A stretch of DNA of 64,000 bases from Chloroflexota bacterium (lineage in GTDB: Bacteria; Chloroflexota; Anaerolineae; JAAEKA01): contig JAKQCW010000180.1 in assembly GCA_029558955.1 (NCBI GenBank), positions 1,759 to 65,758 on the forward strand. Direction: 5' to 3'. Of this stretch, positions 1 to 64,000 are shown piece after piece (positions within the stretch are counted from its first letter, which is position 1; every line of letters starts with the position of its first letter). Below the pieces are notes generated by a model, which saw nothing but the letters and a program-made list of their open reading frames with translations, searched no databases and was not told the DNA's origin. The position numbers and the translations under genes were made by a program.

Positions 1-167
1 CAGCTTGTTCAGACGTTATCTAGACAGCGATCAGGCGTCTGCCTGAATTGGCTCCATCGGAAAAATGGTTTCACTTCATGGCCGGAAATCAAACTTGCCT
101 CCGTTTAACGTGGTGCGACGAAGTTGCCGCGTTCTGCGGTCACAATTTTCATTCCGAGGAGTCACCT

Positions 168-1313
168 ATGCGTTTCAATACATGGCGATGGATTGTGCTG
201 TTGTCAATGGTCATCCTGTTGGGTGCTTTGGCCGCGTGCGGAGGGGCCAGTAAGAACGCCGCCTCACCGACCGCGACCAGCGTTCCGCCAGCGACTGCCA
301 CCGCGGCGCCGCCTACGGCCACCCCGGCGCCGCCTACAGCGACACCGTTGCCGCCGACACCCACGCCTCTCCCGACCGACACGCCGACTGCTGAGGCAAC
401 ATCAGCGGTGGACAGCGACAGCGTGGCAATGACCGTGGCCGACTGGCCGACACCGCCTGACGCCACAGAGGTCGAAATCTCTGATGAAACCCTGAGCTTC
501 AAGACCGCGCTCTTGCTGACGGACGTTGCCGAGTTTTATCGCCCGGTGTACGAATCGAAGGGCCTGGATGCCAGTTGCCTGGAAGACGTTGGCGACTACA
601 CCTCCATCTCGTGCAGCTACAGCAACGGCGATATGACGATCAGTTTCTTCGCCTTCGAGGGTTTTGCCGACACCGAAGTGGAGATCGAGGTCATCAACTA
701 TGGCATGGAGTCCTCGGTCGACTCCGATGAACTGGGCGTGACGGAAGAAGAGGGCCTGCCCCTGCCCAATGACCACACCGGCTATAGCTTCGAGGGGGGC
801 GAGTTCCGCCGCATGATCGCTGTCTACTCCCCGTCAGATGTCGAGACCCTGACGGCCTTCTTCCAGACTGAGCTGGCCAGCCGCGGCTGGACGCTGGACG
901 ACTCGGAAGCGACCGAGACCGAGACGACCCTGCGGTTCAGCGGCAGCGACGGCGAGCTGGTGGTCACTCTGACACCCGGCGACGAGACCGAGGCCCTGCT
1001 GGTCCTGCGGAATCAGGCTGCCGCAGAAGAGGCCGGTATGTTGCCGCCGGCCGGCCAGGCGCGGCTCTATCTGGTCAACTTCACCGAGGGGGAGTTGACA
1101 GTGACCATCGATGGTCAGACGATCGATGTGCCTCCCAGCGCAGGGATGGAATCGACCAGCGACGCGCCGATGCTCGACCTGCCGCCGGGGACGTATGACG
1201 TCACGACCACGGTGGACGGCGCCAGCGTCACCGACGAGATCGTCGTCGGCGCCGACGAATCCTGGGGCCTGCTGCTGGACGAGTATGGCGCGCTGCCGAT
1301 GCAGCTATACTAA
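168..1313 (+). CDS. Hypothetical lipoprotein with Pro/Thr/Ala linker and acidic extracellular domains
   Basis: ATG 168 follows GAGGAG. Hydrophobic signal ending LAAC (lipobox), then an APPTATP linker. ORF track starts earlier at 48. Confidence 0.8.
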   Translation: MRFNTWRWIVLLSMVILLGALAACGGASKNAASPTATSVPPATATAAPPTATPAPPTATPLPPTPTPLPTDTPTAEATSAVDSDSVAMTVADWPTPPDATEVEISDETLSFKTALLLTDVAEFYRPVYESKGLDASCLEDVGDYTSISCSYSNGDMTISFFAFEGFADTEVEIEVINYGMESSVDSDELGVTEEEGLPLPNDHTGYSFEGGEFRRMIAVYSPSDVETLTAFFQTELASRGWTLDDSEATETETTLRFSGSDGELVVTLTPGDETEALLVLRNQAAAEEAGMLPPAGQARLYLVNFTEGELTVTIDGQTIDVPPSAGMESTSDAPMLDLPPGTYDVTTTVDGASVTDEIVVGADESWGLLLDEYGALPMQLY

Positions 1314-1347
1314 AGGCGCAGCGCGTCGCTCCTGAGCCGACACGCGT

Positions 1348-1391
1348 GATGCGCCAGGCTGACATGACAGTCAGCCTGGCGCATCGCTTTT
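1348..1391. terminator. Hairpin terminator between convergent genes
   Basis: 16-bp perfect inverted repeat GATGCGCCAGGCTGAC/GTCAGCCTGGCGCATC, 6-nt loop, followed by GCTTTT. Confidence 0.75.
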
Positions 1392-1407
1392 GGCGCGGAC
1401 GAGCGGG

Positions 1408-2322
1408 TCACTGTCCGCTCGTTTCCACCGGCTCCTCCCACACCCGGTAGAACATCAGCCACTGCTCCGGACGCGCCGCGATCAGCTCCTCCCCCACGGC
1501 CAGCACCCGACGCGCGTTGTGGAGGATGTTCTCCTGCCGGCTGCCGACATGTTCCATCTCCAGCCAGCGCGAGAGATGCACGGTGTAGCTGCGGTCGGTA
1601 GGCCGGTACTCGCAGTGGGCCACCAACACCGGCGAATCGGTCTGCAAGGCCAGCCGCACGTGGCCCACCGGCAGGCGCGCCGGCCGGCCGAAGAAGGGCA
1701 ACATCTCGCCGGCGCCAAAAGGATCAGGCCGGTCGATGCCGGTGACCACCAACTGGCCGGCGCGCAGCGCCTCCAGCGACTTGCGCAGCGCGCCGACGTC
1801 GATGGGCATCAGGTTGATCCCCCCCTTGAGGCGGATCTTGTTCTGCAAATCGTAGCCGCTGGTGGGGTTGGCATAGGCCAGGACGTTGAGGTACAGCCCG
1901 CGGTAGGCGAAGGCCAGCCCGGCCAGATCAAAATTGCTCATGTGGACGGTGACCACCACCGCGCCCTGCTTCTCCCGCGCCAACCGGTCCAGGTAATAGT
2001 CGGTCAGCGGCGTGCTGCCCACCGCGGCCAGAAAGGCCTCTGGTCCCGCGCCCAGCGCGTGGTAGAGGTCGAAATAGGACATGCCGGCGTGGCGCAGCGC
2101 GGCCCGCGCCGTTGCATAGACCTGCTCGTCCGAGGCGTCGGGGCCCAGCGCCATGCGCATGTTGACCTGCAAGATGCGCATCAGCTCCGAATCGCGCCGG
2201 CGCGCCAGGCCGCGCGTGAACCCGTCGGCCAGGCGAAAACCCAGCCCGGCCGGCATCGTGCGACCCAGCCAATGGCCGAAACGCAAGGCGCCGGCGCTGT
2301 TGAAGACTTTGCGCAGATCCAT
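1408..2322 (-). CDS. Lysophospholipid acyltransferase family protein (LpxL/PatA-like)
   Basis: HMSNFD (Hx4D) catalytic motif, FFGRPA..P.G block, C-terminal PEQWLMFYRVW. Confidence 0.85.
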   Translation of the reverse strand: MDLRKVFNSAGALRFGHWLGRTMPAGLGFRLADGFTRGLARRRDSELMRILQVNMRMALGPDASDEQVYATARAALRHAGMSYFDLYHALGAGPEAFLAAVGSTPLTDYYLDRLAREKQGAVVVTVHMSNFDLAGLAFAYRGLYLNVLAYANPTSGYDLQNKIRLKGGINLMPIDVGALRKSLEALRAGQLVVTGIDRPDPFGAGEMLPFFGRPARLPVGHVRLALQTDSPVLVAHCEYRPTDRSYTVHLSRWLEMEHVGSRQENILHNARRVLAVGEELIAARPEQWLMFYRVWEEPVETSGQ

Positions 2323-2338
2323 ACCGACGAATTCCCCG

Positions 2339-2572
2339 TCAGGCCACCCGGCTCAACCAGTTTGCTGGAAGCTCATCGCAACGTGTTTCGATCCAGGCCT
2401 GACCAAGCCGACGCGGCCGGCGGGGCCGTTTCCCGGCCAGCGCCTCGCCATCGCCCATGCCGCAGGGAAGCTTCAGGCTCGGCCCAACTGGCGTGGATGG
2501 CGCCGGACTGTGCGGCCTGGCGTCGATCTGCTGTGGTCGGATGATGGCGTGGAACATCGAATTGACGGGCAT
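2339..2572 (-). CDS. Possible 77-aa small protein (or long 5' leader of the acyltransferase gene)
   Basis: ATG preceded by GGAGA and by a TTGACG-17-TATACT promoter. No recognisable family. Confidence 0.35.
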   Translation of the reverse strand: MPVNSMFHAIIRPQQIDARPHSPAPSTPVGPSLKLPCGMGDGEALAGKRPRRPRRLGQAWIETRCDELPANWLSRVA

Positions 2573-2590
2573 GTCTCGTCTCCTGGCGCG

Positions 2591-2619
2591 AGTATAGCAT
2601 CAGGGTAGGCTGGCGTCAA
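2591..2619 (-). promoter_or_regulatory. Sigma70-type promoter overlapping the 3' end of the flippase fusion gene
   Basis: Minus strand TTGACG (2619-2614), 17 bp, TATACT (2596-2591), with extended -10 TG. Confidence 0.65.
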
Positions 2620-5600
2620 CCTTCGACGATCTACGCCCGATGAAGGGAACCACCTGCAACACCCGGCGAATGTCCGGATGGCTGAAGGTTTTCAACAGCA
2701 GGAGGATGGCCAGATAGACCAGCGAGCTGACGCCGGCCGCGATCCAGGGCTGGCCGCGCAGCAGCAGGACCGCCAGCGCCATGCCGGCCGCGGCCACCCC
2801 CTGCCGCCACACCAGGTCGACCCACGGCAACGGCGCCACGTGGCGGCGCACCGCGTAGTAGAAGGGGAAGAGGAGGCTCCATTCGCTGAGAATCGTCGCC
2901 ACGGCTGCGCCGGCAAAGCCATAGCGCGGGATCAGGATCAGGTTGGCGGTCACGTTGAAGGCGACGCCGATCAGAAAGGCGCGCGTCAGAAAACGCTGTT
3001 GCCCCACCGCAATCAGCACATACTGGGTCACGCTGTTGACGAAGCCGATCGGAATCGACCAGATCAGCAGCGTCAGCGCCACGGCCGAATCGGGCAGGAA
3101 GGCCGCGCCGCCCAGGATGCGAATCAACGGCGTGGCCAGCGTCGTCACCAGAATGGCGATGGGCAACGCCACCAGCACCAGCAGCCGGATGGCCAACTGA
3201 TAGGCGCGCACCAGCGACTCGTGGCTGTCCTTGGCGTAGCGGCTCATCAGCGGGAAGATGGCCAGGGTGAAATAGCTGGGGATGACGTTGAAGCCGTCCA
3301 GATATTTGACGCCAGCCGAGTAGATGCCCACCGAGGCGGTGCCGGCCAGCGGCTTGAGCAGCCAGAGGTCGATGCGCCAGAAAATGCTGGCCAGCAGGTG
3401 GTTCAGCATCAGCGGATAGCTGGCGACCAGCATGGCCTTCTGCAAGACCCAATCCAGCCGGCCCAGATGGAAGGGGATCTGGCGGCGCAACACCACCCAC
3501 AGCCAGACCGACTGAACGATGTTCATCAGCAGGCTGACGCCGGCCAGACCGACGAAGCCGAGGCTGAAGGGGGGAAGCAGCACCAGCGCGCCCAGCGCGA
3601 CCTTGGCCGTGGCAATGGCGGTGGCGATGCCGGCCGGGTACTCCATCTTCTCAAAGGCCATGAAGACCGAGCTGAAGCTGTCGGCCACGCTGGCGAAAAG
3701 CAGCGCCAGGGCGAAGATCGCCAGCGCCTGCGCCTCCTGCATGGAAAGGTTGCCGCTGGCCGCGTAGATGCCCGCCACCAACAGCAACACCGGCAGCGAC
3801 AGCAGCCACAGCATCACCCGCAACGACAGGACGTTGGCCAGATAGCGCCCCGCGTCCTCCTTGTTCTGCGCCACATCCCGGGTTAGCAGCGTGCCCAGGC
3901 CGAAGCGCACCACCACCTCGAAGAAGCCATAGACCGCGATGACAAAGGCGTAGCTGCCCTCCCCCACCGGCGCCAGAATGCGCAGCCGCAGCATGGCAAA
4001 GGCAAAGTCGATGCCGCGGTTGAGCAGGGAAAGGATCATCTGCACGCCGGTGTTCTTGGCCACGCGGCGCACCTCGGCGTTCTCGTCCTCCACCTCGCGG
4101 TAGTAGCGCCCCCACGCCCACCAGCCCAGCAGCAACATCAGCGTGACCACCGCCAGGAAGGTGACGTAGATGCCCAACTGCACCGGGCGCGGGGAGTAGA
4201 CAAAGCGCACCGTCCACTGCCCGTCGGCCGGGATGTAGACCGCGCGGAAATTGCCGTCAGCGCGGAAGACGGGCAGCTCGGTCTCGATGGCGTTGCCCGC
4301 GGCATCCACCCCTTCCCCCTCGACGCCGAAGGGCCGCAGATAGGCCTTCCAGCCGGGGAACCAGGCGTCGGTCAGCACCAGCCAGCCGCGGTCGCTCAGG
4401 TTCAGATCTACGAAGACCTCGCGCGTGCCATAGCTGCTGATGGTCGCGGTGCGCAGCTCAGGCGACGATGGCGGCGGCAGCTCGGCGGCCGGCAATTGGC
4501 CGCTGTAGTCGACCGGCAGGCGTTGGAAGCCGCTGGCCGCGGCCCGCTGCGCTAATTCGGCCTCGCCGCCATACTCAGCCCGTTGGCCGGTCTGCTGCGT
4601 CTCCTCCTCCAGCACCACCACCTGGCGCAGGTCCACGGTACGGGTGCGGCTAATGACCTCGCCGGCCGGGACCAGCGCTGCCTCCTGGGCGATGAAGACG
4701 CGCGGGAAGGCATCGGCGTTGCGGTAGATGCGCAGCCCGCCGGCGTCCTCATGGGCCAGCTCCCAGCCGGGCGCGTCCAGCGGCAGCTCGCTGGCCACAT
4801 AGCGCACCCCCAGCAGGTCGGTCAGCGGATCATCCAGGCTGGCCCGATCGTAGAAGGGGGAGATGCGGTTGTAGAGCAGTTGGCCCTGTGGCTCGATGGC
4901 CTGCATGTAGTCAACATACTGCTTGGGGATGATGGAGTCGTAGCCGCGCACATCTTGCAGGCCGACCAGCCAGGGGGTGTTGGCGTTGAAGGTCTTGGTC
5001 GTCTCCGCGCCCTCGAAGGTGGTCATGCGCCAAGGCTGGCCAGCCTGGCGTGCCTGCTCAGCCTCCTGGTGCAAAAAGGCCACGCTGGGCGGCGTCACAT
5101 CCAGCAGATCGGGATCGACGGCCGGGTTGAAGCGCCCCAACACCAGGTAGAGGTCCAACAGCAGGAGCAGCATGGCCGCGGCCGCGAAGGCCCACCGACC
5201 GATGGCCGCTGAACGGCGCAGGACGACCACCAGCCAAAGGCCGGCCAGCAGGGTGAAGAGGCCCAGGTGAACCACGTTCTGCCATTGATAGCCCCAGAAA
5301 TCGGCGCCGCCGGCAAAGACCCCGCGCGCCAGGTCGGACGAATCGACCACCCGCTGGCCCAGGGCGTGGAAGGGGTCGGGCGCGACCAGGCTGAGCAGCG
5401 CGCCGGCCAGCAGCGCAAGACCGGCGAGCAGCAGGCCATAGGCGGCAAGACGCGCCGCGCGCCGCGGGAAATCTGACGACCGTTCACGGTTCACGGCCGT
5501 CAGCAACCACTGCAGCCCAAAGCCGGCCAGCGCGGCCATAGCCACCGTGTAGGGGAAGACCCAGCGAAAGGCCGAGTGCAACTGCTTGTAGCCGGGCGCG

Positions 5601-6883
5601 CCGTAGAAGAGCAGCGCATACAAAGGGGTGCCGAAGGCGAAGAGCAGGCTGATCAACGCCAGGCCGGCCAGCAGCCACACCAAACGCCCATCGATCCTCT
5701 CCGCTCCCTCGCTCCCCTGCCCTCCCTGGCCCCGTCGCCCACGCACCGTCCCCAGCAACGCCGTCAAGGCCAGGGCCAGCGTGATGATTCCCAGGTAGTT
5801 GCCCCCCTCCACGTAGTTCTTGACCCCCCAGAAGATGTCGCGCACCGGCTGGCCGGCCGCGTTGGGTCCAGCCTCCCGCCAGGCGCGCAGCGCCGGGTCC
5901 CACCAACCGTGGTGGCTGGGGTTGCCAAAGAAATCGGGCAAGAGGAAGGTGAGGATCTGGCGCGTCGGCCAGGCCCAGCCCACCACCTCGGCAAAGCTGG
6001 CCGAGCCCTGGCGGAAGCTGGTGTTGACCAGCTCGAAGAGCGGAATCAACTGCACGCCGCCCAGCGCCAGGCCCAAGCCGACCATGGCCAGCAGCCAGCC
6101 AGCCAGGCGCAGCGACCGGCCGGGACTGCCCAGCCGCCGCCAGGTCATCAACAGCCGCGCCAAGGTGTAGAAACCGGCCACCAACAGGGTGATGACGGTG
6201 ATCTCAGGATGGCCGGCCAGCGCCTGCACCCCCAGCGCCAGCGCGCCGACCACCACGTAGGGAATGGGCGAATAGGCCGCGTCCCCCTTTTCCTCCTGCT
6301 TGCGAAAGATGGTCTCGATGCAGGCCAGCACCACCGGCAGCCAGGCCACGGCCGCGATGATCATGGTGAAGACCACGCTGACCATCACGAAACCGCTGAA
6401 GGCAAAGGTCAGGCCGGCGAACAGGCTGGCGCCTCGCCCCAGGCGCAGCGCGCGGGCGAAGAGGTACATCCCCCAGCCGATGACGCTGACCTGCAGCCAG
6501 GTGAAGACGCCGTAGGCCAACGACAAGGGGAGCAGGTAGAAGACCAGCGACAGCGGGTAAAGCGCCGAATGCTGGCCGGCCGCCAGAAAGGGCACGCCGG
6601 TGAAGATGTTGGGGTTCCACAGGGGCAACTCGCCCTGCGCCAGGGTCTCGCGCAGGAAGGTCTTCCAGACCAGGTTCTCCAGCACCAGATCGCTGAGCAG
6701 CTCGTTGTGGGGCACGGCGGCGCCCAGCTCCGCGGCCAAGGGGGCCCAGGGCTGGAACTGATAGAGGTTATCGGCCGGCAGCAGGGTCTTGCCCCCCAAC
6801 ACCACCGGCGCAAACCAAAGCAGCGGCGCCAGCAACAGGACCAGCGCCGCCAGGATGTTGGGATGGTTGGTGATTCGTCTCAT
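2600..6883 (-). CDS. YfhO-like GT-C membrane glycosyltransferase fused to a Wzx/oligosaccharide flippase
   Basis: N-terminal PLWNPNIFTGVPFLA, GHPE and DVRGYDSI, C-terminal RAVYIP are YfhO-like. Last ~490 aa are polytopic and start RRVAKNTGVQM, typical of Polysacc_synt/Wzx. Confidence 0.8.
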   Translation of the reverse strand: MRRITNHPNILAALVLLLAPLLWFAPVVLGGKTLLPADNLYQFQPWAPLAAELGAAVPHNELLSDLVLENLVWKTFLRETLAQGELPLWNPNIFTGVPFLAAGQHSALYPLSLVFYLLPLSLAYGVFTWLQVSVIGWGMYLFARALRLGRGASLFAGLTFAFSGFVMVSVVFTMIIAAVAWLPVVLACIETIFRKQEEKGDAAYSPIPYVVVGALALGVQALAGHPEITVITLLVAGFYTLARLLMTWRRLGSPGRSLRLAGWLLAMVGLGLALGGVQLIPLFELVNTSFRQGSASFAEVVGWAWPTRQILTFLLPDFFGNPSHHGWWDPALRAWREAGPNAAGQPVRDIFWGVKNYVEGGNYLGIITLALALTALLGTVRGRRGQGGQGSEGAERIDGRLVWLLAGLALISLLFAFGTPLYALLFYGAPGYKQLHSAFRWVFPYTVAMAALAGFGLQWLLTAVNRERSSDFPRRAARLAAYGLLLAGLALLAGALLSLVAPDPFHALGQRVVDSSDLARGVFAGGADFWGYQWQNVVHLGLFTLLAGLWLVVVLRRSAAIGRWAFAAAAMLLLLLDLYLVLGRFNPAVDPDLLDVTPPSVAFLHQEAEQARQAGQPWRMTTFEGAETTKTFNANTPWLVGLQDVRGYDSIIPKQYVDYMQAIEPQGQLLYNRISPFYDRASLDDPLTDLLGVRYVASELPLDAPGWELAHEDAGGLRIYRNADAFPRVFIAQEAALVPAGEVISRTRTVDLRQVVVLEEETQQTGQRAEYGGEAELAQRAAASGFQRLPVDYSGQLPAAELPPPSSPELRTATISSYGTREVFVDLNLSDRGWLVLTDAWFPGWKAYLRPFGVEGEGVDAAGNAIETELPVFRADGNFRAVYIPADGQWTVRFVYSPRPVQLGIYVTFLAVVTLMLLLGWWAWGRYYREVEDENAEVRRVAKNTGVQMILSLLNRGIDFAFAMLRLRILAPVGEGSYAFVIAVYGFFEVVVRFGLGTLLTRDVAQNKEDAGRYLANVLSLRVMLWLLSLPVLLLVAGIYAASGNLSMQEAQALAIFALALLFASVADSFSSVFMAFEKMEYPAGIATAIATAKVALGALVLLPPFSLGFVGLAGVSLLMNIVQSVWLWVVLRRQIPFHLGRLDWVLQKAMLVASYPLMLNHLLASIFWRIDLWLLKPLAGTASVGIYSAGVKYLDGFNVIPSYFTLAIFPLMSRYAKDSHESLVRAYQLAIRLLVLVALPIAILVTTLATPLIRILGGAAFLPDSAVALTLLIWSIPIGFVNSVTQYVLIAVGQQRFLTRAFLIGVAFNVTANLILIPRYGFAGAAVATILSEWSLLFPFYYAVRRHVAPLPWVDLVWRQGVAAAGMALAVLLLRGQPWIAAGVSSLVYLAILLLLKTFSHPDIRRVLQVVPFIGRRSSKVDASLP

Positions 6884-6920
6884 AGGCTGGGATCGATGAG
6901 CCGGCAGCGGGGCGCGGCGC

Positions 6921-7751
6921 TCAGGCCGGCCGGTCGTCCGACGCCAGGGCAGGTGTGCGCATGCGGCCCTGACGGGCCAGGTGGCGATGACGCCAGCGCA
7001 AGGCCGCGGTGCGCCAGGTGGCCTCGACCTTGACCCCCCAGCTCATCTTGGAGCTGCCCACCCGCCGGTCCTCGAAGAAGATGGGGATCTCGACGATGCG
7101 ATAGCCCAGGCGCTCGGCCATGAAGCTCATTTCGACCTGGAAAACGTAGCCGTTGGAGCGCACCCGCTGCAGGCCGATCCCCTCCAGCGTGGCGCGCCGC
7201 CAGCAGCGAAAACCTGCCGTGGCGTCATGGATGCGCGTGCCCAGAAAGAGCTGAGCCCACACCTTGTTGGCCCACCAACTGAGAAAGCGGCGGGACCAGT
7301 TCCAGTCGCTGTCCAGCCCTCCGCCTTCCACGTAGCGGGAGCCGATCACCAGGTCAGCCTGTTGGGCGGCGGCCAGCAGGCGCGGCACATCTTCGGGGTT
7401 GTGGGAGAAATCGGCGTCCATCTGGACCACGAACTGTGCGCCCAGGCGCAGCGCCCAGTCAAAGCCTTCCACGTAGGCCCGGCCCAGGCCGCGCTCGCCG
7501 GTGCGGTGCAGCACATAAACCTCTCCTGGGTGCAGATTGGCCAGGCGGTCGGCCACCTGACCGGTGCCGTCGGGGGATGCATCGTCCACCACCACCACTA
7601 CCAGTTGGGGGATGGCCAGCGCCAGCAGCGCGGCCACCATGGCGGGCAGATTGTCGGCCTCGTTGTAGGTGGGGAGGACGACGCAAACGAGGGGATCGGC
7701 AACCCGTTCGCCGCCGAAGCCGCCGGGTTGCCTGTCAATGGCTGTGGTCAT
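6921..7751 (-). CDS. Polyprenol monophosphomannose synthase (GT2, DPM1/Ppm1-like)
   Basis: VVLPTYNEA, VDDASPDGT, GLGRAY, QMDADFSH, IGSRYV, SNGYVFQVEM, FEDRRVGSSKM. Confidence 0.9.
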   Translation of the reverse strand: MTTAIDRQPGGFGGERVADPLVCVVLPTYNEADNLPAMVAALLALAIPQLVVVVVDDASPDGTGQVADRLANLHPGEVYVLHRTGERGLGRAYVEGFDWALRLGAQFVVQMDADFSHNPEDVPRLLAAAQQADLVIGSRYVEGGGLDSDWNWSRRFLSWWANKVWAQLFLGTRIHDATAGFRCWRRATLEGIGLQRVRSNGYVFQVEMSFMAERLGYRIVEIPIFFEDRRVGSSKMSWGVKVEATWRTAALRWRHRHLARQGRMRTPALASDDRPA

Positions 7752-7810
7752 GGAGGAGGATTATACACCGATGCAGAAAAGTGGCCAATGGTGCAAGGGC
7801 CGCGCCGCGC

Positions 7811-7871
7811 AGGACTGACAGTGCTGATCGCCCGCAAACCAAAAGTGCAGTCAGCTAGCACTGTCAGTCCT
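7811..7871. repeat. Palindromic element of the AGGACTGAC family
   Basis: 15-bp inverted repeat AGGACTGACAGTGCT/AGCACTGTCAGTCCT. Same termini recur at 43320-43365 and as a half at ~58567. Confidence 0.7.
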
Positions 7872-8028
7872 CCGCCCGCGTCGCGCCGCTGTTGCCAAAG
7901 CAATCGATTGGCTGTATAATGCAGCGGCCGTCAGCGCCAGAGATGCGGGTGAGTCCTTCAGGGGGCGCAGCCTGCACCACGCCGGATCGTCCGGCAACCG
8001 CCGCACCCATCGCAACAACCGCCGCACC

Positions 8029-8745
8029 ATGTCGACCCACATTCTTTTCGTTGGCCGTCAGCCTGACATCTACGCGCCGCTTTGGCGTCAGTTGCTGCTG
8101 GGCGACACGCTGGTGTCCTTTGCCGCCAGCCAGACGCGCGCGCTGCGCGAGCTGGACAACATCGCGGCCGACGTCATCGTGTTGGATGCCGCTTCGCTGC
8201 GCCTGTCGCCTGAGCCGCTGGCCCGCACGCTGCGCCAGCGAGCGCCCGCGGCGCGTCTGGTGTTGATTGCAGACAGCGACGTCTCCATCGGCTACAGCTA
8301 CGACTACCTGCTCTCCAGCCCTGTGGCCTGGCATCGGGTGCTCAAGGTCATCGAAGAGGCGCTGGCCTGCGAACGCCGCCAGGTGTTGGTGCAGGGGCCT
8401 TTCGTGCTCGATCTGGTGGAGCGCACCATCATCGGCCCGGCCGGCGAGGCGCGTCTGACCAGCAAGCTGTTTGGCCTGCTGGCGCTGCTGATGCGCAACG
8501 CCGGCTGCTACATCAGCCGCAACCAAATCATGCAAGAGATCTGGCACACCTCCTACCTGGACGACACGCGCACGCTGGATGTACACATGAGCTGGCTGCG
8601 CCGCCTGGTGGAGCCAGATCCTAAGAAGCCGATCTTTCTGCGCACCAAGCGGGGTGTGGGCTACATCTTTACTCCTGGCGGCGCGGCCGACAGCCTGCCG
8701 ACGCCGCTCAACGGGGAAGCCGTTTCCACCAGCAACAACGTCTAG
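8029..8745 (+). CDS. OmpR/PhoB-family response regulator with atypical receiver
   Basis: C-terminal winged helix (EIWHTSYLDDTRTLDVHMSWLRRLVEPDP..LRTKRGVGY). VIVLD retained. TATAAT at ~7915. Confidence 0.85.
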   Translation: MSTHILFVGRQPDIYAPLWRQLLLGDTLVSFAASQTRALRELDNIAADVIVLDAASLRLSPEPLARTLRQRAPAARLVLIADSDVSIGYSYDYLLSSPVAWHRVLKVIEEALACERRQVLVQGPFVLDLVERTIIGPAGEARLTSKLFGLLALLMRNAGCYISRNQIMQEIWHTSYLDDTRTLDVHMSWLRRLVEPDPKKPIFLRTKRGVGYIFTPGGAADSLPTPLNGEAVSTSNNV

Positions 8746-8824
8746 CGCCCGACGGCGCCGGCCTGGCAATGGCAGCTCCCCAACGGGCAGGTCGCGCCGC
8801 CGTTGCCCCGGCTCAGACCAACAT

Positions 8825-8851
8825 AAAAGGGAACTGGAGCCCAGTTCCCTT
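8825..8851 (-). terminator. Intrinsic terminator of rpsT
   Basis: Stem GGGAACTGG/CCAGTTCCC followed on the minus strand by TTTT. Confidence 0.75.
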
Positions 8852-8884
8852 CGATGGTTGCGGTTGCGACGAACGGCGTTCAGG

Positions 8885-9163
8885 TTAAGCTGCGGCCGCC
8901 TGTTTCGCCTGGTTCAGTTGGCGCATCAAGCGCGACTTGCGGCGGGCAGCGGCGTTCTTGTGAATCACGCCCTTGGCCGCGGCCTTGTCCAGCGCCGACA
9001 CCGCGCTGTGCACCGATGTCTCGGCCACAGCCATGTCCTTGCCGGCGATGCCGATGCGGGCCCGCTTGACCGCGGTGCGGGTGCTGCCGCGCACGACGCG
9101 GTTGCGCTGACGGCGCTTTTCCGAGCTGCGAATACGTTTCAAAGCAGATTTGTGGTTAGCCAC
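8885..9163 (-). CDS. rpsT: 30S ribosomal protein S20
   Basis: MANHKSALKRIR...KGVIHKNAAARRKSRL. GTG start with GGAGG RBS. Confidence 0.98.
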   Translation of the reverse strand: MANHKSALKRIRSSEKRRQRNRVVRGSTRTAVKRARIGIAGKDMAVAETSVHSAVSALDKAAAKGVIHKNAAARRKSRLMRQLNQAKQAAAA

Positions 9164-9313
9164 GAACGTCCTCCATGGGAGTCAACTATCCAGATAGTTT
9201 TGCGACAAGCTCCGGCTTTGTCTTTGCTCTGTCGGCCGCACGAACGTGAGAGGACGAACGGGATGCGCAACGGGCCAGGTCTTGCATGCCCATGTGCCAG
9301 CCAACAGCGGGGG

Positions 9314-9342
9314 ATTATACATGATCTGCGCTGCGCTGTCCA
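9314..9342 (-). promoter_or_regulatory. Sigma70-type promoter for rpsT
   Basis: TGGACA-17-TATAAT on the minus strand. Confidence 0.65.
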
Positions 9343-9344
9343 AT

Positions 9345-10037
9345 TCACCACCCATACTTCTTCTCGACATTGGCGCGGATCTCGTCCATCGATTCCTGGA
9401 TGTAGGGATAGGTTAGCCACACCACCCCCAGGCCAAACAGCGCGCCGGTGAGGGAGCGCAGCCACCAGTTGCTGGTGCGCAGACCCAACAACTGGGACAC
9501 CCCGTCCACGGCAATGGGCAGGAGGAAGAGGATAAAGACCAGCGGCGACAGACGCGGCGCCCGTCTTCGCACCAGGGCAAAGAGCATGCCGGCCGCGATC
9601 ATCGTGCCATAGATGGCCACATCCCGCTGGCAGAGCGCCGTCTTCCAGCCCAGCGCCTCATCGCCAACAAAGCGGCGGCGCTCCATCAGGCCGCTGCCCG
9701 GCAACACGTTGGCCGCCTCCAGCTCTTCCAGGGAATAGACGTGCTGTTCGCCGAAGAGAAAATAGGAACGGTCAGGCAGTTGATGGCAGGCTGGCGAGTA
9801 GATCAGATAGATCACGCGGGCCGGCCCGGTCAACCCCACCTGCATCAACAGCGGCGCCAAAAAGGGAATGCCCACGTAGAGCAGCAGCGCAATGCAAAAC
9901 AAGGCCACCCAGTGGCGGGCGATGCCCAACACCAGGCGGTCGGCGACACGGGCGACCTGCGCAGCGCCCGGCGGCGGCGGGGGGGGCGGCGACGCGCCGC
10001 CAGGGGGCAACTGACCGGAGGAGGAGGTGTTTGTCAT
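9345..10037 (-). CDS. DUF2085-like membrane protein
   Basis: CHQLPDRS and CQRDVAIY motifs, several TM segments. Confidence 0.75.
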   Translation of the reverse strand: MTNTSSSGQLPPGGASPPPPPPPGAAQVARVADRLVLGIARHWVALFCIALLLYVGIPFLAPLLMQVGLTGPARVIYLIYSPACHQLPDRSYFLFGEQHVYSLEELEAANVLPGSGLMERRRFVGDEALGWKTALCQRDVAIYGTMIAAGMLFALVRRRAPRLSPLVFILFLLPIAVDGVSQLLGLRTSNWWLRSLTGALFGLGVVWLTYPYIQESMDEIRANVEKKYGW

Positions 10038-10042
10038 GGCTA

Positions 10043-10288
10043 TCAACCTGTTGCGGCGGCCAGCGCGCTGCGCAATTGCCGCAGGGAGATGGGCGCGGTC
10101 AGCAGCGTCCCCGCCAGCTCGACCACAGGAACGGCCAACAGGTAGCGCTCTTGTAGCCGCGGATCGCTGGTCACATCCACCTGGCGCAGCTCCAGGTCAT
10201 GCTCGGCCGCCAGCAGCTCCAGATCTTCCAGCACGGCGCGGCAAAGGGTGCAGCCTGGCGCGCTGTAGAGGGTGACCAACTGCGCCAT
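10043..10288 (-). CDS. Glutaredoxin-like protein (DUF836/NrdH-like)
   Basis: VTLYSAPGCTLC (CxxC) and VPVV cis-Pro loop. Start chosen at ATG 10288. Confidence 0.85.
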   Translation of the reverse strand: MAQLVTLYSAPGCTLCRAVLEDLELLAAEHDLELRQVDVTSDPRLQERYLLAVPVVELAGTLLTAPISLRQLRSALAAATG

Positions 10289-10290
10289 GG

Positions 10291-10875
10291 CTACTGGATC
10301 TCCGCCAGCGATTCTTCCAGCGCGCGGCGGTCCAGCAGACCGGGCCACCGCTCCACGACCCGTCCCTCGCGGTCGATGAACACCGTGGTCGGCAGGCCGC
10401 GCACGTTGTAGAGCTGCTGTATCTCGCCGCGGCTGTCCAGCGCCACGGGGAAAGTGATGCCGTAGTCTTCGACGAAGGTCGCAGCCTGGGCGGCCGATTC
10501 CTGGGCGTTAACGCCGACGATCACCAGCCCCTCCTCCTGGCGTTCCTGGAAGAGCTCCACGAAGGCCGGCATCTCCTCGCGACAGGGCGCACACCAGGTG
10601 GCCCAGAAGTTGAGCACCACCGGCTGGCCCTGCCAATCGCTCAGGCGGGTGTGTGTGCCGTCGGCGAACTGCAAGGCAAAATCTGGGGCCAACTGCCCCT
10701 TCTCCAGCCCGCGGTTGGCGTTGTTGACGCCGCGGGTGCTGATCTCGGCCAGGTTGGGCAGCCCGGTGGCCACCACCTCCTCGCTGGCCGCGCGGCTGCA
10801 GCCGCCCAGCCACAAGGCCGCGGCCAGCCAGGCCAGAGCGATCAGCCATCGGTAAGGTTTTTGGTGTCGGTTCAT
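10291..10875 (-). CDS. TlpA/ResA/CcmG-like thiol-disulfide oxidoreductase, probable lipoprotein
   Basis: LNFWATWCAPCREEMP, GLPTTVFID, N-terminal LGGC. Confidence 0.9.
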   Translation of the reverse strand: MNRHQKPYRWLIALAWLAAALWLGGCSRAASEEVVATGLPNLAEISTRGVNNANRGLEKGQLAPDFALQFADGTHTRLSDWQGQPVVLNFWATWCAPCREEMPAFVELFQERQEEGLVIVGVNAQESAAQAATFVEDYGITFPVALDSRGEIQQLYNVRGLPTTVFIDREGRVVERWPGLLDRRALEESLAEIQ

Positions 10876-10914
10876 GGGAATGCGACCTTTGGCCCGCCGG
10901 CGCTTGCCCGCAAC

Positions 10915-11979
10915 TCAGCGTTCCATGCCCAGGACGCCCAGCAGCCAGCTCTCCAGCTCCACCTGTGGAACCACGGTGGCCATGAGCTGCAGGCCGCCGG
11001 TGTAGATCACCACGCCGACCACCACCAGCAACAGGCCGCTCACCAGGCTGATGGTGGGCAAATAGCGGTAGATCTTGGGCAGATAGCGGCTCAACTGATT
11101 GAAGAGCAGGCCAGCCAGCAGGAAGGGCACGGCCAGGCCCAGCGAATAGAAGAAGAGCAGCAGCGCGCCGCGGCCGATGCTCTGCTCGGCCGCGGCCAGC
11201 GTCAGGATGCTGGCCAGAATCGGCCCGACGCAGGGGGTCCAGCCGGCCGCAAAGACGATGCCGGTCAGGAAGGAGGTCAGATAGCCGCGGCTGCGCGTCT
11301 GGCCCAGGTCGATACGCTTCTCCATCATGAAGAGGTCAGTGCGGCTGGCCCAGGCCACCAGAAGTGCGATCAGCGCGCTTTCAGCCAGCGCCATGACGGT
11401 GGGGGTGAAGCCGCCCAGCGTGGGCAGACCCGCCAGCGCGGCGCTGCCCTCCCAGACGGCGATGAAGTTCAGCACGCCAGCCACGATTCCCAGAAGGGTG
11501 TGTACCCGGATCGACCAGCCATAGCCGGCCAGGGCGATCACCGCGATCATGATGGCCTGCAACAGCCGGTTGACGGTGGTCTCGCGCACGTTGACTACAA
11601 AGGCCAGCAGCGCCAGCGCCAGGGCCAGCAGCGCCCAGCCCTGCTTGCGCCACGGGATATGGGCGATGCGCAGGCCGAAGACCACCAGCATCACGCCGCC
11701 GACGCGGGTGATCACCGGCGTGGCGCGGCTGAGCATCATGCCCAGCGCGCCGCCCAGCGCGCCCAGCGCCACGAAGACCAGGGTGAAACCGGCCACCAGC
11801 GCGACGGCATGGGAGAAGGTGAACCAGCGGCTGATCCTGCCGCTGGCGTCCGCGCCCGCCACGGTGGCGCCGGTCAGGTAGCCCAGATAGACAGGCACCA
11901 GCGGCAGCACGCAGGGGGAGAAGAAGGACACCAGCCCGAACAGCGTCGCCAGCAACAGATTCAGGTTTTGTGAGTCCAC
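10915..11979 (-). CDS. ccdA: Cytochrome c biogenesis protein CcdA with internal insertion
   Basis: SFFSPCVLPLVP and GWTPCVGPIL redox-Cys motifs. 354 aa, longer than a typical CcdA. Confidence 0.88.
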   Translation of the reverse strand: MDSQNLNLLLATLFGLVSFFSPCVLPLVPVYLGYLTGATVAGADASGRISRWFTFSHAVALVAGFTLVFVALGALGGALGMMLSRATPVITRVGGVMLVVFGLRIAHIPWRKQGWALLALALALLAFVVNVRETTVNRLLQAIMIAVIALAGYGWSIRVHTLLGIVAGVLNFIAVWEGSAALAGLPTLGGFTPTVMALAESALIALLVAWASRTDLFMMEKRIDLGQTRSRGYLTSFLTGIVFAAGWTPCVGPILASILTLAAAEQSIGRGALLLFFYSLGLAVPFLLAGLLFNQLSRYLPKIYRYLPTISLVSGLLLVVVGVVIYTGGLQLMATVVPQVELESWLLGVLGMER

Positions 11980-12076
11980 TCAGTCACCTGGATGCGCTCA
12001 AGAGCTTCAAGGTTTTCTGCAACCTGGAAGGTCTGCTTCATGTCTTTGCGCGTTACTACTCAGCCGGCGGGTGCGA

Positions 12077-12177
12077 GCACGTGGATTGAGTAGGCCGCCG
12101 TATCGAAATCACGTGCTTCACGCCGACGCGTCGGCCGCCGTATCGAAATCACGTGCTTCACACCGACGCGTCGGCCG
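12077..12177. repeat. REP-like family A palindrome plus 40-bp tandem duplication overlapping the ccmD 3' end
   Basis: AGCACGTGGATTGAGTAGGCCGCCGTATCGAAATCACGTGCT. 40-bp units at 12093-12132 and 12133-12172 differ by one base. Confidence 0.8.
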
Positions 12178-12304
12178 ACTTGTCCACCACCTCTTGCAGC
12201 ACGGCCACCTCTTCCTCCAGCTTGTTCTGGCGGCGGGAGATGCTCCACACGAAGGCAAAGGTGGCAAACCAGAAGATGATCATGCCAAGAACCAGATAAC
12301 TCAT
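12158..12304 (-). CDS. ccmD: CcmD-like small membrane protein
   Basis: 48 aa, one TM (MSYLVLGMIIFWFATFAFVWSI) then charged coil, directly after ccmC. Confidence 0.7.
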   Translation of the reverse strand: MSYLVLGMIIFWFATFAFVWSISRRQNKLEEEVAVLQEVVDKSADASV

Positions 12305-12447
12305 CGAAGTACTCCTGAGATGAATGGTGAGGGACGGGGCTGAAGGCTGAAGGAGCGCCCGGCAATGGCGGCGAGCTGCACCTGGCCCAGCGGGACGCCT
12401 GCGATCATTCAACGCTCGGTGAGGCTGATCGCAGCAGCGTCCTGGCG

Positions 12448-13188
12448 CTACCCCTCGATCAAGGCGCGTGTCTTCAGGTCATCGACCTGTTCGCGCAGGT
12501 TCTCCAGCCGCAGCCGGTAGTGCAGCAGCACCACGTAGAGCAGGCTGAAGGTGAAGATCGCATAGAGCAGCACCACCACCATGTCGCCGCTCATGTCGAA
12601 GCCGCCCTGCGAGGTTTCGCTGCCCGTGCCGATGACGGCCGGATGAATGGTGCGCCAGATGCGCACGGAGATGAAGGAGAGGGGCACGCTGAGAAAGCCG
12701 ACAATGCCGTAGATCGACGCCAGCCGGGCGCGCCGCTCCGGCTCGTCGATGGCGTTGCGCAGCATCAGGTAGGCGATATAGACCAGGAGCACGATCGCAG
12801 CCAGGGTCAGGCGCGGATCGTCCCACGACCACCAGGTGCCCCAGGTCGGCCGCGCCCAGACCGCGCCGCTGACCAGGTTGGCCGCGGTGAAAAGGACGCC
12901 GATCTCGGCCGATGAGACGGCCACATGATCCCAGCGACGCTGGCGCTTGAGCAGATAGAGGATGCCCGCGCCGGCGGTCACGCCGAAGGCCACGTAGCCG
13001 ACCCAGCCAGCCGCCACGTGGAAGTAGAAGATGCGCTGGGCCATCTGCTCTGCCTCGGTGGGCAGGTTGACGGCCGTGGGCGCCCAAAGCACTGCCAGGT
13101 AGACGCCCACTGCAACCAGCACGGCCGTCACGCCCAGCAGCAGTGGCCACAGCTTGCTCTCGCCACGAGTTCTCTTCGAGGTCACCAC
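12448..13188 (-). CDS. ccmC: Heme exporter / heme chaperone loader CcmC
   Basis: RIFYFHV and WGTWWSWDDPRL (WWD domain), RTIHP. GTG start after AAAGGAG (could be 13185). Confidence 0.92.
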   Translation of the reverse strand: MVTSKRTRGESKLWPLLLGVTAVLVAVGVYLAVLWAPTAVNLPTEAEQMAQRIFYFHVAAGWVGYVAFGVTAGAGILYLLKRQRRWDHVAVSSAEIGVLFTAANLVSGAVWARPTWGTWWSWDDPRLTLAAIVLLVYIAYLMLRNAIDEPERRARLASIYGIVGFLSVPLSFISVRIWRTIHPAVIGTGSETSQGGFDMSGDMVVVLLYAIFTFSLLYVVLLHYRLRLENLREQVDDLKTRALIEG

Positions 13189-13207
13189 GATGTCTCCTTT
13201 CAAACTA

Positions 13208-13879
13208 TTATTCCTCGACCACGTAGTCGAACAACAACATGGCCGCAGCCAAAAAGATGGCGTCATAGGCCACCAACAACTGTATCCAACGCACAATGTC
13301 GGCCAGGCTGTCGCCGTCCAGCAGCCGGCTGACCGCCTGCACGCCGGCCACGAAGACCGGCACCATCACCGGGAAGAGCAGGATCGGCAGCATCACCTCG
13401 CGCGCGCGGGTGTTGATGCTCAGCGCGGCGAACAGGGTGCCCACGGCCGCATAGCCGACGGTGCCCAGCGCCACCACCAGCAACAGGGCCGGCGACAGCA
13501 GCCAGACGTTGAAGAGCACGGTCATCAGCGGCAAGAGCAGCAGCTCGACGGCGAAAATGAAGAGCAGATTGCCGATCAGCTTGCCGAAATAGATCGCGCT
13601 GCGGTCCACCGGCGCCAGCAAGAGCCCTTCCAGCGAGCCGCGGTCCTGCTCCAGGATGAAGGAGCGGTTCAGCCCCAGCACGCCGGCGAAGGTGATGGCG
13701 ATCCACAGCACGCCGGGCAGCACCAGCCGCACGTTGTCGGCCCGCAGGTCGAAGGCGAACTGGAAGATCAACACCGACAGCCCGGCGAAGACCAGCATGG
13801 AGCTGAGGATGTCCTTGGTGCGCAGCTCAGCCCGCACATCCTTCCAGACGATGGCCAGCACCTTGCGCAGATAGCTCAT
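13208..13879 (-). CDS. ccmB: Heme exporter protein CcmB
   Basis: KDVRAELR, GSLEGLLLAP, AREVMLPILLFPVMVP. ATGA overlap with ccmA. Confidence 0.92.
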   Translation of the reverse strand: MSYLRKVLAIVWKDVRAELRTKDILSSMLVFAGLSVLIFQFAFDLRADNVRLVLPGVLWIAITFAGVLGLNRSFILEQDRGSLEGLLLAPVDRSAIYFGKLIGNLLFIFAVELLLLPLMTVLFNVWLLSPALLLVVALGTVGYAAVGTLFAALSINTRAREVMLPILLFPVMVPVFVAGVQAVSRLLDGDSLADIVRWIQLLVAYDAIFLAAAMLLFDYVVEE

Positions 13880-14577
13880 ACGCCGCCCACCGTCTCGGTG
13901 TAGATGCGGCGGAAGTGGCCGCCGCCCAGATCGCCCGTGGCCGCGTCGAAGCGCACGCGACCGCCGTTCAGGATCAGGGCGCGGTCGGCCCATTCGATGC
14001 CGCGCTCCAGGTTGTGGGTGGTCAGCAGCACGGTGCGGTCGCCGCTGCCCAGCTCCACCAGCAGCTTGCGCAGCATGTCGGCCGCCTGCTGGTCCAGGCC
14101 GGTGTCAGGCTCGTCCAGCAGCAGAATGGGCGGGTTGTGCAGGATGGCCCGGCCGATGGCCAGGCGCTGGATCATGCCGCGGCTGAAGGTGCGCACCACA
14201 TCCTTGCGCCGGCCGGCCAGCCCCACCTGCTCCAGCACCTGGTTGATGCGCTCGGGCAGATCCGGCGTCTCGTACATCCGGCCAAAGAAGTGCAGATTCT
14301 CCTCGGCCGTCAGGCTGTCGTAGATCAGCGGACTGTGCGAAACGAAGCCGATGTAGCGCCGCAGGGCCGGGCCAGCCTTTTGGGCATCCTGGCCGCCCAA
14401 CAACACCTGGCCCGAGCTCAGCTTGCTCAGGCCGGCGATGATGCGAATCAGGGTGGTCTTGCCGGCGCCGTTGGGGCCAAAGAGGGCCACCGACTGCCCG
14501 GCCGGCACCTCCAGATCGATGCCGCGCAGCACCGGCCGGCGGCCAAAGGCCTTGATGAGCTTGCTGATGGTGATCAC
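13876..14577 (-). CDS. ccmA: Heme ABC exporter ATP-binding protein CcmA
   Basis: GPNGAGKT, FSRGMIQR signature, LLLDEP, adjacent to ccmB. Confidence 0.92.
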   Translation of the reverse strand: MITISKLIKAFGRRPVLRGIDLEVPAGQSVALFGPNGAGKTTLIRIIAGLSKLSSGQVLLGGQDAQKAGPALRRYIGFVSHSPLIYDSLTAEENLHFFGRMYETPDLPERINQVLEQVGLAGRRKDVVRTFSRGMIQRLAIGRAILHNPPILLLDEPDTGLDQQAADMLRKLLVELGSGDRTVLLTTHNLERGIEWADRALILNGGRVRFDAATGDLGGGHFRRIYTETVGGV

Positions 14578-16625
14578 AGCCCTGACCGCGCCCCCTCGTC
14601 TTCGACGTCGCCGGGGCGACCGGCCGGCTCGGAGCGTGTCTCGCCGCCGTGCGCGTCGCTGAGCTCGCTGGCGACGGCGGCTGTCTCCGACCGCGTCCCA
14701 TCGGCCATCTGCTGACTGACCAGCACCAGGCTGCGTTTCTGCGCCTGCCGCGCGCTCTGATAGCTCTCGTCGGCCAGTTGGCCGGAGGCATATAGATCAT
14801 CCAACTGGGCGATGGAGGCCAGCAACCGTTGCCGCTCCGCCGCGGGGTCGGGCGCGGCCGCAGGCGCCAGGGCCAACTGCGGCGCATCCTCCGCTGGCTT
14901 GGGCTTCAGCCACAGGTAGGCTGCCAACAGGGCCAGCGCGACCAGCAGCGTCGCCACGCCGACGCCGAACAAGAGGTTGGGGTTGTAGGCCACCACGGCC
15001 TTGGCGTCGGACGCAGCCGCCGTCGTCGCCACGCTGCTGCCGGCCTCGGTCAGGCCGCTCAGGCGCAGCTCGATGGCCGCGTTGGCCGGCAGATCGACCC
15101 CCTCGAAGCTGTTCCACTGCTCCTCGGCGACCGTCTGAGCGCCCAAGCTTTGCAGCGGCGTGCTCACTTCGATGCCGTCGATCACCAGCACATTCAGGCG
15201 TTGGACCGGGTAGGGGACGCTGTGCGCCAGCTCGGCCTGGTCGCCAGCGGCGGGCAGCAGGTAGCGCAGCAGGATCTGCGTGCCGCCGGGCGGCAGGGGC
15301 TGGGTATCCACCACCCCCTCAGCCGTGCGCACGAAGCGCTCGCCGACCTGCCCGCCGTCCAGCGTGACCGAGGTGGCCCCGGCCGGCAGGTTCAGGCGCA
15401 GGACCGCATGCTTGCCCGGTGCGATCTCCTCGCTGCCGGTGTAGACGGTGTCGCTGTCATGGCTGATGCGGTAGAGCTCGCCGACCAGCAGCGCGCCCTG
15501 GTGCGAATCGACGAACCACTGCGCCAGGTCCACGGTGATCTCACCGGGGGTGGCGCTGGCGTCGTAGACCTGCAGCGGCGTCTCCAGCGTCGTTTCTCCC
15601 TCGCCAAAGCGGACGATGTTGCTGCCGAAGCTGGCGTCGCTGTAGGTGGTGCTCAGCATGAACGCATACTGGGCGCCGGTGGGCAGATCGGCAAAGCTGA
15701 ACGAGCCGTCGGCGCCGCTCTCCACCTGCTGCGGCTGCAACGCTTGGAAATTGTCGAAGATGTTGAGCGTCACCAGGGCCTGCACCGGCTGGCCGGTCGT
15801 GCCGTTGAGCAACTGGCCGCTCAATTGGCCGGCGCCGGCCGGCGCGGCCGCCGCGACCGCTGGCGCAAAGGTGAAGCTGCGGGCATAGGCGACCGCCGCC
15901 CAGATCTCCTCGTCGGACAACGAGCTGGCGAAGGGGGGCATCTCGCCCTGGCCCGCGGCGGTGAGCGCGTGCCAGTCGGCCAGCGATCGGCCGGCCGTCA
16001 GCGCGGGGTCGGTCAAATCGGGCATGGCCAGGCCATCGGCGACCGCCTGGGGGCCGTCGCCGGCGCCGCCCGCGCCGTGGCAGGCCGCGCATTGTTGCTC
16101 CCACACCGCCGCGCCCTGGGCCAGCGCCGCGTCGCTGTTGTGCAGGTTCAGCGCATAGGCTGTCACGTCCCAGATCTGCTGGTCGCTCAGCCGGTTTTTC
16201 CAGGGGGGCATCATCTGCACCATGCGCCCCTCCTTGATCACCTCGAACCAGCCGGCCGGGGTGGCCTGGCGCGCCAGCGCGGGATCGGCCAGCACCAGCG
16301 CGTCGACATCGGGCAGATCGACGGCGGTGGGGCCGTCGCCCAGGCCGGTGGTCCCATGGCAAGGTGCGCAGTTCTCGGCGAAGAGCGCCTGCCCGTTGCG
16401 CGCGGCCGGGGGATCGGTGGGGATCTGATGGTCGGGGCGGGCGGAGGCCGGCGCGGGTGCGCTGAGCAGCGCCAGCAGCGCCCAGGCCATGCCGGCCAGG
16501 GCGCACAGGGCCAGTGTCAGCAGGCGTCGCTGGGGCCGGGCGGGCCGAAACCGTTCATCCCCCGGAGTGCCGATAGCTGTGGGCATGGCGCGCGACGGCG
16601 CCCTCTTGTTTGGTTGATCAGTCAT
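14574..16625 (-). CDS. Diheme class I cytochrome c multidomain membrane protein embedded in the ccm operon
   Basis: CAPCH and CAACH with downstream MPPW/MPPF Met ligands, beta-rich middle domain, C-terminal TM and CcmI-like tail. GTGA overlap with ccmA. Exact start uncertain. Confidence 0.8.
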   Translation of the reverse strand: MTDQPNKRAPSRAMPTAIGTPGDERFRPARPQRRLLTLALCALAGMAWALLALLSAPAPASARPDHQIPTDPPAARNGQALFAENCAPCHGTTGLGDGPTAVDLPDVDALVLADPALARQATPAGWFEVIKEGRMVQMMPPWKNRLSDQQIWDVTAYALNLHNSDAALAQGAAVWEQQCAACHGAGGAGDGPQAVADGLAMPDLTDPALTAGRSLADWHALTAAGQGEMPPFASSLSDEEIWAAVAYARSFTFAPAVAAAAPAGAGQLSGQLLNGTTGQPVQALVTLNIFDNFQALQPQQVESGADGSFSFADLPTGAQYAFMLSTTYSDASFGSNIVRFGEGETTLETPLQVYDASATPGEITVDLAQWFVDSHQGALLVGELYRISHDSDTVYTGSEEIAPGKHAVLRLNLPAGATSVTLDGGQVGERFVRTAEGVVDTQPLPPGGTQILLRYLLPAAGDQAELAHSVPYPVQRLNVLVIDGIEVSTPLQSLGAQTVAEEQWNSFEGVDLPANAAIELRLSGLTEAGSSVATTAAASDAKAVVAYNPNLLFGVGVATLLVALALLAAYLWLKPKPAEDAPQLALAPAAAPDPAAERQRLLASIAQLDDLYASGQLADESYQSARQAQKRSLVLVSQQMADGTRSETAAVASELSDAHGGETRSEPAGRPGDVEDEGARSGL

Positions 16626-16753
16626 GCCAAGCTGGACAAGAAAAGCGGTCGCCCGCCCCTGGGAACGAGCGACCGCAGATGATAGATGATACGGCGTGTG
16701 GGGACTTCCGAAGTCCTGAAGCTGAGTGGATCTCAGCCCATCATCAAGTCAGC

Positions 16754-16886
16754 GCTCGGGCCGGTCTCCGACCGAGCCCGCAGCCTCATCTCACTGCTCT
16801 CTCACTGCTCGGGCCGGTCTCCGACCGAGCCCGTGGACTTCAGGTCGCTCGGGCCGGTCTCCGACCGAGCCCGTGGACTTCAGGTC
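16754..16886. repeat. REP-like family B, 3 copies
   Basis: GCTCGGGCCGGTCTCCGACCGAGCCCG at 16754, 16807 and 16847. Confidence 0.85.
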
Positions 16887-16892
16887 ATCTGC

Positions 16893-17381
16893 TCAGCCAA
16901 TCGATTCGACCTGAATCTCCTCGTAGTCCATCGGCTTCTGCTCGCCGCCATGCTCCTCGTAGCGCGAGGGGCATTTGAGCAGCAGCGAGTTGGCGTAGAG
17001 CACGCCATCCTCGCCCAGCTTGCCCTCGACGATAGCCTCGGCCGCGCGCACGAAGTTGTCAGGCCGCGGGCCGTGGAAGTAGATGGGCAGTTGGTTCCCC
17101 TCTTCGCCGATGCTGAAGCGCAGGATCAGCTCGGAGGCGTTGTAATCGACGCTTTCATCGATAACCACGCCGCTGACGCGCACATTTTTGCCCACGTACT
17201 GCTCAGCCTGGGCCGTCAGCTCAGGCACGGTCATGTAGTAAGCGCCGGCGCTGCTCATGGCATTGAAGACCAGGAAGCCGATCGCGACGAAAATCACCAC
17301 CGCGCCGATGAGGAACTTGAACTTGCGATTGGCTGGCTTGGCCTCCAGTTGAGGGCCAGTCAGAATTGTCGACTCTGTCAT
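16893..17381 (-). CDS. ccmE: Cytochrome c maturation heme chaperone CcmE, CxxxY variant
   Basis: YYMTVPEL, VRVSGVV, VEGKL..ANSLLLKCPSRYE (Cys where canonical CcmE has HxxxY). Confidence 0.92.
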   Translation of the reverse strand: MTESTILTGPQLEAKPANRKFKFLIGAVVIFVAIGFLVFNAMSSAGAYYMTVPELTAQAEQYVGKNVRVSGVVIDESVDYNASELILRFSIGEEGNQLPIYFHGPRPDNFVRAAEAIVEGKLGEDGVLYANSLLLKCPSRYEEHGGEQKPMDYEEIQVESIG

Positions 17382-17426
17382 AGAGACTCTCCTAGCATGC
17401 TGAGGTCAGTTGGCTGGTGATGCGCG

Positions 17427-17455
17427 AGTATAGCATCAAAGCCGTCCGGTGTCAA
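17427..17455 (-). promoter_or_regulatory. Sigma70-type promoter of the ccm operon
   Basis: TTGACA-17-TATACT with extended -10 TG. Confidence 0.8.
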
Positions 17456-17494
17456 CGCCATTGTGCCACAGTTCTCAGCAATCAGGTATGATGT

Positions 17495-17745
17495 AGATCA
17501 CAAAAAGCCACAAGTTTTCCGAAATCAGCCCTGGACAGCAGCAGCGCCCATGAGAAGAACGGCCAGACGTCCCGCCGGTTCAGGAGCAGATTGACTGCCA
17601 GAGCCAGGCGGGACGCCCTTGGGATCGTGGCATGGGGCCGGTGTCTGCAACACCAGGCGCACCTATGCCACAGCGCGCTAACAAGTTGGCGTAAATAACT
17701 CTTCAGTTTACCTGCTCCCGGCGGATCCGTGATCCGCCGGGTTTG
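17495..17745 (+). ncRNA. Candidate structured non-coding RNA (unassigned; strand uncertain)
   Basis: Two nested hairpins (17568-17615, 17627-17671), upstream TATGAT at 17487, and an 11-bp terminator-like stem at 17717-17741 followed by TTT. Confidence 0.3.
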
Positions 17746-17815
17746 CGCCCACAACGCCGCCGGTTCACGGAACCGGCTTGAGCAGTGAGTGAAGACCGAT
17801 TTAGGCCGACGTGTA

Positions 17816-19696
17816 CTAGTTGGCCAGCGCCTGCTGGATCAACTGCTGGAAGGCCTCGATGGGGTAGGCGCCGGGCAGCGGGACACGGTTGACGAAGAAG
17901 CCCGGCGTGCCGCGCACGCCATAGCCGACGCCCTGCTGCAAGTTGGCCTCCACGGCGGCGGTATGTTTGCCGCTGTCCAGGCACTGATCGAAGGTGGCCT
18001 GATCCAGGCCGAGCTGGCCGGCGAAGCCCTTGAAGATCTCCGCGGCAGTGGCCTGGCCAGACCACTGCTGTTGGGTCTGGAAGAGCATGTCGTGCATCTC
18101 CCAGTAGGCCTCCTGATCGCCAGCGCAGCGGGCCGCTTCAGCAGCTTTGGGCGCCTGGGGATGGATGGAGGTCAGCGGGAAATCCTTGAAGACATACTGC
18201 ACCGTGCCATCGTCGATGTATTTTTGCAGCTCAGGCCAGACCTGGGCGAAGTGGCGTTGGCAGAAGGGGCACTGATAGTCGGAGTATTCGACGATCACCA
18301 CAGGCGCGTTGGGGTCGCCCTTGGTGGCCGCGGCATCGTCCAGCGGCGCATCCTCCGGCAGCGGCGCGGGGGTCGGCTCCGGCGCGGGGGTCGGCTGCGG
18401 GGGCGGGGCGATGCTCAGCCCCTCGTTGACCATGGCGATGGCCCGACGGAAATTCTCGATGGGCTGGGCGCCCACGAAGGGCTGGCCGTCCAGGAAGAAG
18501 GTGGGGGTGCCCTGCACGCCGAAGTTCAGCCCCTCCATCAGGTCGGCCTGAACGGCCTCGGCATGGCGGCCGCTGCTCAGGCACTCGCCGAAGGCGGCGG
18601 CATCGGCAACGCCCGCCTCGCTGGCATAGCCGGCGAACAGCGCGGAGGGATCCGCCTCGCCGCCCCAGGTCCCCTGGTTGGCAAAGAGGATATCGTGCAT
18701 GGCCCAGAACGCGTCGTCGGCGCCGACCAGCTCCCGCACACAGCGGGCCGCCTCAGCCGCCTTCTGCGCGTTGGGATGGATCTGCTCCAGCGGGAAATCC
18801 TTGAAGACCAGCTTGGCCTGGCCGTTGTCGATGTATTCCTGCACCAACGTGGGCCAGGTCTGCGCGGCGAAACGGGCGCAGTAGGGGCACTGGAAATCGG
18901 AGTAGGTCACGATGGTCATGGGCGCGTTGGGGTCGCCCTTGACCGGCGCTCCCTCGATGGGGATGTCTACCCGCTGCGGGGCCTGAGCCTCCTGGCCGGC
19001 CGCGTTGGGATCGACCAGCGCGCCGCCTGCCAGCAGCGTGTCCAGCGCCTGCTGGAAGGCGGCCAGCGGCTGGGCGCCGACCACCAGGTTGCCATTGATC
19101 AGGAAGCTGGGGGTGCCGGAGATGCCCGCGGCCTGGCCATCTTGCAGATCCTGGGCGATGGCCGCATCGAACTCTCCGCTGCTCAGACAGGTCAGAAAGG
19201 CGGCCGTGTCCAGGCCCATCTGGCTGGCGTAGCTCTGGAAGGTCTCGCTGGGATCAGCCAGGCTCGACCATTCGTCCTGATTGCCGAAGAGCCGATCATG
19301 CATGCCCCAGTAGTCCCCCTGCTCGCCGGCGCAACGGGCAGCTACGGCCGCGGCCATGGCGTTGGGGTGCAGGCTCTCCAGCGGGAAATCGCGGAACTCC
19401 AGGCGCACCTTGCCGGCGTCGATGTATTGCTGCAACAGCGCGGGGTAGGTTTCTTCGACCCAGCGGGAGCAGAAGGGGCACTGATAGTCGGAGTATTCGA
19501 CGATGGTCACGGCGGCGTCGGGGTTGCCCTTGCTGCGCACATCGTCGCTGGCGGCCGCGGGCGCCGCGGGCGCGGCGCCCTCCTGGCTGGGAACGCTCGG
19601 CGCGACGCAGCCGGCTGCCATGATCAACACAGTCAGAAACAGGACAAACAGCATGGGAGCCAGCCGGTTCTGCGGCAGGCGAAGGTAGTTGTGCAT
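17816..19696 (-). CDS. Lipoprotein with three tandem DsbA/BdbD-like thioredoxin domains
   Basis: EYSDYQCPFC, TYSDFQCPYC and EYSDYQCPFC, each with a GTP cis-Pro loop. Lipobox AAGC. ATG 19696 after GAGGA. Confidence 0.9.
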   Translation of the reverse strand: MHNYLRLPQNRLAPMLFVLFLTVLIMAAGCVAPSVPSQEGAAPAAPAAASDDVRSKGNPDAAVTIVEYSDYQCPFCSRWVEETYPALLQQYIDAGKVRLEFRDFPLESLHPNAMAAAVAARCAGEQGDYWGMHDRLFGNQDEWSSLADPSETFQSYASQMGLDTAAFLTCLSSGEFDAAIAQDLQDGQAAGISGTPSFLINGNLVVGAQPLAAFQQALDTLLAGGALVDPNAAGQEAQAPQRVDIPIEGAPVKGDPNAPMTIVTYSDFQCPYCARFAAQTWPTLVQEYIDNGQAKLVFKDFPLEQIHPNAQKAAEAARCVRELVGADDAFWAMHDILFANQGTWGGEADPSALFAGYASEAGVADAAAFGECLSSGRHAEAVQADLMEGLNFGVQGTPTFFLDGQPFVGAQPIENFRRAIAMVNEGLSIAPPPQPTPAPEPTPAPLPEDAPLDDAAATKGDPNAPVVIVEYSDYQCPFCQRHFAQVWPELQKYIDDGTVQYVFKDFPLTSIHPQAPKAAEAARCAGDQEAYWEMHDMLFQTQQQWSGQATAAEIFKGFAGQLGLDQATFDQCLDSGKHTAAVEANLQQGVGYGVRGTPGFFVNRVPLPGAYPIEAFQQLIQQALAN

Positions 19697-19707
19697 GATT
19701 GGATTCC

Positions 19708-20685
19708 TCATCGTTGCGGATAATGGGTATTGACGTCCATGGGAGTGAAGTTGGCCGGCGTTTCGGCGTTTTCCTGCACGCTCGGCGCGGCGATGTAGCC
19801 ACATTCGCCCCCCACCAGCGGGCTGGCAGCCTGCGACTGAGAGACGGCGCTGGCGCTCCAGAGTGCAACAGCCAGGGCCAGGCTGATGGCCAGCCGGCGC
19901 AGCAGCCGTGGATCCAGGGATCTCCGGCCTGAGGGCTCGCCCTCCAAGAGGCGTTGGATGCGGCCAGCGGTGGCCGAGGGGCGGGCAGCCGCCAGGCTGG
20001 CGCGGGCTGGTGCAGGCGCGCCGGCCCGCAGCAGCTTCACCAGAGCCGCGGCCAGCGCGTGGTTTGCGCCGCAGGCCGCGTCGGCGTCAGCTTCCTTGGC
20101 TTCCATGTAGAGCTCACACAAGGCGGCGGCGGCGGGCAGGAAGAAAAGCGCCTGGGCCAGGCTGCGGGCCAACAGCACCCGCAGCGGGTCGCGCCGGCGC
20201 AGGTGATGGCGCTCATGGCGCAGCACCGCGGCCAGCTCGGCCTCATCCAGCAATGCCAGCAGGCCGCTGCTCAGCCAGATGGCCGGCCGCGCCAGGCCGG
20301 CGGCAAAGGCGTAGGGCTCCGGATCGTCCACCAGCGCCAGGCGGCCGGTCAGCCCCAGGGCGTCGACCAGTTGCGCCAGGCTGGGGGGGAGGGGGGAGCG
20401 CCGGCTGGCCAGATCCCCCAGCAGGGCGCGGGTGAAGCGCAGTTGGGAGAAGAGCTTGCCCAGGCCGGCCAGCGTCGCAGCCAGCAGCAGACCCAACGGC
20501 AGCAACAGCCCGGCCAGCGGCAGATAGCCCTCCACGGCCTGACTGGCGCTTTGGCAGGCCAGCCAGATGCCGCGCGCCAGGTGTGGACTCTGCCACGCCA
20601 GCAGCCCCAGCAGCAGGGCCGCCGTGGCCAGCGCCAACGCCAGCAGGGCAGCGAAGGCGGCGCTGGCGCTATTGCGGCTGGTCAT
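19708..20685 (-). CDS. M56-family (BlaR1/MecR1-like) membrane metallopeptidase
   Basis: AVLRHERHHLRRRDP (HExxH), EAKEADAD, RIQRLL. Directly downstream of the BlaI-like gene. Confidence 0.88.
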   Translation of the reverse strand: MTSRNSASAAFAALLALALATAALLLGLLAWQSPHLARGIWLACQSASQAVEGYLPLAGLLLPLGLLLAATLAGLGKLFSQLRFTRALLGDLASRRSPLPPSLAQLVDALGLTGRLALVDDPEPYAFAAGLARPAIWLSSGLLALLDEAELAAVLRHERHHLRRRDPLRVLLARSLAQALFFLPAAAALCELYMEAKEADADAACGANHALAAALVKLLRAGAPAPARASLAAARPSATAGRIQRLLEGEPSGRRSLDPRLLRRLAISLALAVALWSASAVSQSQAASPLVGGECGYIAAPSVQENAETPANFTPMDVNTHYPQR

Positions 20686-21115
20686 CGCCGGCCTCCATCT
20701 GCGCGCGTCGCCGTTCCTGCACCAGGCGTTCCAGCTCGGCCAACTGCTCTGGGTCGATCTCATCCAGCGTCTCCACGAACTGGGCCACGGCCAGGCTGCC
20801 GAAATCGCGCACCAGGCCGCCCATGATGGCCCGTGAGACGCGGCAGAGAAAGGCCTCGCGGCTCTGGCTGGCGCGATAGACGAAGGCGCGCGATACCCGC
20901 TGCCGGGTCAGGGCGCGCTTCTCCACCAGACGGTTGAGCACGGTCATCACCGTCTTGTAGTTGTAACTGGGCCCCAGATGGTCGCAGACCTGCTGCACGG
21001 TGGGCTGCTGCAAATCCCACACGGCCTCCATGACCTTGGCCTCCAGCTCGCCGAAGACGCGCGCCATGCCCTCCTGATGCAGACGAAAGGACTGGATGGG
21101 TAGGCTGTGGCTCAT
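20669..21115 (-). CDS. BlaI/MecI/CopY-family transcriptional repressor
   Basis: GELEAKVMEAVW, NYKTVMTVLNRLVEKR..RAFVY. No CopY C-terminal Cys motif. Confidence 0.92.
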   Translation of the reverse strand: MSHSLPIQSFRLHQEGMARVFGELEAKVMEAVWDLQQPTVQQVCDHLGPSYNYKTVMTVLNRLVEKRALTRQRVSRAFVYRASQSREAFLCRVSRAIMGGLVRDFGSLAVAQFVETLDEIDPEQLAELERLVQERRRAQMEAGDDQPQ

Positions 21116-21199
21116 ATTGCCTCTGAATCCTGCTAAGAAGCTGGCCCAAGGGCCCGGACGATTCCTGATCTTCCGGCGCGCCGAGGGCGGCATGCGAAG

Positions 21200-21235
21200 T
21201 CTTACGGATTATAAGAGCATGGCCATTTTTGTCAA
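21200..21235 (-). promoter_or_regulatory. Promoter of the BlaI operon with candidate operator
   Basis: TTGACA-16-TATAAT. Near-palindrome TCTTAC-N5-ATAAGA (21200-21216) overlaps the -10. Confidence 0.7.
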
Positions 21236-21280
21236 GATCGCCGAATCAACAAATGGGAACGCGCCCCACAAAAATACGCT

Positions 21281-21547
21281 GGTTGAGTAGGCCGCCGTAT
21301 CGAAACCACCGTTGGTTGAGTAGGCCGCCGTATCGAAACCACCGTTGGTTGAGTAGGCCGCCGTATCGAAACCACCGTTGGTTGAGTAGGCCGCCGTAGC
21401 GAAACCACCGTTGGTTGAGTAGGCCGCCGTATCGAAACCACCGTTGGTTGAGTTGGCCGCCGTATCGAAACCACCGTTGGTTGAGTTGGCCGCCGTATCG
21501 AAACCACCGTTGGTTGAGTTGGCCGCCGTATCGAAACCAACCGTTGG
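21281..21547. repeat. Tandem array of REP-like family A, 8 x 33 bp
   Basis: Unit GGTTGAGTAGGCCGCCGTATCGAAACCACCGTT. Last three copies carry GAGTTGG. No variable spacers. Confidence 0.92.
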
Positions 21548-21661
21548 CACCCAGCGGAGGGCTTCGACCCTTGCACCTGCGCTGCGCTTCGGCGCAAGTG
21601 CAGGTGTACGCCGCAGAAGGCTACTCAACCAGCGGCATCCGCCACGCCAAGGCAGGGCCGG

Positions 21662-21931
21662 CTATGCTGGCTCGGCCTCTTCCTCCTCCTCCCCGCCAGA
21701 CTCCAGCAGCTCGATGGCCTGGGCGGCCAGCGGCTCCGGCACAAAGACCCGCACCTCGGCCATGCCGCCGATGGTGAACCCGTAGACTTTGCTGGCGGCA
21801 TCGCCCTGCAACATCACCGGAATGCCGTTGCTCTCCAAGAAGCTCTTGACGATCTGAGCTTCCAGGTCGTTGGCGGCCACACACACCTCGACCGGCGGGC
21901 CGGGATGGATCGATTGGTCGTTGCTTGTCAT
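21662..21931 (-). CDS. DUF2007-like small protein
   Basis: EAQIVKSFLESNGIPVML..EVRVFVPE..A.ELL pattern. Confidence 0.75.
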   Translation of the reverse strand: MTSNDQSIHPGPPVEVCVAANDLEAQIVKSFLESNGIPVMLQGDAASKVYGFTIGGMAEVRVFVPEPLAAQAIELLESGGEEEEEAEPA

Positions 21932-21983
21932 CTTTCAATTCCCTTCGCAGATGCAGCGTTCTCCAAGATCGGGGTTTCCACCG

Positions 21984-22895
21984 TCACGCGTCGCCCGGTT
22001 CATCGACTGCGGCCGCGCTATCCACCGCCTCCGGCGCGCTGGCCGCGGGCGTGGGCTTCCAGTTGCGATGGCGCAGGATCAGACCGACGACGCCGATGAC
22101 CAGCAACATCAGGCTGATCAACTGGGCCGTGGCCAGGCCGGGCAGGCCGCTGACCCAGGCGTCGGGCCGGAACATCTCGACGATCAGGCGGCCCAGGGGG
22201 TACCAGATCAGATAGAAGAGGAAGATATCGCCGTCGCGCAGCCGGTGATACCAGCGGCGGCCCAAGATCATCACCAGGGCAAAGCCGACGACATTCCAAA
22301 GCGATTCGTAGAAAAAGGTGGGGTGGAAGCGGGTGACCGTCACATACTCCAAGATCTCCTGCGGCGAGCGTCCCAGCATCTCGGTGGGCGTCTGGAAGGG
22401 GAAGTTGGTGTTGATCTTGAAGCCCCAGGGCAGGGTGGTGGGGGGGCCGTAGAGCTCCTGGTTGATGAAGTTGCCGAAGCGACCCAGCGCCTGCGCCAGC
22501 AAGACGCCGGGGATGACGATGTCGAACCAACGCGGGATGTTGAGCCGCCGCACGCGCAGGTAGATCAGCAGGGCGAGGAAACCGCCCAACACCGCGCCGA
22601 AAATGCCCAGCCCGCGAAAGCCGCCCGACCAGAAATTGATGATGTCCAGCGGATGTTCGCGGTACCAGCTCCAGCCCAGCCCGCCCACCGGGTTGGAGAA
22701 GACGTGGTAAAGCCGTGCGCCGATGATGCCGGCGATCAGGATCCAGGGCAGCACGTTCCAGATGTGTTCCGGGTCTTCGCCGCGGCGCTTGGCCTCGAGG
22801 GTGGCGATCCAGGCGCCGACCACAGCGCCCGCCACGATCAACAATCCATACCAGGTTACGGAAAAAGGACCGATCGATATCAACACGGGATTCAT
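21984..22895 (-). CDS. lgt: Prolipoprotein diacylglyceryl transferase
   Basis: SVTWYGLLI, GARLYHV, QALGRFGNFINQELYG, HPTFFYES. Start at ATG 22895. Confidence 0.96.
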   Translation of the reverse strand: MNPVLISIGPFSVTWYGLLIVAGAVVGAWIATLEAKRRGEDPEHIWNVLPWILIAGIIGARLYHVFSNPVGGLGWSWYREHPLDIINFWSGGFRGLGIFGAVLGGFLALLIYLRVRRLNIPRWFDIVIPGVLLAQALGRFGNFINQELYGPPTTLPWGFKINTNFPFQTPTEMLGRSPQEILEYVTVTRFHPTFFYESLWNVVGFALVMILGRRWYHRLRDGDIFLFYLIWYPLGRLIVEMFRPDAWVSGLPGLATAQLISLMLLVIGVVGLILRHRNWKPTPAASAPEAVDSAAAVDEPGDA

Positions 22896-22941
22896 GCCAC
22901 GCTCCAAAACAGACGAGATGGCGCCAGGGCGGCGCGGCTGC

Positions 22942-22970
22942 ATTATACCCACAAGCAGACCACAGGCCAA
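22942..22970 (-). promoter_or_regulatory. Promoter for lgt
   Basis: TTGGCC-17-TATAAT. Confidence 0.6.
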
Positions 22971-22983
22971 GCTGCTGGCATGA

Positions 22984-23104
22984 CAGCAATTCCAAATATG
23001 GCGATTGCCAAACTGGAGTCGAGGCTTCAGCCGGGTTTGCACGCTCAACTCGCATCGTCCAGACCCGGCTGAAGCCTCGACTCCGCCCATATTTGGAATT
23101 GCTG
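22984..23104. mobile_element. 121-bp MITE-like element
   Basis: Perfect 17-bp TIRs CAGCAATTCCAAATATG (22984-23000 / 23088-23104). 9-bp direct repeat CTGGCATGA at 22975-22983 and 23105-23113. Internal GGAGTCGAGGCTTCAGCCGG palindrome. Confidence 0.85.
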
Positions 23105-23121
23105 CTGGCATGAGCCGCGGC

Positions 23122-23150
23122 TTGGCGCTTCCACAGCAAGCGCATATAAT
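23122..23150 (+). promoter_or_regulatory. Promoter for the deacetylase/GT operon
   Basis: TTGGCG-17-TATAAT. Confidence 0.6.
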
Positions 23151-23211
23151 ATTTGGCTATGTGGCGAGCTCACTGCTTGAAGAACAGCCAGCCGGGCTGT
23201 CAAGGTCTGCC

Positions 23212-24132
23212 ATGACCGGGCGCAAACCCATCGGCACCATTCAGGTCGACGTCGACGAACTGTGGGTATACTACGAAAGCATCGGCCGTCGGCCGCCGCC
23301 TGGCAGCCGCGCGCAGGTTTACCAGGAAGGCATCCCGCGTTTGCTGGCGCTCTTCGAACGTTTCGCCATACGCGCGACCTTTTTCGTCTGCGGCTGGGAT
23401 GCACCAGCCCAGGCCGCTTGGCTGGCCGAGATGCTGCGTCAGGGGCACGAGGTTGCCAACCATACTACCTGGCATCGCACCGGCTTTGCCCGCCTTAGCC
23501 GCGCTGAGAAGCGCGCCGACATCGCAACGACCCACCACTTGATCGCGGCAGCCTGCGGCCAGGCGCCAGTGGGCTTCAAGTCGCCCGGCTTCAGCTTTGC
23601 CGCCGACCAGTTGGCGGTGTTGGCTGACCTGGGCTATCGCTACGACTCGTCGATCCTGCCAACGTATTATGCGCCGCTGTTGCGCGGGCTGCAAAGGACT
23701 CTGTCTGGCGGGCAGGTCGATCCCAGCCACTACGGCCGCGCCAGCCACGGACGCGCGCCGCTCCACCCATACTACCCTGACCCATCAGCACCCCACCGCG
23801 CCGCCCAGTCGTCCAGTCGCCCGATCATCGAGTCTCCCGTCACCACCATGCCCATCCTGCGCCTTCCCATGCACAGCACCTTCGTGTTGACGGCCGGCCG
23901 GCCGCTCTTCGACGCGGGCCTGGCGCTGGCGCAGGCTCGCCGCGTGCCCATCAATTATCTGCTGCACGCCGCCGATGTGATCGACGCCGCGAACGACCCG
24001 GCTCTGGCCTCCTATCGTTTCCTGGCCATGCCGTGGGCGTCCAAACAACTGCTCTACGAGCACATGCTGCGCCGCCTGAGCCAGACGTATCATCTGATAC
24101 CCACCGCCGAGTTTCTGGCAAGCGCCGTCTGA
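23212..24132 (+). CDS. Polysaccharide deacetylase family protein (CE4/NodB-like)
   Basis: QVDVDE, RATFFVCG, HEVANHTTWH, GFKSPGFS, YDSS. Confidence 0.88.
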   Translation: MTGRKPIGTIQVDVDELWVYYESIGRRPPPGSRAQVYQEGIPRLLALFERFAIRATFFVCGWDAPAQAAWLAEMLRQGHEVANHTTWHRTGFARLSRAEKRADIATTHHLIAAACGQAPVGFKSPGFSFAADQLAVLADLGYRYDSSILPTYYAPLLRGLQRTLSGGQVDPSHYGRASHGRAPLHPYYPDPSAPHRAAQSSSRPIIESPVTTMPILRLPMHSTFVLTAGRPLFDAGLALAQARRVPINYLLHAADVIDAANDPALASYRFLAMPWASKQLLYEHMLRRLSQTYHLIPTAEFLASAV

Positions 24133-24162
24133 CCGCCCACCGTACACCGTTAACCATTTCCC

Positions 24163-24891
24163 ATGTCCCGTCACCTGCTCATCCTCCCAGCGCACAACGA
24201 GGCCAACAACTTGCCGCGCGTCATCCCTGAAGCCCGCGCAGCCGCGACCGACTATGATCTGGTGGTGATCGACGACGGCAGCCGGGATGCCACCGCGGCC
24301 GTGGCAGCCAGCCTGAACGCAGACGTGGTGAGCTTGCCGGTCAACTTGGGCTATGGCGGCGCGGTGCAAACGGGCTTCCGCTACGCCGTTGAACATGGCT
24401 ACGACCTGGCCGTAGTGATGGATTCCGATGGCCAGCACGACCCGGCCGGCATTGCGCTGCTGGCTGAGACAGTGCTCTCCGGGCAGGCTGACGTGGCGAT
24501 CGGTTCCCGCTTCCGTGGCCGCATGGCCTACCACCAGCCGTGGGTGAAGCGCGTGGGTATGCACCTGTTCGCCTGGACCGTCTCCAGGATCACCCAGCGC
24601 GAGGTCACCGATCCTACGTCCGGCTTTCAGGCGCTGAACCGCGCAGCGCTGCTCTTCTTTGCTTATGACAACTATCCAGTGGATTATCCCGACGCCGACA
24701 CCCTGCTGGTGCTGCACTTCGCCGGCTTCCGGGTGGTCGAAGTGCCCGTGACCATGCGCGAGCGGTTGAGCGGTGTGTCGATGCACAGCGGCTGGAAGCC
24801 CTTCTACTATGTTGTGAAGATGTGGCTGGCCATCAGCATGGTGCTGCTGCGCGAGCGAACCCACGTGTCGGCGCGGAGGATCTCGTCATGA
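24163..24891 (+). CDS. GT2 glycosyltransferase (DPM1-like)
   Basis: ILPAHNEA, IDDGSRD, NLGYGGAVQTG, MDSDGQHDP, DPTSGF. Confidence 0.9.
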   Translation: MSRHLLILPAHNEANNLPRVIPEARAAATDYDLVVIDDGSRDATAAVAASLNADVVSLPVNLGYGGAVQTGFRYAVEHGYDLAVVMDSDGQHDPAGIALLAETVLSGQADVAIGSRFRGRMAYHQPWVKRVGMHLFAWTVSRITQREVTDPTSGFQALNRAALLFFAYDNYPVDYPDADTLLVLHFAGFRVVEVPVTMRERLSGVSMHSGWKPFYYVVKMWLAISMVLLRERTHVSARRISS

Positions 24892-25307
24892 TGGCGCCGC
24901 TGCCCCGCCTGCTGGTCTTTGCCCTGGGTCTGACTGTGCTGCTGCTGGTGATCAACCTGGTGCGCAAGCGTCAGTTGCAGGAGCGCTATGCCATGCTGTG
25001 GCTGTTGGCCGGCCTGGCGCTGACCCTGGCGCCGGTGTTCATCCCCTGGCTGGATCACTTTGCCTTCAGCATCGGCTTCGAGTACCCGCCAGCCCTGCTG
25101 TTGCTGCTGGCGGTGGTAGGTCTGCTGCTGCTGATCTTCCAGCTCTCGCTGACCATCTCGCGAGACGAAGACCGTTTGAAAATCCTTACCCAGGAGCTTG
25201 GTCTGCTGCGCCACACCGTGGCCCACTTGCAGCGCGCCATCGACGACATGAACGACGACGCGCTGCCTGCGCCAGCAGAGTCCACTACCCCACCTGACCA
25301 TGACTAA
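24888..25307 (+). CDS. DUF2304-like membrane protein
   Basis: LVRKRQLQERYAMLWL, GFEYPPALL, LTQELGL. ATGA overlap with the GT2 gene, a common pairing. Confidence 0.82.
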   Translation: MMAPLPRLLVFALGLTVLLLVINLVRKRQLQERYAMLWLLAGLALTLAPVFIPWLDHFAFSIGFEYPPALLLLLAVVGLLLLIFQLSLTISRDEDRLKILTQELGLLRHTVAHLQRAIDDMNDDALPAPAESTTPPDHD

Positions 25308-26010
25308 CTTCGAACCCATGCCCTCGGACGACACCAGCGGCGCCGCCGTCAGCGCGACAGGCAGTGACGCGCTGCCGCCGTTGCGCATCCACGACAACAT
25401 CGGCGTGTGCGGCGTGCGCCAGGATACCCGCATGTTGGCCGAGATCGCTGCCGGCGACGTTGCCCCAGGCCGCGCCCTGGATCTGGGCACGGGCACCGGC
25501 TACATCGGCCTGTACCTGGCGCAACGCGGCTGGACCGTCGATGCCGTCGATGTCAGCCCGCGCGCCGTGGAGCTGGCCCAGGCCAATGCACAGCGCAACG
25601 GGCTGACGGCGGCTGGCGATCCCGGCAGCATACGCGTCTTTCACTCTAACCTCTTTGACCAGGTAGAAGGATCTTACGACCTGATTGCCTTCAACCCGCC
25701 CATGCGCCCCGACGAGACCGAACTGAGTCGCATTGTCACCAGCCTGCTGCGGCGTCACCCAGCCATCAGCCGCCTGCTGATGAACCTGTTGGGTGAACGC
25801 TTTGAACAGGGTCGCTCACCCTTTCTTGTCCAGGTCGTGGACGACGCCCGGCGACACCTGCGACCTGGTGGACGTCTGGTGCTGGGCATCAGCAGCGAAG
25901 AGGCGCATGAATTGGCTGCGCTGCCGGGCCTGCATCTGGTGGACGCCCGGCCCATTCCCGGCATGGCGCGCCAGGAGATCGCCGTCTACCTTTTCGAGGA
26001 CAGCCTATGA
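25300..26010 (+). CDS. Class I SAM-dependent methyltransferase (HemK/MTS-like)
   Basis: ALDLGTGTG, VDVSPRA, FNPPM. Confidence 0.85.
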   Translation: MTNFEPMPSDDTSGAAVSATGSDALPPLRIHDNIGVCGVRQDTRMLAEIAAGDVAPGRALDLGTGTGYIGLYLAQRGWTVDAVDVSPRAVELAQANAQRNGLTAAGDPGSIRVFHSNLFDQVEGSYDLIAFNPPMRPDETELSRIVTSLLRRHPAISRLLMNLLGERFEQGRSPFLVQVVDDARRHLRPGGRLVLGISSEEAHELAALPGLHLVDARPIPGMARQEIAVYLFEDSL

Positions 26011-27656
26011 GCCGCGCGCCGGCAGACCGCTATGACCGCGCCGATTGGCTGGCGCTGGCCATTTTGCTGGCGTTGGGCGTCGCGGTTCGTCTGCACAGTC
26101 TCACGGTTCCCCGTGTCGTCTGGGGCGATGAGCCGTATTATCTGTGGATTGGCCAAAGCCTGTGGGCAGGAACCGGGCTGCACGCCATGGGCTACTCGGC
26201 GGCGCATTTTCCCCTGCTCTTCCCGCTGCTTGCGGGCGGACTGGCGCAGATAACGGGCAGTCTGCTCAGCGCCAGCAACCTGATCTTCATCGCCAGCGGC
26301 GCGCTGCTGGTTGTGCCGCTCTACGCCCTGGCGCGGGCGATCTACAGCCCCACGGCCGCCTGGATGGTGGGGTTGACCGTCGCGCTCTACCCGGCGCTGG
26401 CCACCGGCGTTCTGGCCTGGGGCACCTTGACGGAACCGATCTACCTGCTGTGGGTGGGCATTGCCATCTACCTGTTGTTTCAAGCGTTGGATCAGCAGCC
26501 GATGCGCTGGCGCGATTTTGCGCTGCTGGGGCTGGCTCTGGGACTGGCCTATCTGACCCGCACGGAAGCGCTGGTCTTTCTGGTGGCTGCGCTGGCGCTT
26601 CTGCTCATCGGCTGGCTGCTGCGCCGCGCCCCCATCGGCCCGCTGCTGGCCCGGCTGGCAGTGACCGTCGCGGTGTTTCTGTTGGTTGCGTTGCCCTATC
26701 TGCTCACCATGCACAGCACCACCGGACGCTGGAGCCTGACCGGCGCGGCCGGCATGGCCTTCGAAACCATGACCGGGCTCTCCGAGAACGATCCCGCCGC
26801 CTTCGACCGCGCGACGTGGAGCCTGGATCCGGCCAGCGGCGAGGTTTACCTCTTCGCTCCCAGCAGCGAAAGCGAGTCGCTGAGGTCAACGCTGCTGGCC
26901 GATCCGGTGGAGACGCTGCGCCGGCTGTACCGCGGCGCATTGGCGGCGGGCGCGCTCTTCTTCAGCATCAAGCTCATGCCCCTGGCCCTGGCCCTGGTGG
27001 CCGCGCTTGGTCTCTTTGCCCAACCCTGGCGGCCGCGGCGTCTGCGCGGTGAGTTGGCCCTGCTGGCGTCGTTGGCCGCGCCGCTGAGCTACCTGCTCTT
27101 CTTCGTTCAAGAGCGCTATCTGGCTGGCCTGCTGCTTCCGGCCATGGTCTGGGTCGGCGCTGGTCTGTGGATGCTGGGTCTGTGGCTGGCGGGCACCGCC
27201 GAGAATCTCTGGCGACGCCCGCTGTCGGCAATCACCCAGCGCAGCCTGCTGCTTGCGCCAGCCGTGGTAGCGGCTGCCCTGCTGCTGACGCTGGGGCCGC
27301 GCGTCTCGGCTTCCATGCAGCGCACACACTCGTTCCAGCCGGGCCACCTCGGCGCAGCCGCCGAGCTGCGGCGACTGGGTGCGCCCGATGACGCCGTGGT
27401 CATGAGCCGCTATCCCGCCATCGCCTTCCATGCGGGCACGCGTTGGGCTGCCACACCGGCAGAGAGCTGGCCTGCCGTGCTGGCCTATGCCCGGGAGCAC
27501 AGCGCCGATTACCTGGTGATCGACGGCTGGGAGGCGCAGTTACGGCCTCAACTGGCCTTTCTGTTGGATCCTGCCCAGGCGCCGCCGCAGTTGCAGCACC
27601 TGGCAACCATAACCAGCGGCGTCGATCCGGTGGTTATCTACGCCTTCGCCGAATAG
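26007..27656 (+). CDS. GT-C / GT39 (ArnT/PMT-like) membrane glycosyltransferase
   Basis: WGDEPYY after first TM, LTEPIY, YLTRTEA, polytopic. Confidence 0.82.
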   Translation: MSRAPADRYDRADWLALAILLALGVAVRLHSLTVPRVVWGDEPYYLWIGQSLWAGTGLHAMGYSAAHFPLLFPLLAGGLAQITGSLLSASNLIFIASGALLVVPLYALARAIYSPTAAWMVGLTVALYPALATGVLAWGTLTEPIYLLWVGIAIYLLFQALDQQPMRWRDFALLGLALGLAYLTRTEALVFLVAALALLLIGWLLRRAPIGPLLARLAVTVAVFLLVALPYLLTMHSTTGRWSLTGAAGMAFETMTGLSENDPAAFDRATWSLDPASGEVYLFAPSSESESLRSTLLADPVETLRRLYRGALAAGALFFSIKLMPLALALVAALGLFAQPWRPRRLRGELALLASLAAPLSYLLFFVQERYLAGLLLPAMVWVGAGLWMLGLWLAGTAENLWRRPLSAITQRSLLLAPAVVAAALLLTLGPRVSASMQRTHSFQPGHLGAAAELRRLGAPDDAVVMSRYPAIAFHAGTRWAATPAESWPAVLAYAREHSADYLVIDGWEAQLRPQLAFLLDPAQAPPQLQHLATITSGVDPVVIYAFAE

Positions 27657-27678
27657 TCATCTCACCAGAGCGTGCTGC

Positions 27679-29358
27679 ATGAGCGTTCTTTCCACCCACC
27701 CGCGCCAACTGCGCCGCTGGCATCTCGACTGGCCCTTGTTGGCGATCTATTTGGCGGGGCTGGCCACGCGCGCCGCCTTTGCCAGCCTGCCGCGGGTGGC
27801 GCGTTGGGATGAGGCAGCCTACCTGACCATCGCCCATAACCTGTTAACCGGCCGGGGCTATAGCGAACTGATGGGTGCGATGGATGTGCACCAACCGCCC
27901 ATGGTCAGCCTGCTGGCCGCAGTCGGGCTGGCGCTGCGGCTGCCGCTGGAATGGGCCGCGGCCGCGCCAGCGCACCTGTTGCTGGGCAGCCTGGTGGTGT
28001 TGCCGCTTTATGCCCTGGGCAGTGCGCTGTTTGGCCGGCGGGCCGGCCTGATGGCTGCGCTGCTGGCCGCGTTCTACCCGGCGCTGGCCGTACACCCGCT
28101 GTACTGGGGCACCATGACCGAACCGCCCTACCTGCTGTTCATCCTCAGCGGAATCTATGCCACCTATCGCTGCGGCCGGGCGCTGGCCAGCGGCGCGCAG
28201 CCCTGGGGCTGGGCTGCCGCCATGGGGCTGGCCTTTGGTTTGGGCTTTCTGACCCGACCAGAAGCGCTGATCTTTCTGGCCGCCATGCTCGGCTATCTCG
28301 GCTTGCTCTGGCTCTGCGCCGGACCGCCGCGCGGCCGGCGGTTGGCGAGATTGGCAGCCTCAGGCGCGCTGGCCGCGGCCATGATGACGTTGCTCGCCCT
28401 GCCCTATATGTTCTATTTGCATCAAGTCACCGGGCGCTGGATGCTCAGCGGCAAGGCCGGCACCAGCATGGACATTGCCTGGGCCTTCGTCAACGACAGC
28501 CAGGCGATGCATGACCAGGCTGCAGCCTCGCTGGACAGCAGCGGGCAGGAGATCATGTGGCTGTCCCCCGAAGCCTTCGACGTCAGCATCAGCGGCTGGA
28601 TCCTTGAAGATCCGGCCCGCTTTGCCACCCTGGTGCGCCAGAACATGATCGATAGCTGGCGCGAGCTGTTCAGTCAGGAGCTGTTCCAGCCCTGGCTTTG
28701 GGGGCTGATCGCGCTGGGCCTGTTCAGCCAGCCGTGGACGCGTGCGCGTCTGCGCGACAACCTGCTGATCCTGTGCGCGCTGGCCCCGCTGGCCAGCCTG
28801 TGGATCGTCTTCATCGAAACCCGTTTCATGGTCGCCTACCTGGCCATCAGCCTGCCCTGGGCCGGCGCAGGGTTGGCGCACCTGACCGGGTGGGCGGCGG
28901 ACACGGTGCAGCCGGCGGGGAGGGGCAAGCCGGCAGCGCTGCACCGCGGCCTGGCCGGCGCGTTGCCCGCGGTGTTGGTCGTGGCAGCCATGCTCTGGAG
29001 CGGCATCCACGCCGCGCAGGACTTGATGCCACACCTGCCGTTCCATCGGGTCGAAGCAGCCCGCTGGCTGGCCGAGCAAACGCCGCCCGGCACGCCGATC
29101 ATGACGCGCAACGCCGAGACGGCGCTCTATGCCGATCGCCCCATGGTTGCCTTCCCCAACGCGCCGTGGGAGCAGGTGTTGGCCTATGCCAAGGCGCGAG
29201 GCGCGCGCTATTTGGTGGTGGACGAGTGGGAGATCAACACGGTGCGACCGCAGCTCCAGCAAATGCTGGCAGGCGACGCTGCACCGCTGCCGGGAATCAC
29301 CCTGGTGCAGCAATATGAGCACCCCGGACATACCATTATGCTCTTCCGCTTCGAGTGA
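27679..29358 (+). CDS. GT-C / GT39 glycosyltransferase, paralogue of the upstream gene
   Basis: RWDEAAY, MTEPPY, FLTRPEA, same architecture as the upstream gene. Confidence 0.82.
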   Translation: MSVLSTHPRQLRRWHLDWPLLAIYLAGLATRAAFASLPRVARWDEAAYLTIAHNLLTGRGYSELMGAMDVHQPPMVSLLAAVGLALRLPLEWAAAAPAHLLLGSLVVLPLYALGSALFGRRAGLMAALLAAFYPALAVHPLYWGTMTEPPYLLFILSGIYATYRCGRALASGAQPWGWAAAMGLAFGLGFLTRPEALIFLAAMLGYLGLLWLCAGPPRGRRLARLAASGALAAAMMTLLALPYMFYLHQVTGRWMLSGKAGTSMDIAWAFVNDSQAMHDQAAASLDSSGQEIMWLSPEAFDVSISGWILEDPARFATLVRQNMIDSWRELFSQELFQPWLWGLIALGLFSQPWTRARLRDNLLILCALAPLASLWIVFIETRFMVAYLAISLPWAGAGLAHLTGWAADTVQPAGRGKPAALHRGLAGALPAVLVVAAMLWSGIHAAQDLMPHLPFHRVEAARWLAEQTPPGTPIMTRNAETALYADRPMVAFPNAPWEQVLAYAKARGARYLVVDEWEINTVRPQLQQMLAGDAAPLPGITLVQQYEHPGHTIMLFRFE

Positions 29359-29366
29359 CGGCTGGC

Positions 29367-29395
29367 TTGCCCGTTCAGGCCAAGACGCGTATACT
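29367..29395 (+). promoter_or_regulatory. Promoter for the secreted propeller protein, with palindrome over the -10
   Basis: TTGCCC-17-TATACT. GACGCGT-atactg-ACGCGTC spans the -10. Confidence 0.55.
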
Positions 29396-29591
29396 GACGC
29401 GTCGCCATAACGGTTTCCATGTGACCATACCAGAAGCTTGCAATAATGTAAGAATTCTGCCGCTCCTGAGGGCGGCGTTTTCATCTGCTTCTCATCTTGA
29501 CCCGCTAGACTGGCGCAGTCGCCCCGCGACGACGTCCTTGGTGATGGGCCAGCGTAGCCCATACATATCCACGTGCAAGGAGATTTACTGC

Positions 29592-31220
29592 ATGAACCGA
29601 CAATCGCTCACCAAACAGGCTCGTTGGCTTGTACCGCTGGCGCTGATCATCGCGCTGGCGGCGCCGGCAAGCACCATCCTGCCCGCTGCGCTGCGCAACA
29701 CATCCGAAGCTGCGCCGCTCCAACAAGCCAGCAACCTGACCTGGACCCAGGTCCATAGCGCGCCCGGCGTTTTTTGGTATACGGTTGACTTCCCCACCCC
29801 GCTGGTTGGCTATGCCTTGGGCGGGCCGGACTGGAACACCACCAGCGGCGGCACGGGCGCAGTGACCGTTGCCAAGACCACCGACGGCGGTCATACCTGG
29901 ACCAATATCCCCGTCCCCGGCACCAACCGCTTTATGCGCGGCTTGACCTGCATCGACGCGAACCGCTGTTGGATCATCGGCGCCAGCAGCCCGCGCATTC
30001 TCTACACCACCAACGGTGGGGCGAGCTGGGCGCCTGGTACCATCGTGAACAATGCCTGGAGCGGCTGGCTGTGGTCGGCCGGCTACAGCGGCGTCGACAC
30101 CACCATCTTCGCCGGCACCACCGGCTATGCCAACGAGCCGGGGCGCATGGCCAACGTGCTGCGCTCCACCGACGGCGTCAACTTCAACGCCGTCGTTGCC
30201 AATGACCCGCGCGAGTTCGTGATCTACGACTTTTCCTGCCCGTCGCCGGGTGTGTGCTATGCCGCGGCCAAGAACACGGCCTTCTACACGGCCAACAACG
30301 GCGCCACCTGGTCGCGCCGGGTGGTGCCTACCGGCCGCTACTACGGCGTCTCCTGTTCGGACAACTTATCCTGCTGGCAGGTGGGCGCAGCCGATGGCGG
30401 CGCCAACACCGGAGCCTACTACATTTTCCGCACCCAGGATGGCGGGAATATCTGGCAGCAGGCCAGTGCGATACCTGCCGGCAGCGGGCGCCCGCGCTTC
30501 TGGGGTATCGACATGGTGGATGGTCAGAACGGCTATGCCGTAGGCTGCACCAACGTGCCTGACCCCATCCTTGAGACTTGTTCCGGCCAGGGGCTGTTGA
30601 TGCGCACCACCGATGGCGTCACCTGGCAGCAAGTGGCATCTCCTTCTACGGCCGATCTCATGGATGTGTATGCCCTGAGCATGGATGAGGTGATCGTGAT
30701 CGACTGGAGCGGCAAGATTTGGCGCGGCGCGGGTGCGCCCACGCCGACCCCCACTGCCACCAACACGCCCACCGCCACGGCCACCCCAACCAGCACGCCG
30801 ACGCGCACCCCAACGCCCACGGCCACCCCCACCAACACCCCGACCCCCACGGCTACCCCCAGCACGGCGACGATTCTGGGCATGGCCTTTGCCGACGCCA
30901 ACGGCAACTTCTTCCCGGACGCCGGAGAGCCGGGCCTGGCTGGCGCCGTGATCGGACTGCAAGATGGCGCGTCCACCGTCATGAGCGCGACCTCGGACCC
31001 CAACGGGGCGTTCTCGTTCAGCGGCGTTGCGCCCGGGACCTACAGCGTGCGCGGGCTGGAAGCGCCGGCTGGCCATAGCCTGAGCGCGGGCGCTGCCATC
31101 ATCCAGGTGCAGGCCAACACCTCCTGGATGCTCTACACCCCCTTCGTGGTGGGCATCCCGACGCCGCCGCGCTACTGCGCCTATCTGCCGCAGGTGGAGG
31201 CCAGTTTCTCCGGGCAGTAG
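29592..31220 (+). CDS. Secreted BNR/YCF48-like beta-propeller protein with PT linker and SdrD/Cna-B-like domain
   Basis: Repeated (K/R)T(T/Q)DGG.(T/N)W and ANNGATW boxes, (PT)n linker, GMAFADANGN..DAGEPGLAG, terminal YLPQV. ATG after AAGGAG. Confidence 0.8.
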   Translation: MNRQSLTKQARWLVPLALIIALAAPASTILPAALRNTSEAAPLQQASNLTWTQVHSAPGVFWYTVDFPTPLVGYALGGPDWNTTSGGTGAVTVAKTTDGGHTWTNIPVPGTNRFMRGLTCIDANRCWIIGASSPRILYTTNGGASWAPGTIVNNAWSGWLWSAGYSGVDTTIFAGTTGYANEPGRMANVLRSTDGVNFNAVVANDPREFVIYDFSCPSPGVCYAAAKNTAFYTANNGATWSRRVVPTGRYYGVSCSDNLSCWQVGAADGGANTGAYYIFRTQDGGNIWQQASAIPAGSGRPRFWGIDMVDGQNGYAVGCTNVPDPILETCSGQGLLMRTTDGVTWQQVASPSTADLMDVYALSMDEVIVIDWSGKIWRGAGAPTPTPTATNTPTATATPTSTPTRTPTPTATPTNTPTPTATPSTATILGMAFADANGNFFPDAGEPGLAGAVIGLQDGASTVMSATSDPNGAFSFSGVAPGTYSVRGLEAPAGHSLSAGAAIIQVQANTSWMLYTPFVVGIPTPPRYCAYLPQVEASFSGQ

Positions 31221-31252
31221 ACGATGACCGGGTGAACTTGTCGCCGTTGCCG

Positions 31253-31289
31253 CTCCCGCCGGGTCTGTGATCCGGCGGGAGTTTTTTTT
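31253..31289 (+). terminator. Intrinsic terminator
   Basis: CTCCCGCCGG/CCGGCGGGAG stem followed by T8. Confidence 0.9.
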
Positions 31290-31325
31290 GCCCCGGCTCT
31301 CGCGAGCTGAATGGCCCCGGTCGCC

Positions 31326-31877
31326 CTACATGGGACGCCGCCAACGGGGGGCGCGGTTCAGGTAAACCTGCTGCCGGAGCTCGTCCGCGGCCGCGCGCAA
31401 TATGTCACGCACCTGGAACCAGGTCGCCTCGCTGAACTGCATGTCGCCCTGGTCCAGCAGATGCTGCAAGGCCTCCACCACCACCAGCACCCGCCCCTCG
31501 ATGGCCTCGACGCTGCCGCCGTAGAGGCCCGGCGGGATCAGGAAGACCAGGAAGATCAGCGAGACCGCCACGCCCAGCAGCAGCATGACCGGGAACTGGG
31601 GCATGATGCGGGCGCCGATGAGGATCACGGACAGCCAGAAGGCCAACACCGCGGCCAACACCATGGCGCGCGTGATCGGCCGGACCGGCTTGAGGTGGGT
31701 CAGCCGCGGGGCCAGCTTGTCATAGCTGCGCACATGCACCAGGAACTGGTTGAATTCCTGGCACAACGCATAGTTCACGCTGTCCTGGTCGAAGTTGGCC
31801 AGCCGCATGGCGTAGGCGTGGCATTCCTTGGCCAGGGTGTAGAATTCCTTGCGGGTCAGTTCAGTCTGGGCGTCCAT
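31326..31877 (-). CDS. Hypothetical membrane protein (2 TM)
   Basis: 183-aa ORF with normal composition and a central TM hairpin. TTGACT-17-TAGAAT promoter at 31963-31935. Confidence 0.75.
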   Translation of the reverse strand: MDAQTELTRKEFYTLAKECHAYAMRLANFDQDSVNYALCQEFNQFLVHVRSYDKLAPRLTHLKPVRPITRAMVLAAVLAFWLSVILIGARIMPQFPVMLLLGVAVSLIFLVFLIPPGLYGGSVEAIEGRVLVVVEALQHLLDQGDMQFSEATWFQVRDILRAAADELRQQVYLNRAPRWRRPM

Positions 31878-32121
31878 GGCGTGGGAGGGGGAGAGCTTGG
31901 CGGGCTTGGCGGGCTTGGCGTGAGGATCAGGAAGATTCTACCTGAAGTCGATCTCCCAGTCAAAGCCTTGTGCTGGCATCCAGCAATTCCACATGTGATG
32001 GCTGCAAACCGGAGCGGCGTCTACCGGCGATCCCCGCAGCGCGCAACAGGCTTCCAAGAGCCAAGAATCGCCGCCAGAACCGTATCGAGACCCAATGGTT
32101 GCCAGGTGCGGCCCGCTCGCT

Positions 32122-32186
32122 GGTCTCGCTACGCTGGAAGCGCGCGACCTCATGGGATTCATCTGCCCTCAACCCGCTACTCGACC
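32122..32186 (-). repeat. 65-bp long variant of REP-like family A
   Basis: Reverse complement aligns without gaps to 61774-61838 (50/65 identical by hand count). Confidence 0.7.
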
Positions 32187-32261
32187 AACGCTCGCTGGAT
32201 TCGTTCCAAGAGCGGCAGGCAGCCAGACCTATAGCCGTATACGGAGACCCCTCCCACCATT

Positions 32262-32334
32262 CCGGGTTACGCATTACGCATCACGCATTACGCATTACGC
32301 ATTACGCATCACGCATCACGCATCACGAGTTACG
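32262..32334. repeat. Heptamer microsatellite arm (TTACGCA/TCACGCA)n after CCGGGTTAC
   Basis: Direct reading. Same family as 36700, 46405, 47127, 48196, 57221, 59245 and 61190. Confidence 0.85.
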
Positions 32335-32347
32335 CTCCACGTTATCT

Positions 32348-32376
32348 TTGACATTGCCCCTCGGTGTAAGTACTAT
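32348..32376 (+). promoter_or_regulatory. Promoter for birA, probably leaderless
   Basis: TTGACA-17-TACTAT, 6 nt, then ATG 32383. No SD. Confidence 0.7.
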
Positions 32377-32382
32377 ACCCCC

Positions 32383-33174
32383 ATGTTCACCCTGACTCAG
32401 ACAACCATCGAGGAGCGACTGCGCACCTCTCTGTTGGGCCGGCCGCTGGTCTGCCTGAAGAGCGTCGAATCGACCCAGACCATCGTGCGTGAGGCGGCGC
32501 GGCGGGGCGAGGCCGAAGGACTGGCCGTGGTGGCCGGTCAGCAGACGGCCGGCAAGGGCCGCGCCGGCCGCAGTTGGTGGTCGCCCCCCAGCGGCGGGCT
32601 CTACCTTTCCCTGCTGCTGCGCCCCAATCTGCCGGGCGACCTGACGTCATGGACGGTCATGACCCTGACCCTGGGCGCGGCCGAGGCCATCGAGCAGCTC
32701 TACGGCCTGCCTGTGGCGATCAAATGGCCCAACGACCTGCTGATTCAGGGGCGCAAGCTGGCCGGCGTGCTGGCCGAGGGCGCGTTCATCGGCAGCCGGC
32801 TGGACTACGTGGTGGCAGGCATCGGCCTGAACGTGGCCACGGATTTCAGCAGCCAGCCGGAGCTGGCTGACACGGCCATCAGCCTGGAGGCCGCGCTGGG
32901 CGCAGCCGTGGACCCGGCCAGCCTGCTGGTTGCCCTGCTGGAGCACAGCGAGCGACACTATCTGGCCATGCAGGCCGGCGTCAGCCCGCTGGCAGCCTGG
33001 CAGGCGCGGCTGGACACGCTGGGCCGGCCGGTGACGGTGCATCTGGCCGATGGCCGGCTGGTGCATGGCGTGGCCGGCGCGGTGCTGCCCGATGGCGCCC
33101 TGCGCATCGACCTGGACGACGGCGGCAGCCAGGAGGTGCGCGCCCACGATGTGACCCTGCGCCATCAGAGTTAG
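32383..33174 (+). CDS. birA: Biotin-[acetyl-CoA carboxylase] ligase without N-terminal HTH
   Basis: STQ, QTAGKGRAGRSW, IKWPNDLL, RKLAGVL, GIGLNV. Confidence 0.93.
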   Translation: MFTLTQTTIEERLRTSLLGRPLVCLKSVESTQTIVREAARRGEAEGLAVVAGQQTAGKGRAGRSWWSPPSGGLYLSLLLRPNLPGDLTSWTVMTLTLGAAEAIEQLYGLPVAIKWPNDLLIQGRKLAGVLAEGAFIGSRLDYVVAGIGLNVATDFSSQPELADTAISLEAALGAAVDPASLLVALLEHSERHYLAMQAGVSPLAAWQARLDTLGRPVTVHLADGRLVHGVAGAVLPDGALRIDLDDGGSQEVRAHDVTLRHQS

Positions 33175-33176
33175 CT

Positions 33177-34370
33177 ATGCAATCTGCGCTGCCGCCTGAC
33201 CATTTCTACTATTTAGGCGAGGGGTTGGATCCCAGCATCGAGCTGTGGAACGCCGAGGAGATCCAGGAGGTGATCCCGCTGGCCTGGGTGGGCGATGGCC
33301 GCCACAGCGAGGAGAGCCTGTGGCTGGCCGAGCTGCCTGGATTGGCCGCGCGCGGGGGCGATGCGACCGGGCGCGAATGGCAGTTTCGCGTCAACCTGGG
33401 TGATGGCCGCCTGCTGCACCCCGAGTTCGCGCCGGCCTTCACCACCACCCTGGCCAGCCTGTGGCTGCAGGATGGCCAGATCTTCGCCTACCGTCCGGCG
33501 CCGGCCATCTCCCCGCCGATGGTGGTGAAATTCGAAGATTATCAGGGCAGCCTGGGGCCCCGGCCGCTCTACATCTATCTGCCGCGCGGCTATGCAGAAC
33601 ATGAGCAGCGGCGCTATCCGGTGCTTTACATGCACGACGGCCAGAACTGCTTCGATGCCTTCGTGGATGACAGCTACGCCGGCGCCTGGCAGGCCGATCT
33701 GGCCGCCAGCCTGCTGATCCGCCAGGGCCTGATGCGCGAGTGCCTGATCGTGGGGGTGAGCAACGGCCGGGAGCAGCGCATTCTGGAGTATCTGCCCCCC
33801 TACGCCAGGCATCTGCCGCCCCCGCGCCGGCCGCGTGCTGCCGTTGACCACGGCGACCACCCGCCCGCGCCGCGCCGGCCGCTGGTTCCTGTGCCAGGCC
33901 GGGCCAACGAGACACTGGCCTTCTACCGCGATGAGGTGGCGCCCTTCGTGGCGGCCCGCTACCGGGTGCAGCCGGGCCGGGAGAACACGGCCACCTGCGG
34001 CTCCTCCCTGGGCGGACTCTTCTCGGTCTACATCGCCTGGGAACAGACTGATTTTGCCCGCCATCACGCGGCCCTTTCCACCTCGTTTTGGATCACCCGC
34101 AACCGCGCCGGCCAGTTGGAGACCATCGAACGGATGCGCCGCAAGCCGCGCCGGGATGTGCGGCTTTGGCTGGACAGCGGCACCTACAGCACGCCCGGCC
34201 ACGGCAACGATGGACAGCGCGAAACAGCCAGCGCCCGGCGCGCGCTGCTGGAGGCGGGCTATCAGGAAGGGGTGGATTTTCACATCTATCTGGATGAGGG
34301 GGCGACCCACAGCGAGGCCTCCTGGGCGGCGCGGCTGCCGCTGATCTTTCAGTTCTTGTTTCCAAGCTGA
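33177..34370 (+). CDS. Putative esterase (alpha/beta hydrolase, Fes/IroE-like) with N-terminal extra domain
   Basis: IYLPRGY, YPVLYMHDGQN, GSSLGG nucleophile, LWLDSG, HSEASWAARLP. Confidence 0.88.
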   Translation: MQSALPPDHFYYLGEGLDPSIELWNAEEIQEVIPLAWVGDGRHSEESLWLAELPGLAARGGDATGREWQFRVNLGDGRLLHPEFAPAFTTTLASLWLQDGQIFAYRPAPAISPPMVVKFEDYQGSLGPRPLYIYLPRGYAEHEQRRYPVLYMHDGQNCFDAFVDDSYAGAWQADLAASLLIRQGLMRECLIVGVSNGREQRILEYLPPYARHLPPPRRPRAAVDHGDHPPAPRRPLVPVPGRANETLAFYRDEVAPFVAARYRVQPGRENTATCGSSLGGLFSVYIAWEQTDFARHHAALSTSFWITRNRAGQLETIERMRRKPRRDVRLWLDSGTYSTPGHGNDGQRETASARRALLEAGYQEGVDFHIYLDEGATHSEASWAARLPLIFQFLFPS

Positions 34371-34458
34371 ACTTGCTCAGGCATGGCTTCTGGGTACAAT
34401 GCCTGAATGCGTTCGACTGAGGGCGTCCGGCCCGACTCGCTGACGGCCGGAGCTACGG

Positions 34459-35229
34459 TTGGTGTTATTCTGGACGGTTGTTCCCCCTATGCATCGCCGC
34501 TACGAGTGCCTGCACAGTCCCGCGCTGGGACGCACCATGGAGTTGCTGATCTTCGGCCACTACGGGCCGCCGCTGTTGGCGTTCCCATCGGCCGGCGGTC
34601 GGTTTTACGATTGGGAGAACCAGGGGATGATCGACGCGGCCGGCCCCTGGCTGGAGGCGGGCAAGCTGCGGCTGTACTGCGTGGACAGCGTCGACCAGGA
34701 GGCGTGGCTCAACGTCGACGCCGACATGGCCACGCGCGCCCGGCGGCATCGGGAGTATGAGGCGCACATTCTGCATGAGGTGTTGCCCCTGGTGCGCGGC
34801 GAATGCGCGCTGGAGCAGGGAGGCGTGGCGGTCGCCGGCTGCAGCCTGGGCGGCTACCATGCCGCCAACTTCGCGCTGAAACATGCGCCGGAGATCAACT
34901 ATGCGCTGTGCATGAGCGGCCGGTACGATCTGGAGGCGCTGATCGGCCCCAGCCCGTCGCTCGACGTGTACTACAACAACCCGGTGGCCTATGCCGCCCA
35001 TCTGCACGGCGATGCGCTGGCCGCGGTGCGCGCCAATACCCATCTGGCGCTGGTCTGCGGCCAGGGCGCATGGGAAGAGAAGTGCCTGGCGGAGACCCAC
35101 CGCCTGGCCAACATCCTGGCAGAAAAGGGGATCAGCCACGAACGGGACCTGTGGGGCCACGATGTGGAACACCACTGGTACTGGTGGAAGCGGCAACTGG
35201 CGCATTATCTGAGCAAGGCGCTGGATTGA
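34459..35229 (+). CDS. Putative esterase (alpha/beta hydrolase)
   Basis: FGHYGPPLLAFPS, GCSLGGYHA, HHWYWW. TTG start with GGAG, or alternative ATG 34489. TTGCTC-16-TACAAT upstream. Confidence 0.88.
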   Translation: MVLFWTVVPPMHRRYECLHSPALGRTMELLIFGHYGPPLLAFPSAGGRFYDWENQGMIDAAGPWLEAGKLRLYCVDSVDQEAWLNVDADMATRARRHREYEAHILHEVLPLVRGECALEQGGVAVAGCSLGGYHAANFALKHAPEINYALCMSGRYDLEALIGPSPSLDVYYNNPVAYAAHLHGDALAAVRANTHLALVCGQGAWEEKCLAETHRLANILAEKGISHERDLWGHDVEHHWYWWKRQLAHYLSKALD

Positions 35230-35241
35230 GCGACCGCGGCT

Positions 35242-35400
35242 GCGGGCTCGGTCGGAGACCGGCCCGAGCGGCGTTGTAGATGCGGCGGGCTCGGTCGGAG
35301 ACCGGCCCGAGCGGCGTTGTGGACGCAGCGGGCTCGGTCGGAGACCGGCCCGAGCGGCGTTGTGGATGCGGCGGGCTCGGTCGGAGACCGGCCCGAGCGG
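35242..35400. repeat. REP-like family B tandem, 4 x 43 bp
   Basis: GCGGGCTCGGTCGGAGACCGGCCCGAGCGG at 35242, 35285, 35328 and 35371. Confidence 0.9.
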
Positions 35401-35463
35401 TGTGCGGTTTTCAGGTTTATCTTGGTTGCGACGTCACAAGAAAGGTTACGGAGGCTACCTGCC

Positions 35464-36699
35464 ATGCCCAGCAAGAAACTCGGTCTGTTGATCGGTGCAG
35501 AGGAAGAAGACTGGCCCAGCGCGCTGGAGGCCATGTATCGGCGTCATGATCCGGTGGCCGCTGTGAACGGCGAGCCGCTGCACATCGCAGTCGAACGGGT
35601 GCGCGTTCACCCCTTCAACCTGCGTGCAGATACCAGCTACGATGTGGTGGTGGACCGGCTGGGCCACTGGCAGCTCAACCCGCGCGAGTGGCTGAAGAAG
35701 GCCGCGCTGTTCAACGGCGTCTACCTGCTCAACAACCCCTTCACCTTCCAGAGCATGGAAAAGCACTCAGCCTACGTCGCCATGATGCGCCTGGGGCTGC
35801 ACGTGCCCAAGACCTGGCTGATCCCGCTCAAAACCTATCCAGACCGGCCAGGCTATCAGGAAACCGCCAGCCGCTACTACGACTGGTTCGACCTGCCCGG
35901 GCTGGCGGCCCATGAGTTCGGCTATCCCCTCTACATGAAACCTTTCGACGGCGGCGGCTGGCGCGGGGTCAGCCGCATCGACAGCGAATGGGAGCTGATG
36001 CGGGCCTACGACGCCTCGGGCCAGACCATGATGCACCTGCAGGCCGCGCTGGAGGGCTTCGATGTCTTCGTGCGCGCCCTGGGCATCGGCCCGCAGATCC
36101 GCCCCATGCATTATGACCCCAGCCAGCCGCTGCACATGCGCTACGTCATCGACCAGGACTTCCTCAGCCCGGAGAAGCAGCAGGAGATCATCCGCATCAC
36201 CAAGGTGATCAATGCCTTCTTCCGCTGGGAGATCAACTCCTGCGAGGCGATTCTGAAAGATGGCCTGTTGCAGCCCATCGACTACGCCAACGCCTGCCCG
36301 GACATGCACCTGTTCAGCCTGAACGTCAACTTCCCTTGGGCGGTCAAGTCGCTGCTGGCCTGGACCAGCTTCTGCCTGGCCACTGATCGGCGCATGCGGC
36401 TGGACATGAACACCCACGACTACTTCGCCATCGCCGACTCCGAGCGCAGCTACGACGAGAAGCTGATCGCCTACGAGGAGCTGGCCGACGCCTACTTCGA
36501 GACCGAGCGCTTCCAGGAATTCCGCACCCAGCAGCTCGGCTGGCTGGACGAGGCCATGTGGGAATTCGTGCAGACGCCGGAGTTCGACGGCATCCTGCAA
36601 GGGATCGTGCGCGCCAAATTCCCGCCGCACGAGCACGAGCAGTTCTTCGCACACTACCGCGGGATCATGCGCTACTGGGTTGAGAACAACAAGAGCTAA
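35464..36699 (+). CDS. ATP-grasp (RimK/glutathione synthetase-like) ligase, paralogue 1
   Basis: YLLNNPF, YPLYMKPFDGGGWRGV, MHLQ, INSCE, IDYANACPD. Confidence 0.82.
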   Translation: MPSKKLGLLIGAEEEDWPSALEAMYRRHDPVAAVNGEPLHIAVERVRVHPFNLRADTSYDVVVDRLGHWQLNPREWLKKAALFNGVYLLNNPFTFQSMEKHSAYVAMMRLGLHVPKTWLIPLKTYPDRPGYQETASRYYDWFDLPGLAAHEFGYPLYMKPFDGGGWRGVSRIDSEWELMRAYDASGQTMMHLQAALEGFDVFVRALGIGPQIRPMHYDPSQPLHMRYVIDQDFLSPEKQQEIIRITKVINAFFRWEINSCEAILKDGLLQPIDYANACPDMHLFSLNVNFPWAVKSLLAWTSFCLATDRRMRLDMNTHDYFAIADSERSYDEKLIAYEELADAYFETERFQEFRTQQLGWLDEAMWEFVQTPEFDGILQGIVRAKFPPHEHEQFFAHYRGIMRYWVENNKS

Positions 36700-36778
36700 C
36701 ACGTAACTCGTAACCCGGAAAGGGTTCGTCTGGGAGAGGCGTTTCCGGTTACGTGTTACGAGTTACGAGTTACGTGTC
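36700..36778. repeat. Heptamer-arm palindrome
   Basis: ACGTAACTCGTAACCCGGAA...TTCCGGTTACGTGTTACGAGTTACGAG. Confidence 0.8.
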
Positions 36779-36800
36779 ACCTCCGCAAGGATAGCCTCCC

Positions 36801-38030
36801 ATGAACACCAAAAAGATCGGCCTTTTGCTCAGCGACGAAGACGACTGGCCCGTGGCGTTCGAGCAGTTGCACCGCCGGCTGGCGCCGCGGCTGAACCTGC
36901 GCGGCGGCGCGCTGACGACCGAGGTAGAGCGGGTGCGCATCCATCCGTTCAACCTGCGCGCCCCCACCTCCTACGACCTGGTAATCGATCGCCTGGCCTA
37001 CTGGCATTTCCACCCGCGCGAATGGCTGAAAAAGGCCGCGTTGGTCAACGGGGTCTACCTGCTGAACAACCCCTTCACCTTCCAGAGCATGGAAAAGCAC
37101 TCGGCCTATTGTGCGATGATCCGGCTGGGGCTGCCCATCCCTGACACCTGGCTGATCCCCACCAAGCAAGGCCCCGACACGGAGAAGTTCCGCCGCACCG
37201 CCAGCCGCTACCATGACTGGTTCGATCTGCCCGGCATCGCCCATCAGATCGGCTATCCGCTCTACATGAAGCCCTTCGACGGCGGCGGCTGGCGCGGGGT
37301 CAGCCGCGTGGGCAACGACTGGGAGCTGATGGCGGCCTATGACGCCTCCAGCCAGACCATGATGCACCTGCAGCGCGGGCTGGAGAACTTCGACATCTTC
37401 GTGCGCGCCCTGGCCATCGGCCCCCAGGTCAACATCTTCCACTACGACCCGATCCGGCCGATGCACGACCGCTACCAGGTGGACAGCAATTTCCTCACGC
37501 CGGAGCATGCGGCCGAGGCCACCGCCGTGGTCAAGACCATCAACGCCTTCTTCCGCTGGGAATTCAACTCCTGCGAGTCGATCCTGAAAGATGGCATCTT
37601 GCAGCCCATCGACTTCGCCAATGCCTGCCCGGACGTGGCCATCATCAGCCTGCACTACTACTTCCCCTGGGCCATCAAGTCGCTGCTGGCCTGGAGCCTC
37701 TTCTGCGTGGCCAACGACCGGCCCATGCGGCTGGACATGAACACCCACGACTTCCTGGCCGTCGCCGATTCGGAGCGCAGCTACCCGGAAAAGCTGGCCG
37801 CCTACGAGGCGCTGGCCGACGCCTACTTCGACACCGAGCGCTTCACCGAGTTCCGCGCCGCCGAGCTCAGCCACCTGGACCAGGTGATGTGGGAGCTGGC
37901 CCAGGCGCAGGAATTCGACGACATGTTGGTACACAACGTGCGCCTGATCTTCCCGCCGCACGAACATGAGCAGTTCATCGCCCATTTCCGCGGCCTGATC
38001 GCGGCCTGGGTCCAGGCCGAAGCGCGCTGA
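36801..38030 (+). CDS. ATP-grasp ligase, paralogue 2
   Basis: Shares long identical blocks with paralogue 1 (YLLNNPFTFQSMEKHSAY, YPLYMKPFDGGGWRGVSR). Confidence 0.82.
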   Translation: MNTKKIGLLLSDEDDWPVAFEQLHRRLAPRLNLRGGALTTEVERVRIHPFNLRAPTSYDLVIDRLAYWHFHPREWLKKAALVNGVYLLNNPFTFQSMEKHSAYCAMIRLGLPIPDTWLIPTKQGPDTEKFRRTASRYHDWFDLPGIAHQIGYPLYMKPFDGGGWRGVSRVGNDWELMAAYDASSQTMMHLQRGLENFDIFVRALAIGPQVNIFHYDPIRPMHDRYQVDSNFLTPEHAAEATAVVKTINAFFRWEFNSCESILKDGILQPIDFANACPDVAIISLHYYFPWAIKSLLAWSLFCVANDRPMRLDMNTHDFLAVADSERSYPEKLAAYEALADAYFDTERFTEFRAAELSHLDQVMWELAQAQEFDDMLVHNVRLIFPPHEHEQFIAHFRGLIAAWVQAEAR

Positions 38031-38037
38031 GCCCATC

Positions 38038-38159
38038 CAGCAATTCCAAACATGGCGAGGAGTCGAGACTTTAGCCGGGTCTGGCCGACGTGAGTCGAGC
38101 GTGCCGACCCGCCTGAAGGCTCGACTCCAGCTTAGCAGGCATCATATTTGGAACTGCTG
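38038..38159. mobile_element. Second, diverged MITE copy (122 bp)
   Basis: TIRs CAGCAATTCCAAACATG and CATATTTGGAACTGCTG (2 mismatches). Flanks GAGCCCATC / GAGCTCACC match 7/9. Confidence 0.75.
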
Positions 38160-38187
38160 GAGCTCACCGACCACTCGCTCTGCCCAC

Positions 38188-38256
38188 CGCGCTCTGGCCG
38201 GTCTCCGACCGAGCCAGCCCGGCCGCGCTCTGGCCGGTCTCCGACCGAGCCAGCCC
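38188..38256. repeat. REP-like family B, 2 x 36 bp
   Basis: GCTCTGGCCGGTCTCCGACCGAGCCAGCCC twice. Confidence 0.8.
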
Positions 38257-38312
38257 AAGCCAGACATGGAACACCGCCGCCCCGCGCCACGTTACCTACG
38301 TGATGTGACAGC

Positions 38313-38699
38313 ATGAACACCAACCACCCGCAACCCCAGCAAACAACCCGCGCTCGCCGCCGACCGCCGGCCCTGCGCCGCGAGGCGCTGCTGCTGGCCG
38401 GCCTGGCCGCCATCGCCCTGGTCATCGCCTGGATGCTGACCGCCGGCGGCGCGGCCCAGGCGGGGCCGTTGGCGCAAGACTCGCCGCTGACGCCTCCTCA
38501 GGAGCAACTGTCGCCGCTGGCCACCGCTGCGCCCTCCTTGGAGCCAGCCCAGCCAACGCCGGCAGCCACAGCCACGCCACAGCCGCCGGCTGCCCCACCC
38601 ACGCCCGCCGGACAGCCTCCCATTCCCATCGGGGTGTTGGCCGGCGTCATGGTCGTCCTAGGCATCGCGGCCCTCGTCATCGGGCTGCGAAGGCGATAA
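38313..38699 (+). CDS. Small Pro/Ala/Thr-rich exported protein with C-terminal TM anchor
   Basis: N-terminal hydrophobic signal, QDSPLTPP..SPL linker, C-terminal TM then RRR. Confidence 0.72.
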   Translation: MNTNHPQPQQTTRARRRPPALRREALLLAGLAAIALVIAWMLTAGGAAQAGPLAQDSPLTPPQEQLSPLATAAPSLEPAQPTPAATATPQPPAAPPTPAGQPPIPIGVLAGVMVVLGIAALVIGLRRR

Positions 38700-38712
38700 A
38701 GGAAACGATTCA

Positions 38713-39546
38713 GTGCCAGAACGTATCAGGTCCGCACGCAAACCTCGGCTCACCCGCGAGTCGCTGGTGCTGATCGCGCTGCTGTTGATCGCCATTGCCG
38801 CCGGCCTGGCGCTGGTTCCGCGCGGCGGAATTGCCCTGGCCGACCCGCTCTTCCAATCGCCGGCCACCAACACCCCTGACCCCAACACACCGCAGCAGAC
38901 GCCCACCCCCACCGGGACGCCAGCCTTCACTGACACCCCGACGCTGACGCCGACGCCCAGCGAGACCCCTTCCGACACGCCCAGTGCGACGCCGACCAGC
39001 CTGGTCTTGCCCACCGACACCGCCACCCCGCCGCCCACCGACACCCCCTTCACGCCGCCCACCGAGCCGCCGGTCCTGCCATCTACCGACACGCCGGCCC
39101 CCGCGCGGCAAGATCCCCTGTTGATTTCGCCGGTGGACACCCCCACGACCACGCCTCCCCTGGCGGCGCCGGCGCTGGAGCTGAGCCAGCCCATCACCCT
39201 CCCGCTGGCGGCCGACGCCGCGCCCGAACAGAGAGCCGCCGTTCAGGAGGAGGCCGCACGCCGCCGCCTGGACCTGGCCCTCTTCATCGACAACATGGTG
39301 ATCGCCTTCGGCTACGTCTGGATGTGCTTCGGCCTGTTGACGCTGATCGGCGCGGCGCTGGGCGGTTTCTTGTTCTGGCAGCGACGGCGACGGCCGCCCG
39401 CCCAACCTGCGCCCGACCCCGGCGCGGGCTCTGCCCCCAGGTCGGCCGCGCCCGCAGCGCCTCCGCCCCCCGCGCCCCCTCCACTCCCACCGCCCACCCG
39501 CGTGGCGGCGCGCCGCACCCCCCCGCCGCCCAAGGACCTTGACTAG
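38713..39546 (+). CDS. Pro/Thr-rich membrane-anchored protein
   Basis: Signal peptide, long TP/TDTP repeats, TM near the C-terminus, poly-Pro cytoplasmic tail. Confidence 0.75.
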   Translation: MPERIRSARKPRLTRESLVLIALLLIAIAAGLALVPRGGIALADPLFQSPATNTPDPNTPQQTPTPTGTPAFTDTPTLTPTPSETPSDTPSATPTSLVLPTDTATPPPTDTPFTPPTEPPVLPSTDTPAPARQDPLLISPVDTPTTTPPLAAPALELSQPITLPLAADAAPEQRAAVQEEAARRRLDLALFIDNMVIAFGYVWMCFGLLTLIGAALGGFLFWQRRRRPPAQPAPDPGAGSAPRSAAPAAPPPPAPPPLPPPTRVAARRTPPPPKDLD

Positions 39547-41059
39547 CCGGGCCGCAGGGGCAGGGCGCCCGGAGCGCTGGACGCTGGCCCTGCTCAGCCT
39601 GCTGGCCTTTGGCTGGAGGGTGGCCGGCCTTGGCAGCCAGAGCCTGTGGCGGGACGAGGTTGACGCCATCCTCTTTGCCAGCCGGCCGCTGCCGGAGCTG
39701 CTGGCCACCTTCAGCCGTCCCGGGGAGAACGGCCCCCTCTTCTTCGCCCTGCTCAGCCCCTGGCTGGCGGTTCTGGGGAGCAGCGAGTTTGCCCTGCGCT
39801 TTCAGGCCGCGCTGGCCGGCGTGCTGGCCGTGCCGCTGACCTATGCCCTGGCCCGGCGGCTGCTGGCAACGGCCGGCCAGGGCGAGCTGCGCTATGCCGC
39901 CGGGCTTACCCTGGGCAATGTCCCCCTGCTGGCCGCGCTGCTGGTCACGGTCAACCCCTACCTGGTCTGGTACAGCCAGGAGGGCAAGATGTACGCCTGG
40001 CTGGTCGTCCTGGCGTTGGCGCTGTTGCTGGCCTTTCTGGCCGCCTTGCAGCGGGGAGGCTGGCTGCGCTGGCTGCTCTACCTGGCGCTGCTGGCCGTGG
40101 CCGCGCTGCTCCACGTCTGGGCGGTCCTGCTGATCCCCATCTGCGCGGCCTGGCTGGCGCTGCTGTGGCCCGACTATCGACGGCGCTGGCTGCCCTTTCT
40201 GCTCACCCTGGCCATCCCCGCCCTGCCCTATTTTGCGCTGGTGGGCTGGTGGCAGTTGCGCCTGTTCACCACGGAGGAGTTCCAGACCGGGCACCCGTTC
40301 GTGACGCTGCCTGCCATGATCGCCAACCTGGCCACCGCCTTCAGCCGCGGCGTGGCCGTCAACCCTGACCGCTGGATCGTGGCCGGGCTGGTTTTCCTGC
40401 TGTTGACCGGCAGCGTGTTGGGAGGAAAAGCTATGGCCGGCGCCGGATCGCCCTATGCCTGGCGCCGCCTGCGCGTGAATGCCATGCTGCTGGCCTGGCT
40501 GGCGCTGCCTCCCCTGCTGCTCTACCTGATCTCGCTGAGCAAGCCGCTCTACACCGATCGTTATGTCATCTGGATCGCGCCCGCCCTGCTGCTCCTGCTG
40601 GCCCAGGGGGTGGCCGCGCTGCGCCTCATGGCGCGGCCGCTGGGCTGGATCGCGCTGAGCGCCCTGCTGGCGGCCGGCCTGCTGGCCGGCTGGCGTCAGA
40701 TGCAGACCCCCATCAAGTCCGATTTTCGCGCGGCCGCGGCCTATGTCGAGTCACGCCGCCAGCCCGGCGATCTGCTCCTGTTCCAGATGCCCTACAACCG
40801 CATCGTCTACGAGTATTACGCCGGCCCGCAGACGGCTGGCATAGAGGGTCGCTACACGAACAGCGGCAACCCAAAGACGCAGGTGGACGAAGAAATGCGC
40901 CGCGCCGTGGGCGCCACGCCGGCCATCTGGCTGATCGCATCCGAGGAAGAGACGTGGGATAGCCGCCGGCTGGTGCGCCAATGGCTGGAAGCACGCGGCC
41001 AGGCGACCGATCAGGCGGATTTCGCGCGGGTGGAGGTGGTTCGCTATGCGATACCGTGA
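39539..41059 (+). CDS. GT-C / GT39 (PMT-like) glycosyltransferase
   Basis: QSLWRDE, SEFALR, WYSQEGKMY, DRYVI. TTG start overlaps the upstream stop. Confidence 0.85.
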   Translation: MTSRAAGAGRPERWTLALLSLLAFGWRVAGLGSQSLWRDEVDAILFASRPLPELLATFSRPGENGPLFFALLSPWLAVLGSSEFALRFQAALAGVLAVPLTYALARRLLATAGQGELRYAAGLTLGNVPLLAALLVTVNPYLVWYSQEGKMYAWLVVLALALLLAFLAALQRGGWLRWLLYLALLAVAALLHVWAVLLIPICAAWLALLWPDYRRRWLPFLLTLAIPALPYFALVGWWQLRLFTTEEFQTGHPFVTLPAMIANLATAFSRGVAVNPDRWIVAGLVFLLLTGSVLGGKAMAGAGSPYAWRRLRVNAMLLAWLALPPLLLYLISLSKPLYTDRYVIWIAPALLLLLAQGVAALRLMARPLGWIALSALLAAGLLAGWRQMQTPIKSDFRAAAAYVESRRQPGDLLLFQMPYNRIVYEYYAGPQTAGIEGRYTNSGNPKTQVDEEMRRAVGATPAIWLIASEEETWDSRRLVRQWLEARGQATDQADFARVEVVRYAIP

Positions 41060-41088
41060 GGGACCGGCGTTCAACCAGTCCGCTGAGG

Positions 41089-44000
41089 TCACAGTTGCGC
41101 CGCGCGCAGGGCGCGTAGGGTGCGCTCCAGCGCCTCCGGCCAGCCCTCGCCGATGGGCAGCCAGATCGCACGGCGGGCAACGCGCGCGTCGTCGCCGATG
41201 CGCGCCTGCAGGCGCTGGCGGTCCACCTGCTCCAGATCGTCGCTTTTCAACACCAACTGCCCGCTGTCGTGGCCGATGGCCGTGACGCCGGCCGTCAAGG
41301 CCAACAGCTTGATGCGCACCTGGTAGAACAGGTTCTGCACCTCCTCAGGCAGCGGGCCAAAGCGATCGACCAGCTCCTCGGCCAGCGCCTCCAGAGCGGC
41401 CGTGTCGGTGACGCCGGCGATGCGCCGGTAGAGCCGCAGCCGCAGCGCCCGTTCAGCCACATATTCCTCCGGAAGCAGCGCCCGCAGCGGCAGGTCCAGC
41501 GTCACGGCCGGCGCCAGCGGATCCTCGAAGCTGACCGCGTCGGAACGCGCCGCGGCGGACGTCGACCGGCGAACGGTCGAGACTCGCTCATCGGCCTCCC
41601 CGTCGTTCTCCATCTCCGCATCTCCCCATCTCCCTCTCTCCCCTGCCTTCCTCCGCCCCTCGCCCCGCTTCATCTCCTCCACTGACTTGGCCAGCAGCCG
41701 GCAGTAGAGGTCAAAGCCCACCGCGGCGATGTGGCCATGCTGTTGGCGGCCCAGCAGCTCGCCCGCGCCGCGGATCTCCAGATCGCGCATGGCGATGCGG
41801 AAGCCCGCGCCCAGCTCGCTGGCCTCTTGCAGCGCGGTCAGCCGCTCGCGCGCGATGGGGGTCAGCGTCTGGTGGCGCTCATAGAGCAGATAGGCATAGG
41901 CGCGCACCGCAGCCCGGCCGACGCGGCCGCGCAGTTGATAGAGCTGGGCCAGACCGAACTTGTCGGCGCGGTTGATGATGATGGTGTTGGCGTTGGGGAT
42001 GTCCAGGCCGCTCTCGATGATGGTGGTGCAGACCAGCACGTTGAACTGCCCCTCGGCGAAGGCCAGCATCACCCGCTCCAGCTCCCGCTCCGGCATCTGG
42101 CCATGCGCGATGCCATAGGTGGCCTCGGGGATGAGCCGCTCCAGCCGATGGGCGACCTGGCTGATGCCGCGCACCCGGTTGTGGACGAAGAAGACCTGGC
42201 CGCCGCGGTCGATCTCGCGCAGGATGGCCTGGCGGATCAGCGTCTCGTCATACTCGCCGATGGTGGTCTGGATCGGCAGGCGCTCCTCAGGCGGCGTCTC
42301 GATGGTGCTCAGATCGCGCACGCCGGTCATGCTCATGTGCAGGGTGCGCGGGATGGGGGTGGCGGTCAGGGTCAGCACATCCACGGTCTGACGCATCTGC
42401 TTGATGCGCTCCTTGTGGGTCACGCCGAAACGCTGCTCCTCGTCCACGACCAACAGGCCCAGGTCCTTGAACACCACATCCTTGGAGAGCAGGCGGTGGG
42501 TGCCGATGACGATGTCCACGCCGCCCTTGGCCAGGCGGTCGACCACCTGGGTCTGCTGGGCGGCGGTGCGGAAGCGGCTGAGCATCTCCACGGTGACCGG
42601 AAAAGCGGCCAGCCGGCGGCTGAAGGTCTGGAAATGTTGCTGGGCCAGCACGGTGGTGGGGGTCAGCACGGCCACCTGCTTGCCATCCATCACCGCCTTG
42701 AAGGCCGAACGCAGCGCCACCTCGGTCTTGCCATAGCCCACATCGCCGCAGATCAGCCGGTCCATGGGCTGGCTGGACTCCATGTCGTGCTTGACCGCCT
42801 CGATGGCCACCAGTTGATCTGGGGTCTCCTCGTAGGGGAAGGCCGCCTCCATCTCGAGCTGCCAGGCGCCGTCGGCTGAAAAAGCGTGGCCCTCGGCCGC
42901 CTCGCGCGCCGCGTAGAGCTGCAACAGGTCGCCGGCGATGTCGTCCACCGCCTTCTTGGTCTGCTTCTTGACCCGTTCCCAGTCGGCGGCGCCCAGGCGG
43001 TGCAGAATGGGCGTCGCCTGCTCGCCGGCCCCCACATAGCGGCTGAGCCGGTCGGCCTGATGCACCGGCACGAAAAGCCGGTCGCCCATGGCGTAGTCGA
43101 TCTGCAAATACTCCCGCGGGCCGCCTCCCTCCTGATCGAGGCTGACCAGGCCGGCGAACTGGCCGATGCCATGCTCCATGTGTACCACGTAGTCACCGGG
43201 GCTGACATCGGCGAAAAAGGCCTCCGGCGCCATGGCGCGCGGCCGCTGCACCCGCCGCTGGCTGGGCTTGGTCCAGCCGAAGAGCTCCGCGTCGCTGTAA
43301 AGCAAGAAAGAGTGGAAAGAGGACTGACGGTCCTGGTCAACCGCGCGTTCAGGACCGTCAGTCCTGTCCGCCAGCCCGCGCAGCACCCAACCCTCGTTCA
43401 GCACCCCTTTGACCAGATGCACGGCGTGCGGGGCAGGGACGGCGAGGATGCTCTCCTCCACGGTCAGCGGCCGGTCAGCCTCCTCCTGGAAGATCTCGCT
43501 CAAGCGCGGGGCCTGGCGGGTGATCATTGCCACCCGCTGGCCTTGCTGAAGCTGCTTCTCCACCTCGGCCACGATCTGCTTGACCTGGCCGCCGAAGCGG
43601 GGGCCGGGGACGAAATGGCGCGCCAGGGGCGATCCGGCCGGCGCGTTGCGCCCCTCCAGGTCGCCGTAGCCCAGCAGCAGCGGCCCGCGCGCCAGCAGCG
43701 GCGCCTTGAGCTCCTGCCAGACAAAGTGCGGCGCCAGCGGGTTAGTCGGCAGATCGCCGCCGGTGATCAGGTCACGCTGGGTCTGACCGGCCTGCGCCTC
43801 CAGCTCCATGGCCAACACCATCAGATCCGCGCCGTCGTCCACCAGAACCAGCGCGTCGGGGGGCAGATAGTCCAGCAGGCTGGCCGGCTGGGAGTAGAGA
43901 TAGGGGATGTACCACTCCTGGCCGCGGAAGCCGGTCCCATCCAGCAGTTGGCGGCGCTGTTCATCCAGCTCGAAGCGGGCCGGCGGATGCAGCGACGACC

Positions 44001-44820
44001 GGTCCAGGGCCTCCAGCAGCTCCTGGCTGGCCGCGCCGTAGCGGGGCATGGCCTCGCTGGCCGGCCCTACCAGCACCTCGCGCAGGCCGCGCGTGTCGGG
44101 CAGGGTGCGTTGGGTGGCGGGGTCGAAGTGGCGCAGGCTGTCGATCTCGTCGCCAAAGAGCTCGATGCGCACCGGCCAGGGCAGGTTGGGCGGCCAGATA
44201 TCGACGATGCCGCCCCGCCGCGAGAGCTGGCCCACCTCTTCCACCACGGCGTCGCTGCGGTAGCCCAGCCCCAGCCAGCGCAGGATCTGCTGTTGCAGAT
44301 CGACCATCTGGCCGACGCGCAGGGTCTTCAAGGCCAGGCGCAGCTCGCGCGGCGGCAGGGTTTTCTGCATCAGACTGCGCGCCGAGGCGACCACCAGCAA
44401 GGGGCCGCTGCCGGCGCCCAACTGCGCCAGTGCGGTCAAGGCGCCGAGCCGCGCCTGCCGCGTCTCGCGCGACCAGGGCACCCGCTCATAGGGCAACGAA
44501 TCGGGATCGGCGAAATAGTGCAGCGGCGTCCGTTCAGCGCTCCCCACCTGGCCCGCTGCTGCCGCGGCCGGGTTCGATGCCTCCCCCGACGGCAGCCAAA
44601 CCTGCAGCTCATCGCAAACCTGGCGCGCGTGCTCGCTGCGCGCCACCAGATAGAGCATGGGCCGCTCCAGGCTCAGCGCCAGGCTGGCCGCGACAAAGGC
44701 CCGCGCCGCGCCATAGAGCGCCAACGGCGCGCGGTCATGCTGCCCGGCCCGCGCTTCATCCAGAAAGCGACGCCAGGCCGGCAGCTCGACGAGAAGTTGG
44801 GTCAGTCCAGAGAGATTCAA
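41089..44820 (-). CDS. mfd: Transcription-repair coupling factor
   Basis: CarD-like [59 protein letters not shown]-terminus. Confidence 0.97.
43320..43365. repeat. Palindromic AGGACTGAC element inside mfd
   Basis: Perfect 16-bp inverted repeat AGGACTGACGGTCCTG/CAGGACCGTCAGTCCT with a 14-nt loop. Confidence 0.8.
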
Positions 44821-45461
44821 GGGGCCTCAGCATTGAACGCATTCATGGCCGACGTGATGCCGTGCGCCAGCCAGTGCTGACAGGCGTCGGCGGCGCGCTC
44901 ACGGCTGTGGGCCATGAGCTCTTCCTGCGAGGGGGAGAAATTCTGCAAGACGTAGTCGGCCGGATCCATGCGGCCCGGCGGCCGGTCGATGCCGACGCGC
45001 AGGCGGGCAAAATCGCCGCCCCCCAGCGCGCCGATCAACGACTTCATGCCGTTGTGGCCGCCCGAACCGCCCGAGGCCCGCAGCCGCAAGATGCCCAACG
45101 GCAGGTCCAGATCGTCGTAGATCACCAGCAGATCGGCCGGCGCGACCTTGTAGTAGCTCAAGAGCGCCTGCACGCTGGGCCCCACCAGGTTCATGAAGGT
45201 TTGCGGCTTGGCCAGGAGGACGCGCTGCGGCCGAAAGACCGGCCGATCGAGGAGGGGCGCGTCCGGCGCGGCCGATAGCGCCGCCTGCTCCACGCCCACC
45301 TGCACGTTGATGAAGCCCAGCGCGACCTTGGCCTTGCCCTGCTTGGCGTCGAAACGCAGGCCATGGCGCGCGGCCAGCAGATCGACGATCTGAAAGCCGA
45401 CGTTATGTCGATTATGTTGATACTGCGTGCCCGGATTGCCCAGGCCGGCAATCACTTTCAC
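44817..45461 (-). CDS. pth: Peptidyl-tRNA hydrolase
   Basis: VIAGLGNPG..RHNVGF, KPQTFMN, YDDLDL, GGHNGMKS. GTG 45461 overlaps the upstream stop. Confidence 0.96.
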   Translation of the reverse strand: MKVIAGLGNPGTQYQHNRHNVGFQIVDLLAARHGLRFDAKQGKAKVALGFINVQVGVEQAALSAAPDAPLLDRPVFRPQRVLLAKPQTFMNLVGPSVQALLSYYKVAPADLLVIYDDLDLPLGILRLRASGGSGGHNGMKSLIGALGGGDFARLRVGIDRPPGRMDPADYVLQNFSPSQEELMAHSRERAADACQHWLAHGITSAMNAFNAEAP

Positions 45462-46276
45462 GGCGCGATCAGATACCAGAGCCAGGTCAGCAGCCGGCGC
45501 ACACCGAAGAACGCGCCCACGGCCAGGAAGATCGCCCCAGCAAACGAGGCGCCGCGCACGAAGGATGACCGAAGGGTGCTGGTCTCCACGGCGTCGCTCA
45601 ACGAGGGGCTGCCCGTGCTGGCGCTGGGCGTGTCGCTGCTGCTGTCCACGGCCGCTGTCTGCGCCTCCGGCGTCACGGTGGGAGAAGGCCGCGGCGTGGG
45701 GGTGGGGATATCCGGCTGCTCCACGGCCGCCGGGGTGGCTGTGGGCGGCGGCGTGGGGGTCACGACTCCTTCGATGGGCGGGGGCAGGGTGGCCTCCACG
45801 TCGAAGGCCGGCGTGTCGGTGGGCGTGGGGGTGGGGGGCGTGGTGTTGGCCACGACGACATTGCGCGCAAAGCCCTCGTCGTAGTTGCCATCCTGGCGCA
45901 CCACGCGCAGGCGCAGGCTGTAGTTGCCATCGGGCAGGCCGCCGGTTTCCCACGTGCCAAGGAAGCCATTGTTGACCTGCGAAGTTCCCGCCTGTCCTAT
46001 GAACTGCCAGTTCTCACCCGGTTCAACCGTATACCAAAGCTCGTAGCGATCAAAGGCAGGATGCAGGGCCGAGCCGGTGACCTGCACTGAGCCGCGCACC
46101 GACTGCCCACTCTGGGGCGAGGTGATCACCGCGGCCGAATCCTGCAGCAGCGGGCGGGCCGGTCCCACTGCCCCAACGGGCGCGGCCACAGCCAGCACGG
46201 CAACTATCGTCACGACAAGGAAAAGCCAGCCAGCCAGCCGGGCTGACCGCTGAAAAAACAAGCTATGCGCCATCAA
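45458..46276 (-). CDS. Secreted Ig-like domain protein with PT linker and C-terminal TM anchor
   Basis: VITSPQSGQSVRGSVQVTGSA..WETGGLPDGNYSLRLRVV, TP linker, TM then RR. Confidence 0.8.
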   Translation of the reverse strand: MMAHSLFFQRSARLAGWLFLVVTIVAVLAVAAPVGAVGPARPLLQDSAAVITSPQSGQSVRGSVQVTGSALHPAFDRYELWYTVEPGENWQFIGQAGTSQVNNGFLGTWETGGLPDGNYSLRLRVVRQDGNYDEGFARNVVVANTTPPTPTPTDTPAFDVEATLPPPIEGVVTPTPPPTATPAAVEQPDIPTPTPRPSPTVTPEAQTAAVDSSSDTPSASTGSPSLSDAVETSTLRSSFVRGASFAGAIFLAVGAFFGVRRLLTWLWYLIAP

Positions 46277-46320
46277 GCGACTCCCGTCGAATGCATATGT
46301 GTAGGTTGCTGCGTCCTGCG

Positions 46321-46357
46321 CAACAAAGGGGCAGGCTGTCCGGTGGACGGCCTGCCC
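46321..46357 (-). terminator. Probable intrinsic terminator
   Basis: GGGCAGGCTGTCC/GGACGGCCTGCCC stem followed on the minus strand by CTTTGTT. Confidence 0.55.
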
Positions 46358-46404
46358 GCGTCACGCAGCTAGTTTATCACAGGAAAGGGGTGATGACAAG
46401 AAGT

Positions 46405-47280
46405 GACTCGTAACTCGTAACTCGTAACTCGTAACCCGGAGTGTGTGGGGGGTGGGGGACTCGTAATGCGTAATGCGTAATGCGTAACCCGGAGTGTGTG
46501 GGGGGTGGGGGTTGTCTCTGAGTTGCGCGGAGGTGTGCGCGGCGATTCCATAGTTGGATGGAGTCGAGGCTTCAGCCGGGTCTGGACAGGAGATGGCGGA
46601 GGTGTGCGCGGCGATTCCATAGTTGGATGGAGTCGAGGCTTCAGCCGGGTCTGGACAGCAGATGGCGGAGGTGTACGCGGCGATTCCATAGTTGGATAGA
46701 GTCGAGGCTTCAGCCGGGTCTGGACAGGGGATGGCGGAGGTGTACGCGGCGATTCCATAGTTGGATGGAGTCGAGGCTTCAGCCGGGTCTGGACAGGAGA
46801 TGGCGGAGGTGTGCGCGGCGATTCCATAGTTGGATAGAGTCGAGGCTTCAGCCGGGTCTGGACAGCAGATGGCGGAGGTGTACGCGGCGATTCCATAGTT
46901 GGATGGAGTCGAGGCTTCAGCCGGGTCTGGACAGCAGATGGCGGAGGTGTGCGCGGCGATTCCATAGTTGGATGGAGTCGAGGCTTCAGCCGGGTCTGGA
47001 CGATGCGAGTTGAACGTGCCACTCCGGCTGAAGCCTCGACTCCAGTTTGAACGCCCCGCCTGAAGGCTCGACTCCAATTTGACCGCCATAACGCACGCCA
47101 CATACCCAAAGCCACCTCCCGCAGACTCCGGGTTACGCATTACGCATTACGCATCACTCGTCACATGCCACCCCGCCTGAAGGCTCGACTCCAATTTGAA
47201 CGCCATGACGCACGCCACATACCCAAAGCCACCTCCCGCAGACTCCGGGTTACGCATTACGCATTACGCATCACGAATCA
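46405..47280. repeat. Composite repeat island: heptamer arms flanking a 7 x 69-bp array of MITE-core half-sites and a ~117-bp duplication
   Basis: 69-bp units start at 46527 and each contains GGAGTCGAGGCTTCAGCCGGGTCTGGAC. The last unit completes the palindrome. Duplicated blocks start at 47054 and 47171. Confidence 0.9.
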
Positions 47281-48181
47281 CATCCAACACCGCCGGCATC
47301 ACGTGCGTCAGGTCGGTGATCGCGTCGGCGGCGCGCTGGCGGCCGGCGCCGATCAGCATCGTGGGCACCAGGTTCTCGGTGTGCCCTTTGGCGCGCAGGT
47401 CCTCGATGTTGCCGTGATCGCTGATGATGGCCACCAGCGTGTTCTCCAGGTCGACGGCGGCCAGCAGCCCGCCCAGGAAGGCGTCGATCTCCTCCAGCAC
47501 ACGCACGCTCTCGGCCAGCTTGCCGCCGTGGCCCGCCACGTCGGTGGCCCAGTTGTCAAAGAAGACCAGATCGTGGACGGCTGAGAGCCGCGCCAGCACC
47601 TGACCGGCCTCCCACGGCGTCCAAAGGGGCATGTCAGGGTAGCCCATGGCGCTGCGCCAGGCCGCGTTGGTCAGGTCCACGCTGAGCGCCTGGCCCGCGG
47701 CCAGGTCCCCGGCTGTGCGCAGCCGCAGGCCGGCCGCCTGCGCGGCCTGGGGGATGGCGCCGTGCAGCCGCTTGCCACGCGCCACCGCATCGAAGTAGCC
47801 CTGGGGATAGGCGTTGACAAAGGCCACGGTGCGCCCTTCCGCCACCAGCCGGGTGAAGAGCGTCGGCCCCTCCAGCATGGCGCGCAGCGCGGCGTTGGGC
47901 CGCGGCCCGAAATGCTCGCCCAGGATCAGCGGCGCGTTCCGGCCGGTCAACAGCGCGGTCTGGCCGGTGGCGCTCTGCGGCCGGCCCTTCACCCCCAGCC
48001 CGGCGTCGGTGGGGACCATGGACGCCCGGGGCGCGTCGATCCGTCCGCTGCCCGCGACCAGACGGCGCCCCCCCAGCGCGCCGGTCAAGACCGGCAAACG
48101 CGCCGCTGCCACTGGGTTGACCAGCGGATCATCCTCGCCCAGTCCAACGCCGTCCAGAAATACTATGGCTACTTTTGTCAT
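47264..48181 (-). CDS. Alkaline phosphatase-superfamily metalloenzyme (phosphoglycerate mutase/phosphopentomutase-like)
   Basis: FLDGVGLG, PQSATGQTALLTG, DVAGHGG, SDHGN, HTEN. Confidence 0.82.
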   Translation of the reverse strand: MTKVAIVFLDGVGLGEDDPLVNPVAAARLPVLTGALGGRRLVAGSGRIDAPRASMVPTDAGLGVKGRPQSATGQTALLTGRNAPLILGEHFGPRPNAALRAMLEGPTLFTRLVAEGRTVAFVNAYPQGYFDAVARGKRLHGAIPQAAQAAGLRLRTAGDLAAGQALSVDLTNAAWRSAMGYPDMPLWTPWEAGQVLARLSAVHDLVFFDNWATDVAGHGGKLAESVRVLEEIDAFLGGLLAAVDLENTLVAIISDHGNIEDLRAKGHTENLVPTMLIGAGRQRAADAITDLTHVMPAVLDVIRDA

Positions 48182-48195
48182 GGTGGGGGCCTATG

Positions 48196-48426
48196 GTGGG
48201 GCGTGATTCGTAACGAGTAACGAGTAACTCGTAACCCGGAATCGCGGGAGGAGTTTCCGTGGGGCGTGATTCGTAACGAGTAACGAGTAACTCGTAACCC
48301 GGAATCGCGGGAGGAGTTTCCGTGGGACGTGATTCGGTATGAGTAACGAGTAACTCGTAACCCGGAAACACTTCACACAAACTCCGGGTTACTCGTTACT
48401 CGTCACTCGTTACTCGTCACTCGTCA
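48196..48426. repeat. 63-bp tandem units with heptamer arms
   Basis: Units at 48196, 48259 and 48322, then CCGGGTTACTCG(TTACTCG/TCACTCG)n. Confidence 0.85.
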
Positions 48427-49220
48427 CGCTCAAAAACCTGCCCGATGAAGTTCTGCAGCACCTGGGCGAAGGCCGCGGGACGTTCGAGCATGGGGCTGTG
48501 GCCGCAGCCGCGCAGTACTTCCAGATGGTTGGCGCCGGGAATCGAAAGCAGCAGCTCGGTCTGCCCCGCCCGTGCGACGATCTGATCGCGGTCGCCCCAG
48601 ATCAGCAGTGTGGGCAGGCGGAGCTGTTGCAGATCGGCCCGCTCGACGCGCCATTGCTCCAGCGCCCAGGCCGGCGCGGTGAACGCGGTCGCGGCCTGGC
48701 CCTGCGCGTCCTCCACCAGGCTCTGGAAGAAGGCATCGGGGGCGTGGGCCGGCATGATGCTGGCCAGGGCCTGCGCCAACAGGCCGCGGTCGGTGCGCAT
48801 CTGTTTCAGCAGGGCATAGCCCTCTGGCGGCGTCGGCGTGCCCTGAGGCGATGGCGTGCTGACCAGCGTCAGCGAGCGCAGCCGGCCGGGATGGGCCAAC
48901 AGATAGGAGAGGGCCACGGCCGCACCCAGGGAATGCCCCACCAGATGGAGATTCCACAGGTCCAGGCCGTCGATCAGCTCGGCGATGACGCCGGCCAGCG
49001 CTTCCACGGCGTAGCTGGCCGGCGCCTCGGTGCGATCCGAGCGGCCGCAGCCGGGCAGATCGGGCGCGTAGGCGGTGAACTGTTCCGACGGCAACAGCGC
49101 CAGGGTTGGCTGCCACCACCGGCTGGTGGCAAAAGCGCCGTGCAGCAGCAGCACCGGCTGCGGGCCGGCGCTGCTGCGCTCGTAGTAGAGGCGATGTTGC
49201 GAGGTGTCCAGGTAGGGCAT
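48417..49220 (-). CDS. Alpha/beta fold hydrolase
   Basis: LLLHG, DLPGCGRS, GHSLG, GHSPMLE. Confidence 0.9.
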   Translation of the reverse strand: MPYLDTSQHRLYYERSSAGPQPVLLLHGAFATSRWWQPTLALLPSEQFTAYAPDLPGCGRSDRTEAPASYAVEALAGVIAELIDGLDLWNLHLVGHSLGAAVALSYLLAHPGRLRSLTLVSTPSPQGTPTPPEGYALLKQMRTDRGLLAQALASIMPAHAPDAFFQSLVEDAQGQAATAFTAPAWALEQWRVERADLQQLRLPTLLIWGDRDQIVARAGQTELLLSIPGANHLEVLRGCGHSPMLERPAAFAQVLQNFIGQVFERDE

Positions 49221-49221
49221 G

Positions 49222-49965
49222 TTATGACAAACTCATCAGGAAGCTGTGCATCAGCGGCGCAAACTGCTCCGGCGCCTCGATGTGCGGAGAATGGCCCAGG
49301 CCGGGCAAGACGATCAGCTCGCCGCGGGTGCGCTGGGCGATCATGGCCGAATGCGCCACGGAGAAATAGGGATCGTCCGCGCCGTGTACCACCAGCACCG
49401 GGCAGCGCACCTGCGCCAGCTCGGCCGAAACATCCCAGCTCCAGAAAAGGGGGTCGCGCCAACGGTCATGCCAACGCTGCACCACCTGCCGGCCGCGGCC
49501 GGCATGGTTGCGCTCCAGCGCGGCCAACAGCGGCGGCGACTGTTCCAGCTCCGCCACGAAGGCGGCGACCGCGTCAGGGCAGCGGGGAACCTCGACCGCG
49601 ACATGCGGCGACTCGGCCAGGACGCCGGCGACCCGCTGCGGATGGCGCGCGGCCGCCAGCAGGGCAATAGCCGCGCCGTCGCTGTGGCCCACCAGCGCCG
49701 CGCGGCCGATCTCCAGCGCGTCCAGCAGGGCGATCAGATCCGCCACATCCTGATCGAGATAGTCCAACGGCCAGGCCTCCAGCCACTGCGACTGGCCAAA
49801 GCCGGGCCGGTCATAGGCGGTCACGCGGTGCGTGGCGGCCAGGAGGGGGCTTTGCCGGCGCCAGTTGCGCGCGCTGCCGGTGGCGTGGTGCAACAGAACC
49901 ACCTCCCGGCCCGCGCCGGCCTGCTGATAGTGGATGGCCGTGGGGCCCAGTTGACAGATCGCCAC
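49222..49965 (-). CDS. Alpha/beta fold hydrolase
   Basis: YDRPGFGQS, GHSDGA, HGADD, GHSPHIE. Start GTG 49965 or ATG 49989. Confidence 0.88.
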   Translation of the reverse strand: MAICQLGPTAIHYQQAGAGREVVLLHHATGSARNWRRQSPLLAATHRVTAYDRPGFGQSQWLEAWPLDYLDQDVADLIALLDALEIGRAALVGHSDGAAIALLAAARHPQRVAGVLAESPHVAVEVPRCPDAVAAFVAELEQSPPLLAALERNHAGRGRQVVQRWHDRWRDPLFWSWDVSAELAQVRCPVLVVHGADDPYFSVAHSAMIAQRTRGELIVLPGLGHSPHIEAPEQFAPLMHSFLMSLS

Positions 49966-49972
49966 GGTGTGC

Positions 49973-51226
49973 TCAGTACTCCGCCCCATCGGCTTGCAGG
50001 AAGGTCACGCAAAAGGTGGAGCCCTGGCCCTCCTGACTCTCGAACCAGAAGCGGCCGCCGTGCAGTTGAACCAGCGATTTGGTGATGTACAGGCCCAGGC
50101 CGACGCCGCGGGTGTCCACCTGGTTGGCGGTGCGAGCGCGGAAGAAGAGCGTGCCCAACTGAGCCTGCTGATCGGCAGGAATGCCGACGCCGCTGTCGCG
50201 CACGGTGATCTGCAGCTCGCCGGGCTCCGCGGCCAGGCCCACCGCCAGCTCAATGGCGCCGCCGACGGGCGTATACTTGGACGCGTTGCCCAACAGATTG
50301 CTCAGAATCTGGAACACCCGCGTCTCGTCGCACAGCGCGGCGGGCAGGTTGGGGGCCATCGTGACCGTCAGGCTTTGGCGTCGAGTCTCCAGCAGAGTAC
50401 GAAATTCCTTGGCGACAGCTCGCACCAAATCCCCCAGATCCAGCGCTTGCAGAACTAACTCCATGCGGCTGGCCTCCAGGCGCGTCAGGTCCAGCAGGTT
50501 GTTGACGATTTCCAGCAGCCGATCGCCGCCCTGTCGCAGCGTTTCCAGGCTCTCGCGCTGGGCGTCGTTCAGCTCGCCCAGGGTTTCCGCCAACAAAAGA
50601 TCGGCGTAGCCGCGCATCACGGTCAGCGGCGTGCGCAGCTCGTGGGCCGCCATGGAGACGAATGTGCTCCTGACATCGGCCAGCTTGCTCAGCTCCTGAT
50701 TGGCAGCCGCCAGATCCCGGTTGGCTTTGTCCAGTGCGCTGGCCTTCAACTGCAGCTCGTTGCGGCTCTGCATCAGCCGCTGATGCAGCTCGCCGACGGA
50801 AGTGATGTCCTCCAGGAAAATGAGAAGACCGGCCGGCGCGCCGGCGTCTGGCAGCGATGGGCCGGGGGTTAGCCCGCTGGCGCGGCCAGCGACTGCGTCA
50901 GGCATCGCCGCGGGCCTGCGACGCGCCAACAGGCGGTAATAGCGGGTGGCGCCATCCTCCGCCGAGCGGCTGAAAAGCTGGAGCTGCAGCCGGTCCTGCC
51001 GCCCGGCCAGCAGATCGTCCAGCTCAGCCTCGTAGCCGATCAGCTCAGGCATGATCTCCAAGAGACCCTGGCCCGCGGCGGGCGCGACGTAGACGCCGAT
51101 GAGGGCCGCGGGATCGTGGAACTGCTCGACCCGCAGTTGGCCGTCGGTCACGGCATAGGCCAGGGTGCGCTCCTCCAGGATCGCCGTCAAAATCGGCAGG
51201 CTGCTGGTCAACCGGTCAGGCGTCAT
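49973..51226 (-). CDS. Cytoplasmic sensor histidine kinase (PAS-like, coiled coil, HisKA, HATPase)
   Basis: AAHELRTPL, NLLGNASKYT, DSGVGI, GLGLYI. No TM segment seen. Confidence 0.93.
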   Translation of the reverse strand: MTPDRLTSSLPILTAILEERTLAYAVTDGQLRVEQFHDPAALIGVYVAPAAGQGLLEIMPELIGYEAELDDLLAGRQDRLQLQLFSRSAEDGATRYYRLLARRRPAAMPDAVAGRASGLTPGPSLPDAGAPAGLLIFLEDITSVGELHQRLMQSRNELQLKASALDKANRDLAAANQELSKLADVRSTFVSMAAHELRTPLTVMRGYADLLLAETLGELNDAQRESLETLRQGGDRLLEIVNNLLDLTRLEASRMELVLQALDLGDLVRAVAKEFRTLLETRRQSLTVTMAPNLPAALCDETRVFQILSNLLGNASKYTPVGGAIELAVGLAAEPGELQITVRDSGVGIPADQQAQLGTLFFRARTANQVDTRGVGLGLYITKSLVQLHGGRFWFESQEGQGSTFCVTFLQADGAEY

Positions 51227-51749
51227 GCTCCACCATGATTCGTCCCAGGTGACGAAACGCGTTTTCGACCTCCTGGCCGCTCAGCGCGCTGGTCAGATAG
51301 AGGGGGGCAGCCAGCGCCTCGGCCAGCGCCTGGATCTGCTGCACGAGCACCTGATCCTCGTCGCTGTCGCCCAGCAGATCGGCCTTGTTGGCCGCCAACA
51401 GCAACGGCGGGCGCGGCCCTACCCGATCAAGGTCGCTCACATAGCGGGAGAGCGCGTCGAAAGTTTCCGGCCGGGTCAGATCGCCCACCAGCATCACCGC
51501 TGAGGCGCCGCGCAGATAGCTGGCCCACATGTGGGTGAACTCCTCGCTGCCGGCCAGATCCCACAGCATGATGGTCAATTCGACCAGATCCTGCTCGCGC
51601 GCGACGGTGATAATCTTGCGGCTGACCTTGACGCCGATGGTGCTCAGATATTTGTCGTCGAACAGGTCATAGACGAATCTGCGCACCAGGCTGGTCTTGC
51701 CGACTGCAAAATCCCCCAACAGACAGATCTTCTTGCTCAGCGTAAGCAC
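51216..51749 (-). CDS. Small Ras/Rab-like GTPase
   Basis: G1 GDFAVGKT, G2 YLSTIG, G3 WDLAG, G4 NKAD, G5 TSA. Confidence 0.93.
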   Translation of the reverse strand: MLTLSKKICLLGDFAVGKTSLVRRFVYDLFDDKYLSTIGVKVSRKIITVAREQDLVELTIMLWDLAGSEEFTHMWASYLRGASAVMLVGDLTRPETFDALSRYVSDLDRVGPRPPLLLAANKADLLGDSDEDQVLVQQIQALAEALAAPLYLTSALSGQEVENAFRHLGRIMVEHDA

Positions 51750-51790
51750 TGATCACCCTTTCTCTGGCCCGCAACGACCGGCGCGGGCAC

Positions 51791-51914
51791 GCGAATTGAG
51801 TAGGCCGCCGTATCGAAATCCGCGAATTGAGTAGGCCGCCGTATCGAAATCCGTGGATTGAGTAGGCCGCCGTATCGAAATCCGTGGATTGAGTAGGCCG
51901 CCGTATCGAAATCC
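51791..51914. repeat. REP-like family A tandem, 4 x 31 bp
   Basis: (GCGA/GTGG)ATTGAGTAGGCCGCCGTATCGAAATCC at 51791, 51822, 51853 and 51884. Confidence 0.9.
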
Positions 51915-51951
51915 GTGGGCCTCGGCCAAGGCCCGGAGCGCCGAAGCCGGC

Positions 51952-53340
51952 TCAGGGCGCGGCCTCGGCCGGCAGGAGATAGGCGGCCGCGATCCAGCCG
52001 CTGCTGCCGTCGGAGAAGCAACAGACCTGCGCCCAGGCCTGGTCTCGGGTGCGCGCCACCAGGTCAAAGAATGTGCCTGGCTCTGCCACCGATTTGACGG
52101 GATACTCCAGGCCCGGCCCGGCGCGCACATTGACGCGCACGTCGCTGACGGCAACCCGGGCGATCGGCGTGGGCGTCGGGATGGCGGCGACGGTGGCCGT
52201 GGCGCCGACGGTGGGGGTGGCGGTCGCCAAAGGCGTGGGCAGCGTGGTTGCGGTTGCTGTGGGTGTGGGGGTGGCGCTGGGACGGATGGCCTCGGTGGGG
52301 ATGGCCGTCGGCGCCGGGGTAGACGCGGCCGTCACATAGATCACCAACGGCGTTGGCTGGGGACGGCTCACCGCCCGCACCAGCCACCAGCCGCCCAGGC
52401 AAGCCGCCAACACGCAACTGCCCAACAGCACGGCCACGCCGGCCAGCGCGCCCTTCTGGCCGCGGGTGAGTTCGACGGCTGGCTGGCGCTGCGCATCGGC
52501 CGCGCCCAGGCTGGTCAGCGATGCGTCCAGCACGGCAAAGGGGGCGGCGTCCCCCTGATACCGGTGCAGCAGATGGCGATAGCGGCTCTGGATGTCGATG
52601 GCCAGGCCGCGCAGTTGAGCCCTGAAGCCAGGCGGCTCCACGCCTTCGACCACGGCAGCCAAGTAGACCAGCTCAGCCGCCTCGATCAGGATGCGCTGCT
52701 GGCCGTAGTCAATGGCTGCCAGCTCGCCGCTCTGGCCGTGGCCAAAGGCGTCGGAGGCGAAGTCGCGAATGGCGGTCAACATGCCGCTGACCAGGTCACG
52801 ATCGTCGGCCGCCGGGCCGCTCAGCGTGACATGGCGCAGCAGCAGGCCGCTGGCGCGATGGATCGCGAAGACCTCGAGCACCTCGAAGGGCAGTGCATCG
52901 CGCAGCGCCAGCTCGGCGTCAGAAACGCCTGTGACACGGGCTTTGATCCGCCGAACTATGCTTCTGGGGGCGATGGTGGAACGGATGCGGGCGTCCACCG
53001 CGGCCGCCAGCTCCTGCATCGCCTCGCGCACCGACCGCACCACCGTCTGACCGATGATGGGGTAGAGCACCTCGATCATCTCCTCCCGGCGCTGCTGGAT
53101 CTCGTCGCGCAGCGCTCCTTCCAACGAGGGGGCGATGATGGCGGCCAGGGCGTCCTTGTCGGCCAGAAGCTGTTGCAGGTCGCCAACGGTGGCATCCAGC
53201 TCAGCCAGGCGTCCCTGTTCCTCGCCCAGCAGGATGCAGCGCAGTTCCTCCAACTCCAGAGGCTGCGCCGCGGGGGAGGGAGACGCGTCAACAGCGGCCG
53301 ACGGGCCGTCCGGCCCCGGCGGTAAATACTCCGGGCTCAC
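51952..53340 (-). CDS. Single-pass membrane protein: conserved cytoplasmic domain, TM, PT linker, C-terminal SH3b
   Basis: EMIEVLYPIIGQTV, EVFAIHRASGLLL, DRDLVSGMLTAIRDF, a TM segment, then VNVRAGPGLEYPV (SH3b). Confidence 0.8.
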   Translation of the reverse strand: MSPEYLPPGPDGPSAAVDASPSPAAQPLELEELRCILLGEEQGRLAELDATVGDLQQLLADKDALAAIIAPSLEGALRDEIQQRREEMIEVLYPIIGQTVVRSVREAMQELAAAVDARIRSTIAPRSIVRRIKARVTGVSDAELALRDALPFEVLEVFAIHRASGLLLRHVTLSGPAADDRDLVSGMLTAIRDFASDAFGHGQSGELAAIDYGQQRILIEAAELVYLAAVVEGVEPPGFRAQLRGLAIDIQSRYRHLLHRYQGDAAPFAVLDASLTSLGAADAQRQPAVELTRGQKGALAGVAVLLGSCVLAACLGGWWLVRAVSRPQPTPLVIYVTAASTPAPTAIPTEAIRPSATPTPTATATTLPTPLATATPTVGATATVAAIPTPTPIARVAVSDVRVNVRAGPGLEYPVKSVAEPGTFFDLVARTRDQAWAQVCCFSDGSSGWIAAAYLLPAEAAP

Positions 53341-53350
53341 CGCTCGGACT

Positions 53351-53977
53351 CTATTCGACCGCCGCCGGCAGGCTGGTCAGCAGCTCGTCCAGGCTGACAG
53401 CGCTGCCGCCGCCGATCAGTTGGTCGCCGATCTCAATCAGCATCTGGCCCAGGGATTGGCGATCAGCCTTGTCGTGGGTCAGCTTTTCGACCATCTCGCG
53501 CAGCTCACGGCGCAGGTCATCATCGCGCTCGCGCGTTTCGCGCTGCAGCGTCTGGAGCTTCTTGGCCAGGGCGGCATCCAACGCGGCCAACTGCTTGTCA
53601 TGCCGGTCGGTCTCCTGGCTGAGCTTGAGCGCCTGGGCCGCGCCCTGTTGCTCCAGCCGCCCGGCCACTTCTTCGAGGCGGCCATGAAGCCTGCCGCTCT
53701 CCTCAGCCGCCTTGCCAGCCAGGCGTTGATCCTGCTCGGCCAACAGCCTGCTGAAACGCTCCACCTGGCTGTCCAGGCTGCTCGTCTGACTGTCGGCCTG
53801 CTCGTGCAACTGCTCGGTCAGTTGGTCGATCGACTTTTGCAGGCGTTCGACATCGCGCTGCAAGAGCTGAAAACGCTGATCGTATTCGCGCATTTGGGGG
53901 CCAAGCAGGATATCGCGCACCCGCGTGATGTCCTGTGCGCCGGCTGCTGGCTGAGAGGATGAGGACTTCGTGGCCAT
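53351..53977 (-). CDS. Coiled-coil protein
   Basis: ITRVRDILLGPQMREYDQRF followed by heptad-rich E/Q/L sequence. Confidence 0.8.
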   Translation of the reverse strand: MATKSSSSQPAAGAQDITRVRDILLGPQMREYDQRFQLLQRDVERLQKSIDQLTEQLHEQADSQTSSLDSQVERFSRLLAEQDQRLAGKAAEESGRLHGRLEEVAGRLEQQGAAQALKLSQETDRHDKQLAALDAALAKKLQTLQRETRERDDDLRRELREMVEKLTHDKADRQSLGQMLIEIGDQLIGGGSAVSLDELLTSLPAAVE

Positions 53978-54014
53978 GGACAGACTCCTTGTGTGACGAT
54001 GTGAGCGACCAGAG

Positions 54015-54071
54015 GAAAAAGAAACGGGCGCATCTCCCGGTGATTGTACCAGATGATGCGCCCGTTGGCAA
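54015..54071 (-). terminator. Thiolase terminator containing the promoter of the GTPase operon
   Basis: 12-bp stem (54023-54034 / 54055-54066) then TCTTTTT on the minus strand. TTGCCA (54071-54066)-17-TACAAT (54048-54043, in the loop). Confidence 0.65.
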
Positions 54072-54089
54072 TGCGGGAAGTCGCAAAGG

Positions 54090-55280
54090 TCAATCCAGCA
54101 TCTCTACGCTCAGCGCGACGCCCTCGCCGCCGCCCAGGCAGAGGGTGGCCAGGCCGGTCTTGAGCTGATGGTGCTGCAACGCGTACAGCAGCGTGACCAG
54201 AACGCGCGCGCCGGAGCAGCCGATGGGATGGCCCAGCGCCACCGCGCCGCCGTTGACGTTGACCTTGTCCCAGTCCATGCCCAGAGTGCGGCCATCGGCG
54301 ATGGTCTGGGCGGCGAAGGCCTCGTTGACCTCGATCAGGTCGAAGTGGTCGATGCCGACGCCCAGCCGGTCCATCAAACGCCGCACGGCGAAGATCGGCG
54401 CGGCGAAGATTTCCAACGGCTTGACCGCGGCCTGGGCATAGGCTGTGACGCGCGCCAGCGGTTTGAGCCCCAGCTCGGCCGCCTTCTGGCCGCTCATGAC
54501 CACCAGCGCGGCCGCGCCGTCGCTGATGGGGGGAGCGTTGCCGGCCGTCACCGTGCCGCCGGCCTCGAAGGCGGGCTTGAGCTTGGCCAGCGCCTCCAGA
54601 CTGCTGTCGCGGCGGGGGGTCTCGTCGGCGTCGAAGAGCAGGGGCGGCCCCTTGCGCTGCGCGATGGGCACCGGCGCGATCTCGGCCTTGAAACGGCCGG
54701 CGTCGATGGCGGCCACGGCGCGCTGATGGCTGCGCAGCGCCAGCTCATCCTGATCCTGGCGGGAAACGCCGTACTCGCGCGCAATCCACTCGGCCGAGCT
54801 GCCCATGTGATGATGCTCGAAGGCGCACCACAGGCCGTCGTGGATCATGCCGTCGATCATCTCGGCGTTGCCCATGCGATAGCCGGTGCGCGCCTTGGTG
54901 AGATAGTAGGGGGCCAGGTTCATGTTCTCCATGCCGCCGGCCACGAACACGTCGCCATCGCCAGAGCGGATCGCCTGGGCGGCCATCATCACCGCCTTGA
55001 GGCCGGAGCCGCAGATCTTGTTGATGGTGGTGGCGCCGACGCTGACCGGCAGGCCGCCGGCGATGCCGGCCTGGCGGGCTGGAGCCTGACCTTCGCCCGC
55101 CTGCACCACATTGCCCATCAAGACCTCCTCCACCAGCGCGCCGTCGATGCCGGCCCGCTCGATGGCGGCCTTGATGGCCACACCTCCCAGCTCGACAGCC
55201 GGGATGGCGCTCAATGCCCCTTGAAAACGGCCAATGGGCGTGCGTGCGCCGCTTACGATGACAACTTCGGGATAGCTCAT
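54090..55280 (-). CDS. atoB: Acetyl-CoA C-acetyltransferase (thiolase)
   Basis: [38 protein letters not shown]-17-TAAATT promoter at 55375-55347. Confidence 0.93.
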
Positions 55281-55440
55281 AGCGTCCTCCTTGACGTGGA
55301 AAAGCAGCCGGAGCAGCGGCTGTGGCAGGATCGTTCGATCATGTGCAATTTAGCACGCTTGACGCGATGTGTCAAACGCACGATCTGCTGCGCAGCCATG
55401 CCGCCGTCTGAGGAAGGGCGACGCGGGTTCGCGGCGCCGG

Positions 55441-55558
55441 CAGCCCCTGCCAGGACGCGGAGGCGAGGCTTATGCCGGGCTTGATCGGTGCGAATCGCGC
55501 GCCCGACCGGCCGAAAGGCTCGACTCCGTGTTGTCAGCCATCACCTCTGGAACTCCTG
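55441..55558. mobile_element. Degenerate MITE-core remnant
   Basis: GGAGGCGAGGCTTATGCCGGG...CCGGCCGAAAGGCTCGACTCC and a TCTGGAACTCCTG end. No clear target duplication. Confidence 0.45.
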
Positions 55559-55575
55559 GCGCAGCTCTGTTGGAC

Positions 55576-55604
55576 TTGCTCCACGCGATGCAGGGTGCTA
55601 TAAT
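55576..55604 (+). promoter_or_regulatory. Promoter for lepB
   Basis: TTGCTC-17-TATAAT with extended -10 TG. Confidence 0.65.
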
Positions 55605-55637
55605 GTCGCCAACTCTGAAGAAAGGCTATCGATCAGC

Positions 55638-56327
55638 GTGGCATTGGACACACAGCAGCCCGACATGCCAGCGGCAAGCGCTTCACCTCCCCCCTACAAC
55701 GCCTCATGGGAATCGGGTGAACCGGGGCCAGCCGCGCCCTGGTCGGGCGAACCTGCCCCGGAAAAGGCGAACCCCAGCCCCGGCTGGCGGCCGGTGCTGC
55801 GCGAGATCGTCGAAACCGTCGTACTGACGCTGGTGATCTTCCTGCTGGTGCGCACGGTGATCCAGAATTTCCGCGTGGAGGGGATGAGCATGGAGCCCAA
55901 CTTCCACGACGGGCAGTTCCTGCTGATCAACAAGCTGGCCTATCGCCTGGGCGAGCCGGCGCGCGGCGATGTGATCGTCTTCCGCTACCCGTTGGATCCC
56001 AGCCGCGATTTCATCAAGCGCGTCATCGGACTGCCGGGCGAGACGGTGGAGATTCGCAACGGCCAGGTGTTGATCAACAACCAACCCATCTCCGACCCAG
56101 CCACGGTCAACAACGCCAACTACAACATGGCGCCGGTCACCCTGGGCCCGGAGGAGATGTTCGTCCTGGGCGACAACCGTCCCAACTCCAGCGATTCCCA
56201 TAGCTGGGGCACCCTGCCGACCGACCATGTGATCGGCAAGGTGGTGCTCTCCTACTGGCCCCCGTCCGACTGGGGTCTGATCCGCCATGGCATGGCCGAC
56301 CCCGGCTTTCACCCTGCCGGCGACTGA
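55638..56327 (+). CDS. lepB: Signal peptidase I
   Basis: VEGMSMEPNF (Ser), DFIKRVIGLPGE (Lys), GDNRPNSSDS. Start GTG 55638 is approximate. Confidence 0.95.
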   Translation: MALDTQQPDMPAASASPPPYNASWESGEPGPAAPWSGEPAPEKANPSPGWRPVLREIVETVVLTLVIFLLVRTVIQNFRVEGMSMEPNFHDGQFLLINKLAYRLGEPARGDVIVFRYPLDPSRDFIKRVIGLPGETVEIRNGQVLINNQPISDPATVNNANYNMAPVTLGPEEMFVLGDNRPNSSDSHSWGTLPTDHVIGKVVLSYWPPSDWGLIRHGMADPGFHPAGD

Positions 56328-56471
56328 CCAACAACCGCTCGGGCCGGTCTCCGACCGTGCCCGCAGTCTCTTACCGACGGTTTGCGCAACGCACGACGAC
56401 TGACCAACAACCGCTCGGGCCGGTCTCCGACCGTGCCCGCAGTCTCTTACCGACGGTCTGCGCAACGCACA
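56321..56471. repeat. 76-bp duplication containing a family B core
   Basis: CGACTGACCAACAACCGCTCGGGCCGGTCTCCGACCGTGCCCG at 56321 and 56397. First copy includes the lepB stop. Confidence 0.85.
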
Positions 56472-56483
56472 CAGATATCTGAC

Positions 56484-57233
56484 ATGGCGACGACTCCCAA
56501 CGAAACCCAGGTGCGTGAGCTGGTTCGCTCGACCCTGGTGCGCCTGCTGCCTGAGCTGGCCGCGCCGGCGAGCGGCCAGAGCGGCGGTTCACCGGCCGCC
56601 TCCCAGCCGGCGCGCCCAGTGATCGACGCCGGCGCCGTGGCCCAGGCCGCACCCGGCTCGACGCTGGACATCCCCCCCGGCGCGCTGGTGACGCCGCTGG
56701 CCCGCGAGCTGGCGCTGGAGCGCAAGATCACCCTGGGTGCTGCCCTGCCGCTGCCGCCGGCGAAGAGCGCCGGGCAGCAGACCATCGCCCTGGGCGCGGA
56801 TCATGGCGGCTATGGATTGAAGGAGCAGCTCAAGCCGTTGTTGACCAAATTGGGCTGGCAGGTGGCCGACTGCGGCTGTCACAGCGCGGAGAGCGTGGAT
56901 TATCCCGACTACGCCTTCATTGTAGCGCGCATGGTGGCCGAGGGCCGCGCCCGCTGGGGGATCATGATCGACGGCGCAGGCATCGGCTCCTGCATGACCG
57001 CCAACAAGGTGCCCGGCGTGCGAGCGGCCATGTGCTACGATCAGGCCACGGCCGTCAACAGCCGCGCCCACAACCACGCCAACGTCCTGACCCTCGGCGC
57101 CGGCCTGATCGGTCCCGCCCTGGCCCAACAGATCGTCGAAACCTGGCTGGCCACCCCCTTCGGCCCCGACCGCCACGCGAAACGGGTCGAGAAGATCATG
57201 CAGATTGAGAGAAGGTTCGTGCGTAACTCGTAA
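56484..57233 (+). CDS. rpiB: RpiB/LacAB-family sugar-phosphate isomerase with N-terminal encapsulation-peptide-like extension
   Basis: GADHGGY, SVDYPDY, ANKVPGVRA, HNHANVL, RHAKRVEKI. Extension QVRELVRSTLVRLL and VTPLARE. Confidence 0.9.
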   Translation: MATTPNETQVRELVRSTLVRLLPELAAPASGQSGGSPAASQPARPVIDAGAVAQAAPGSTLDIPPGALVTPLARELALERKITLGAALPLPPAKSAGQQTIALGADHGGYGLKEQLKPLLTKLGWQVADCGCHSAESVDYPDYAFIVARMVAEGRARWGIMIDGAGIGSCMTANKVPGVRAAMCYDQATAVNSRAHNHANVLTLGAGLIGPALAQQIVETWLATPFGPDRHAKRVEKIMQIERRFVRNS

Positions 57234-57398
57234 CCCGGAATGACGGAGAGAGTCTCTGGGCTGCGTAACTCGTGACACGCAACCCGAATTTGCGGAGAAA
57301 ATCTCCGGGTTACGAGTTACGAGTTACGAGTTACCGACCGCAAACCACACATCCCACATCACACACGCATTACGCATCACGCATTACGCATCACGAAT
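57221..57398. repeat. Heptamer-arm elements between rpiB and deoC
   Basis: GCGTAACTCGTAACCCGG...CCGGGTTACGAG(TTACGAG)n...(TTACGCA/TCACGCA)n. Confidence 0.8.
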
Positions 57399-57402
57399 CA
57401 CT

Positions 57403-58278
57403 ATGCCCTCAACCAACTACTCTCTGGACCAACTGGTCGATATCATTACCCGCGAGGTGCTGAAGGTTTATCCTGGCGGCGGGCAGTCTTGCTCCGGCTG
57501 CGGGCAGGGCTGCGAGGGCAACTGCGCGGTCAACTGCCCTGACCGCTGCCGGGATGTGGTGCAGGCCGGCGCGGACCGGCTGAGCGCCCGCCTGGGCGCC
57601 GGCCAGGTGCCGGCCGACCTGGCGCGCATGATCGATCACACGCTGCTCAAGCCGGACGCCAGCCGCGCCGAGATCGTCAAGCTGTGCGACGAAGCGCGCG
57701 CCAACAGCTTCGCCACCGTCTGTGTCAACCCGGCCTGGGTGCCGCTCTGCGCCGACCTGCTGCGGGGCAGCCCGGTCAAGGTCTGCACCGTGGTGGGCTT
57801 TCCCCTGGGCGCGACCCTGCCCGAGGTCAAGGCCTTCGAGACGGAGCGAGCCATCGCCGGCGGCGCCAGCGAGATCGACATGGTGCAGAACATCGGCGCG
57901 CTCAAGTCGCACGATTACAAGCTGGTGGCCGACGATGTGGCCGCGGTGGTGCGCGCGGCCCACGCCCGCCAGGCCAGCGTCAAGGTGATCATCGAAGCGG
58001 CGCTGCTGAGCGACGAGGAGAAGGTCGAGAGCTGCACCATCGCCCTGGCCGCCGGCGCAGATTATGTCAAAACATCCACCGGCTTCGCCTCCGGCGGCGC
58101 CACCGCGGCCGATGTGGCGTTGATGCGCCAGGTGGTAGGGCCGGGCGTCGGCGTCAAGGCGGCCGGCGGCATCCGCTCCGGCAAGGACGCCCAAGCCATG
58201 ATCGCGGCTGGCGCCACCCGTTTGGGCGCCAGCGCGGGCATCAAGATCATCAAAGAGGTCGCAGGAGGCCCGGCATGA
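57403..58278 (+). CDS. deoC: Deoxyribose-phosphate aldolase with N-terminal encapsulation peptide and Cys-rich linker
   Basis: [48 protein letters not shown]. Confidence 0.95.
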
Positions 58279-58562
58279 CCTTCCCTTCCACCGGCGCCGC
58301 CGCCAACCCCGACCGTGTCGGCGATCTGGCCATCCTGCTGGGGCACGCCATGCAGTGCGAGCCCTGCCGCGAGCGCCTGCTGGCCGCGCCGGAGCGGGCC
58401 ACGGTGGGTCGCAAGCTCAGCGCGGAGCAGCGGCAGCGTTTGCTGGCGCTGACCAACGAGGATTTCGAGAACATGGAGCTGCTGGCGCAGGCCTCGGGTC
58501 TTGACCAGCAAGAGCTACGCGAGGGCATCGACCACCCGCGCGCCCGCCTGCGCCATCTGTAA
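58275..58562 (+). CDS. 95-aa protein resembling the NHLP/Nif11-related (Os1348/Franean1_4349-like) helical fold, with CxxC
   Basis: ATG after GGAGG overlapping the deoC stop (ATGA). [29 protein letters not shown]. Not called at this start in the ORF track. Confidence 0.7.
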
Positions 58563-58599
58563 TGACAGGACTGACCGTCCTCCGAGAAAGGATCCCCCT

Positions 58600-59235
58600 G
58601 TGAGCGTCGATCTGCGTTCCTACGTTTTTCTGGATAGCCTGCAGCCGCAGCATGCGGCGTTTCTGGGCACCGTGGCGCGCGGCTTCTTGCCCCTGCCCTA
58701 CGACGCCTCGCTTTGGATCGAGATCTCCCCCGGCATCGAGATCAACCGCATCACCGACATCGCGCTCAAGGCCACGCGCGTGCGGCCGGGCATGCAGATC
58801 GTCGAGCGGCGCTACGGCCTGCTGGAGGTCCACTCCGAGTCGCAGGCTGAGACGCGCGCGGCTGGCGCGGCCATTCTGGAGGCGCTGGGGCTGGCCGAAG
58901 CCAACCGCATGCGGCCGCGCATCCTCTCCAGCCAGATCATCCGCAACATCGACGCCCACCAGGTGCAGTTGATCAACCGCATGCGCCATGGCCACATGCT
59001 GCTGGCCGGCCAAACGCTCTACGTGCTGGAGGTGGAACCGGCCGGCTACGCCGCGCTGGCGGCCAACGAGGCTGAAAAGCGGGCCAACATCAACATTCTG
59101 GAAGTCATGGCCTTCGGCGCCTTTGGCCGCGTCTACCTGGGCGGCGACGAGCGCGACATCATGGCCGGCTACGGCGCCGCCGTGGCCGCGCTGGAAGGGG
59201 TCAGCGGACGCGACCCCGGCGGCGCCAGCGACTGA
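58600..59235 (+). CDS. BMC-T shell protein, stacking trimer (CcmP/CsoS1D-like)
   Basis: [68 protein letters not shown]. Confidence 0.92.
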
Positions 59236-59244
59236 CCGGTGCGT

Positions 59245-59605
59245 CGTAACACGTAATGCGTAATGCGTAATGCGTAACCCGGAATCTCGGACAGACGGAA
59301 GTCGTTTCCGGATTACGCATTACTCGTTACTCGTTACTCATCTCCGGAATCTCGGACAAACAGAAGTCCTTTCCGGATTACGCATTACTCGTTACTCGTT
59401 ACTCATCCCCGGAATCTCGGACAAACGGAAGTCGTTTCCGGATTACGCATTACTCGTTACTCGTTACTCATCCCCCAGAATTTCGCCCAAACAGAAGTCC
59501 TTTCCGGATTACGCATTACTCGTTACTCGTTACTCATCCCCCAGAATCTCGCCCAAACAGAAGTCCTTTCCGGGTTACGAGTTACGAGTTACGCATTACT
59601 CATCC
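59245..59605. repeat. Five 65-66-bp tandem units with heptamer arms between BMC-T and BMC-H
   Basis: Units at 59279, 59344, 59409, 59475 and 59541: CC(G/A)GAAT..GAAGTC.TTTCCGGATTACGCATTACTCGTTACTCG. Confidence 0.9.
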
Positions 59606-59638
59606 CCCATCCCATTTCAAACACAAGGAGTACTCCTC

Positions 59639-59932
59639 ATGGCTGAAGCACTAGGCATGATCGAAACCAAAGGATTTGCCGCCATGGTCGAGGCCTCGGA
59701 CGCGATGGTCAAGGCGGCCAAGGTCGAGCTGGTTGGCTACGAAAAGATCGGCGGCGGCTATGTGACCGCCATCGTGCGCGGCGACGTGGCGGCTGTCAAG
59801 GCCGCGGTGGAAGCTGGCGTGCGCGGGGCCGAAAAGGTCGGCGAGGTGGTCTCGGTCCACGTCATCCCGCGGCCGCACAGCAACGTCGACCAGGTGTTGC
59901 CCCTGGGACGCCAGGGCGACGCAGAGGGATAG
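59639..59932 (+). CDS. BMC-H hexameric shell protein (PduA/EutM/CcmK-like)
   Basis: [43 protein letters not shown]. Confidence 0.96.
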
Positions 59933-59937
59933 AGGCC

Positions 59938-60480
59938 ATGCAGAACATCTGGCGCGATCTGCGCACGGGGCCTGACGCCCCGGACACGATCTATGTCATT
60001 GTCGAGATCCCCAAGGGCTCGCGCAATAAATACGAATACCAGAAGGCCAACGGCGTGATCTTTCTCGATCGCGTCCTCTACTCCTCCATGGTCTATCCCG
60101 GCGACTACGGCCTGATTCCGCGCACCTTCTACGAGGACGGCGACCCGCTGGACATCATCGTGATGGTCAACGAGCCGACCTTCCCCGGCTGTATCATCCA
60201 GGCGCGGCCCATCGGCATCTTCCGCATGTTGGACCGCGACCAGGAGGACGCCAAGATCCTGGCCGTGCCGGCCACCGATCCAGGCTTCAATGAATACCAT
60301 GATCTGAGCGACGTGCCGCAGAGCTTCCTGAATGAGGTCGCGCACTTCTTCGAGGTCTACAAGGACCTGGAGGGTCAGCGCACCAAGCCCATCGGCTGGG
60401 AAAACGCCGCCGCGGCCAAGGCCGAGATCATGCGCTCGGTGGCGCTCTATCAGGAACGCTTTGGCCTGAAGGAGCTCTAG
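59938..60480 (+). CDS. ppa: Family I inorganic pyrophosphatase
   Basis: EIPKGSRNKYEY, DRVL, YGLIP, DGDPLD, FFEVYKDLE. Confidence 0.95.
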   Translation: MQNIWRDLRTGPDAPDTIYVIVEIPKGSRNKYEYQKANGVIFLDRVLYSSMVYPGDYGLIPRTFYEDGDPLDIIVMVNEPTFPGCIIQARPIGIFRMLDRDQEDAKILAVPATDPGFNEYHDLSDVPQSFLNEVAHFFEVYKDLEGQRTKPIGWENAAAAKAEIMRSVALYQERFGLKEL

Positions 60481-60482
60481 CT

Positions 60483-61189
<707 letters not shown>

Positions 61190-61193
<4 letters not shown>

Positions 61194-61345
61194 TGCGTAA
61201 TGCGTAATGCGTAACCGGAAAGGTCTGTTGCCGTATGGGAATTGGCTCTGGGTTACGGGTTACGGGTTACGGGCTCCGGGCTCTGAGCTCCGGGTTACGG
61301 GTTACGAGTTACGAGTTACGAGTTACGGGTTTCAGGCTCCGAGTT
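61190..61345. repeat. Heptamer-arm palindrome between MBL and eutN
   Basis: (GTAATGC)3GTAACCGG...(GTTACGG/GTTACGA)n. The MBL stop is its first TAA. Confidence 0.85.
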
Positions 61346-61380
61346 ACAGGCCACTCTTCACGTTTCACCAAGAGGCTCCC

Positions 61381-61674
61381 ATGCTAATCGGCAAAGTCGT
61401 TGGCGCCGTCGTTTCTACGGCGAAAGATGAAAAGATGCAGAGCCTGCGCCTGATGGTGGTGCGCACCATGACCGTCGACGGCCAGGAGGGAAGCGGCTAT
61501 GTGGTAGCCGTGGACGCGGTCGGCTCCGGCGTGGGCGAGGTGGTGCTCTACGCCAGCGGCTCCTCCGCGCGCCAGACCATCCTGACCGACAAGCGCCCGG
61601 TGGACGCGGTGATCATGGCCATCGTCGACACCTGGGATGTAGATGGGCAGGTGCAGTATCAAAAATCAGGCTGA
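61381..61674 (+). CDS. eutN: BMC-P vertex protein (EutN/CcmL family)
   Basis: MLIGKVVGAVVST, VAVDAVGSGVGEVVL, GSSAR, PVDAVIMAIVD. Confidence 0.95.
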   Translation: MLIGKVVGAVVSTAKDEKMQSLRLMVVRTMTVDGQEGSGYVVAVDAVGSGVGEVVLYASGSSARQTILTDKRPVDAVIMAIVDTWDVDGQVQYQKSG

Positions 61675-61773
61675 CCAGATGCAGGCTGGTCAGATGAAGG
61701 CTGCCTCGGCGCCAGGCGCAGTCAATCGCCGACCAAAGCGTCCCTCGCCAGCAACATCACTCCGCCAACCGCG

Positions 61774-62048
61774 GGTTGAGTAGCGGGTTGAGGTGCGCTG
61801 ACTCGCATGAGGAAGGCGGATTCCAGCGTATCGAAACCCCGGAAGGTCTCGATACGCCGCAGACGGCTACTCGACCAACGGGCGAGGGTCTCGATACGCC
61901 GCAGACGGCTACTCGACCAGCGGGCGAGGGTCTCGATACGCCGCAGCCGGCTACTCGACCAACGGGCGAGGGTCTCGATACGCCGCAGCCGGCTACTCGA
62001 CCAACGGGCGAGGGTCTCGATACGCCGCAGCCGGCTACTCGACCAACG
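61774..62048. repeat. Family A 65-bp variant plus 5 x 42-bp tandem
   Basis: GGTCTCGATACGCCGCAG(A/C)CGGCTACTCGACCA at 61845, 61887, 61929, 61971 and 62013. Last copy holds the GH20 stop. Confidence 0.9.
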
Positions 62049-63624
62049 GATGGAAGTTGACACCCAGCGCCTCCAGCCGCGCCGCGTGACCGGCCAGGCG
62101 GACGCGGTACTCCTTCCACGATCTGCCCGCGGCCGGCGACCAGCCGATCTCGGCGATGCCCAGCAGACGGGGGAAGACCAGGTACTCCAGCTCCTCCAGC
62201 GTACGCACGGTCTCCGTCCAGAGCGGCGCCTCGACGCCCAGAATTGCGCTTTCCGCGATGCCGGGCTGGACAGCGGCGGGATCCCAACTGTAGGCCTTTT
62301 CGACGCTGACGTTGCCGGCCCAGTTCAGGCCCAGCGCGGTCGTGTCGTCGTATTTCATGTCCAGATAGCTGTGAGCGGCCGGCGACATGATCACCTGCGC
62401 GCCCTGGCTGGCCGCGTGGGCGGCCATCTCATCGTGCCAATGCTGCACCGCCGAGCCGGGGGCCAGCTCGATGCGCGCGGCCTCTTCCCAGGCCAGCATC
62501 TGTTTGCCGTGGGCCTGGACAATCTGCTGCACCCGGGTCATGAAGCGCACATAGTCGGCCTCGGGCGTGCTGAGCGCTTCGTCGCCGCCGACGTGGATGA
62601 ATGGCCCCGGTGTCAGCGCGGCCACCTCGCGGATCACGTCGTCCACGAACTGGTAGGTGATCTCCTTGTCGATGCAGAGCGAGCTGAAGCCCACCCCGAT
62701 GTCGGTGTACAGGTCGGGGGCTGTCCCGTCGCAGTTCAGCTCCGGATATGAGGCCAGCGCGGCGTTGGTGTGGCCCGGCAGGTCGATCTCCGGCACGACA
62801 TCGATGTAGCGGCTGGCCGCGTAGGCCACCAGCCCGGCGTACTCAGCCTGGGTGAAATAGCCGCCCGGGTCGCCGTCCACGGCCATGCTGCCGCCCACCT
62901 CCGCCAGCCGCGGCCACGATTCGATCATCAGACGCCAGCCCTGGTCGTCGGTCAGGTGCAGGTGCAGCCGGTTCAGCTTGTAGAGCGCCATCAGATCGAT
63001 CAGGCGCTTGACATCTTCCACCCCTCCGGCCGGGAAGTGGCGCGCCACGTCCAGCATCATGCCGCGCCAGCCAAAGCGCGGCGCGTCGCGAATCACGACG
63101 GTGGGGATTGTCCAGTCTGCCAGGTTGACATCTTGCGCAGATCTGCCAGCCTGGCCCTCCAACTCAGCCGGCAGAAGCTGGCGCAGGGTCTGCACGCCGT
63201 AGAACAGGCCGGCCGGCCGGTTGGCGGCGATGACGACGCCCTCCGGGGTCACGGTGAGCTGGTAGCCCTCGGCGCCCAGGCTGGCATCGGCGCCGCTCAG
63301 GGTCAGGGCAATGGCGCCGGCCCGCGGCGCGGCAGCCGTCGTCACGGGCAGCTCCCAGCCGCCGGCCGCGCCCAGCCAGCCGGCCAGATAGCCGCCGATG
63401 GCAGCCAGCTCGTCGTTGTTCGCATCGATGGTGATCGTCGTGTTGTCTGTCAGGGTGAACGCGGCGCCGGTTTCAACCGCTGAGACCGGCAGAGGAATGA
63501 TGGGATTCATGAGAGGTACTTTCATAGCTTCGAAGGGCGGCGGCGGAGGGGCTTGGCAACCTGCTGCCAAAAGGAGGAAGGCCAGCAGCGCTGCTGCGCT
63601 GACCGGGAATCGTGGGCGGATCAT
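62035..63624 (-). CDS. Beta-N-acetylhexosaminidase (GH20), probable lipoprotein
   Basis: PRFGWRGMMLDVARHF, HLHLTDDQGWR, PEIDLPGH, HVGGDE, lipobox AAGC. Confidence 0.95.
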   Translation of the reverse strand: MIRPRFPVSAAALLAFLLLAAGCQAPPPPPFEAMKVPLMNPIIPLPVSAVETGAAFTLTDNTTITIDANNDELAAIGGYLAGWLGAAGGWELPVTTAAAPRAGAIALTLSGADASLGAEGYQLTVTPEGVVIAANRPAGLFYGVQTLRQLLPAELEGQAGRSAQDVNLADWTIPTVVIRDAPRFGWRGMMLDVARHFPAGGVEDVKRLIDLMALYKLNRLHLHLTDDQGWRLMIESWPRLAEVGGSMAVDGDPGGYFTQAEYAGLVAYAASRYIDVVPEIDLPGHTNAALASYPELNCDGTAPDLYTDIGVGFSSLCIDKEITYQFVDDVIREVAALTPGPFIHVGGDEALSTPEADYVRFMTRVQQIVQAHGKQMLAWEEAARIELAPGSAVQHWHDEMAAHAASQGAQVIMSPAAHSYLDMKYDDTTALGLNWAGNVSVEKAYSWDPAAVQPGIAESAILGVEAPLWTETVRTLEELEYLVFPRLLGIAEIGWSPAAGRSWKEYRVRLAGHAARLEALGVNFHPLVE

Positions 63625-64000
63625 GGCCCGGTGGAGAGGCCAAAGCCAGCCGGAAAGAGCGGCGCATTGAGGTCGGCGGCCGGGCCCTCAGTCGTCGTCA
63701 CCCCCGCCGCGCCCGGCAACTGATCGACCGAGGCCGGCCAGGTGTAGGGCAGAACGCCGTCGATGGGGGCATGGCCAAAGAGACCATCGGCCACGCCGGC
63801 CCCCTCGCTGCCCGGCAGCCAGGCTACCAGCACGGCATCGGTCAGCGGCAGCAGCTCGACAATGTCCACCGGCCGGCCAGCCAGCACGATCAACACCAGC
63901 CGTCGCGAGCTGGCGCGCAGGCGCTGCACCATGGCCAGATCCTCATCGGGCAGCGCCAGGTCGGACGAATCGCCCACCCCCTCGGCGTAGGGACGTTCGG
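63621..64000 (-). CDS. GH3 beta-glucosidase-type enzyme, C-terminal part (start outside window)
   Basis: VLAGRP, AWLPGSEGAGVADGLFG, G.LP.TWP, PLFPAGFGL. ATGA overlap with GH20. Confidence 0.88.
   Translation of the reverse strand, partial: ERPYAEGVGDSSDLALPDEDLAMVQRLRASSRRLVLIVLAGRPVDIVELLPLTDAVLVAWLPGSEGAGVADGLFGHAPIDGVLPYTWPASVDQLPGAAGVTTTEGPAADLNAPLFPAGFGLSTGP

Follow-up and report, generated by a model that had tools for sequence, protein, structure and literature searches.

A BlaI/BlaR1-type operon with an outward-facing cysteine pair as a candidate copper- or disulfide-stress switch for a triple-DsbA lipoprotein in a wastewater Chloroflexota bacterium

An uncultured wastewater Chloroflexota bacterium carries a small operon that appears to put an accessory thiol-disulfide oxidoreductase under a switch of the BlaI/BlaR1 type. 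On the minus strand of the window, the 64,000-nucleotide stretch of DNA analysed here (from an assembly of 4.59 Mb and 66% GC), a sigma-70 promoter and a dyad are followed by closely spaced genes for a repressor, a membrane protease, and a lipoprotein with three DsbA-like domains (Table 1). The explanation we favor, with moderate confidence, is an autoregulated three-gene operon in which the protease would cleave the repressor, an outward-facing thiol pair would serve as the gate, and a response to copper or disulfide stress would tune an accessory DsbA beside the cytochrome c maturation (ccm) genes. As the signal, we give copper and redox imbalance roughly the same probability. The promoter, palindrome, repressor, M56 peptidase, and three-CPxC lipoprotein had all been described in an earlier note on this DNA, and all were seen again by consensus score and by Pfam and NCBIfam profiles.

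Table 1. Features of the operon and its surroundings (positions in the window)
Feature	Position	Strand	Basis or remark
Sigma-70 promoter, -35 TTGACA (21235-21230), 16-nt spacer, -10 TATAAT (21213-21208)	21208..21235	(-)	12/12 consensus
Operator (predicted), conserved block CTCTTATAATCCGTAAGACTT	21197..21217	(-)	dyad CTTAT-N5-GTAAG (TCTTA-N7-TAAGA) at 21200-21216
BlaI/MecI/CopY-family winged-helix repressor, 148 aa	20669..21115	(-)	Pfam PF03965 Penicillinase_R
Sensor protease (predicted), M48/M56 zinc metalloprotease, 325 aa	19708..20685	(-)	Pfam, HERHH
Cys44 codon (WLACQ)	20554..20556	(-)	TM1-TM2 outside loop; in all orthologues aligned
Cys295 codon (GGECGY)	19801..19803	(-)	outside C-terminal tail; in all orthologues aligned
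Triple DsbA-like lipoprotein, 626 aa, ATG 19696	17816..19696	(-)	Pfam and NCBIfam
REP-like repeat, two GC-rich hairpins	17686..17815		immediately 3' of DsbA stop codon
Separate ccmE promoter	17455-17427	(-)	11/12 consensus match

The repressor scores 87.2 bits against PF03965 (cut-off 22.6) over positions 2-115 of the 115 in the profile. Its matches in the PDB are Rv1846c, BlaI, and MecI, the best being Rv1846c of Mycobacterium tuberculosis (2G9W), and identity within its own family is 74-88%. The earlier note had started this gene at 21193; the start is moved here to the ATG at 21115, which gives an N-terminal peptide (MSHSLPIQSF) that is conserved in orthologues, whose start codon is GTG. 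By alignment, Q112-F113 (in AQFVET) falls on the N101-F102 cleavage site of MecI, within the conserved xFVE motif. The best NCBIfam match is CopY/TcrY (TIGR02698), at 42.2 bits compared to a cut-off of 121.95. The C-terminal CxCx4CxC of CopY-type proteins is absent from this repressor, whose sole cysteines are its residues 44 and 91, and with that score and no C-terminal cysteine cluster it was rejected as a member of CopY/TcrY.

Perfect promoters of the TTGACA-16 nt-TATAAT type number only 30 in this genome, and the TTGACAA and -10 columns are unchanged across 10 aligned orthologous upstream regions. Read on the plus strand, positions 21200-21216 are TCTTAC-GGATT-ATAAGA, which can be taken as 6-bp arms with one mismatch or as perfect 5-bp arms around N7, and this dyad covers part of the -10 box and the likely transcription start. 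A genome scan for the palindrome, suggested in the earlier note, found a single occurrence in the assembly. One match per genome is unsurprising by chance, so the weight rests on conservation. The block [C/G]TCTTATAAT[C/G]CGTAAGACTT is the sole conserved non-coding sequence at 14 related loci from five genera, and it is invariant in all 14. In sister orders, a dyad of the form CTTAC-N5-GTAAG lies 5' of blaI and is repeated before an adjacent thiol-redox operon, with the second copy between the protease gene and a PD40-DUF1573-TlpA-DUF2085-CcmE operon. At another related locus (L054), a canonical TACTACA-N3-TGTAGTA box stands 5' of both blaI and a single-domain dsbA. Because the dyads recur in front of redox operons in this way, they likely behave as operators, with thiol oxidoreductases as the regulated output. 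Compared to the canonical boxes of other relatives, CTTAT-N5-GTAAG keeps the TAC-N5-GTA core on one arm only, and the TAT of the other arm doubles as the -10 box.

The protease gene starts inside the 3' end of the repressor gene, and the adjacency of the two is retained in every relative inspected. The protein scores 48 bits with the M48 profile and 35.2 bits with M56 (PF05569; cut-off 31), covering just the catalytic part of the latter (positions 171-293 of 296), and its zinc-site residues H157, E158, H161, and E198 are invariant among orthologues. The earlier statement that it lacks a penicillin-binding sensor holds, since there is no match to PF00905 and the protein stops about 44 aa past its last transmembrane helix (TM). 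An AF2 model (pLDDT 84.7) has Staphylococcus aureus BlaR1 (8EXP, cryo-EM) as its best fold match, at a low TM-score of 0.37.

In the predicted layout, the N-terminus is inside and is followed by TM1, an outside loop with C44, TM2, the cytoplasmic HExxH domain, TM3, and an outside tail with C295; the 22-aa loop and the tail are the only parts that face outward. Lysine and arginine together make up 12.6-12.7 residues per 100 aa inside compared to 2.3-3.6 outside, and by the positive-inside rule, both C44 and C295 are predicted to face the cell exterior. The tail is modeled at a pLDDT of about 50, which means that C295 is not confidently placed relative to C44. The earlier note had also pointed to a conserved-looking cysteine pair, and C44 and C295 are indeed kept in all aligned orthologues, unlike the other two cysteines of the protease. 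Exactly one loop cysteine and one tail cysteine are present in 20/20 orthologues examined. Conservation of the tail among orthologues reaches past its cysteine (AASPLxGGECGY...TPAxFTP).

For the lipoprotein gene, the most likely start codon is the ATG at 19696 (MHNYL, with GAGGA in front), which agrees with the 626-aa gene call. The gene could alternatively begin at 19711, where it would overlap the stop codon of the protease gene. Thioredoxin_4 (PF13462) matches the protein three times (359.7 bits), as does NCBIfam NF041057, the “Rcas_1661 family thioredoxin-like (seleno)lipoprotein” (424.6 bits; cut-off 190). A lipobox-like LIMAAGC places the lipobox cysteine at residue 30, and the domains carry CPFC, CPYC, and CPFC, each with a second cysteine pair and a Thr-Pro (cis-Pro) loop seen as GTP. 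All three CP[FY]C motifs are present in 118 of 120 homologues of the triple DsbA. A single domain is nearest to monoderm oxidases (Corynebacterium diphtheriae DsbA 4PWO, BdbD, and S. aureus DsbA), with ScsC and DsbG more distant; its structure matches have E values of 5e-20 for C. diphtheriae DsbA, 3e-13 for BdbD, and 7e-8 to 5e-7 for ScsC. The triple DsbA is widespread in Anaerolineae, mostly without BlaIR control. Three genomes of the same family have the order lgt-DUF2007-dsbA3-ccmE without the BlaI-M56 cassette, so this regulation is dispensable. A DsbA-VKOR pair is encoded separately in the same genome, and the triple DsbA would therefore be an extra, regulatable copy.

The REP-like repeat behind the lipoprotein gene has about 100 copies genome-wide, and at this position there are assembly breaks and depth spikes in all runs; it is probably where the transcription unit ends. 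Next on the minus strand comes the ccm/ccdA cluster, downstream and co-oriented as the earlier note had it, with a CcdA gene 6 kb downstream. Metatranscriptome contigs suggest that sludge contains transcripts of the operon that start at its own promoter. By contig depth, a crude measure of expression, RNA rises from 87-93 upstream of the promoter to 314-404 downstream, on a contig that also takes in some 100 nt ahead of the predicted start of transcription. The operon contig has 2.5-4.6 times the depth of the upstream lgt/DUF2007 contig, whereas depth is even in the study's DNA runs.

The cysteines recur well beyond the orthologues. At E<=1e-10 there are 1,404 matching cluster representatives, and most of the best 150 have outside cysteines. 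At least two outward-facing cysteines are found at about 27 of 38 relatives' loci and in 80 of 123 scorable database representatives, and 69 of these 123 have cysteines in both loop and tail. Relatives show either one loop cysteine with at least one in the tail, or at least two in the loop and none in the tail. Across the 123, there are 3.9 cysteines per 100 aa outside compared to 1.3 inside. The loop cysteine recurs in distant relatives, and an x-E-C-x tail motif is present in many database representatives. In distant relatives only the cysteines are retained; the residues around them differ, and some of these proteins place them in the loop alone instead of in loop and tail.

The gene neighborhoods also point to redox and copper. 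Among 20 Chloroflexota relatives, 17 lie within 6 kb of genes for TlpA, CcdA, DsbA, DsbD_2, SCO1, DUF305, or a P-type (copper) ATPase, where the chance rate of such a neighbor is about 4% per locus. The commonest neighbors are TlpA and CcdA, not copper pumps. The copper genes that recur are those for CopA, CsoR, Csp, tyrosinase, and cupredoxin, in loci such as CopA-YHS-CsoR...Csp; CopA-DUF305; CopA and tyrosinase; SCO1; CopA-...-CcdA::cupredoxin; and DUF305 plus P-type ATPase. No operator was found upstream of the CopA genes adjoining relatives, so copper export would lie outside the regulon.

From this architecture we infer how the switch may work: that the repressor is cleaved, that the thiol pair is the sensor, what kind of signal it reads, and which way expression responds. 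At rest, a dimeric repressor would sit on the single dyad over the -10 box and transcription start, holding down all three genes. Whether C44 and C295 are free thiols, a disulfide, or a Cu(I)-thiolate would be the signal. Copper, or an imbalance of thiol oxidation in the envelope, may alter the pair and so activate the cytoplasmic HExxH domain, and the active protease would then cut the dimerization helix of the repressor, at or near Q112-F113. Derepression would give more triple DsbA, a putative surface-anchored accessory oxidase of the MdbA/BdbD kind, beside the cytochrome c maturation machinery. The earlier note had proposed that BlaI/BlaR logic is repurposed for extracytoplasmic thiol or metal sensing. 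The wiring, the absent beta-lactam sensor, the cysteine pair, and the control of a triple DsbA all stand. An outward-facing thiol or metal signal, itself still conjectural, is backed by the predicted outside placement of both cysteines and by the outside cysteines and redox/copper neighbors of relatives. The label “one-component system” does not fit, as sensor and repressor are two separate proteins. Some points run against the switch as drawn here. The outside pair might be a structural disulfide, given the DsbA and VKOR of this genome, and outputs vary from an oxidase-like DsbA here to reductase-like TlpA/CcdA in relatives, which a single redox logic fits poorly.

A more specific form of the favored explanation, which we hold only tentatively, is a direct copper sensor. 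Its precedent is PetRP of Synechocystis sp. PCC 6803, in which a BlaI-family repressor is degraded by its M48/M56 partner protease only with copper (Garcia-Canas et al., 10.1101/2020.07.31.226407; PNAS 2021). Here two outward thiolates would bind Cu(I), in place of the two methionines of PetP, and activate the protease, and the triple DsbA would repair or prevent copper-catalyzed wrong disulfides, protecting cytochrome c maturation. Both systems pair a BlaI-family repressor with an M48/M56 membrane protease without a penicillin-binding domain, encoded by overlapping genes; both have a short outside loop thought to read the signal and an output in envelope electron transfer or metal handling (cytochrome c6 and plastocyanin in Synechocystis). 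Copper genes beside the relatives fit this form of the explanation, as does CopY/TcrY as the best NCBIfam match of the repressor, though far under the cut-off. However, PetP, compared by its description, has four predicted TMs and two conserved methionines in the TM2-TM3 loop, whereas the protease here has three TMs and lacks a conserved methionine pair in its outside loop, with one cysteine there instead and another in the tail. The operators differ (GAC-N5-GTC for PetR), and the output here, unlike that of PetRP, lies within the same operon. Copper dependence is demonstrated for PetRP and is only proposed here. The BlaI-M56-DsbA locus has no copper gene, with CopA and CsoR encoded elsewhere in the genome; TlpA and CcdA outnumber copper pumps as neighbors, the CopA genes next to relatives lack the operator, and free thiols outside the cell are prone to oxidation.

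A rather doubtful variant is that C44/C295 is a sentinel substrate of the oxidoreductase it regulates. If the triple DsbA, or TlpA in the case of relatives, failed to maintain the normal redox state of the pair, the protease would fire and more enzyme would be made.

It is unlikely that the pair is a structural disulfide joining tail to loop, with the tail sensing something else, perhaps a peptide, a partner protein, a cue from the cell wall, or misfolding of envelope proteins. The tail does have conserved residues beyond its cysteine, DsbA and VKOR could make the bond, and other atypical BlaR proteins have short, unstructured sensor tails with unknown ligands (PMC13492132). Yet distant relatives keep just the cysteines and neither their context nor location, and most loci regulate thiol-disulfide oxidoreductases. 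More improbable still is a protease with no dedicated signal, an HtpX-like housekeeping enzyme in an operon whose level is simply set by repressor autoregulation. The higher score of the M48 (HtpX-type) profile, expression in sludge with no known inducer, and the three related genomes without the cassette would all suit it, but overlapping repressor and protease genes are the mark of BlaIR systems, a BlaI adjoins about 96% of M56 proteins (PMC13492132), the repressor retains the cleavage-site motif, and the strict conservation of outside cysteines would be left without explanation. A classical beta-lactam resistance sensor or a repressor of the CopY type with its own metal site is hardly credible, since both draw on family names only, there is no transpeptidase or penicillin-binding domain and no beta-lactamase gene in the operon, and the repressor falls far short of CopY in score (42 bits, cut-off 122) and lacks its CxCx4CxC.

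With BlaI/BlaR1 and MecI/MecR1 of S. aureus, the operon shares a winged-helix repressor with an xFVE region, an HExxH membrane protease with 8EXP as its best fold match, a putative operator that overlaps the promoter, and probable autoregulation. It differs in having no penicillin-binding domain, no beta-lactamase or PBP2a output, and three TMs rather than four. In the proteobacterial NlpE-Cpx and Scs (ScsABCD) systems, outside cysteines serve as sentinels of DsbA function or copper stress, and copper tolerance involves DsbA-like proteins. Their signaling runs through two-component systems and is unrelated to repressor cleavage, and the DsbA domains here are nearer to MdbA, BdbD, and S. aureus DsbA than to ScsC, so the likeness is a functional analogy. 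Also comparable are the atypical BlaIR systems, with BlaR-like proteases that have short outside tails other than penicillin-binding domains and envelope-related regulons, namely CenIR of Clostridioides difficile (PMC13492132), Rv1846c/Rv1845c of M. tuberculosis, and PvmSR of Pseudomonas aeruginosa (10.64898/2026.08.03.742534). What they sense is unknown, and neither a thiol pair nor an output of thiol oxidoreductases is reported for any of them, whereas here sensor and output together suggest a signal class.

BlaIR systems without a sensor domain are already known, as is the copper-responsive PetRP. In a 2026 survey, only about 6% of M56 proteins had a penicillin-binding domain, which makes its absence the norm, and the signals of the remainder are unknown (PMC13492132). 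The present clade offers an unusually clear lead on these orphan systems, with a cysteine pair as the only widely conserved outward feature and envelope thiol-disulfide oxidoreductases, often neighbored by copper genes, as outputs. If the sentinel reading were true, it would describe a disulfide-gated BlaR-type protease and give a signal for a large clade of “orphan” BlaIR systems. In cytochrome c maturation, an oxidase opposes the CcdA/TlpA reducing branch. The operon may offer a view of how monoderm Chloroflexota, abundant in activated sludge, adjust disulfide formation beside cytochrome c maturation.

The operon under study is on contig C291 of a 4.59-Mb MAG (66% GC, 94% complete), which the names of near-identical database proteins assign to Anaerolineae (Chloroflexota), and DNA identical to the locus is found in activated-sludge and wastewater runs. 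All of the elements listed in an earlier note, which was made from the sequence by itself, were recovered at the same coordinates: a promoter, a dyad, and genes for a repressor (blaI), a membrane protease (M56), and a triple-DsbA lipoprotein (dsbA3). The consensus promoter claimed there is indeed a perfect sigma-70 match with the dyad over its -10 box; the genome has 30 perfect promoters of this kind in all. The co-oriented ccm/ccdA cluster also lies downstream on the same strand, as had been claimed.

Positions of the operon, its surroundings, and related genes and loci (in the window unless a contig, C, or a relative's locus, L, is named)
Feature	Position	Strand	Details
Promoter-to-DsbA operon	21235-17816	-	Promoter, dyad, and three genes packed without gaps
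Sigma-70 promoter	from 21235	-	TTGACA-16-TATAAT, 12/12 consensus match
Dyad (putative operator)	21200-21216	-	Covers the -10 box and the probable start of transcription
BlaI/MecI/CopY-family repressor	start ATG 21115	-	Pfam Penicillinase_R, 87 bits
M48/M56 zinc protease		-	325 aa, HERHH; start overlaps the repressor gene end
DsbA lipoprotein	start ATG 19696	-	Three Thioredoxin_4/DsbA domains, 360 bits
Lgt (prolipoprotein diacylglyceryl transferase) and DUF2007 "signal transducing" protein	21662-23111
High-copy REP-like elements	17686-17815; 16750-16890; 21280-21547		Intergenic DNA around the operon
Single-domain DsbA gene	C196:5307-6253		VKOR gene directly behind
Second VKOR domain	C83:5314-5691		Within a 472-aa open frame
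Herpetosiphonaceae MAG locus	L049 2438-8412
Low-GC MAG locus (labelled Gammaproteobacteria)	L054 2975-8558
Gene of ~310-330 aa after the triple DsbA, other Anaerolineae orders	L084 8078-9025; L085 8070-9062; L086 7966-8892

The start peptide of the repressor, MSHSLPIQSFRLHQEG, is kept in its orthologues, which begin with GTG, one of them having no internal Met. The dsbA3 start is preceded by GAGGA and stands 11 nt past the protease stop codon, which an alternative ATG overlaps. Against the NCBIfam model NF041057 ("Rcas_1661 family thioredoxin-like (seleno)lipoprotein"), the triple DsbA scores 425 bits in three stretches. Upstream of the operon are DUF2007, Lgt, and eight tandem copies of a 33-bp repeat. 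Downstream, a REP-like element and a separate promoter (11/12) lead into CcmE, a 683-aa dihaem cytochrome c, CcmA, CcmB, CcmC, CcdA, a TlpA/ResA-like thioredoxin, and DUF2085. The REP-like elements recur throughout the genome, with about 100 copies of the 130-bp hairpin element that follows dsbA3, about 300 of a 30-40-bp unit before ccmE, and about 80 of the 33-bp unit; in public runs they break assemblies and cause spikes of 10-360-fold in depth. An Rfam search of 16400-22100 returned zero RNA elements.

The locus is well conserved within its order. A protease orthologue is present in 13 of 18 genomes and five of six genera of the order as sampled, and the gene order lgt-DUF2007-blaI-M56-dsbA3-ccmE-cytochrome-ccmABC-ccdA-tlpA is the same in all loci of sufficient length. 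Identity to the window proteins is 74-88% for the repressor, 65-83% for the triple DsbA, and 49-77% for the protease. In three genomes of the same family (loci L076-L078 in genomes G008, G015, and G017), lgt-DUF2007-dsbA3-ccmE is found without an intervening blaI-M56, so the pair behaves as a cassette gained or lost before a resident gene. Every family member has Lgt and DUF2007 immediately before the lipoprotein operon, with or without the cassette. In three loci (L020, L022, and L023 of G013, G012, and G001), tblastn shows blaI and partly dsbA3 apparently broken into different frames, the probable cause being assembly indels and not true pseudogenisation.

Around the operator, the block [C/G]TCTTATAAT[C/G]CGTAAGACTT varies at two or three positions in 14 loci and is otherwise invariant. 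These loci differ from one another in the spacer, in the upstream region, and in the 85-nt 5' leader, which shows no conservation when aligned. A genome scan for the palindrome, a check named beforehand in the earlier note, placed the block at one position only, and a position-weight-matrix scan of the genome gave no further regulon sites (the real site scored 43.6 and the runner-up 15). From base composition, about 0.6 such 5+5 dyads are expected by chance per 4.6 Mb, so the case for an operator rests on position and conservation rather than on uniqueness by itself.

Related systems support reading the window dyad as a putative operator. In eight loci from sister orders (L039, L040, L044, L046, L048, and L056-L058), CTTAC-N5-GTAAG precedes blaI and recurs past the protease gene, ahead of the operon that follows; in two of the eight, the site is doubled at each position. 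That second operon encodes a PD40 beta-propeller lipoprotein, a DUF1573 protein (CxC), SurA_N::TlpA, DUF2085, and CcmE. In the sister orders, the repeated dyad would mark out a small group of envelope thiol proteins as one regulon. Other relatives carry a canonical TACTACA-N3/4-TGTAGTA box. The window site is CTTAT-N5-GTAAG, and a TAC-N5-GTA core links all three kinds of site, although in the window site it is kept on one arm only, the other arm reading TAT. The 6-N5-6 palindrome of the earlier note is the right frame, since the C-to-T change in one arm makes that arm read TATAAT.

The protease is the candidate sensor. The same predicted topology emerges from hydropathy, from an AF2 model (pLDDT 84.7; helices 6-45, 54-94, and 259-287), and from the distribution of charge: the N-terminus inside, TM1, an outside loop, TM2, a cytoplasmic protease domain, TM3, and an outside tail. 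Lys and Arg together are dense in the N-terminus (12.7 per 100 aa) and the protease domain (12.6) but sparse in loop 1 (2.3) and the tail (3.6); the TM3/tail boundaries used for charge and Cys counts are about 10 residues off, which does not materially change the counts. The best structural match is the cryo-EM structure of Staphylococcus aureus BlaR1, followed by Ste24-type M48 proteases, at low TM-scores of about 0.37, and a PDB sequence search with the protease gave zero matches. The tail is not placed in the model (pLDDT about 50), so the Cys-Cys geometry cannot be derived from it.

The conserved Cys pair to which the earlier note had pointed is borne out: exactly one loop Cys (C44, in WLACQ) and one tail Cys (C295, in GGECGY) are present in 20 of 20 orthologues examined, and the two Cys of the cytoplasmic domain are not conserved. 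Outside the family, the pattern takes two forms, a single loop Cys joined by one or more tail Cys, or two or more loop Cys and a tail free of Cys, and about 27 of 38 relatives' loci match one or the other. When 1.84 billion cluster representatives were searched exhaustively with HMMER, 6,058 relatives were found at E<=1e-3 and 1,404 at E<=1e-10, with only two of the representatives belonging to the orthologous group. Among the best 150 relatives, 123 could be scored by a simple TM caller; in 69 of these, Cys is present in the loop as well as the tail, and a further 11 have two or more within a single segment. The scorable proteins have 3.9 Cys per 100 aa outside compared to 1.3 in the cytoplasmic domain, and a tail "x-E-C-x" motif recurs.

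The best-supported reading of the locus is a BlaR1-type repressor-cleaving switch whose sensor is the outward-facing thiol pair. The repressor would occupy the operator over the -10 box and so regulate its own operon, alongside a membrane zinc protease and with the triple DsbA as sole output; this wiring is directly supported by comparison of the loci. Homology with BlaI/MecI and with PetRP, the copper-responsive BlaI and M48/M56 pair of Synechocystis, suggests that the protease cleaves the repressor; conservation, topology, and context point to the thiol pair as the likely sensor. The best PDB match of the repressor is Mycobacterium tuberculosis Rv1846c. In an alignment with MecI, the N101-F102 cleavage site corresponds to Q112-F113 of the repressor, within a common xFVE motif. 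The repressor has no CopY-type C-terminal Cys cluster and scores far under the CopY cut-off.

Triple-DsbA proteins are common in Anaerolineae, with 5,329 matches in a word-indexed search; those listed have 45-52% identity at about 90% query coverage, and all three CP[FY]C motifs are intact in 118 of the best 120. In other orders, they occur in housekeeping contexts from which BlaIR is absent. There, a gene of about 310-330 aa follows the triple DsbA, matching ScmC (PF27840) weakly in two of three loci, with no Pfam match in the third; it may be a conserved partner and is absent from the window. A single DsbA domain is nearest to the monoderm oxidases (Corynebacterium diphtheriae DsbA, BdbD, and S. 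aureus DsbA) and not to ScsC or DsbG, which makes an oxidase role more likely. An ScsC-like isomerase was rejected as the closest class, with MdbA, BdbD, and S. aureus DsbA scoring far better. The genome has a separate single-domain DsbA with VKOR, probably the housekeeping disulfide-forming pair, so the triple DsbA is an extra copy, not the sole such enzyme. DsbB was searched for and not found; of the two VKOR genes, the second possibly encodes a fusion protein. Further BlaI or M56 genes are absent, leaving one pair only.

The gene neighbours of relatives bear on the signal. In 20 loci from 19 further Chloroflexota genomes, a TlpA-like thioredoxin, CcdA/DsbD_2, SCO1, DUF305, or P-type ATPase lies within 6 kb in 17 and within about 2 kb in 14, at chance rates per locus of about 4% and 1.3% from own-genome gene density; binomial P values overstate the significance, since the loci are not phylogenetically independent. 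Copper genes are recurrent neighbours in relatives. One relative has CopA-YHS-CsoR...DsbD_2-blaI-M56...P-ATPase...Csp, another CopA-DUF305-x-blaI-M56-PD40-DUF1573-SurA_N::TlpA-DUF2085-CcmE, and in a third, SCO1-TlpA-CcdA faces blaI-M56. In the Herpetosiphonaceae locus, blaI-M56 is flanked on one side by a divergent HMA-type CopA and on the other by a convergent tyrosinase, a copper enzyme, and the protease has two Cys in loop 1 and no tail. The low-GC MAG has CopA-blaI-M56-dsbA(CPFC)-CcdA::cupredoxin-like domain, with canonical TACTACA-N3-TGTAGTA boxes before blaI and dsbA and three Cys in the protease tail; in this distant genome, BlaIR and DsbA are paired independently.

The thiol pair may bind Cu(I) directly, as the copper-gene neighbours of relatives and the PetRP precedent would favour. 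Alternatively, the signal may be the disulfide or dithiol state of the pair, a reading favoured by the oxidoreductase outputs and by outside thiols being natural substrates of DsbA/TlpA. In Bacillus subtilis, BdbD oxidises apocytochrome c, which ResA/CcdA must then re-reduce; a regulated DsbA next to ccm would therefore be sensible. Copper pumps were rejected as regulon members, the CopA genes of relatives being neighbours only, with no operator upstream even when two to three mismatches were allowed. The regulated output would instead be thiol-redox and envelope proteins.

Contigs identical to the locus occur in four metatranscriptome runs. In RNA runs X6 and X7, depth is 87-93 for the lgt/DUF2007 contig, 227-404 for blaI-M56, 252-352 for dsbA3, about 500 for ccmE, and 127-133 for the cytochrome gene, whereas in DNA runs of the same study it is flat over the region (11-14 in X8, 400-427 in X9). 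Contig depth is a crude measure of expression, being an average over contigs that break at repeats, and these values are consistent with the promoter at 21235 being active, with expression in sludge being partial, and with ccmE being transcribed separately.

Sensor-less BlaR proteins make up the majority of the family (PMC13492132), and a copper-dependent BlaI/M48-M56 pair has already been described in cyanobacteria (10.1101/2020.07.31.226407). Literature searches returned no publication linking BlaI/M56 to DsbA, TlpA, or Chloroflexi, and none on a Cys-pair BlaR clade or on BlaIR control of DsbA/TlpA. The natural presence and absence of the cassette within the family could reveal what the regulation contributes. 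The finding is of moderate interest, chiefly because it opens the signal sensed by an orphan BlaIR clade to direct testing.

Follow-up and report, generated by a model that had tools for sequence, protein, structure and literature searches.

The window analysed here, a stretch of 64,000 nucleotides from a Chloroflexota genome, carries a co-directional operon encoding an S26 signal peptidase, an RpiB-like protein, DERA, a 95-residue protein, a BMC-T(dp) protein, a BMC-H protein, an inorganic pyrophosphatase, an MBL-fold hydrolase and a BMC-P protein. The same order is conserved at three related loci (L081-L083), where it continues with an aldehyde dehydrogenase (PF00171 in L082 and L083) and a BMC-T. 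A DERA gene and an RpiB-family gene are clustered with BMC-H, BMC-T and BMC-P shell genes, and by this gene content the operon is of the SPU6 type, a sugar-phosphate-utilisation microcompartment, in a Caldilineales-like Chloroflexota genome. Close homologues carry the labels Caldilineales or Anaerolineae. The SPU6 microcompartment type was described by Sutter et al. 2021 and Dwyer et al. 2024 (PMC11585597).

The deoC gene for the signature enzyme of this type, the deoxyribose-5-phosphate aldolase DERA, lies at 57403..58278 on the forward strand and encodes 291 residues. Upstream of it, the RpiB-like partner is found on the same strand at 56484..57233, with a PF02502 match (E=1.6e-50) over residues 135-272 of the open reading frame. 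It has an N-terminal encapsulation-peptide helix of its own, in an extension that holds no cysteines, and an Asp stands in place of its catalytic Cys (IDGAGIG). Both the RPI-DERA complex and the Cys-to-Asp change in SPU RPIs are published (PMC11585597). Downstream, the start of the gene for the 95-residue protein (58275..58562, forward strand) overlaps the deoC stop (ATGA). This protein has a conserved H-x3-C-x2-C motif and gives no match to any Pfam family; its position is likewise occupied in L081, L082 and L083.

The shell genes follow on the forward strand. The BMC-T(dp)-type protein at 58501..59235 gives a weak BMC match and probably starts further downstream than 58501; its syntenic counterparts in L081-L083 have the PF27545 CsoS1D_N domain. 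The BMC-H protein is encoded at 59639..59932 (PF00936, E=5.4e-30) and the BMC-P (EutN/CcmL) vertex protein at 61207..61674 (PF03319, E=1.4e-26). The acylating aldehyde dehydrogenase with an encapsulation peptide that belongs to an SPU6 system is found outside the window, on contig C147 (32328-33821, reverse strand), where it was recognised by inspecting its sequence and from its synteny with PF00171 genes in L082 and L083. It has an encapsulation-peptide-like N-terminal helix, LDNAQIQSIVQRVQREL, and is separated from a tandem BMC-T gene by about 1.8 kb that contains two open frames. No PduS is present within the SPU6 operon of the window, and according to the literature PduS is lacking from SPU6 loci.

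Aldolase barrel and N-terminal arm

The class I aldolase TIM barrel of DERA spans residues 77-281 (57631..58245, forward strand), as delimited by Pfam, AlphaFold2, a PDB match and alignment of the catalytic motifs. The PF01791 (DeoC/LacD aldolase) match covers exactly these residues with E=1.1e-13 and 51.8 bits against a cut-off of 23.8. The closest DERA in the PDB, 6d33, aligns with residues 72-284 (E=2.6e-83). Alignment places D159 (EIDMV), K223 (DYVKTSTG) and K252 (GVKAAGG) at the D102, K167 and K201 motifs of the E. coli enzyme, which assigns K223 as the Schiff-base Lys and D159/K252 as the proton-relay pair; all three are invariant among 46 aligned homologues. Judged by motifs and predicted fold, the window protein is ordinary for the SPU6 DERA family and has an intact class I aldolase barrel. 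Cleavage of deoxyribose 5-phosphate has been demonstrated for another SPU6 DERA (PMC11585597).

The first ~76 residues are an add-on arm of four parts: a targeting helix, a linker, a cysteine cluster and a helix-strand element. Solved DERAs align with the window protein only from residue 66-76 onwards, with 1n7k, which aligns from residue 49, as the sole exception. The amphipathic helix of residues 8-22 (57424..57468, forward strand) is predicted by AlphaFold2 with pLDDT ~70. It is the top 15-mer for helical hydrophobic moment within the first 75 residues (muH 0.64), a value matched by 1% of shuffles, and it is kept in 116 close homologues and across phyla. This terminal helix is missing from 13 Bacillota DeoC proteins and from nearly all solved DERAs. 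The first-pass annotation had proposed an encapsulation peptide at this N-terminus; the proposal is well supported, and it is already in print for SPU microcompartment DERAs, all of which have a ~70-residue N-terminal extension taken as a putative encapsulation peptide (Dwyer, Sutter and Kerfeld 2024, PMC11585597). In the AlphaFold model of the SPU6 DERA described there, the extension consists of an amphipathic helix and two beta strands of low confidence. The full-length SPU6 enzyme was insoluble in E. coli; deletion of the N-terminus gave a soluble, active dimer that bound RPI in a 1:1 complex (PMC11585597). Since the deleted enzyme stays active, this shows that the N-terminal module is not catalytic.

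Behind the helix, residues 23-29 form a Pro/Gly linker, YPGGGQS (57469..57489, forward strand), recognised from AlphaFold2 and from comparison of homologues. The linker sequence varies among homologues. The pLDDT is below 50 at residues 23-26, and model confidence is low across residues 23-40 (pLDDT 51-60). The cysteine cluster comes next and runs into the helix-strand element of residues 47-69 (57541..57609, forward strand; AlphaFold2 and hhalign), which is predicted with higher confidence (helix 46-54, strand 60-62, pLDDT 73-84). An hhalign comparison of the N-terminal profile with the core profile reveals that residues 47-69 resemble the alpha7/beta8 unit of the same protein, residues 261-283 (P=3.6e-5, probability 71%), and DERAs of the PDB give the same match in a profile search. 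This suggests that part of the arm was derived by duplication of the C-terminal barrel unit.

Conservation and loss of the cysteine cluster

The cluster occupies residues 30-49 (57490..57549, forward strand; translation and alignment), upstream of the barrel, with cysteines at positions 30, 33, 37, 41, 45 and 49. The spacing C-x2-C-x3-C-x3-C-x3-C-x3-C given in the first-pass annotation is matched exactly by the translated open reading frame, and the interval it gave, 57403-57549, corresponds to residues 1-49. Because Cys makes up only ~1.0% of the long open frames in this genome, the probability of at least six Cys in a given 20-mer is ~4e-8 and only ~0.05 such windows of 20 residues are expected per proteome. 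Chance does not explain the six cysteines. In DERAs with the cluster, a Gly follows the second Cys and a Pro follows the last Cys (CPDR, CPER, CPEK). In the AlphaFold2 model of the window protein, C41-C49 lie on or beside predicted helical turns.

Among the 120 best homologues the extension is present in 116, and 115 of these have at least four Cys. Three spacing classes account for most of the 116: C-x2-C-x4-C-x3-C (n=58), the six-Cys 2-3-3-3-3 arrangement (n=42) and C-x2-C-x3-C-x3-C (n=11). In the alignment of 46 sequences, C30, C37, C41 and P46 are invariant, C33 is conserved at 90% or more, and C45 and C49 are variable. The last two are found only in some clades and are lost as a pair. The family-wide feature is a four-Cys core, and the six-Cys form elaborates on it in a clade-specific way. 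The first-pass annotation had put its proposal at risk on the conservation of the cysteines in orthologues, and in close orthologues they are conserved (at least four in 115 of 116). Farther out this stands in part: most distant extended DERAs keep cysteines, but only four of the six positions are broadly conserved. Its remark that ordinary DeoC has no such site agrees with the solved DERAs and with the Bacillota DeoC genes described below, which are without the extension.

To follow the module beyond close relatives, residues 1-80 alone were compared by phmmer with 1.8 billion representative proteins, giving 73 proteins, nearly all of which are DERA N-termini or DERA fusions. The four-Cys core recurs in extended DERAs from at least eight phyla, and also in RPI-DERA and flavoprotein-DERA fusions; the distant spacings are CxxCx3Cx3CP, CxCx4Cx3CP, Cx3Cx4Cx3C and Cx5-9CxxCxxC. 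As nearly all matches of the N-terminus are DERAs or their fusions, and the few long non-DERA matches are repeat proteins, the idea that the module is common to other cargo enzymes was rejected. A search with the N-terminus favours sequences that contain cysteines, and for this reason 80 loci were also chosen through barrel motifs, with the region upstream of each barrel read for cysteines. All 13 Bacillota DeoC genes in this sample are without the extension. About 60 loci have the helix, from Chloroflexota, Acidobacteriota, Actinomycetota, Planctomycetota, Bacteroidota, Ignavibacteriota, Gemmatimonadota and Elusimicrobiota, and RPI and shell genes flank many of them. At least four Cys are present in ~33 of these extended loci, two in ~13, three in three loci, one in three (L040, L052, L067) and none in seven (L007, L009, L012, L014, L058, L069, L077). 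Shell genes are found in the flank of six of the seven loci with no Cys. Since these seven extended loci have no cysteine, the cysteine module is accessory and not essential.

A maximum-likelihood tree of the barrels was read together with manual Cys counts for each locus. The four-Cys state is observed in every major clade with the reduced states nested inside, and four cysteines are the probable ancestral form of the core. Exactly two cysteines are held stably in at least four lineages, and the pair differs by lineage. Two Anaerolineaceae loci (L015, L016) retain only the outer pair of Cx3Cx4Cx3C, L034 and L036 only the inner pair, and four Pyrinomonadaceae only the last CxxxC. Three lineages have lost the cluster almost or entirely; L007, L009, L012 and L014, with no Cys, are sister to the four-Cys L005, and the Actinomycetota form a series from 4 through 3 and 1 to 0 Cys. 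Read from this distribution, the four-Cys core is clearly under selection in most lineages, yet it is an accessory that can be lost.

Several possible correlates of cysteine loss were considered. A tie to aerobic lifestyle was rejected, as PF00115 (COX1) is found in 34 of 40 genomes including that of the window and shows no association with Cys loss; the six genomes without PF00115 have 4, 0, 4, 0, 2 and 4 Cys. The 95-residue H-x3-C-x2-C protein was considered as a covarying partner and set aside. It occurs only within the close Chloroflexota clade (L047, L081-L083), and it is uninformative on Cys covariation because the full-length DERAs of L081-L083 all have at least four Cys. When flanking open reading frames were clustered within the Actinomycetota clade, no gene was specific to the Cys-bearing loci (3-4 Cys against 0-1), and the core microcompartment genes were common to all loci compared.

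Candidate roles of the cluster

The first-pass annotation suggested an Fe-S or Zn module or a redox switch, and its interpretation as a whole is supported in part. Either a bound metal or a redox role is probable for the cluster. The narrower proposal that it is a small Cys-ligated metal centre, acting as a structural or redox hinge, is one that we hold as evenly balanced between right and wrong. Within it, iron-sulfur is favoured somewhat over zinc, the former being tentative and the latter rather doubtful. The four-Cys core would hold the metal, and the clade of the window would have added a further pair. Such a centre could stiffen the hinge that joins the targeting helix to the enzyme, or make that hinge responsive to redox state, with an effect on cargo packing and not on catalysis. 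Several features point towards a metal. Four cysteines are placed inside ~12-15 residues of a cytoplasmic protein, the last is followed by Pro as in ferredoxin motifs, CxxCxxC variants occur in some DERA fusion proteins, and a few lineages have three Cys and a His. Many DERA hosts appear from their taxon labels to be anaerobes, in which structural disulfides are unlikely. The other plausible proteins of the window genome that match CxxCx3-4Cx3C are four 4Fe-4S ferredoxin domains and one frame without a Pfam match. Some relatives have a flavoprotein domain (PF02441, E=1.6e-5) fused immediately ahead of the Cys cluster; in L017 and L020 two four-Cys groups follow this domain.

Family searches place the arm in no known metalloprotein family. 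The N-terminus gives no Pfam match at E up to 1, and a profile search of the PDB returns nothing beyond the N-terminal helix of DERA, hemagglutinin as coiled-coil noise, and Fe-S matches that are not significant. When DERAs, hemagglutinins and designed helical proteins are excluded, the matches of the Cys stretch in the PDB are Fe-S proteins, all insignificant (HdrC, E=0.1; a 4Fe-4S protein, E=0.14). With no Pfam match for the N-terminus and PDB Fe-S matches at E>=0.1, the arm is not classed as a member of Fer4; by sequence its likeness to that family is limited to cysteine spacing and the C-P pair. Nor is it placed with the zinc ribbons or knuckles, as only a single CxxC is present and the searches return no zinc-finger family from Pfam and no zinc protein from the PDB. 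The two-Cys forms, in which different pairs are kept, argue against a monomeric four-ligand site. Such a pattern would be expected of disulfide pairs, or of a centre that bridges the two subunits of a DERA dimer. A more specific and rather unlikely version of the metal centre is an Fe-S cluster on the arm that would serve as a redox or oxygen sensor gating condensation and encapsulation, or as an electron path in the lumen. In the latter case the adjacent flavoprotein domain would feed the path in the related fusions, and the path could help to re-oxidise NADH in SPU6 compartments that lack PduS.

Disulfides, within or between molecules, might instead staple a hairpin, or provide a redox switch that locks or cross-links the arm in a more oxidising lumen, which would parallel the redox-sensitive cysteines of carboxysome scaffold proteins. 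We consider this possible but not probable. Cysteine counts are mostly even (6, 4, 2, 0) and the change from six to four in the clade of the window drops C45 and C49 together. The outer pair kept in L015 and L016 and the inner pair kept in L034 and L036 would be the cross-strand pairs of a beta-hairpin, and 'two beta strands' are modelled in this region of the published SPU6 DERA (PMC11585597). Heme-copper oxidases are encoded in the window genome and in 33 of 39 other genomes. However, the hosts include organisms labelled Anaerolineae, Elusimicrobiota, Heliomicrobium and Ozemobacter, anaerobic by background knowledge and with no obvious oxidant. Pairing does not readily account for variants in which the number of cysteines is odd or in which three Cys occur together with a His (P0127, L046, L026, P0125), and C37, C41, C45 and C49, spaced i, i+4 and partly on predicted helical turns, have poor geometry for disulfides. 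CxxCxxC variants, and the Pro that follows the last Cys, resemble metal motifs.

A purely structural Zn(Cys)4 knuckle without a redox role, which would stiffen the arm and fix the distance between the targeting helix and the barrel, appears unlikely. Four close cysteines and Gly-rich turns (CSGCGQGC) are compatible with it, and so are the presence of the module in aerobes and anaerobes alike and its dispensability for catalysis (PMC11585597). On the other hand, the spacing is unlike that of canonical zinc ribbons and knuckles, zinc-finger families and zinc proteins of the PDB are absent even among weak matches, and the stable two-Cys variants count against this site as they do against any four-ligand site within a monomer. 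The flavoprotein fusions and the tandem four-Cys groups of L017 and L020 look more like an electron-transfer chain. Canonical ribbons and knuckles have two CxxC pairs at least 10 residues apart. Free thiols with a chemical role, for example in trapping acetaldehyde or crotonaldehyde, or a tolerated and weakly selected feature of the linker, are improbable in our view. According to the literature DERA makes acetaldehyde inside the compartment; several lineages do without the cluster, and the exact placing of its cysteines drifts. DERA is inactivated by reactive aldehydes such as acetaldehyde and crotonaldehyde. Against this, a stoichiometric scavenger would be spent after a few turnovers, and four cysteines in short regular spacings across at least eight phyla, with a conserved Pro or Asp after the last, are far too ordered.

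Relation to known systems and significance

The nearest characterised relative is the SPU6 DERA of Chloroflexi bacterium GWB2_54_36 (PMC11585597), which shares with the window protein the enzyme family, a host of the same phylum, the operon type and an adjacent RPI. Both have a ~70-residue extension that begins with an amphipathic helix, and the catalytic residues of the GWB2_54_36 enzyme, D165, K229 and K258, are D159, K223 and K252 of the window DERA plus 6. The published study takes the whole extension as a putative encapsulation peptide and deletes it. The window DERA differs in belonging to a Caldilineales-like clade that has six Cys instead of the four of most relatives. Canonical encapsulation peptides of microcompartments (PduP, PduD, EutC) are, like that of the window DERA, terminal amphipathic helices of ~15 residues that are absent outside microcompartments. 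Their linker is flexible and poorly conserved, whereas the window arm has a conserved Cys4-6 cluster and a helix-strand element.

Ferredoxin [4Fe-4S] motifs resemble the cluster in their close cysteines and in having a Gly behind the second Cys and a Pro behind the last, and the Fer4 proteins of the window genome fit the same regular expression. Motifs of ferredoxin type read CxxCxxCxxxCP, with a CxxCx4Cx3CP variant in DmsB, NarH and NrfC-type subunits, and the CP cysteine of ferredoxins ligates a second cluster. In contrast to ferredoxins, the arm has no significant Fer4 match (the best, on a relative, has E=0.18) and no second half-motif, and its fold context is another. Fe-S components of the PduS/MNdh and PduT types would share with it the idea of a redox cofactor inside a microcompartment, without homology; the BMC-T of the window genome reads HPGR where the Fe-S-binding BMC-T type has CPGK. 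The flavoprotein-DERA fusions of Hodarchaeales have the flavoprotein domain fused upstream and the encapsulation peptide at the terminus or in the linker, and encapsulation-peptide-dependent recruitment of Flav+DERA is reported (bioRxiv 10.1101/2025.11.08.687404). That preprint does not mention linker cysteines; the bacterial fusions analysed here have a four-Cys group in the corresponding linker.

In the main text of PMC11585597 the words 'cysteine', 'metal' and 'redox' are used only for the catalytic Cys of RPI, for carbamidomethylation and in references. The searchable literature on SPU DERAs, including the catalogue of Sutter et al. 2021, yielded no discussion of a DERA cysteine cluster. 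The encapsulation-peptide half of the arm is thus already published, and the cysteine half appears to be undescribed in the searchable literature.

Should the cysteines be only a dispensable structural staple, they would amount to a minor annotation detail. As a compact, natural Cys-rich tag beside a targeting helix, the module would be usable for engineering. SPU compartments rank with the most widespread of all bacterial microcompartments, and systems homologous to SPU are now reported in Asgard archaea. Their signature enzyme DERA has so far been studied only after removal of the N-terminal arm. If the arm holds a metal or redox centre, lack of the cofactor may account in part for the insoluble full-length protein obtained in aerobic E. 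coli, and encapsulation peptides would not always be a simple helix with a floppy linker. The arm may then regulate how cargo is loaded or how redox is balanced in the lumen, and such regulation, if true, would bear on how SPU6 compartments recycle NAD+ without PduS. If it is Fe-S that is bound, the SPU DERA would be the first case of an aldolase cargo whose targeting arm bears a redox cofactor.

Genes around the DERA locus

A comparison of the RpiB-like protein encoded beside DERA (56484-57233, + strand) with the published SPU RPIs (PMC11585597) shows that it agrees with their description. In its IDGAGIG motif the catalytic Cys is replaced by Asp. The extension of about 100 residues comprises an encapsulation peptide (EP) helix and the segment 'PPGALVTPLARELA', and contains no cysteines.

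Directly downstream of deoC lies an ORF of 95 residues (58275-58562, + strand), whose start codon overlaps the deoC stop (ATGA). Counterparts are found at the equivalent position in the related assemblies L081, L082 and L083 and at the DERA locus L047, while none was found in 79 more distant loci. Two motifs are common to all of them: G-H-x3-C-x2-C, close to the N-terminus, and R-x-R-H-[LF], at the C-terminal end. Within the first, H-x3-C-x2-C is reminiscent of the zinc-binding anti-sigma (ZAS) motif. A search of Pfam gave no matching family for this ORF.

The stretch that separates BMC-H from BMC-P (59938-61193, + strand) encodes two enzymes, an inorganic pyrophosphatase and a hydrolase of the MBL fold. 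L081 and L083 keep both at this place; L082 has them after its BMC-P genes. The aldehyde dehydrogenase of the microcompartment, which carries an EP helix at its N-terminus, lies outside the window operon together with a tandem BMC-T, on another contig of the same genome (C147, 29925-33821, - strand). Two unrelated-looking ORFs separate them, one of which is apparently an ATPase, judging from its P-loop GKNGAGKS. In L082 and L083 the aldehyde dehydrogenase lies inside the main operon, immediately followed by a BMC-T in L083. Fe-S-binding BMC-T proteins carry CPGK, whereas the BMC-T of C147 has HPGR at that site.

Intergenic TTACGAG elements

Short hairpins flanked by tandem repeats of the heptamer TTACGAG and its reverse complement are observed in intergenic regions at 57221-57400, 59245-59640, 61190-61330, 36700-36776 and 46405-46434. 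A 14-mer from these elements gave 14 matches versus 0 expected. Their translation produces the spurious long N-termini of the listed BMC-H and BMC-P ORFs.

The DERA extension and its variants

The helix-strand element of the DERA extension (residues 47-69; 57541-57609) is similar to the alpha7/beta8 unit of the same protein (residues 261-283; 58183-58251; hhalign P=3.6e-5). From this likeness, part of the targeting arm may have been built by internal duplication.

Several DERAs are fusions. In P0143, P0162 and P0175, retrieved with the DERA N-terminus, and in the Ozemobacter-like L017 (6212-7768 of that locus) and L020 (6110-7759 of that locus), an EP is followed by a flavoprotein-like domain, then by a Cys-rich linker and finally by the barrel. 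L017 and L020 have two distinct groups of four Cys, one reading CTTCx5CxxC and the other Cx4Cx6Cx3CP. RPI-EP-Cys-DERA fusions are present in L008, L053, L045 and L059; L077 has the same arrangement but lacks the cysteines. In one clade (L023, L025, L026 and L027, labelled Heliomicrobium or Acidobacteriota) the cysteine cluster is replaced by C-S-P-H-H-I-A-C, with two Cys and two adjacent His, which could provide an alternative ligand set at the same position.
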